Part shown: positions 1 to 32,000 of the stretch, piece by piece
Numbering within the stretch: position 1 is the stretch's first letter
How the letters are laid out: every line of letters starts with the position of its first letter
Source: Zygophlyctis sp. KS116
Taxonomy: Eukaryota > Fungi > Chytridiomycota
NCBI GenBank assembly: GCA_054661495.1
Contig: BAAFSQ010000014.1
Location: forward strand, 1-32,000
Reading direction: 5' to 3'
DNA length: 32,000 nt
Position numbers and translations under genes: made by a program
The notes under the pieces: model-generated
Told to the model about the DNA's origin: nothing
The model's database searches: none
What the model saw: the letters and a program-made list of their open reading frames with translations, nothing else

Positions 1-205
1 GAATAAATTGCGTTGATTGATAATATAATTCTGCAAGCTGCCAGCTGTTTTTAAACTATGTGAAATACAGATTTAATTTGGTCGCTACTCTAACAATTGT
101 AATTAGGAGGCGTTGAGCTTGCATAAAAGAAATTACACACTAGTTTCTGTTAACAAATCCGACCAGAAGTTTACAAATTTTAGCGACAAATATAGCATTA
201 TATTA

Positions 206-3200
206 TTAAACAAAGTGAGCAATAGTTTCTCGAGTTAAATTGGAAAATCCTTCTTCATCTTTAGAAACTCTCCAGATATAGTCTGCATGATCTGATCTGC
301 CCAGCATCTCCATAAACTTTTCATCATGAGTGATTACAATAAGTTGGAAATTCTTTTGGTCTTTTCTGGCGTCAATAATGTTTGCCAAGGATTCTGCTAA
401 TGACTCCATGTTAGAAATATCTAAATTCGTGGTCGGTTCATCCAGAGCCAAGATACCACAATTTAAACAAAATGTTTCAGCCAAAGCAAGTCTTATTATA
501 ATTGATGCTAAAACCTTTTGCCCAGCAGAGCATCTTCCTCGCATATCCAATTCTGCATGGTTTTTTATCATAACAACCTTTCTTATTATGATCAGATGAA
601 TACCCTGTAATTATATGACCGATTTCCTCTTGTACTTTCTAAATCTGATCTAATCTCAATAGTTTCAATATCTTCTTATCAGAATTTTGATATTACCATT
701 TCCCCGATAAGTCTTAACCCAGAGCTCTTTAATGATATCATTTATTTCCTTTAATTTGAGCCCATGGAACTTAACGATCGCCCTAAATATTTAATTGAAT
801 GAAATTACGCATCAAGAGCTTTCCCGTATTTTTCAAGATCCTCATGAGCCATTCTTTCAGTTTTAACCATTATAAGCTGCTTTCGATACACCATTTCAAT
901 ATCTTTATAATCTGTCGCCAACTCCATATCAATTCTTTTTTCCTGCTCTTGCAATTGTTTTAATTCTCCTACAAGTCCCTACATTAAATGAATCATGAAA
1001 AAAATACCGCTCGCTCTCCAACAAGTTTAGCATGCACTTGCTTCAGTTTATTGTATTGTATTTCAATTGATTCAGTATCGAATCCTGATATTTGTAGATC
1101 GAGTGCGTTTAGCTTAGAGTCCAACAGGTCCCTATCGTAATTCATTTGGCGATATTTAAGATTATCATCAATTGTGCGCTGCAATACTTGAATTTCAGAC
1201 CTCTGTTTGTTCATTCGATCAATATTGGAAGCAATCTCTTCCAAAGACCTCTTCGCAGCTTTTATTTCTTCGCCTAGATTGGAAATTTCCTGGATACAAT
1301 TTTCTAATCTTTTTGTACCATCTTCATCAATGAACGCTTGAATGTCATTCATTAAAACAGAGACTTGATTCAGAGATTTTTGTAGCTCATTCAGTTGATT
1401 TACTTTAACGGATTCTTCAGCAGCTAGTTTTTCTCTAAATTCCCGGATTTCTTTCTCTTTCTCTTCAAGGACTGGGCGTACACCTGCTGCTAATTCTTCT
1501 TGAGCTTTTATATCCACCTCCATTTTTACAATTTCCTGGCGTAAGTCATCTGCAGTCTGTCTCTTTCTTTCTTTTTCTTCCCATTTTTGCTCTAGTATTC
1601 GCAGTTTATCACGTTTATCTCTTATAGCGAATTCTTTTTCTTGGATATCATGATTCTTTTCTCGTATGTCTCTATTGACTCTATCAATTTCCTTTCTGAC
1701 AAATTGGCTATTATTTTAAAAAAAAACTATGGTACCATTGTGTTTGTACCTCTTCATGTTCCTTTTGAATCTGAATCATAGTTTTGGTCGATCCGGAAAT
1801 ACTTAGAGAGCGCTCTATGGACTTGATTTCTATGTCTAGTTGCTCCATTTCCGAGATTAACCTATTTAAATCTTGACATTTCTTTAGATGATCCGATAAA
1901 GTGAGTACTTCGGCATCTAATGTAGCGATTTCTGCAATCATCTAATTGTAAAAATAACCCTAATTTACATTTTCTTGAACCGTAGAAAAATTCGTTTTCT
2001 GGACCGATAACACATCAAGCTGAGAATTAAGTTCTGGAAGCTCCACTTTCGATAAACGTTCAACATCATCCCACGCGGATTGTAGTTTTCGTAATTGATT
2101 TCTCCTCTTTTCTGCCTCGGCCATCTGTTCTTCGTTACTTTGAATAGCATCTGGTATTTTGTTCAGAATACCTACCAACTTTGTTGTTAAGGAATCAAAC
2201 TGTACTTACTCTTTGCATAAACTTTTCTTCCTCCTGAACTCGATCATAAGGTCTGACACAGAGTGGACAGCAACGCGAAGATTCAAACTTTGATATAAAG
2301 TTCTTGTAGAGCTTTCCTGCCGATGATATAGATGAATAGCTTTCTTGAGCTTCATCGTACTCTTTTTCGGCCAATTCCTTCGCTTCAGGATAATTATCAG
2401 TCCCGCATAAACTTTTAATCCGAGTCAATCTATCTAGAAGGTGAATGATAATATCGTACCATTTATCTGTTCATTTTTGCTTTGAATATTATTTGAAATC
2501 ATTTGAACCTTGGAGTTCAAAGCAGAAATGTCTCTTTCATTATTTTTCTCTAATTCTCGAGCTACTTTTAGTGCCTTTTCTTTTTCCCTTGAAAATCAAT
2601 TTTATATATGTTACCTTAGCTCAGTTCGTATTTCAGATTCAATCATAGATGGTTCTAATTTAATTTTCTTTGTTCCATCACCATTCTTCCATTTTGAATC
2701 CAAAAGCGCTTTGAGAGACTCGACCGTTGCCACCTTTGATTCTCGGTCCGCAATCTTGATCCCAAGACGAGCTCTAGAATCAGCATGCTTGCTTAGAGAT
2801 GAGATTTCCTCATTGATTTCAGTCAATAAAAACTCCTTTGATTGTAAGTCAGCAGAAAGTGAGCGTAACTTCCCCTCTAATTCATTTGTTTTAAAGGAAG
2901 CTTTCGAATCTTCCATGTCCTGTTCGTCCATTTTTAGTTCTTTCTTAATAATTTCAAGATCATTCTTTGAAATTGAATATTGCTTTAAATCCTCCATTAT
3001 ACCATTTATTCTCAAATTTAAAGAGTTGACTTGAGTTTCATACATGAATTTGCGCTCTAAATGCGATGATAATTTCGAATTGATTGATTGAAATTGATCA
3101 GATAGCTCATTTTCCGACGCCTTCATTTTAGCTTTCCAAATTCGAATATCTGAAGAAAGATTATTATACTTGATATCCAACTGTTCTTTTACTTGAAGTG

Positions 3201-4398
3201 AATATTCTAAAGAATCATCAGACTGGCTAGAAATTGTAAATTTGTAAGATTCTGAAAGTGACTTCATTATAAACTGCAAGTCTTTGACTTGTTTCTCATA
3301 TGCCTAATTGTCATAAATTTAGTAAAATACATCAACTTGAGCCTGATAAGTACCTTTAAGAGTACAATGACTTGATAGTGATGACTCTAATAAAGCCAAA
3401 TCCTGAATTATATCCTGTTTTTGCATTTCTAAATTTTCTTGATTATTCTTTTGTTCTTGCAAAGATTTACGATAATCTTGTAATAAAGTTTGTAATTCTT
3501 GATCTGATTCCTGATATAATTCTAAATTCCCTTCCAAATCTTTTAAATTTTTAGCCAGAATCTCCTTTTCCAACTTTAAAGACTTTTGATCAGACTTTAA
3601 TTTCTGGTATTTTTGATTTTGATCCATTAATCCAGTCATTTGATCTACTAAACCTTCAATTTCACCTCCATCCAAAGTTGCAATCCTTAATTCTGTTTCA
3701 ATCATTAAAGAATGAATTTGATTTTTTGTATCTAATACTTTAGAAGACTTTAAAAATGAATTTTTCAAGTGTAAAAGTTCATTTTCTTGAATTTTCAAGT
3801 CTCCTGTTTTATCCTTTTTAAGTGTTTTTATATTTTCTAGTGCTTTTGTATATCTAGTAGCTGCAAATATTTCATCAAATTTCTTTTTTAAAATTGAAGG
3901 CTCTGAAAGCGGCCAATAAGATTCTTCTTGATGACAAAAAATAACATTTTCTAAAATTGCTTTAGAAACTCCTAAATGTAATGGCATTTCTGTATCTAAT
4001 TCTGTACAAGTAGAAGTTAAAGATCGTTCCTTTGCATCATCAATACACATTAAAGTAGAAAGAGTAGTTTTTTGAGTTCTAGAAGATTTATTTTGAGTCA
4101 ATTCCATCCCTCTTACAACTTGCATTCTTTTCCCCTTGATATTATAAAACGTAAGTCTGACTTGGGCCTTTACTTTATTCGAACCGCTCAACTTTGGATC
4201 ATTAATGAATGCTCCTTGTTTAGAATTTGGCGGTAATTCTCCTGTAGTTGCATACTTTAAGCATTCAATTAAACTAGTTTTGCCGCATCCATTTTTACCA
4301 ACAATGATTGTCAGTGGAGTATAGAATGAAATTGTTTGAGAGTCGTTTGGGTCAAATGATCGGATTCCTCTTATTTCCAAATGTTTGATCCTAGACAT
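206..4398 (-). CDS. RAD50: DNA repair SMC-like ATPase Rad50 (11 exons, ~1306 aa)
   Basis: Motifs: Walker [16 protein letters not shown], zinc hook CPLC, signature CSAGQ, Walker [16 protein letters not shown]. Ten GT-AG introns (plus-strand coords 3304-3330, 2588-2614, 2434-2459, 2179-2209, 1942-1968, 1708-1735, 979-1007, 783-808, 672-696, 578-603; 272 nt total) leave 3921 nt = 1307 codons. Confidence 0.97.
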
Positions 4399-4531
4399 GT
4401 TTTACTTAAGTTTTTTAGTGCTCTTGTCAGGGATGGCCCAAATTATCAACATTATCACGTTTTATAAGGATATAAATTTCTAATAATAAAGCGTCACGAC
4501 GGCCGTGGAATTTTTTTTACGCAAACTGAAA

Positions 4532-5865
<1,334 letters not shown>

Positions 5866-5880
5866 AAAAGAGATTTTTTC

Positions 5881-6252
5881 TTATTTAAACTTTTCCTGAC
5901 GAAGAAACATTCCATTAAGTCTTTTTGCAGTTCTAGCATTTGACCTTGTACATTGTCCATGAACCGGAAGCCCAATTTTATGCCTGTGTCCTCTTCTTGT
6001 CCCCAAATTTATCATTTTTATAATATTATTATTAATAGATCTTTTTAGATCAGATTCAATCAACTGATCATTGAGAGTTGTTGATAGTGCAGTTAATTTA
6101 TCTTCAGTTAATTCCGATAGTCTGCATCTTGGATGAATCATTAGCTTGTGTGTGAGTTTTGTAGCAGTAGGCAAGCCAATTCCAAAGATTGAAGTCAGAG
6201 CAATATTGACTATTTTATGATCAGGAAGATTGACGCCCAAGAGATAAACCAT
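5881..6252 (-). CDS. SWS2: Mitochondrial ribosomal protein uS13 (Sws2-like)
   Basis: uS13 motifs LGVNLP..K.V.IALTSIFGIG and RGHRHKIGLPVHGQCTRSNART; 123 aa, intronless. Confidence 0.88.
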   Translation of the reverse strand: MVYLLGVNLPDHKIVNIALTSIFGIGLPTATKLTHKLMIHPRCRLSELTEDKLTALSTTLNDQLIESDLKRSINNNIIKMINLGTRRGHRHKIGLPVHGQCTRSNARTAKRLNGMFLRQEKFK

Positions 6253-6340
6253 TTCTGTCCAACGCTGCCCCTACCGGTAACCATGGCGGTAACCATAACC
6301 ATGGCCATGGCCTTGGACTAGTCAATTTGGCGACTCTTGA

Positions 6341-6410
6341 GGACAATAGGTGCTAATTGAAGGACAATACTGGAAAGTCAAAGGACAATACTGGAAATTG
6401 AGGGACAACA
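6341..6410 (+). repeat. Imperfect ~21-bp tandem repeat with core GGACAA, 4 copies
   Basis: GGACAA starts at 6341, 6362, 6383 and 6403. The two central copies share AGGACAATACTGGAAA. Confidence 0.8.
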
Positions 6411-6421
6411 AGGTCTGCCCA

Positions 6422-7249
6422 ATGGATAATCTCGTCAATTCTCTTAAATCTCTAGAGATTATTGGATCTACCGATGCAACTCTTGAGCAATTAGGATTAC
6501 AATACAAACTAATTGATAATAACGATCTTCTCAGAGATTTTCTAAAAGATTTGGAATGCATTCCAGAGGATAAATGGTTAAATGTAGACTTTGAAGGTGT
6601 TGATCTCTGTAAAACTGGAATTGTTTGTCTTGGACAAGTTCATATTTCAGGATCTAAAATTGTCTACATTTTGGATTTTATAAAAATACCAAACTTGATG
6701 ACTTTTGAAAGAAATGGGAAATCTTTGAAATCAATTTTTGAATCTTCAATTACAAAAGTATTTTTTGATCCTAGAAATGATATAGATGCGATTGCACATC
6801 AATTTGATACAATTCCAAAGAATGTATTATGTTTACAAATTTGTGAAATTGCTAAAAGAAAAACTGATGGTGTTGGACTTATACGGTTTGTTATTGGATT
6901 AAAAAAGACTTTTGAAAAATATCTACAAATCTCAAATGCTAAAAAAACTTTAATTACACGGTTAAAGTCTCAAGGACAATCACTCTTTGATCCAAATTCT
7001 GGTGGTAGTTATCAAGTTTTTAAAGATCGACCATTAAAACCTGAAATTATTCAATATTGTGCAATTGATGTTGCTTATTTTGATGATTTAAAAACTATTT
7101 TGTATGATGGACTCCCAAATTATATGAAAAAGAATGTGATGATTGCTTGTAATGCACGAGTCAAGGAATGTCTCTCTCCTGATTATAACCCACATGGTAA
7201 ACAAAAGGCGTGTGCAAAGGCTGTCATGAAGGATTTAAACAGAAAATAA
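6422..7249 (+). CDS. DEDDy 3'-5' exonuclease (EXD/RNase D-like), intronless, ~275 aa
   Basis: ExoI VDFEG, ExoII KVFFDPRND, ExoIII YCAIDV. The first ATG is at 6422; the ORF-track extension from 6350 only reads through the upstream repeat. Confidence 0.85.
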   Translation: MDNLVNSLKSLEIIGSTDATLEQLGLQYKLIDNNDLLRDFLKDLECIPEDKWLNVDFEGVDLCKTGIVCLGQVHISGSKIVYILDFIKIPNLMTFERNGKSLKSIFESSITKVFFDPRNDIDAIAHQFDTIPKNVLCLQICEIAKRKTDGVGLIRFVIGLKKTFEKYLQISNAKKTLITRLKSQGQSLFDPNSGGSYQVFKDRPLKPEIIQYCAIDVAYFDDLKTILYDGLPNYMKKNVMIACNARVKECLSPDYNPHGKQKACAKAVMKDLNRK

Positions 7250-7279
7250 ATCTAATAAAATCTAATAAAATCTAATAAT
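7245..7279 (+). repeat. 10-bp tandem repeat (AATAAAATCT x~3) at the exonuclease stop
   Basis: aataaatctaataaaatctaataaaatctaataat; contains three AATAAA hexamers. Confidence 0.7.
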
Positions 7280-7357
7280 ATTAGGAAATTAAAAGCTTGT
7301 AAAATGATTTAAACGTTCAACTTTCGCGTTGAAGATTTTGCGTTTTCAATTCACAAT

Positions 7358-7955
7358 ATGAGCGATAGTTTTCAGAAAATTGTAATTCTTGGAGGAGGTG
7401 CAGTTGGTAAAACCGCTCTTATAATACAATTTATTTCTAATCAGTTTAATGGTATATATTTATTCTTTAATCGTAGAAATCTATGATCCAACAATAGAAG
7501 ATGCATTTAGAAAACAAGTCGTCATTGATGATGTTCCAGTTAGAATAGAAATTCTAGACACTGCAGGACAGGAAGAATTTGTTGCATTAAGGCATCAGTG
7601 GGTCAGAGATGGACAAGCATTTTTATTGGTTTATTCTTGTCTTTCACCAGCGTCGTTTGATGAAATTGAAAAGTTTAAAAAGGATATTGATCTAGTAAAG
7701 GAATCTAGTAATACTCCTATTATACTCGTTGCTAACAAGTGTGATAAAATATCAGAAGCACAAGTTACAAAAGAACAAGGACTTGCACTTGCTAAAAAAT
7801 TAAACTGTTCATTTATAGAAACCTCTGCAAAAACTGGAATGAATGTAGAAAAGGCTTTTTTCGATTTGATTAGAAAATTAAGAAAGTTTGAAGAGTCTAC
7901 AGGAATTGTTCGAAAGAAGAGGAAGAAGAGAAAAGTCAAGTGTGTACTATTATAA
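7358..7955 (+). CDS. RAS: Ras-family small GTPase (2 exons, ~190 aa)
   Basis: P-loop GGGAVGKT in exon 1; 25-nt intron 7452-7476; effector YDPTIED, DTAGQEE, NKCD, ETSAK; polybasic tail KKRKKRKVK and CAAX CVLL. Confidence 0.93.
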
Positions 7956-8092
7956 TATTCACGTTTGTATATAAAGGTCAATTTCATTCTAGTAGGAGCT
8001 TTAAAGCATGTTTAATTAGTCAGCAAGTGGCTGAGCAGCTTTATAATAGAATTGTCCAGTTATTGTCCATTGACGGAAATTTTTCTTGTTTA

Positions 8093-8509
8093 ATGTCTCC
8101 AAGAGGACTAGTTAGAGAGCAGCCTGGGAATGAATTGGGATGGGAAAATTGGATCGATTTAAATAAGGGGAAAATACCAATTGATATTGAAGGACAAAAG
8201 GTTACATTTTACATTGATCCTGATAAGGCCCCTCCGTTAAATATTATAATCTATCCAGATGCCAAGATTGATAGAGTGGATACAGTTGATGTCAAAGTTG
8301 AATTTTATGAAAAGGAGGGAGTTGGACTTATAACTGGTCCTGATTGGGCAAACGAATGGTTGGGCATTCCCCTTCAACCTGATGAACACCATCCTCATGA
8401 TTGGATTACAATTGATAAGGATGGGGATGGATTTATTTCTAAAATCCGTCTGTATGACATCTCATATCCAAAGGGGAAAAGAACAAGGAGTGATGCTAAT
8501 GGTAAATAA
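8093..8509 (+). CDS. Hypothetical protein, intronless, ~138 aa
   Basis: Open frame from ATG 8093 with globular beta-rich composition; no confident family. Confidence 0.55.
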   Translation: MSPRGLVREQPGNELGWENWIDLNKGKIPIDIEGQKVTFYIDPDKAPPLNIIIYPDAKIDRVDTVDVKVEFYEKEGVGLITGPDWANEWLGIPLQPDEHHPHDWITIDKDGDGFISKIRLYDISYPKGKRTRSDANGK

Positions 8510-8710
8510 TCTTTTTATTTATATTTAGCAAGATTTCTCTTTAAAATCAATCAAGACGAGTCTCTAATCTTTTGTTCTCCATTGACAATAATTAAGAGCA
8601 ACAAGAGTTTAAATCGTAAGAAACGTAAAACGCTGTCTGAACCTGATCGTATAAACTTTTTCACTAGAAAGATTGTGAAACACAAACGAATCCAACATAA
8701 TTGGAATTCA

Positions 8711-9307
8711 ATGCATCTCTATCTAACTCATGATTTTGATGGAGATTCTAACGAAATCTCTGATTGGATAAAGAACTTAACAGAGTCTAATCTGTTCAAA
8801 TTACTATCTGCAAAAGATGCAATTGATAGTAATCCATTTATGTCTAGTGTCTTTTATGGAAAGTATACGATTGGTATAAAAGTTTTAGAACTTTTACCTA
8901 AATCTCAACGTAAAGACATTGTAATGAATTTGAATAGTTTTGGTTCAAATGTATTACACATTGCTGCATCTAGAGGATACTTGGAATTTTTAACTCTTTT
9001 TAAACAAAAATTCTCATCTTGGGGGCTACTTTCAGAGGATATTATCAATATGATTACTCAAAAAGAAGTACACGAAGCTATTCCGATTGAAATGGCTTAC
9101 TTTCAGAATAGTGTACGTGGTCGTGATAGAGGAGGTATAGTTTCCTTTTTCTCGATTTGGATGTGTGAATTAGGGGTATACGTTCCACCACCCCATCCAG
9201 CTCAAATATTTGCAGCATTACTACCTGATATGTACCCTATCCAGCAAAATGCACTAGATCCTGTCGTAGTAAATGAAAATCTTTTCTTTCAGTCTGAAAT
9301 AAACTAA
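8711..9307 (+). CDS. Ankyrin-repeat-containing protein, ~198 aa
   Basis: Ankyrin-like GSNVLHIAASRGYLEFL and degenerate repeats NPFMSSVFYG and IPIEMAY; first ATG at 8711. Confidence 0.6.
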   Translation: MHLYLTHDFDGDSNEISDWIKNLTESNLFKLLSAKDAIDSNPFMSSVFYGKYTIGIKVLELLPKSQRKDIVMNLNSFGSNVLHIAASRGYLEFLTLFKQKFSSWGLLSEDIINMITQKEVHEAIPIEMAYFQNSVRGRDRGGIVSFFSIWMCELGVYVPPPHPAQIFAALLPDMYPIQQNALDPVVVNENLFFQSEIN

Positions 9308-9424
9308 ACCTAGTTTTCTTTTTAGAACCCCTACCATTGACAAAAAAATAACGCCACTTTGACAATGCCCTAAGCAAGGTTTTAAAAAAAATACAAGCCC
9401 TAAGACTCTTGAAAAAAAATTAAA

Positions 9425-10372
9425 ATGGCAGCGGTAAGTTTATTACAAGGGGCACTGGCGGGATCCTAGGAGACGCAAAATCAGAGATCGCAAGATCTCT
9501 TAGGAAATTTAATTTCCCATGACCTTAGGAATCTAATTCCAATGACCCTTTGCGTCTTCTCTAATCTATTAGTCAAAATCTACAAAAAAACCTGTTGCAA
9601 AGTCTGTAAAGGCAAAAGCCCCAGTCAATCCCTTGATTGAGAAGAAACCAAAGAATTTTGGAATCGGACAAGATATTCAGCCAAAGAGAGATCTCAGTCG
9701 TTTTGTTAAATGGCCAGAATATGTTCGTTTACAAAGACAAAAGGCTATCCTTAAGATGCGTTTAAAGGTTCCTCCAGCAATTAATCAGTTCTCTAAATGT
9801 CTGGATAAGAATACTGCTACCAATCTTTTCAAATTACTCAACAAGTACCGCCCAGAAACTTCAATCGAGAAAAAGGCTCGTTTAAGAAGTGCTGCTGAAA
9901 CAGTGGCTGCTGGAGGTAAAGTCGAGCAAGGAAAGAAGCCAGTCATGGTTAAATATGGTATTAATCATATTACTGCATTGGTTGAAGCTAAAAAGGCTTC
10001 ATTGGTTGTGATTGCTCATGATGTTGATCCTATTGAAATTGTTGTATGGCTTCCTGCTCTTTGTCGTAAAATGGGAGTTCCTTACTGTATTGTCAAGTCA
10101 AAATCTAGATTGGGAACTGTTGTTCACAAGAAAACTGCTACTGCTTTAGCTATTACAGATGTTCATCCTGAAGATAAACAATCTTTGGCTGCTTTAGTAA
10201 CTGCTATTAAGAGCAATTGTAAGTTTTTAAAGGAAAATTCTTATATATAGTCAATGACAAGTTTGATGAAACTAGAAAAGTATGGGGAGGTGGTATCATG
10301 GGTCAGAAATCGCAAGAAAAGACTCTAAAGAGAGAAAAGGCAGCTGCGAGAGAAATTAAAGCTCGTGTTTAA
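9425..10372 (+). CDS. RPL8: 60S ribosomal protein eL8 (L7a/Rpl8), 3 exons, ~258 aa
   Basis: [30 protein letters not shown] and [27 protein letters not shown]. Exon 1 is ATG GCA GCG; introns 9434-9572 (139 nt) and 10219-10250; spliced length 777 nt. Confidence 0.97.
9468..9560 (+). promoter_or_regulatory. Structured RNA element inside RPL8 intron 1 (candidate cis-regulatory element)
   Basis: 12-bp closing stem 9468-9479/9549-9560. It encloses a 7-bp GCAA-tetraloop hairpin (9483-9500) and two hairpins GGAA..TTCC, each followed by (C/A)ATGACC. Confidence 0.7.
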
Positions 10373-10384
10373 AAAATATGGTTT

Positions 10385-11699
10385 CTATTCACAAGATGAA
10401 GGATTAAACCTAACAATAATAATACTCAAGTTATCAGTTGAGAAATTTTTCAGAGAGTGGTCCAGTAGCTTTTGAGCAGACTCTTGAGGATCAGTCACTT
10501 CCCCCAATACTTCTGCAGCACCCTGATCTGTACAGACATCCCAAACCTACCAATAAATTTAATGAATTTACCCCATCACAGGCAAGTATTAACAAGTCAT
10601 CTTGCGGTGATAGAATTGTTTCTGTTGTGTAAGGATTTCCAATCACCCATTCCTTCATTGATTGATCTCCTAAAGAACGTGTCACTGCAAGAACTCCTAC
10701 AATTTCATTATTTTATAAACTTACCATTTACTCTACTATTAAGCATAAATCCACCTTTTTCCTTTACCCTTGTCGACTCTGAAGGATCACTTCCCTTATG
10801 ATCATATGATAGTCTAATTGCTTGACCATTACGGCTATAAATTTTAGTTTAGACTTTTACCGTAAAACTGCTCTTGCATCCCCAACATTTGCTGTATATA
10901 AAATCCTCTAGTCTTTTAGAACAATATTTAATACTTTTTTAACTATTTTTTCATCAATTTTCCTGTCTTCATATCTAACAAAAGCAACAATAACTGTTGT
11001 CCCTGCAAAAATTTCTTTTCTTTGAGACATTTGATAATCAACATCTATAAATGTTTTATTCAAAACATCAGGAATTGGATCATTTGGACATTCCTTTAAG
11101 AATTTAATAAATGTCTATGATAAACTGAAATTTTCCTACCTCGTGTAAGAACTTTTGACAATAATCTGCGGCAGACTTTCCAGCATGCCCATCATAAATT
11201 GCAAAAAATCCTGATCCTTGTTGTTGATCAAAATTATAAAAGTAAACATGAGCATCTTCCATTGTCCTTCTATACCTTTTATTTTTATCTACTGCAACTC
11301 CAATTGAAAATCCACACGTCTCATATTCACGTATCATTTCCTGTGGATCTTCTGAAATATCATCTGATGGTTCTATAGATGTAGCTGAGCCTATCAATGG
11401 TTGAGAATTGAATTTCTGAAAGTCTGAAGCCAAGTCTGTTTTTAAAGTCGCCAAAAACTCAGAGTCATCTGGGTCTAGATTATTAAAATCTATATTTGGG
11501 TTTGAGCAATTTGCTTTTTCTTTAAATTACAAAAATCCTTATTACCCGGCGGTGGACTATCATCAACCATGATCATTGTTGCTGGTGTCAAATCCTCTAC
11601 CAACCAATTAGAAGAAGCCGCCTTAATTTTTTCATTTGGCAAAAGACAATTATTTGCCGTTGAATCTATCTCTTCTTTCGACCGACTTTTATCTGTCAT
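10385..11699 (-). CDS. PTC1: PP2C protein phosphatase, Ptc1-like (7 exons, ~385 aa)
   Basis: Motifs: [39 protein letters not shown]|VWDV, STDNLS. Introns 11520-11545, 11115-11139, 10908-10934, 10835-10860, 10697-10724, 10547-10571; spliced length 1158 nt. Confidence 0.9.
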
Positions 11700-12031
11700 C
11701 CAATGTTTGAAAATCCAATCGACAAGAAAATCTTGGTTTTATCAACGCGTTTTGACGGTTCCGTGGCTATTGTTTTCTATTAGATAGAATGCAAGATTAT
11801 CCCGATTCCCTGGGACTATTACTACATGCTTCTCTTCTGATCTTGTTCTCTTGCGATCTTCCTGAATTGTAGACCTGGACCAAGAAATTTGATCTAGAGT
11901 AAATGTCTAGAGCTAAAGTCAAACAAGAGTAAAAATCATGATCTATACTTTATTTCAAAAATCTAAAATCTATAGTCTAAAATCATTAGGAAAATCTATA
12001 TTCATAAAAATCATTAGAAAAATGCAAACGG

Positions 12032-12367
12032 ATGATGTCATTGATTATTGGCCCTGCTGAATATTATAAAAAACACATGAATCCAACTGAAGCCAGATCG
12101 CATTCATACCAGAGATCAGTTCATCAATCAATGTTCAAATACAAGACCCTTTCAAACTTTCTAATAGAAAAATCATTCAGACCAACACCAATCCCTGGAG
12201 AATTATCAACACAGTTAAAACTTATAGATGAATTTAATGGGATTCTAACATACTCTAATCAAAAATCAGGAGAAAATTATGCATTTTATCAGCTAGATTC
12301 CTCTCAACCAGTTTTTCTTCCTTGTCTATCTAGGATTCTATATGGATCTAAACTCTCTCAGGAATAA
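12032..12367 (+). CDS. Possible small hypothetical protein
   Basis: 111-codon ORF filling an otherwise empty gap in a very compact genome; no motifs recognised. Confidence 0.3.
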   Translation: MMSLIIGPAEYYKKHMNPTEARSHSYQRSVHQSMFKYKTLSNFLIEKSFRPTPIPGELSTQLKLIDEFNGILTYSNQKSGENYAFYQLDSSQPVFLPCLSRILYGSKLSQE

Positions 12368-12456
12368 TCTCTAATCTTTTAAATTTAATAGATTTTCTAT
12401 TTTCTTGACTTTTTCAATTAGTGAAATTTCAAATAGTAAAAATTTCAAATACAAGT

Positions 12457-12861
12457 ATGGGCAAGTTTATTTCTCAACAGGCATTGCAATCTTATCCAAG
12501 CATTACTTGTACTCAAGTGATTTCAAAGATTGTGAGTTCTCAGGGCGGTAATTTATTTAAAGTTGAAGGAAATGGTGTAGATCTAGTCTCATTACCTCCA
12601 AAATTTCTAAAATCTTTATGGATCAGAAGAGGGAGTTTTGTAATTGTAGAGCCTTGTCTGAATGATTCAAAAGTTAATGGAGAAATTGTAAGAGTTTTAA
12701 TGCCAATGGATATAAAGGAATTGAAAAAGGAAAAGAAATGGTAATCTTTTATTTGAACTTATTAAAGGCCATTAGAGTTTTTAGAAATTGAAATCTCAGA
12801 CTCTTCTGAAACTGATGATCTATTTATTAATAGAAATAGAGATTTTGATGATTCGGAGTAG
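12457..12861 (+). CDS. EIF1AD: eIF1A-domain RNA-binding protein EIF1AD (2 exons, ~125 aa)
   Basis: GGNLFKV, LVSLPPKFLKSLWIRRGSFVIVEP, KVNGEI. A 27-nt intron 12741-12767 restores KKWP and the acidic tail DDLFINRNR. Confidence 0.88.
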
Positions 12862-12866
12862 ATAAA

Positions 12867-13817
12867 ATGATTTTACCTGAAATTATAACTGATGCAATCA
12901 TTTCTTTTCTAGATCTAAAGTCTGTTTTAGTACTCTATAAAGTTAATAGATTTTGGTATTCTAGGACAATTATCGGACTAAAGTATTTGGATACAACAGA
13001 ATTAAATATTATCTCTGATATCAGTTTTATTTTAAGTAAATTTAATAAAATACAGACTCTAATTACTCAAAAAGTATTTCATGCTGTGGAATTAAAAGCT
13101 TTAAAGGTTTTAGAAATGCATGGGATAGAGGATGAAAATACTGATTTTACTCTAATATTGTCAAAATCTAAAGTATTACAAGAATTAGGAATTTATCAGA
13201 GTATAAACTATCAAAATGATAGTGTATTAACAACACTGGCAACTTTGCCTTGTATCACGGTGTTAGAGATTGATCAGGCGTATGATATTAGTAATATTGG
13301 TTTAAATAGAGTATTAAGTGAATGCAAGGCTTTAAAAGATCTGACAATCATAAATTGTCCTGGTCTTGATAAGGATGTATTCATAAATATTACAAATTTA
13401 AATCTTCATACTCTAAATTTATCAAAATGTAGACTGGTATGTAATGATTTTATCAAATTTATATCGATTAAATGTCTCAATTTAAGATATTTGGATATTT
13501 CAAATGATTCATTAGTCTCTAAAGTTGATTACTTGTCCGATCTACCCAGACTGTCGTCATTAGTAGTTTCTGGATGTTATTTATTAAACGATCAGTCTTT
13601 TGCAAACTTAAAAAGTGGTAATTTAAAGGAATTGGACATTTCATTTTGTACTAGTGTTACTGATGTTGGATTATCGCATGTACTAGATAATTGCCAAGGA
13701 CTGACTTCAATAAACTTGAGGGAAGCTTCAGGGATTTCATTGAATGGAATTGATTTAGCATGCAAGTCAAGGAATGGACTATTTTATGGAAGTATTTTAG
13801 AATTTAATCATTTATAA
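12867..13817 (+). CDS. F-box/leucine-rich-repeat protein
   Basis: N-terminal F-box LPEIITDAIISFLDLKSVLVLYKVNRFW; cysteine-containing LRRs such as LKELDISFCTSVTDVGL. Confidence 0.88.
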   Translation: MILPEIITDAIISFLDLKSVLVLYKVNRFWYSRTIIGLKYLDTTELNIISDISFILSKFNKIQTLITQKVFHAVELKALKVLEMHGIEDENTDFTLILSKSKVLQELGIYQSINYQNDSVLTTLATLPCITVLEIDQAYDISNIGLNRVLSECKALKDLTIINCPGLDKDVFINITNLNLHTLNLSKCRLVCNDFIKFISIKCLNLRYLDISNDSLVSKVDYLSDLPRLSSLVVSGCYLLNDQSFANLKSGNLKELDISFCTSVTDVGLSHVLDNCQGLTSINLREASGISLNGIDLACKSRNGLFYGSILEFNHL

Positions 13818-13823
13818 GATTCT

Positions 13824-14343
13824 TTATTCTAATTTCTTGATCTTTTCTCTTTTAGATTTAAGAGTCCGATATAGGAGCAATAGCGGCATAATTCCAAATA
13901 TTATATAACTGGGTATTAATCGTGTTCCAGTCTCTGAATATAAATGTGATAAGATAGGTATAAAGCATCCGATTGCTTGACCAGAATAAAATATACTTGT
14001 CCATTCAAAATAGACAGATTTAGAGTCTAAGATTAAATCGTGCAAAAGTACCAATCAGGAGCCAGTACGCAAGGACAAAGAATAGAGGCAATTGAATAAA
14101 GACCTCTTGCCAGAAAATAGAGATTGTCCAGGCCTGTCGAGACAAAGGATTAATAGCCATCTGCAATAGAGGATCAGAGCTAGACTCTATTGCAATTAAT
14201 AAAACATTACTCATAAAAGGTGGAATCATGGAAGACGGGCCTATAATGACTTGTGTCGCAAAGAGCAATGTAATCGGAATGTGTATGATAAAGTAGATTG
14301 CAAGGCAGATATCAAGTATCCGATTCTGATTACAGCCAGACAT
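13824..14343 (-). CDS. TMEM97/EXPERA-domain ER membrane protein (2 exons, ~164 aa)
   Basis: YFIIHIPITLLF, DPL, EVFIQLPLFF; four hydrophobic segments; C-terminal KKLE ER-retrieval signal; 25-nt intron 14027-14051. Confidence 0.8.
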
Positions 14344-14380
14344 TTTGATCAAGATTAAGTGGTAGGGGCAATTTGATTAA

Positions 14381-15706
14381 ATGGCTCCTATCCGACACTG
14401 TATTAAAACAGACAATACTAAAAGTGGGCTATTGGAAGCTGGAATTGGTAAGTCGACCCTCTTTTTATATGTAGAAAATAATGTTTTATCAGTCGGAAAG
14501 AATATTCAAGTAGATTCGGACACGCTGCAACTAAGTAAGATGCACTGGCGGTTAAGGGACGTATTGATCAGGTACTTGGATGGTGATTCTCTGGTAGATT
14601 TCCACTGTAATAAAAGTATTTTGGCAATACAATCAAAATATTTCATGTCGGCATTGGTTACATTTCCTGGAGAAAATCAATGCATTAGTATGATCGACTT
14701 ATCACAAATTCCCTTTGATGGACACATCTTCAAAATAATTCTTGAATCATTTTTTAGATCGCAAAGTGATGGTGATTTTGAACTTTGGACACAACAAGGA
14801 ATTTTTGGAAAACTATTTTATGCTGCAGAGTATTTTGCATTTGACTCATTCTGTAATGCATCAAGGAATTATTTAAGTTGCAGAGCATTTAATGCATTAT
14901 CAAGTTTAAAAACACCATTGGAGATTTGGGAAAAAATACATCTTAATAATCTGCTTCAGATTCTTGTTCAAGAAGATATGGAAAACTCTGAAACTGGAAA
15001 ATCCTTTGAAACATTTTTAAGGCTTTATCTGATTAGCGACTTGAAATCTTTTATATTTAGTATTCCGGTTAGCTTTCTTTGTAGAATTCTTAAAATTGGC
15101 CTAGAATACAATGATGAAAAATCTGCACTTCTTATTTACATCGATGCATACAAATTATTGGATGATAATGATAAAAAGGAGCTAAAATCATTTATACTAT
15201 GCTATTTTGATACTAAAATTATTATGCAGTTGGGAGAGGCATTATTATTAGATCATGCAGATTATGAAATCCTTAATTCTAAAACAGTAACAGGAAGACT
15301 TGGCCATCCTCTGCAGTTATCAAAATTTTTAGAATTTAAAAACAGAGACTTCAAGTTTATAGAGGTTGATTTTGAATATGGCGGACATCGGATGCTTTTA
15401 TTACTACGCATTAGTAGAACAGACTCTAAATATTTAGAGTGTTTTCTATATCGAGATATTATACAAATGCACGATTGTATACCAGAATTTGAATTTACAT
15501 TATCAGATTCGCAAGATCGTGGTTTGGTGTCTCGCCAAGTGTTAAAATGTCCAGCTTACATTCAGCATACTAGGATTCGAATGGAAAATAAGAGGCCAGT
15601 GGCTCATTGTGGATGGTCCAAACTTATTCGGAGATCAGAATTGAAATCTAATTCAAGATACCACCTCTCACTATTAATTGTTGGGCTTTCGGCGCTTGAT
15701 CAATAA
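14381..15706 (+). CDS. BTB/POZ protein with C-terminal MATH/TRAF-like domain
   Basis: BTB-like FHCNKSILAIQSKYFMSAL and LFYAAEYF; MATH-like FEYGGHRMLL..YLECFLY..FEFTL..GWSKLI. Possible in-frame 27-nt intron 14448-14474. Confidence 0.65.
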   Translation: MAPIRHCIKTDNTKSGLLEAGIGKSTLFLYVENNVLSVGKNIQVDSDTLQLSKMHWRLRDVLIRYLDGDSLVDFHCNKSILAIQSKYFMSALVTFPGENQCISMIDLSQIPFDGHIFKIILESFFRSQSDGDFELWTQQGIFGKLFYAAEYFAFDSFCNASRNYLSCRAFNALSSLKTPLEIWEKIHLNNLLQILVQEDMENSETGKSFETFLRLYLISDLKSFIFSIPVSFLCRILKIGLEYNDEKSALLIYIDAYKLLDDNDKKELKSFILCYFDTKIIMQLGEALLLDHADYEILNSKTVTGRLGHPLQLSKFLEFKNRDFKFIEVDFEYGGHRMLLLLRISRTDSKYLECFLYRDIIQMHDCIPEFEFTLSDSQDRGLVSRQVLKCPAYIQHTRIRMENKRPVAHCGWSKLIRRSELKSNSRYHLSLLIVGLSALDQ

Positions 15707-16008
15707 TAAAAGAATTAAAGACATTTAAACAAGCTCTACCGACCGTTAAAACTGCAGATCCTTCGCGTTTGAAAATGTCCTTGTCTGGTGTGTTTGTCTT
15801 GAGTGCTGTCCGTACTCCCTCTGGTAGTTTTGGAAAAAGTCTTGCTTCTGTTCCTGCTACTCGACTGGGCGCAACAGCAATTAAGGGGGCTATAAAGTCT
15901 GCTGGATTATTATCAGCAGATATACAGGAAGTTTATATGGGAAATGTGATTTCAGCATCTATTGGACAGGCTCCAGCGAGGCAGGCAGCAATATTCGCAG
16001 GATGGTAT
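15366..16008 (+). repeat. 643-bp direct repeat, copy 1 (BTB 3' end + intergenic + thiolase exon 1)
   Basis: Reads identical to 17323-17965 (offset 1957). Confidence 0.95.
15775..16008 (+). pseudogene. ERG10: Orphan duplicated thiolase exon 1, truncated 4 nt into intron 1
   Basis: Identical to 17732-17965, but the sequence after the donor GTAT is foreign and no further thiolase exons follow. Confidence 0.85.
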
Positions 16009-17322
16009 AATTTTGTTGCTGGTCAATATTAAAATTGCGATTATCATGGTTAAGGCCGGTTATGTCACATTTAATCATGGTATTTCTTATTTTCTACAGG
16101 TAGAATTTTTCGAAAAATGAATGAATTTGAACCTTTGTTTGTGCAGTATCTTGATACAGAGCCTATTAAAGTTGACTCAGTTGGATGTATAAATATTGCT
16201 GATTTGATTAAAAAAGCACAGAAGGAGTTCTCACCTCAACTGGACGAATTTCCACTCAACAAGTTGACTCTCCATCGCTACACTGGCATCAAACTCAAGG
16301 GCGACATTAAAATCACTTCTCTTGTCAAGTCAAATGGGTTTATTAATAACTACGACAATCCACTTCTCATCAGATATGCTGATGATGTCCTTCCAGTCAT
16401 CAAAAAGGCTCACCATTCTGATGCCAGAAAGAGAAGATGGGATGAAATAAATCCTGTGCTGCTTGATGCTGCTGCAAAGAGTAAGAAGAAAGATAAGGAC
16501 AGTACAGCCTTTTCATCTCTGACTTGGAAAGCCCTCTTGCCTTTCTTTAACTTAGAATTGTATTCTCAACCTGTCAAAGTTGTCCCCACCGATGAAGTCG
16601 AATACATTCGAAACTATCTAATCAAAACTCTCAAGGGTCTGGGCAGTATTTTGCAAGAAAATGAATCCAAACGACTTTATTTCATCGCCCCTATACTCAT
16701 TTGTGTCGTGAATTTGTTTGGCCCAAATGACCAAGTTAAAATTGTCACTGGGGAAGATTTAAATGGTATCAATGTCAAGGCTAATGGACATTTTGAATTT
16801 ATGCTCAAAAGGAAAAACAAAATAGTTTGTATTGTTGAGGCTAAAAATTACGATTTGCTCAAAGGGATGGCACAAGATTTAGTTGGAATGGAGGTAGCTT
16901 CTGATGTGGATGACTTGGATGTGGTATATGGGATAGTAACCACTTATTCGGATTGGGTTTTTTTGAAAAGTCTGAATGACAAGGTACAGCAGGATATTGA
17001 TACACTTGTATTCGAATTAGAAGTTCCTACTCTTGATTCATTGAAAAGAATTGCTGGGAAGATTTATGCTATGCTTTCCGACGATTGATAAGCAAATCGA
17101 TTGTTTGATTTATGAAATAAATTGTTTTTTAGTCATCAACACAAGTTGAAGCGGGACGGATTCAATACTTTAGGAAATAGCCCCATGGACGTCCAAGTGC
17201 CCGAAAATACATGGAGTTATAATAGATAATACCAGATTTCAATCATATTCATTTAAATTTTTCAATACTTTCCTAAAGGAACGGTATCATCCGCCTATTC
17301 TGCTATTGAGGCTTTCTAGAGT
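16009..17322 (+). mobile_element. Inserted 1314-bp cassette carrying a Crinkler-type nuclease gene, flanked by 643-bp direct repeats
   Basis: Unique sequence between two identical host segments; intronless nuclease-fold ORF; no TIRs or LTRs seen. Confidence 0.5.
16117..17088 (+). CDS. Crinkler (CRN)-like effector: ubiquitin-like header + PD-(D/E)xK restriction-endonuclease-fold domain
   Basis: Header-like IADLIKKAQKEFSPQLDEFPLNKLTLHR. C-terminal NESKRLYFIAPIL, GHFEFML..CIVEAK, GMAQDLVGME, VYGIVTTYSDWVFL, IAGKIYAMLSDD, typical of CRN-associated REase domains. Confidence 0.8.
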   Translation: MNEFEPLFVQYLDTEPIKVDSVGCINIADLIKKAQKEFSPQLDEFPLNKLTLHRYTGIKLKGDIKITSLVKSNGFINNYDNPLLIRYADDVLPVIKKAHHSDARKRRWDEINPVLLDAAAKSKKKDKDSTAFSSLTWKALLPFFNLELYSQPVKVVPTDEVEYIRNYLIKTLKGLGSILQENESKRLYFIAPILICVVNLFGPNDQVKIVTGEDLNGINVKANGHFEFMLKRKNKIVCIVEAKNYDLLKGMAQDLVGMEVASDVDDLDVVYGIVTTYSDWVFLKSLNDKVQQDIDTLVFELEVPTLDSLKRIAGKIYAMLSDD

Positions 17323-17663
17323 TTGATTTTGAATATGGCGGACATCGGATGCTTTTATTACTACGCATTAGTAGAACAGACTCTAAATATTTAGAGTGTT
17401 TTCTATATCGAGATATTATACAAATGCACGATTGTATACCAGAATTTGAATTTACATTATCAGATTCGCAAGATCGTGGTTTGGTGTCTCGCCAAGTGTT
17501 AAAATGTCCAGCTTACATTCAGCATACTAGGATTCGAATGGAAAATAAGAGGCCAGTGGCTCATTGTGGATGGTCCAAACTTATTCGGAGATCAGAATTG
17601 AAATCTAATTCAAGATACCACCTCTCACTATTAATTGTTGGGCTTTCGGCGCTTGATCAATAA
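17323..17663 (+). pseudogene. Duplicated 3' fragment of the BTB/MATH gene
   Basis: The ORF 17349-17663 is identical to the last 104 aa of 14381-15706 and lacks the N-terminus. Confidence 0.8.
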
Positions 17664-17731
17664 TAAAAGAATTAAAGACATTTAAACAAGCTCTACCGAC
17701 CGTTAAAACTGCAGATCCTTCGCGTTTGAAA

Positions 17732-19028
<1,297 letters not shown>

Positions 19029-19034
<6 letters not shown>

Positions 19035-22000
19035 ATTATTTTTACAAGATCCAAATAAACCTCTTTCGTGAGCCATTAGGACTGTTATAGATTGAACAAT
19101 TGCTAATGCGCAAACTAGAAATCCTTGAACAATAGTTATTTCAATTTTAGTTGTAAATCCGAACGGAAGGCCCCATAAGAGTTGATTTAATGTGAACCAC
19201 CAGTCCACAAGAAACTGTACAGTCAATACGGCAAATAAACGCCAAAAGACAACAAGAGGACCGACATTACCATAATCTCGGCAAAGAACTTGCTGTTCAA
19301 TACCTGTAGAAAAGATCATATAAACTGCTGCTGCACCTACTATTGCGGCGTAAGTTGAACACATGTAAAACCGTCTTTCTACAGCTTGTCTTCTGTTGTC
19401 CTGATGAAATGCTGTCAAAGCGACCACAGTTAGAGCATCATTATTGGTCTTTTCAGCAAAAATTGACGATTTTGAACTTTCTTTTCGTAGCTGATTAATT
19501 GGAAGGCTTAACTGAGGAGGAGCTCTATTTGCACTTCGCGAAGCCATATCAGGAACCATCTTCTTACTTTTTCGATGCACTCCAGTCTTTTCAGCTTTTC
19601 CACCTTTCATCGCTATCATATTTGGAGCAATCGATCCTTTTCTCTTAAACCCCTTAGTGATTTTTGAAGCTTGTCGGTCCTGTCTTTTCTTTTCTTTTTC
19701 CTCTGCTTTCTTTTTCCTTTCTTTTCGTTTTTCTAACCAGTCCATAAAATTTTTGAAAACAACTGCCATCAGTGCTTCCATTACAAGACTTCCCGCTGCT
19801 GCAATTCCAAATTGCAAATTGTCTTCAATTCTAAATATGAATATCCATCCAGGAACTCCGTGCCCGCCTAGAGAAAGAATAAGCTGTCCGAAATAGCTAA
19901 GATCCTCTATTTCATCCTCATATACAACCTGAAGCGCACTTGCCTTTGGTAATTCTGTATTTTCAGATAGTTTTTCACAAGAATTTTCGCCGGTTTCGGA
20001 TTTTTCTTTGGTCTTGTTAAGATTATTAGCTCGTGAATTCTGGATCGCCCTTCTATCTGAAAAAATAACAACGTATTTTGCCAAATTTCTTGATAGAAAA
20101 AAAATGATGGCTTTTAAAATACCTTTAGCTATATTTATGCCTGCATCATCAGCGGAGCCGTTAGTTAGGCGAATATCGATGAAAGCAAGAGGTGCAATCA
20201 TACTGTAAAATAGACATTGATTGATAAATTCAGTCACGAAAACTGTCAATATTGAGGCAAAGAGACGTGCCAAAATGGGGTAGATCGAGGCCGTAACTGT
20301 GAACATATGTGCGCAAACTGAACTACATATTAGAGTTAGTGATAAATACCCTGGAATAACAAGAAAAGGGTATACAACAAGCGTAATGAGATCTGAAGTA
20401 TCAACATAAGATAGAAATATGGGTAATATTATCCAACGGAATAGAAATTTCCAAATCATATGAAAGAATAACGGAGACCACACAAGCTTTACCATAACTT
20501 CTTTGTTATCATCATCTTTCATTCGATCAAGATCATATTCCTTAAACGATTTCCCATCTCTTTCGGACTATATATTAAAAAAAGAAAAATTACAAGAGAT
20601 TCTAAATCATCAGGCGCAATTTTAAAGTGGCCAGAGATATTCACTGCAGTCGTATCATCCTCATAAGGATCATATACAATCTGCTTATGTGTAGCTCTCC
20701 GCCTCATAAAGTTGAAAGTAGGATTACTCTTCTTTTTTTGAGTTAGCTTTCGAATTGGTTCCTCGTAATCATCACCTGTATCTGCTACTCGATCGACTTC
20801 TACCGCTTCTCTCGTATCAAACGGGTCAATCACTTTGGAAACAATATTATTCATCGGAATATAAGGAAGCGACTCTTCAGAGTCAGTTTGAGGTTCTGAA
20901 GTTAAGATTCTTTTTGATGAGTTCTGAGAATTTTGAACATTATTTATCTCTTCATTTATATTCCTATCTGATGATTCAAGCAATTCTTTTGAAGATCCAT
21001 TATTTTCCGAAAAACTCTCAACGGGAATGATCGAATCTTCACTTTCTCCATTATCTTTTTCACATTCTTCAATTAAAGGAAGAAGTGCGTTATTACCGCT
21101 TAGAATATTCGTTTCTGGCGGTTTCTGTAGTGCTTCATAACTTCCTTCAGACTCCTCTTTTACAATACCCATTCCTTCAGACTCCTCTTTTAGAACCCCC
21201 ATTCCTTCATTTGTGGCTGAATTCTGAGAGAATGGATCAGGAACATCAAATTCCGGATTCATTGGTACGACTTCTAAAAGAATATCGCTCTCTTGTGAAT
21301 CTGCCCTGTGATCTGATATTTTGGCTTGTGCTTCATTTGACTTTGCTAATGCATGTGCTCGACTTGCTCTTCTTGCTTGCATAGCTGCCGTACTTGAATC
21401 CATTCTCATTGAAGATCTTCTACGGCCCCTGATTCCTCCCATATCATGATAGCTTTGCATGGTCATGACAGAAGATCTTCTTCTAGTATCCATCATAACA
21501 GGCGTAAGTATAGAAGAAGCTTGAGATGCCATTGAGAATGCCGACATAAAAGAAATCGTTTCATTATCTGGTTTTGGGGCAACATTTTTTGCTGCAACAT
21601 AATTTGAATTCTCGGCACTAATAGTTTCTTCTAGCTCTTGTAGTTCCTGTACTTCTTCTTCTGTAAGTACAGGAACCTCAACAGAATGACACCAATGGCA
21701 AAGATGAATCAGATCCATAAAAAAGATCCATGCGATAACCCAATAAACAATCAAACTTGTAGATATGTATCCAAAAAAATGCAGACTTTCAATCTTGAAA
21801 GAAATATAAACTATTGGAAGAACCACAATTCCCGGAATTAGAGAAGGAAATATCTAATGATAAACTTTATATAATTACCACTGATCTTAGCAAAAACCAA
21901 AATGTCCAAAAAATCTTTATAGATTTCTTCTTTTGTATGTTTTTCCGCACTTGTTCAAACTTTAACAATGCATTATCATATTCCTGATCAAACGCTTCTA

Positions 22001-22040
22001 TCGATCCATGCAGTAAATTTCCTGCTTCTTCATCGTCCAT
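19029..22040 (-). CDS. Large multi-pass membrane protein of unknown function (3 exons, ~986 aa)
   Basis: Introns 21854-21878 and 20568-20593 join three ORF-track pieces in frame (2961 nt). Several hydrophobic helices are separated by acidic and basic disordered loops. Confidence 0.75.
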
Positions 22041-22188
22041 TTTATGGGTGACGGATGACGTGATCAAACGTTCAACGTCAGCAAGAGTCTAGCAGAAATG
22101 ATTGAATCTAGTGCATTGCATTCACATCAACTTGATGTTGCGATGCAAAGATTCCATTAACTTTTCCAGATCAAATTTGAAACTTTTG

Positions 22189-24342
22189 ATGATAAACCGG
22201 AATTTGTGGCACCTTCGTCATTTGTCCAGTACAGCCTATAGTAGAAATCATGAATTCATCGATCGGCAATTCAGAAGGCCTCCAGGAACTTCTCATCAGT
22301 TTTCTACTCAACACTTTAAAAAAGAGTTGGATCAGTTCATTTGGTCTTTAGATACAAAGCATTTGGAGACTAAATGTTTTAGTTTTGGCATCTCAAATGA
22401 AGTGTATCTCAAGGCAATTAAAGATTTTAAGGAATCTCTTAGAAAAGATTCAATTTCTTATCTTCGGCATGATGATCTATTGAATCATTTGCAGGTTTCA
22501 AGTCCGATTGATAAGTTGGTATTACCTGCATTCCTAAGATTTATCAAACAGAAGTTTCCTGCATCAGTTCATAAACTTAATATGTTATCAGCAAAACTTG
22601 ATTTAGAAAATCCATCAAACTTGTTTCAAGATGCTCGAAGCATGAAGAGAGAGATTATAATGCATGTTGGTCCTACTAATTCGTAAGTCTGTAGTTCTTA
22701 AATCTAAAGTGGTAAAACATATTCGGCTTTAAAGGCATTTTCTGATGCTGAAAATAGTATTTATTTAGGGCCATTAAGATTATTGGCACATGAAGTTTAT
22801 GAGAAAATGAATGGAAATAATATCGAATGCAATTTATTAACAGGAGAAGATAGAAAAGAAAGTTCTCATGTTAATAAGTGGGCTTGTACGATTGAAATGG
22901 CACCTTTATCTAAAAAGTTTGATGTGGCAGTTATAGATGAAATTCAAGTGATTGCCGATAGAGATAGAGGTTTTGCATGGACCAATGCTTTGTTAGGTCT
23001 TCAAGCTGATAAGATTCATGTCTGTGGAGAAGAGTCTGCAGTAGATCTGGTTCAAGAATTATGCCATTTGACTGGGGATAAGCTCACAGTATAAAGTTTT
23101 TTAAAATAATGAATAGATTAATCGCTACAAAAGACTTACACCATTAAATGTACTTCAGACATCTTTAAATGGAAATTTTCAAAATATCAAGAGAGGAGAT
23201 GCTGGTAATTTCTTTATCTTATATTTCAGTGATTGCATTTTCTAGAAAACAAATTTTTGGGCTTAAAAGAGTTATTGAGAGAAAGACAGATCTTAAAGCT
23301 GCAATTATATATGGAGCATTACCTCCTGGTATGGTTCTATGACTAAAATTTAGAGCCTAGATCAGAACAGGCTCGTCTATTCAATGATTCAAATAGTAAG
23401 TATGATATTTTGGTTGCATCAGATGCTGTTGGAATGGGTTTAAATTTGTAAGTCCATCTTTTTATTTAGATAAAGGAATATCAAGAGAATTGTTTTCGCA
23501 AGGATGACCAAGTATGATGGTAGAAACCAAAGATCTTTAACAATCTCTGAAACGAAACAAATTGGTGGAAGAGCCGGAAGATTTGGATCTGAATTTTCTG
23601 AAGGAGAAGTTACAACGTACTTTATTTTACTGACACATATAGATTTGACAGGGCTGACATTAAGCAATTACATTCCTTGATGAGAAAAGAGTCACTAAAT
23701 GTCAAGGTATTTAATTTACTTCTCACTTTTAGATGGCTGGATTAGCCCCTTCTTTAGGTCAATTAGAATTTTTAGCCAATTCATTTCCAAGGGATAAAAT
23801 CTCCAGCCTTTTGGTACTTAACTTTATTTAAACCTGTAGTGTAAGTTTGAAGATTTGGCCTTATTATCTGGTAAATTCTTTCTATGCTCTTTAGACACAC
23901 AAAAAATTATTGCAGACCTCCTTGAAGACATATCACTATCTTTACGTGATCGATTTGTGTTTCTCCAAGCACCAATTCGTACTGGTGAGATTGAAATCAT
24001 GAACTTTGCAAAAGACCTTGCATACCATCATTCAAAAGATATAGAATTTGATTTATCAGAAAAAATTGAAGTTCCAGAATTTTCAGCCTCTGATCATTTA
24101 GGCCTTCGAAAGCTTGAACTTTTGCATTTCAAATTAATGCTTTACATTTGGACAGCGTAAGCTATTTCTGCTAAGTATATAGATTGCGATTCACTGGTGT
24201 TTTTTCAAACAGTTTAGATTTTGCATTAACTACCAAAACTGAGACCGAACGGCTGATCAATGAATCTCTTTACGACATGGATTTTTCAATTGCGCGCTCA
24301 AAGGCGAAATCTTCAAAACTTTTGGACGAAATAGATGAATGA
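22189..24342 (+). CDS. SUV3: Mitochondrial ATP-dependent RNA helicase Suv3 (10 exons, ~638 aa)
   Basis: Motifs: [55 protein letters not shown]. Introns 22683-22709, 23089-23116, 23205-23229, 23329-23353, 23448-23475, 23617-23642, 23707-23732, 23814-23839, 24157-24182; spliced length 1917 nt. Confidence 0.95.
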
Positions 24343-26454
24343 TAATAAACTTTTAGTTTTTACAACTCCTATTATAGCAAACGAGCCTCATCCGATTTAT
24401 GGCCGATACCATTTAAAAAAACATGAACAAGAATGTAATGCAATTGATGTTTTTACTGCAGCTCTTACCGGCGATATGAATGCGGTGCAGCAATTTATAA
24501 AAAATGGTAATATCAATGTGGAAGATGATGATGGGTATACGCCTCTTCATAATGCAGTTTCTAGGAGACATCATGAAGTAGCAAAAGTGTTAATACCGCT
24601 ATCAAACATTAATAAGCAGAGCAAAAGTGGATTTACTCCTCTCATGAATGCAGCAGCTTATGGGGATGATAAGATGGTCTCAATGCTGTTAGAAGCTGGA
24701 GCAGATGTAGGAGCCAGGAATATTTATGGGGAAACGGCTTATGATGTTGCTGCTATGGGTAGATTATTTAATCTAAAAGTTAGGAGAACATGCATCGACT
24801 TGTGAAATAATTCAAAAAGCAGAAATCAAATGGATAAGAAATCATTATTCTAGGCAATCAAGTAATTTTGCAAATTATAAACTATAGATTTACAATTGCG
24901 GTCACATTCTTCAATTCAAGAAAGGCTTCATTGTAATTTTATCGAAGTACTATATGAAAATCAACGTTGTTCGACGTTTAATTTTAGTTTTTCTGCAGAT
25001 AACTTGACAGAATCTGATTTTTCTCTAGTTGGTGGTGCATTTTCTACTCCTTTTGGAAGTAAAAAAACTTTTGACGAGGTAACATTACCTGTAGGGACGC
25101 AAAATCAATGGTTTTGGTTAACAGATTGGAAAATTGATTTGTCATTTCCTCATGTAAATGAAAATGGATGGTTATACGCAACTTCTTTTGAAGTTTCAGA
25201 TGAGAGCTGGGGAGTGAATGTTCCAGTTTCTTTTTTTTCAAGGTCAACTTGGGTAAGAAGGAGAAGATGGATACGTGTTAGAAAGCAAAGAATTCCATTA
25301 AACTTATCTTCGTGTCAGCCTTCAAGCAGCACCGAAGGCGACAAACAAATTTCAGTACCTACAGAAGTTTATGATAACGATTATATATCCCAAGCTCTAG
25401 CACTGGTTCGTATATCGTCGCCGAAAAGGAGAAGTTCTTCCGCAAGTATTAGAGGATTAAGTACTGAATTAGAATCATACGAAGAAGCGATCCAGATTCT
25501 ATTACAAGGAATCAAAGGTATTTATTAAATATTGAATTCTAATATTTTAGAAGATCAGAATGTTGCAAGAATTGAGCAGGGAAAGAGCCTTGCAGAATCA
25601 TATTTGAGGCATGCAGATACATTGCGCTCTTTGCTGGACACATTAAAATCTTCACATCCAACCATCTCATCTCAAGAAAGCATTGAGGGACGTAGTAACG
25701 ACGTAGTTACCTCTGTAAGTAATCAAACGACTATTTCTGCTGCTATGGATTCATTTCCAGACGTTTCCCCAATCGGATTCGCAAGAAACTCAAGTTCTAC
25801 ACAATTTCTTCCGGCTGAATGGCAACCAGGTACGCTTTAATATATTTCAATTATCTAGATAATCAAGCCTTTGACTGCCGGAATTGCGAGACTATTTTTA
25901 CTTTTTTTAATCGAAAACACCACTGTCGCTGGTGTGGACACATCTTTTGCAATTCTTGCACAACACAACGACTTTCTCTGGGTCGAAATCCTTTTTTTAG
26001 TAGCAGAGTATGTGAAGAATGTCATTCATACCTTACCAGCAGCGATAGCCCGATACCACATCTTGCACCACAAATTTCTCCGACTCGAAGTGAACATCGC
26101 ACATCACTAAATGGTCTTATCGAATGTCCTGTTTGCCAGATTTCACTTTTAAGGAATATGATGACTGATATAGAAGCAAGCTTGCATGTCGCAAACTGTC
26201 TTTCAAATAATAACAGAGACAGGTCGATCTCAGGAAATATGTACGTAATACAAGAATTAGAAGGTGATTTGGATTCAGAGTGTATTATTTGTTTCGAACA
26301 GTTTTTAGAAGGTATATGTGCCTTTAAGTCTAACGAAATAGGACAAAAAATTGCACGTCTCAACTGCATGTGTTTTTATCATCAGCCGTGCCTTGAAAAA
26401 TGGCTTTCAACCCCCAATTATGGTGTTAGATCATGCCCCATTCACTACAGCTAG
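24335..26454 (+). CDS. Ankyrin-DysF-(MIT-like)-FYVE-RING protein; Pib1-like E3 ligase C-terminus (~658 aa)
   Basis: Ankyrin GYTPLHNA and GFTPLMNA; DysF ENQR..W.W..DW..GW.YA..WVRRRRWIR; FYVE WQPD..RKHHCRWCG..RVC; RING CIICFE..RLNCMCFYH..C...W..CPIH. Introns 24759-24783, 24862-24887, 25518-25550, 25830-25858, 26312-26341. Confidence 0.88.
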
Positions 26455-26455
26455 T

Positions 26456-27686
26456 CTAGCAGCCAGGACAGACATGCAATTTTTGATGTATGTAAATATC
26501 ACAATCTAAACAGAATTGGTTTTTACACGCTCCACATGAAAATCTAGTGGTGAGATTTCCACTCCTCTTTTTAGATCCAAATGAGTTTAAACAAGAGTAG
26601 CAGTGTTCTGCCAAACTCGCACTTTTAACTTCATCATATGGCGCAATAGGAAACAAATGATGATATGACCGTGCAAGAAATGGGCTAGAAACAAGAGACA
26701 GTGAACAGATTGGACATTCCCTAGGGAGTTCGCAAACTGCTGCAAAACATCGTGGGCAGTTAAACCATTGATTAATTGATTTTAAATGACTACAGGTAAA
26801 AGAAGTTAATTTTTACCAAGCGCAAATCTGTAATTCATTTTGCTGTGAACCGATAAACTTTTGAGGAAACCCCATTGGAATTAAATCTGAAGTTTTTTGA
26901 GATTTATGAATCGCCGGTGGAATAATAATTTGAAATATGATTTCCTTTAAATGGCGATCATCAATCAAAACATTATAGAACCCACCAGTTTCATTCGCTA
27001 TCCTATTGCAAATATGAACCTGAGAAGCTAGTCCCACCATTGAAACACGCACTCTCTCCTTTAAAAGTTTGTCAATTGTCTTTTCTATATCACCGGGATC
27101 CCAGAACGAAAGTGAGCCAAAAATACCCAATATTTCACGAGAACCATGATCAGGTACTTGACTAGAATAGTTAACAATTAAGCGATTAGTGTTATGAAAG
27201 TGGGAATAAACTATCGTACCTTAAAGAATTACAACCCAATTCAAGAACATTCATTAGTGACGGAATCCCACTCGTTTCCCTTAGTTCCTTTTTAGCTAAA
27301 ATATTTGCAATTTCAGAGGGATTGCTAGACAATTCACATAATTTATAAGCAAGGCCATTCATGGTATACAAAATCCCAATTTGACTCAAAGGATTTTCAT
27401 CAAAAAACTCCTTTACGAGAGAAGTTAAGATCTGACAAACGACTTCAATTCTGGTTGGCTTTAGATCAATTTCAGCCATTGCCGATGACCGATCAATCAC
27501 AATATAAATATATCTGATGATTCCCCTTTTAATTTGTTTAGAGTCCTGAATAATTCTCTTCTTCTTCAGCAGTTGAGCTTCCAGAGATGATATAACTCCT
27601 GCCAATGATCCTGTTCCATCTTCTTGTAAAACATCCCAAGATCTCTTGTATTTTTCCTCCCACGAATAGACGGCTTCTTCTTCCAT
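26456..27686 (-). CDS. SSL1: TFIIH subunit Ssl1/p44 (3 exons, ~381 aa)
   Basis: YSWEEKYKRSWDVLQED; vWA domain RGIIR..FFDENPLSQIG; C-terminal CLDCDIYIHQKLHVCPGC. Introns 27162-27219 (58 nt) and 26790-26816. Confidence 0.95.
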
Positions 27687-27860
27687 CGGCCTTCGACCCT
27701 AACAATAGAAAATCCAACTTTAGAGAATTTAAGCACTTTAATAGACCATAGATCAGGTAAAGAATTAATTTGTGTTTTGATCGATAAGCTAATCTTGAGT
27801 TGTTGTAAATGTATACTGTTAAGTGGCCTATAAAATTGTATACAATTTTCCAGATTTCGG

Positions 27861-27933
27861 GGTTCTATAGTGTAGTGGTCTAGCACGAGAGACTCTGAAT
27901 CTCTAGACCCGAGTTCGACTCTCGGTAGGACCT
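27861..27933 (+). tRNA. tRNA-Gln (anticodon CTG)
   Basis: Acceptor stem GGTTCTA/TAGGACC; anticodon arm AGAGA-CT CTG AA-TCTCT; T arm CCGAG-TTCGACT-CTCGG; TTTT terminator at 27936. Confidence 0.95.
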
Positions 27934-28330
27934 CATTTTGCATATATAATGTAATTTTTTACATTTCATTGACTGTTGGAAAATTTACCAGCAGTTCTCA
28001 TACTTCTAAAATCTGATTTCATCTTCTCTCGTATTTTTAGTGATAAATTAAGGTCTCAATCATAATATTTACGGATTATCTCTCATGCTAGTAAAGTAGA
28101 AACTGTTTAAACGATGGACATATGTTTACTCGCGATGGTCAATATCGTGAAAAATACGTATAATATTCAATGTTTATAATTTTATATATTAAAAAGATAA
28201 TTTGTGGGTCGTATAGAATTATCTTCTGTGAGAAATCACACTTAACAGATCGTTAGTCATGAAAGTTGTGCGAAATTCACGTGCAATTCAATTGTAATTC
28301 CCAAAAAAATACTCGCCTATAGTAAAACAA

Positions 28331-28412
28331 CGTCAACAGCAGGACTTGAACCTGCGCAGGCAAAGCCTAAATGATTTCGAGTCATTCCCCTTAACCGCTC
28401 GGGCATATTGAC
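28331..28412 (-). tRNA. tRNA-Ser (anticodon CGA)
   Basis: Reverse complement GTCAATATGCCCGAGCGGTTAAGGGG-AATGA CT CGA AA TCATT-long variable arm AGGCTTTGCCT-GCAGG TTCAAGT CCTGC-TGTTGACG; followed by a T-run. Confidence 0.95.
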
Positions 28413-28616
28413 CTAGGGCTTTGAGTTTGGCCAATTGATAGTATTTCTGATAAAATAACTTATGACACTGTTCTTAAATACTTTTCAGCTTGGTTTATAC
28501 ACGCAGAAACAGATTATTTACGTGTCCCATAATCTAGTCTTGTTAAGAAATTCCGGATTTTTAAGTTAGATAAAAAACATCTTTTAATAAATTTACAAAG
28601 CCTTAAAGGATATATT

Positions 28617-29656
28617 TTATCTAGCTACATAATACACCAAATTCCCATCTTTAATCTTCCGAGTCCATTTAACCAACAATGTATCAAAACCTTTATCTTT
28701 CTCTGTTAAAATATCATGCAAAAAAGGAATCAACTCTTCTCTATTCCATTTCTTTTTAGCCTGAAACAATTGAGAAAACCTTTGCTTTGGATCTACTTCC
28801 AGTACTGATTTAGGAAAATAATTAATTTTATCATTTTCAACAAATGAATTCCCTTTTAACCAATCTACATCCACTTTAAAATCTTCTGGAACTAATTCTT
28901 TCCATTTCTTTAAAAAAACTTTCAAGATCAAACCACTCCAATTGCTATTAATAAAGCCATTTTCCGCAACTATTTTACCCCATTCTTCCTGAGAAACCTT
29001 GTAAAATTTATCATTCTTGTTTTCATCTTGATAAAATTCTATAGATATTATTGTCAAAACATGCGCTAAAATTTCTATAGGAATTTCATGTTCAACACTT
29101 AAAATCTGTAATGAATTCCAAGATAAATTATCCCAATCTAGAGAATATTCAATCACTGAAAGTTTAATTAGAGTAAGAATTTGATTTAAATATTCTGAAT
29201 CCAAAATCCTAAAACTGTTCTTGTACAAAAAAGCGTTTCTTTTTTCTAATTCAAGCGATAATTCAATATCAGAGACTGGTAATTCCTGTAAAGACTCCCA
29301 TGTAAGCTTTAGCAACGCATCTGAATATTCTTGCCCCTTTTGACTTAGATTTATAAAAATACATAATTTTCCAATGCTCTTTTTTCCTGTTCCAATCCTT
29401 TAAACGGAACGGCTTCCAGTAGTCCTTGCAATTCTCCCACTTGTCCTGGAATTTTTGACAATTCCCAATACTCTTGAAACAATACAGCAGTCTCTTGATC
29501 TAGAAGAAATAGAGAATTAGACGTTGAAACCTTTTTTAATGAATACGTTTTAGAGTCTGAAGTGTAGAATATTTTATCTTTTCCCTTTAAACTTCCAATA
29601 GGGAGATCAGTAGACTCTAAGAGAGTCAGAGTTGAATCTTTTTTCAATGTAATCAT
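28617..29656 (-). CDS. DCC1: Sister chromatid cohesion protein Dcc1 (2 exons, ~337 aa)
   Basis: KTYSLKKVSTSNSLFL, TWESLQELPVSDIEL, DPKQRFSQLFQAKKKW...EL.PFL; 26-nt intron 29337-29362. Confidence 0.85.
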
Positions 29657-29901
29657 TACAATTTCCTAAAACTAAAATCTGATTAGAACATTATGTATTT
29701 TAAAGCAAAATAACACTCTCAAGGACAAGGATCTCAATTCTCATTTTAATTTTAATTTTTTATTAATGTATTTCTATTTCTATTACAACAGCTGAAAATC
29801 TAACAGAGAAATGTCCGGAAATAACCCTTGGAATCAGACCCAAACATTCTGCAAATTATAGAAAACCCTTGTAGCTGTTATCAGAGAATTTGTTTATTGT
29901 A

Positions 29902-30742
29902 ATGCGGCCTGAACATTCGGCTCCCCCAGAGATTGTAATTAATAGTCATTAAATTATAGTTTTACAATGAACAAGAAGCACAAAAATACACTGATAATTC
30001 AAGAATCATGAATGTGCAAAGAGAAATGAGTGAAAGAGCTCTAGAGCTGTTGGATCTAGATGTTGAGCCAAAGTTTCTTTTGGATTTAGGATGTGGATCT
30101 GGACTTTCAGGACAAGTACTAAATGAAAACGGTCATGTTTGGGTTGGACTAGATATTTCTAGAGATATGTTGGACATTGCAAAAACAAATCAGACTGGAG
30201 ATCTTTTTCTACAGGATTTGGGAGATGGTGTTGGATTTAGACCTGGGACTTTTGATGGTGCATTCTCTATATCTGTTCTACAGTGGTTATGTAATGCAGA
30301 TCAGTCTCATCATGATCCAAGGAAGAGATTATATAGGTTTTTTAGTACATTGTATACTGCTCTAGTAAGAGGTGCAAGAGCAGTTTTTCAATTTTATCCA
30401 GAAAATGAAAGTCAGTCTGAAATGATTATGGCTCAGGCTGCAAGGGCTGGTTTCTCTGGAGGATTGGTGGTGGATTTTCCAAATTCTGCAAAAGCTAAAA
30501 AATATTATTTATGTCTGTTTGCTGGTAGTGACGGTGTCTCAAAAATGGAACTTCCAGAGGGTTTACAAGATGAACATACTGCTCCGTTTGAAAATGAACG
30601 AATAAAGGGGAAAAGCAAGTCAAGACGTCCTGCTAAAGATAAAAAATGGGTCCTTCATAAAAAAGAATTATATAGATCAAGAGGAAAAGACACTCCTCTA
30701 GATTCCAAATTTACGGCTCGTAAGAGAAGGCCAAAGTTTTAG
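29902..30742 (+). CDS. BUD23: 18S rRNA m7G methyltransferase Bud23 (2 exons, ~271 aa)
   Basis: MRPEHSAPPEI|FYNEQEAQKY, LDLGCGSGLSG, FRPGTFDGAFSISVLQWLCNAD, SKFTARKRRPKF; 25-nt intron 29935-29959. Confidence 0.96.
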
Positions 30743-30754
30743 ATTTTAACAAGA

Positions 30755-32000
30755 TTATAGAGCATGAAAAGTGAATTTTGAAGATTTTGGAGTTTCCTCG
30801 TTTGCGATTATTGTCATTGATCTTCTATGACTCATTGACTTTCTAGGACTGGACTGATGAGACTTTGATGTTCCTCGCACTAGAGAAGGCGTTTTCCTTC
30901 CAAGTGAAGAAGTAGTTGATCCATTAAAAGACTGGTTTTCCTGCCAAGTCTTATTTTGAACCACTTCTGTTACCGCTTCTTCAGTTAAAGATTTCTCATT
31001 TGATCTTTTGAGTAAAACGGTCAAGCCTGTGATCCATAAATCCCTATCAGCCCAATTCAAAGGCTGTAGTCTGATTATTCTGTTTCCGGTCATTAAATCC
31101 AGACTATCAACCTCTGCAGGAGAATAATTCTTATGAGCTTGAACATCTTCGTTCCATGTTACTGAATTAATCGGAACTAGAATTATTTTAAATAAAACCC
31201 ACCAATCTTTGTCGCTGAGCGTGGATTTCCTTGAGATGGAGAAGTATTTGACCAATGAAGCGTCCTTGAATACGGATTTACCCAAACATACCTTAATTTC
31301 GGATTCTTTCCATTTCTATTATATTTTTGAAACTTTAATTAGATTATTGCTCTTACCCATGAGCCAATCATTGTGTATACCAAAGCATCAATCATATTCT
31401 CACCAGATCCCGGTCCTTCATGAATTCTTGAAATTCTTTCACTTGTTTCTGAAGCAAACTTTGATTTTTCACAATCTTGTGAGCACTTCAACTCTTTATA
31501 ATCGTGTAATTCATTAAACATTGACCCAAAGTTCTTCATTTCTATACTAAACCGTGATTTCTTCTTTACTAAAAGATCATGATGCTGTTCTGACTGGAGA
31601 ATTGAGGGTACTTGAAGCCCCATGTGCCTCTTAATCTCCCATTGATTTTCATCTTCATTTTCCCATAATACTATCTGTGCAGTCTCTGACAACTTTAAAA
31701 ATTGCCCAAATTCAAAAACTGTTTGAGAGTCTTTATCATTGACCTTTACATCTTGTTTTATATTGAGCATTTTAACCTCTAATTCCTTATTTAATGACAT
31801 TAGATTATCAATTTTCAATACCAAAATCGCATTTTCTGTCTGAAGATGCGACAATGTTGAAAGAACTTGATCATCAACACGCAATTTTTCACTCTTTGCT
31901 TGTGAATTTCTAATTTGAATCAAACTTTGCGTGTCTGTCTGAGTCTTTATAGATCTATTTTCTTTTAAATTTTCTTTAGAGTCCTCTTGTCCTCTTTGTA
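30755..32000 (-). CDS. Coiled-coil protein with Num1/Mcp5-type PH domain (5' end outside the window)
   Basis: Introns 31333-31356 and 31177-31202 give TMIGSWFQKYNR..KLRYVWVNPYSRTLHWS..RIIRLQ..DRDLWITGLTVLL. Confidence 0.75.

Follow-up and report, generated by a model that had tools for sequence, protein, structure and literature searches.

The question raised by this locus is what a repeat-bearing intron, placed directly behind the third codon of a ribosomal protein gene, is for, and whether the encoded protein could be the factor to which it responds. The gene (eL8, RPL7A and RPL8 are the names used for it) lies on the forward strand of the window, by which we mean the whole 32,000-nt stretch of Zygophlyctis sp. 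KS116 DNA that was analysed. Read from the sequence, exon 1 consists of ATG GCA GCG (9425-9433, with the ATG at 9425); its counterpart in the nearest relative, locus L004 (94% amino acid identity), is ATG CCA GCG followed by an identical GTAAGT. Intron 1 (9434-9572, 139 nt) extends from GTAAGT (9434-9439) through a branch-like CTAAT (9561-9565) to TAG (9570-9572). Its removal links MAA in frame to the remainder of eL8, and its retention introduces an in-frame TAG at 9467-9469 as the 15th codon. Exon 2 (9573-10218), which carries the Ribosomal_L7Ae domain (PF01248), is followed by the 32-nt intron 2 (10219-10250, GT..AG) and by exon 3 (10251-10372), ending in the stop codon TAA at 10370-10372. 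Exons 2 and 3 were searched separately and not as a joined coding sequence. Coverage by metatranscriptome contigs from four runs is of these two exons, with none over 9300-9595, that is, over exon 1 and intron 1. Excision of intron 2 is seen directly in run X5, where an RNA contig joins 10218 to 10251, and a loose end in run X10 agrees with the beginning of exon 3.

Within the 139 nt of intron 1 the sequence-only reading had described an outer stem of 12 bp, a hairpin with a GNRA loop and a tandem pair of repeats, and all of these are present, at the stated positions where it gave any. The outer stem, P0, pairs AGGAGACGCAAA (9468-9479) with TTTGCGTCTTCT (9549-9560), an inverted repeat of 12 nt with 92% complementarity that ends one base short of the branch-like CTAAT. 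Enclosed by it are the hairpin P1 (9483-9500; AGAGATC-GCAA-GATCTCT, 7 bp with a GCAA loop), whose CUCU end abuts the first UA, and two units marked by direct repeats of CTTAGGAA (at 9499 and 9524) and of TTCC[C/A]ATGACC (at 9514 and 9537). Unit 1 (9501-9524) is composed of UA (9501-9502), the helix GGAAAT/ATTTCC (9503-9508 and 9512-9517), the bulge CAT (9518-9520), GA (9521-9522) and CC (9523-9524); unit 2 (9526-9548) of UA (9526-9527), the helix GGAAT/ATTCC (9528-9532 and 9536-9540), the bulge AAT (9541-9543), GA (9544-9545) and CCC (9546-9548). Both follow the formula 5'-UA-[helix, G at 5' end, C at 3' end]-N-A-U-G-A-C-C-3' and form hairpins of 5-6 bp with 3-nt loops, the branch-like CTAAT lying outside the fold. 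Unconstrained folding of the whole intron recovered the proposed multibranch arrangement of P0, P1 and the two units both as the minimum free energy structure (-37.7 kcal/mol) and as the centroid. With the first two bases removed, the minimum was a near-isoenergetic alternative and the multibranch fold was the centroid; for this shortened intron z = -2.68, and 1 of 200 shuffles folded equally well. A helix between 5' AAGGGG and ACCCUU in the alternative minimum was considered as an NC helix and dropped, being conserved only in the closest relatives.

To judge how unusual the units are, a strict unit was defined as TA, a helix of at least 5 bp, NAT and GAC within a span of at most 30 nt. A second-order Markov model predicts 0.41 of these per 32-kb strand; the window contains exactly two, adjacent to each other and both in intron 1, and none on the other strand. 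Genome-wide, the pattern TAGG..CC.ATGAC gave 42 matches against 77 for the control, and proper helices were formed only by the two matches in intron 1; the sole other case, with 4 bp, lies on contig 83 antisense to an open reading frame of 679 aa. The compact unit is absent at the genes for eS12, Snu13, Nhp2 and eL30 and at a fifth L7Ae-domain gene of this genome. A covariance model (R1; 29 positions, 3 pairs) proved too small, with 150 of about 22,000 candidates scored and the intron itself not recovered, and the genome search with it is therefore uninformative. Membership of a MITE family or identity with a known snoRNA had been named beforehand as outcomes that would undo the proposal. Intron 1 is single-copy, matching only itself in the 12.7-Mb assembly, which speaks against a MITE or other dispersed repeat, and searches with Rfam 15 returned no snoRNA or other family in intron 1 (positions 8800-10800, E up to 10), nor any match in the introns of 12 related loci (E up to 1). 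Of the box C/D motifs, neither CUGA nor UGAUGA occurs in intron 1.

The comparison with L004 shows how strongly the intron is constrained. Over the core (9461-9560), 88 of 95 positions are identical (93%), as against 127 of 186 (68%) at third codon positions of conserved residues and 39 of 89 (44%) in the upstream DNA, and the differences within the core are located in hairpin loops; this pattern points to purifying selection on the core of intron 1. P0 is identical in L004 and reaches 13 bp in L002 after insertion of a T, and pairing in unit 1 of L004 is kept through an A-to-G change that yields a U-G pair. P1 of L004 has 6 bp and a 3-nt loop, so that the GNRA loop, which had been counted among the features of the element, is lost already in the nearest relative. 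Further afield, an outer stem of unrelated sequence surrounds the unit in L089, and an outer stem is predicted in L088, where the two units inside were read by eye and not predicted.

The unit itself has a much wider distribution. Upstream of eL8 exon 2 it is found as two tandem copies in Spizellomyces punctatus, as a counterpart of unit 2 with GGAAC/GTTCC in Gorgonomyces haynaldii, in Zopfochytrium polystomum, in the metagenome loci L085, L005, L014, L015 (four copies) and L016, and in the Neocallimastigomycota (L006-L010). Its helix varies among GGAA/UUCC, GGAG/CUCC, GGAAC/GUUCC, GAAUGU../..ACAUUC and GUGGUAUC/GAUAUCAU. Across 14 instances three of the four pairs have changed on both sides, the covariation score is 0.68 compared with 0.31 for shuffled data, and 100% of cells pair, a value reached partly by construction because the scan for instances required a helix. 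A test using the anchors only and a 4-bp helix gave a weaker enrichment (28 observed, 14.2 expected), and C.ATGAC is denser in the sequence preceding exon 2 (1.29 per kb) than in the background (0.35 per kb). UA, the bulge U and GA appear to stay fixed among the aligned sequences while the helix changes its sequence with compensation. Intron 1 of Gonapodya, Allomyces, Lobosporangium and Amoeboaphelidium yielded no unit in the strict scan. As a separate observation, the bulged-strand word alone can be read in Gonapodya (CUCC-AAU-GAUG), Allomyces (GCC-CAU-GACCC) and Lobosporangium (CUC-CAU-GACC).

A longer form of the element is evident in about 25 further loci, in which the blocks UAGAGC.. and CUC-AAU-GA-CC-AG| stand on either side of the branch site. 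In the metagenome loci with this form, the eL8 exons lie directly downstream; L020 is an Agaricomycete by protein identity, and the taxonomic assignment is limited to that locus. Unconstrained folding gave a three-way junction in L020, L022, L038, L041, L053 and L055. In this form the core extends across the entire 3' portion of the intron: P0 (GCUGG/CCAGC), the outer helix, covers the 3' splice site, its AG included, and the branch site is looped out of the inner (C) helix. With both sites involved in the fold, a block to splicing would follow naturally from folding. Agaricomycete-type metagenome contigs of roughly 1 kb carry intron 1 as the sole interruption of the coding region; should these be transcripts, intron 1 would often be retained in nature.

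A related structure has been described from the Pezizomycotina as the rpl7-l8-s3 motif (Li and Breaker, 2017, BMC Genomics 18:785, supplementary file 14; PMC5640933), which was found in 25 species and consists of two long hairpins and a purine-rich paired segment. That publication gives it without a function, a k-turn reading or an outer helix, and the motif is not in Rfam 15. Like the element studied here, it is intronic, and the host gene is that for eL8 (“L8”). Its core comprises a P1 hairpin ...CUCU-(C/U)-UA-GAG ... CUC-AAUGA(C/U), and in a by-eye comparison the window core, GAUCUCU-UA-GGAA...UUCC-CAU-GACC, keeps the same order and the invariant bases, while the helix covaries. The two differ in that rpl7-l8-s3 has a long P2 (AGAAGA/UCUUCU) and an inner hairpin with the branch site, where the window has a hairpin of 5-6 bp, and in that the window unit is duplicated in tandem, with a 12-bp outer stem closing the whole. 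Given the missing long P2, the window element is a variant and not a typical rpl7-l8-s3 member; from the shared core and position we infer that the two are homologous. The worry that orthologous introns might show no conservation is removed, because the unit is kept in eL8 intron 1 in four fungal phyla with compensatory changes in its helix. By the same evidence, and with part of the element catalogued in 2017 (PMC5640933), the view of it as a peculiarity of one organism has to be given up. Intron 1 of the eL8 gene thus bears a conserved, structured cis-element that is restricted to this gene.

What might such a structure present to a protein? The kink-turn-like character seen in the sequence-only reading is borne out by a helix with a C=G closing pair, a bulge of 3 nt with a terminal U, the GA that follows and the UA opposite, and as judged from sequence and topology the window units are k-turn-like. 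The UA in place of GA on the opposite strand was likewise seen correctly, yet it is no defect of one copy but an invariant feature of the element. A G opens and a C closes the C helix in both window units, and among the aligned instances the closing pair is G-C in 12 of 14 and G-U in the other two. The bulge, CAU and AAU in the window, is N-A-U in 14 of 14 instances (for most of which N-A-T was required by the scan), and the 1b.1n bases, namely the G 3' of the bulge and the A 5' of the C helix, are invariant in the aligned instances. The sheared A2b.G2n pair is absent, position 2n being U in all instances except L005 (A), which makes the element a non-standard class and not a standard k-turn. 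In the window, CC or CCC after the GA has no Watson-Crick partner and P0 starts 3 nt further on, so that a regular NC helix is locally missing; in the Agaricomycete form the GA is followed by CCAGC paired to GCUGG, and P1 is inserted in the opposite strand. Our best reading is that the unit hairpin would serve as the C helix and NAU as the bulge with a protruding U and 3b = C, while the G would pair with the A of UA (1b.1n) and the A would face U (2b.2n), as in Kt-23.

The literature on k-turns bears on this reading in both directions. The bulged U is the recognition point for L7Ae-family proteins (PMC3553981). A G2nU change in Kt-7 abolishes ion-induced folding (PMC5061560), which counts against the reading. 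Natural k-turns with 2n = U exist, however, and 3b = C favours folding (PMC5061560, PMC4382518); in Kt-23, which the eL8 element resembles in this respect, 2n is most often U and the motif still folds (PMC5061560). The ribosomal site of eL8/L7Ae is Kt-15 in helix 15 of the 23S/25S rRNA, which is likewise recognized through the bulged U (PMC3553981), is non-standard or complex at 2b.2n with a U involved (PMC4005666), has C-G at 3b.3n and folds only with protein (PMC4382518). The Agaricomycete intron element also has C-G at 3b.3n, and we hypothesize that the intron element mimics Kt-15. The Zygophlyctis assembly is without the 5' 337 nt of the LSU rRNA (the contig starts at model position 338), no 5.8S was found in it, and a LR0R-like match is not rRNA. 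P1 interrupts the non-bulged strand, a point of likeness to the k-junctions, but its placement differs: in the k-junctions of the TPP riboswitch the third helix enters opposite the loop, whereas P1 of the eL8 element sits between 2n and 3n or before the UA.

Feedback of ribosomal proteins on their own pre-mRNAs has been established for a handful of eukaryotic proteins, mostly from budding yeast, in which RPL8 has, to our knowledge, no intron. In yeast RPL30, excess eL30 binds a k-turn-type internal loop in its own pre-mRNA and blocks splicing. The eL8 element shares with this case the L7Ae/L30e superfamily of the encoded ribosomal protein, the k-turn-type pre-mRNA loop and the proposed logic. 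The RPL30 site is 5'-terminal and takes in the 5' splice site, whereas the eL8 element lies in the downstream half of intron 1, adjacent to the branch and 3' splice sites; it further differs in the protein concerned, in 2n = U and in its tandem sites. The structure of the L30e k-turn is 1T0K (PMC5061560).

We suggest that excess eL8 binds the non-standard k-turn with 2n = U and blocks splicing of intron 1, a proposal to which we give an even chance; the identity of the ligand and the sense in which splicing responds are what we infer. Under this scenario, eL8 made beyond the needs of ribosome assembly would bind sites in its own pre-mRNA and lock the fold of P0, P1 and the units, whose end lies 1 base short of the branch site and 12 short of the 3' splice site. 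Recognition of both sites would thereby be impeded, and the unspliced RNA would meet the stop at the 15th codon (9467-9469) and so be unproductive. Since versions of the element are found in intron 1 in four fungal phyla, this would probably be an old switch by which eL8 feeds back on its own splicing.

The same features could alternatively set constitutive splicing without eL8 feedback, through a structure that acts independently of protein or a site for an unrelated protein, either by drawing the branch site close to the 3' splice site or by masking cryptic UAG|G acceptors. Structures that shorten the distance between branch site and acceptor are known from yeast introns, in the Agaricomycete-type fold the branch site lies inside and the 3' splice site is base-paired, and every window unit has a UAG|G resembling a 3' splice site. 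The chytrid units, however, are compact hairpins in which nothing is bridged, and the conservation of unpaired UA, bulge U and GA in four phyla, with the helices free to vary, argues for recognition of a specific shape instead. Constitutive splicing would also leave as a coincidence that the element is confined to a single ribosomal protein gene whose own product binds k-turns, and we consider this explanation rather unlikely.

If a k-turn-binding protein is the ligand, the main rival to eL8 by our ranking is Snu13 (15.5K), with Nhp2 and eL30 as other candidates of the L7Ae family. Such a ligand would link the production of eL8 to the machinery of snoRNPs and the spliceosome, or it would hold back removal of the intron that carries the element. 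The bulged strand CC-AAU-GA is the same as in the U4 snRNA k-turn. Snu13/15.5K recognizes k-turns in which a 3-nt bulge with a terminal U precedes GA (PMC5061560). A ligand shared between genes would fit the formally similar small motif that Li and Breaker describe in introns of “L7” genes of Eurotiomycetes, which hints at a protein other than eL8 that is not gene-specific. According to a preprint of 2026 (bioRxiv 10.64898/2026.08.03.742641), thousands of K-loop RNAs located in introns are bound by 15.5K and inhibit removal of the intron in which they lie. These klRNAs resemble the eL8 element as intronic elements of the k-turn class, and the binding by an L7Ae-family protein and the effect on the host intron reported for them are what is proposed here. 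They carry C (RUGAUGA) and D (CUGA) boxes at their ends, with an NC helix and without a C helix, while in the eL8 element the C helix is strong, a D box is absent and the NC helix is weak or remote; they are also mammalian and not gene-specific, as opposed to fungal and confined to the eL8 gene. That restriction, seen across four phyla and in this genome by the absence of the element from the Snu13, Nhp2, eL30 and eS12 genes and from elsewhere, is not explained by a general k-turn binder, and the element differs invariably from the Snu13 consensus (2n = U, no D-box CUGA), which favors another specificity. We therefore regard a ligand other than eL8 within this family as unlikely.

Far less probable is that intron 1 hosts a small stable RNA, such as an atypical snoRNA or another ncRNA, that is processed after splicing. 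Mammalian RPL7A introns do host box C/D snoRNAs, and the topology of the units recalls an internal D'/C' pair, with a CUUA-like box on the 5' side and an NAUGA box on the 3' side. Intron 1, however, has no CUGA D box, RUGAUGA C box or guide-length spacer; the Rfam searches of the intron and of the 12 related loci gave no match; and the RNA contigs show no coverage over the intron, although small RNAs would escape assembly. Intact release is impossible in the Dikarya, where both the branch site and the 3' splice site are part of the element. The least credible explanation is a functionless structure produced by chance through local tandem duplication in an AT-rich intron, for while direct repeats 23-25 nt apart are as expected of a recent duplication, the idea is contradicted by the comparative data (core conservation of 93% against 68% at synonymous sites, and the unit in the orthologous intron of four phyla) and by the adjacent pair of strict units, against an expectation of 0.41 per 32 kb.

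Returning to feedback by eL8, its ancestry can be sketched somewhat more tentatively than the binding itself. The element may be an ancient eL8 sensor, a non-standard k-turn in a three-way junction mimicking Kt-15 and gating the branch site and 3' splice site, which would date at least to the ancestor of Chytridiomycota, Neocallimastigomycota and Dikarya and would have been compacted in chytrids into 2-4 tandem hairpins per intron; we see this combined scenario as possible, at a little short of even chances. The element is compact, easily mutated and conserved from chytrids to mushrooms and moulds, and as it reaches the transformable Spizellomyces, Aspergillus, Neurospora and Coprinopsis, the question is directly testable. 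It would also flag a source of mis-annotation of the eL8 N-terminus in fungal genomes. If the proposal is true, it would explain what the orphan motif of the 2017 fungal screen does and add a natural k-turn with 2n = U that has a regulatory role in a protein-coding gene. The mRNAs for eL8/L7A undergo unproductive splicing and NMD in C. elegans and human, for which the review of these cases gives no RNA element or ligand (PMC8047918); such a sensor would be the first mechanistic explanation of this long-known behavior, and in the chytrids the tandem hairpins could make the response cooperative and switch-like.

Intron 1 of the gene for ribosomal protein eL8 very probably carries a conserved functional RNA structure. 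The coding region (mammalian RPL7A, yeast Rpl8; Pfam PF01248) lies on the forward strand at 9425-10372 and consists of exon 1 (9425-9433, ATG GCA GCG), the 139-nt intron 1 (9434-9572, GTAAGT ... CTAAT ... TAG), exon 2 (9573-10218), a 32-nt intron 2 (10219-10250) and exon 3, whose 3' end is the TAA stop at 10370-10372. Exon 2 and exon 3 were queried separately in protein searches, and the top named matches are chytrids, with 82-85% identity. Freshwater metagenomes contain near-identical DNA. In four metatranscriptome runs, contigs span exons 2 and 3 with intron 2 spliced out, and none extends to intron 1 or exon 1. The genome assembly comprises 1175 contigs with a total of 12.7 Mb; its sole LSU rRNA piece (contig 637, locus L093:1-3100) begins at model position 338 of 3401 and 5.8S was not found in the assembly, so the rDNA unit is incomplete there.

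The multibranch fold proposed by the sequence-only reading is both the unconstrained minimum free energy (MFE) structure (-37.7 kcal/mol) and the centroid of the whole intron, and a repeat finder recovered the 12-nt inverted repeat of the outer stem P0 (9468-9479 with 9549-9560) together with both direct repeats. For the intron minus its first two bases (z-score -2.68), a near-isoenergetic alternative is the MFE structure and the multibranch fold the centroid. The P1 hairpin, AGAGATC-GCAA-GATCTCT, is located at 9483-9500; its GNRA loop is not retained in the related locus L004, where three bases form the loop. Its CUCU end lies directly 5' of the first UA of two k-turn-like units (9501-9524 and 9526-9548, forward strand), each made up of UA, a helix with 5' G and 3' C, N-A-U, GA and CC. 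The 3' strand of P0 stops one base short of the branch-like CTAAT (9561-9565) and 12 bases short of the acceptor. While 0.41 strict units are expected per 32-kb strand, the window holds two, side by side and in intron 1 only. Three Y-rich UAG/G look-alikes of a 3' splice site occur in the intron (9464-9468, 9499-9503 and 9524-9528), two of them being the UA-G of the units; splicing to any of the three would leave the mRNA out of frame or with a premature stop.

Intron 1 is no MITE or other repeat and no snoRNA, matches to which would have undone the sequence-only reading, and it belongs to no catalogued RNA family: its sole genome match is itself, and Rfam 15 at E up to 10 gave no match within it, nor, at E up to 1, any to the introns of twelve related loci. 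Neither CUGA nor UGAUGA is present in intron 1. Genome-wide pattern scans returned intron 1 alone, chance matches aside, and in this genome the compact unit was not found at the genes for eS12, Snu13, Nhp2, eL30 or a fifth L7Ae-domain protein.

Judged by sequence comparison, intron 1 is under selection in close relatives. The intron of L002, a locus with 97% DNA identity, shows one substitution and one T insertion, which gives a 13-bp P0. In L004, whose exon 2 product is 94% identical to that of the window, the intron core (9461-9560) retains 93% identity (88/95) as against 68% at third codon positions of conserved residues, and the 5' flank is unalignable (44% identity). The differences are located in three hairpin loops, and one A-to-G change retains a U-G pair.

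Conservation in orthologous introns extends to distant fungi. Through the genomic loci of their eL8 proteins, units were found between the ATG and exon 2 in Spizellomyces punctatus (two in tandem, GGAG/CUCC and GGAG/CUCU), Gorgonomyces haynaldii (one, GGAAC/GUUCC-AAU-GACC) and Zopfochytrium polystomum (one, with a 10-bp helix and GAU-GA). Scanning metagenome loci that encode eL8 relatives yielded further units in L085, L005, L014, L016, L015 and L006-L010, the last group being assigned to the Neocallimastigomycota because its protein cluster includes Neocallimastix and Piromyces eL8. Four tandem units lie upstream of exon 2 in L015 (90-322; 72% amino acid identity to the window's exon 2), of the form TA-GAGG-agt(t/a)aa-CCT(C/T)-(G/A)AT-GA, three of which repeat every 37 nt; with one unit in some lineages, copy number therefore varies from 1 to 4. 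In L006 (205-250) and L008 (387-430) the intact unit is followed by a decayed one, UUA-GAAU ... AUUC-CUU-UA or CAU-UA, which resembles a one-time tandem copy whose GA has given way to UA. Across 14 short instances pairing is found at every helix position and three of the four modelled pairs vary on both sides, most instances having come from a helix-requiring scan that makes the pairing percentage partly a matter of construction. For covariation they score twice as high as shuffles, and slid registers all fall far below. By two less biased measures the signal holds: C.ATGAC is enriched 3.7 times upstream of exon 2, and anchoring on NATGA[CT] and then seeking 'TA + partner' gave 28 sites versus 14.2 expected (4 bp) and 16 versus 6.3 (5 bp). 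The strict unit was not found in Gonapodya, Allomyces or Amoeboaphelidium, a point against eL8 autoregulation. Intron 1 of Gonapodya prolifera has only CUCC-AAU-GAUG with no evident helix; GUUC-AAU-GACCC in a later long eL8 intron (L097:1960-1985) could be either a relocated unit or a chance occurrence. The deposited 292-aa eL8 of Z. polystomum (GCA_025765615.1, L087:1201-1345) starts in the apparent intron 1 and translates the element, and several other deposited fungal models of 290-330 aa may share this N-terminal artefact.

About 25 more loci (63-70% identity) carry a more extended, Dikarya-type form, UAGAGC(U)CCGAG, then 50-90 nt containing a GCUGAC/GCUAAC branch site, then CUC-AAU-GA-CC-AG, the terminal AG being the intron 1 acceptor. 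With 85-90% identity to Dentipellis, Trametes and others, L020 belongs to the Agaricomycetes, and unconstrained folds of L020, L022, L038, L041, L053 and L055 share a three-way junction: P0 (GCUGG/CCAGC, with the acceptor AG), the P1 hairpin, 2-4 bases ending in UA, P2 (which GAG/CUC closes and which encloses the branch site), and AAUGA, which runs back into P0. Outer helices of unrelated sequence surround the unit(s) in predicted folds of the window, L004 and L089; one is also predicted in L088, whose unit helices were read by eye. Eleven Agaricomycete-type contigs of ~1.0-1.4 kb (L020, L022, L031-L033, L036, L038, L047, L055, L059 and L073) keep intron 1 in an eL8 coding region otherwise unbroken from exon 2 to the stop; they would be assembled intron-1-retaining transcripts if the genomic genes hold more introns.

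Part of the element is already known. The fungal screen of Li and Breaker (2017; PMC5640933) reported, with no function assigned, the 'rpl7-l8-s3 motif' from eL8 introns of Pezizomycotina, a pair of long hairpins that include a purine-rich paired segment, in which a hairpin ending in CUCU, often with a GAAA loop, precedes (C/U)-UA-GAG, AGAAGA, GCUGAY, UCUUCU and an unpaired 3' CUC-AAUGA(C/U). The core and its order are shared with the element; their model includes no outer helix and their description no k-turn. eL8 does not feature in Gao, Jones and Rivas (2021), and full-text searches on eL8/RPL8 in relation to k-turns, autoregulation or pre-mRNA gave no paper that describes the intron-1 element. 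New here are the compact tandem form and a testable mechanistic reading.

That eL8 autoregulates the splicing of intron 1 is, we infer, about an even proposition. Yeast L30 and archaeal L7Ae, both relatives of eL8 in its protein family, are precedents in that they regulate their own expression. In C. elegans and human, unproductive splicing followed by NMD is known to act on eL8/L7A messages (PMC8047918). Once bound, eL8 would stabilise both units, and P1 and P0 along with them; because P0 reaches, with its 3' strand, almost to the branch site, access of U2 snRNP or a branch-binding protein would be hindered. RNA retaining intron 1 would meet a stop at 9467-9469, and the look-alike acceptors at 9503 or 9528, if used, would yield a product out of frame or stopped. 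We regard a protein-independent or other role in splicing as unlikely. Snu13 or another L7Ae-family protein is a similarly improbable ligand: mammalian intronic K-loop targets of Snu13 are reported to repress host-intron excision (bioRxiv 10.64898/2026.08.03.742641) and a formally similar small motif in Eurotiomycete 'L7' introns, UA-GACC..GGUC-GAU-GY, may point to a common ligand, for example Snu13, but the element has been found at the eL8 gene only, across four phyla, which we count in favour of eL8. That 'rpl7 motif' (22 examples; PMC5640933, supplementary file 15), GCGAC-UA-GACC-loop-GGUC-GAU-G(C/U)U-GUCGC, has the layout of the unit but GY for GA and a real outer helix; its host gene may be uL30 or a mis-named family member.

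The units bear the signature of a k-turn: a C=G-closed helix, a 3-base bulge ending in U, and GA on the bulged strand with an A opposite the G. The U opposite A2b (position 2n) is non-standard. In Kt-7, 2n = U abolishes ion-induced folding, and the window's lack of a local NC helix also counts against a k-turn; in the Agaricomycete-type junction, by contrast, P0 would serve as the NC helix, and 3b.3n is C-G. U is the commonest 2n base of Kt-23, and of the two features that allow k-turns to fold, one is 3b = C (PMC5061560, PMC4382518). Kt-15 of helix 15 is bound by eL8 and archaeal L7Ae through a grip on the bulged U (PMC3553981); its second level is irregular, with U in a triple, its 3b.3n is C-G and protein is needed for it to fold (PMC4005666, PMC4382518). 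By analogy with this irregular, protein-dependent site, the element looks like one that folds only when held by an L7Ae-family protein, and folding only under such a hold is what a sensor would require.
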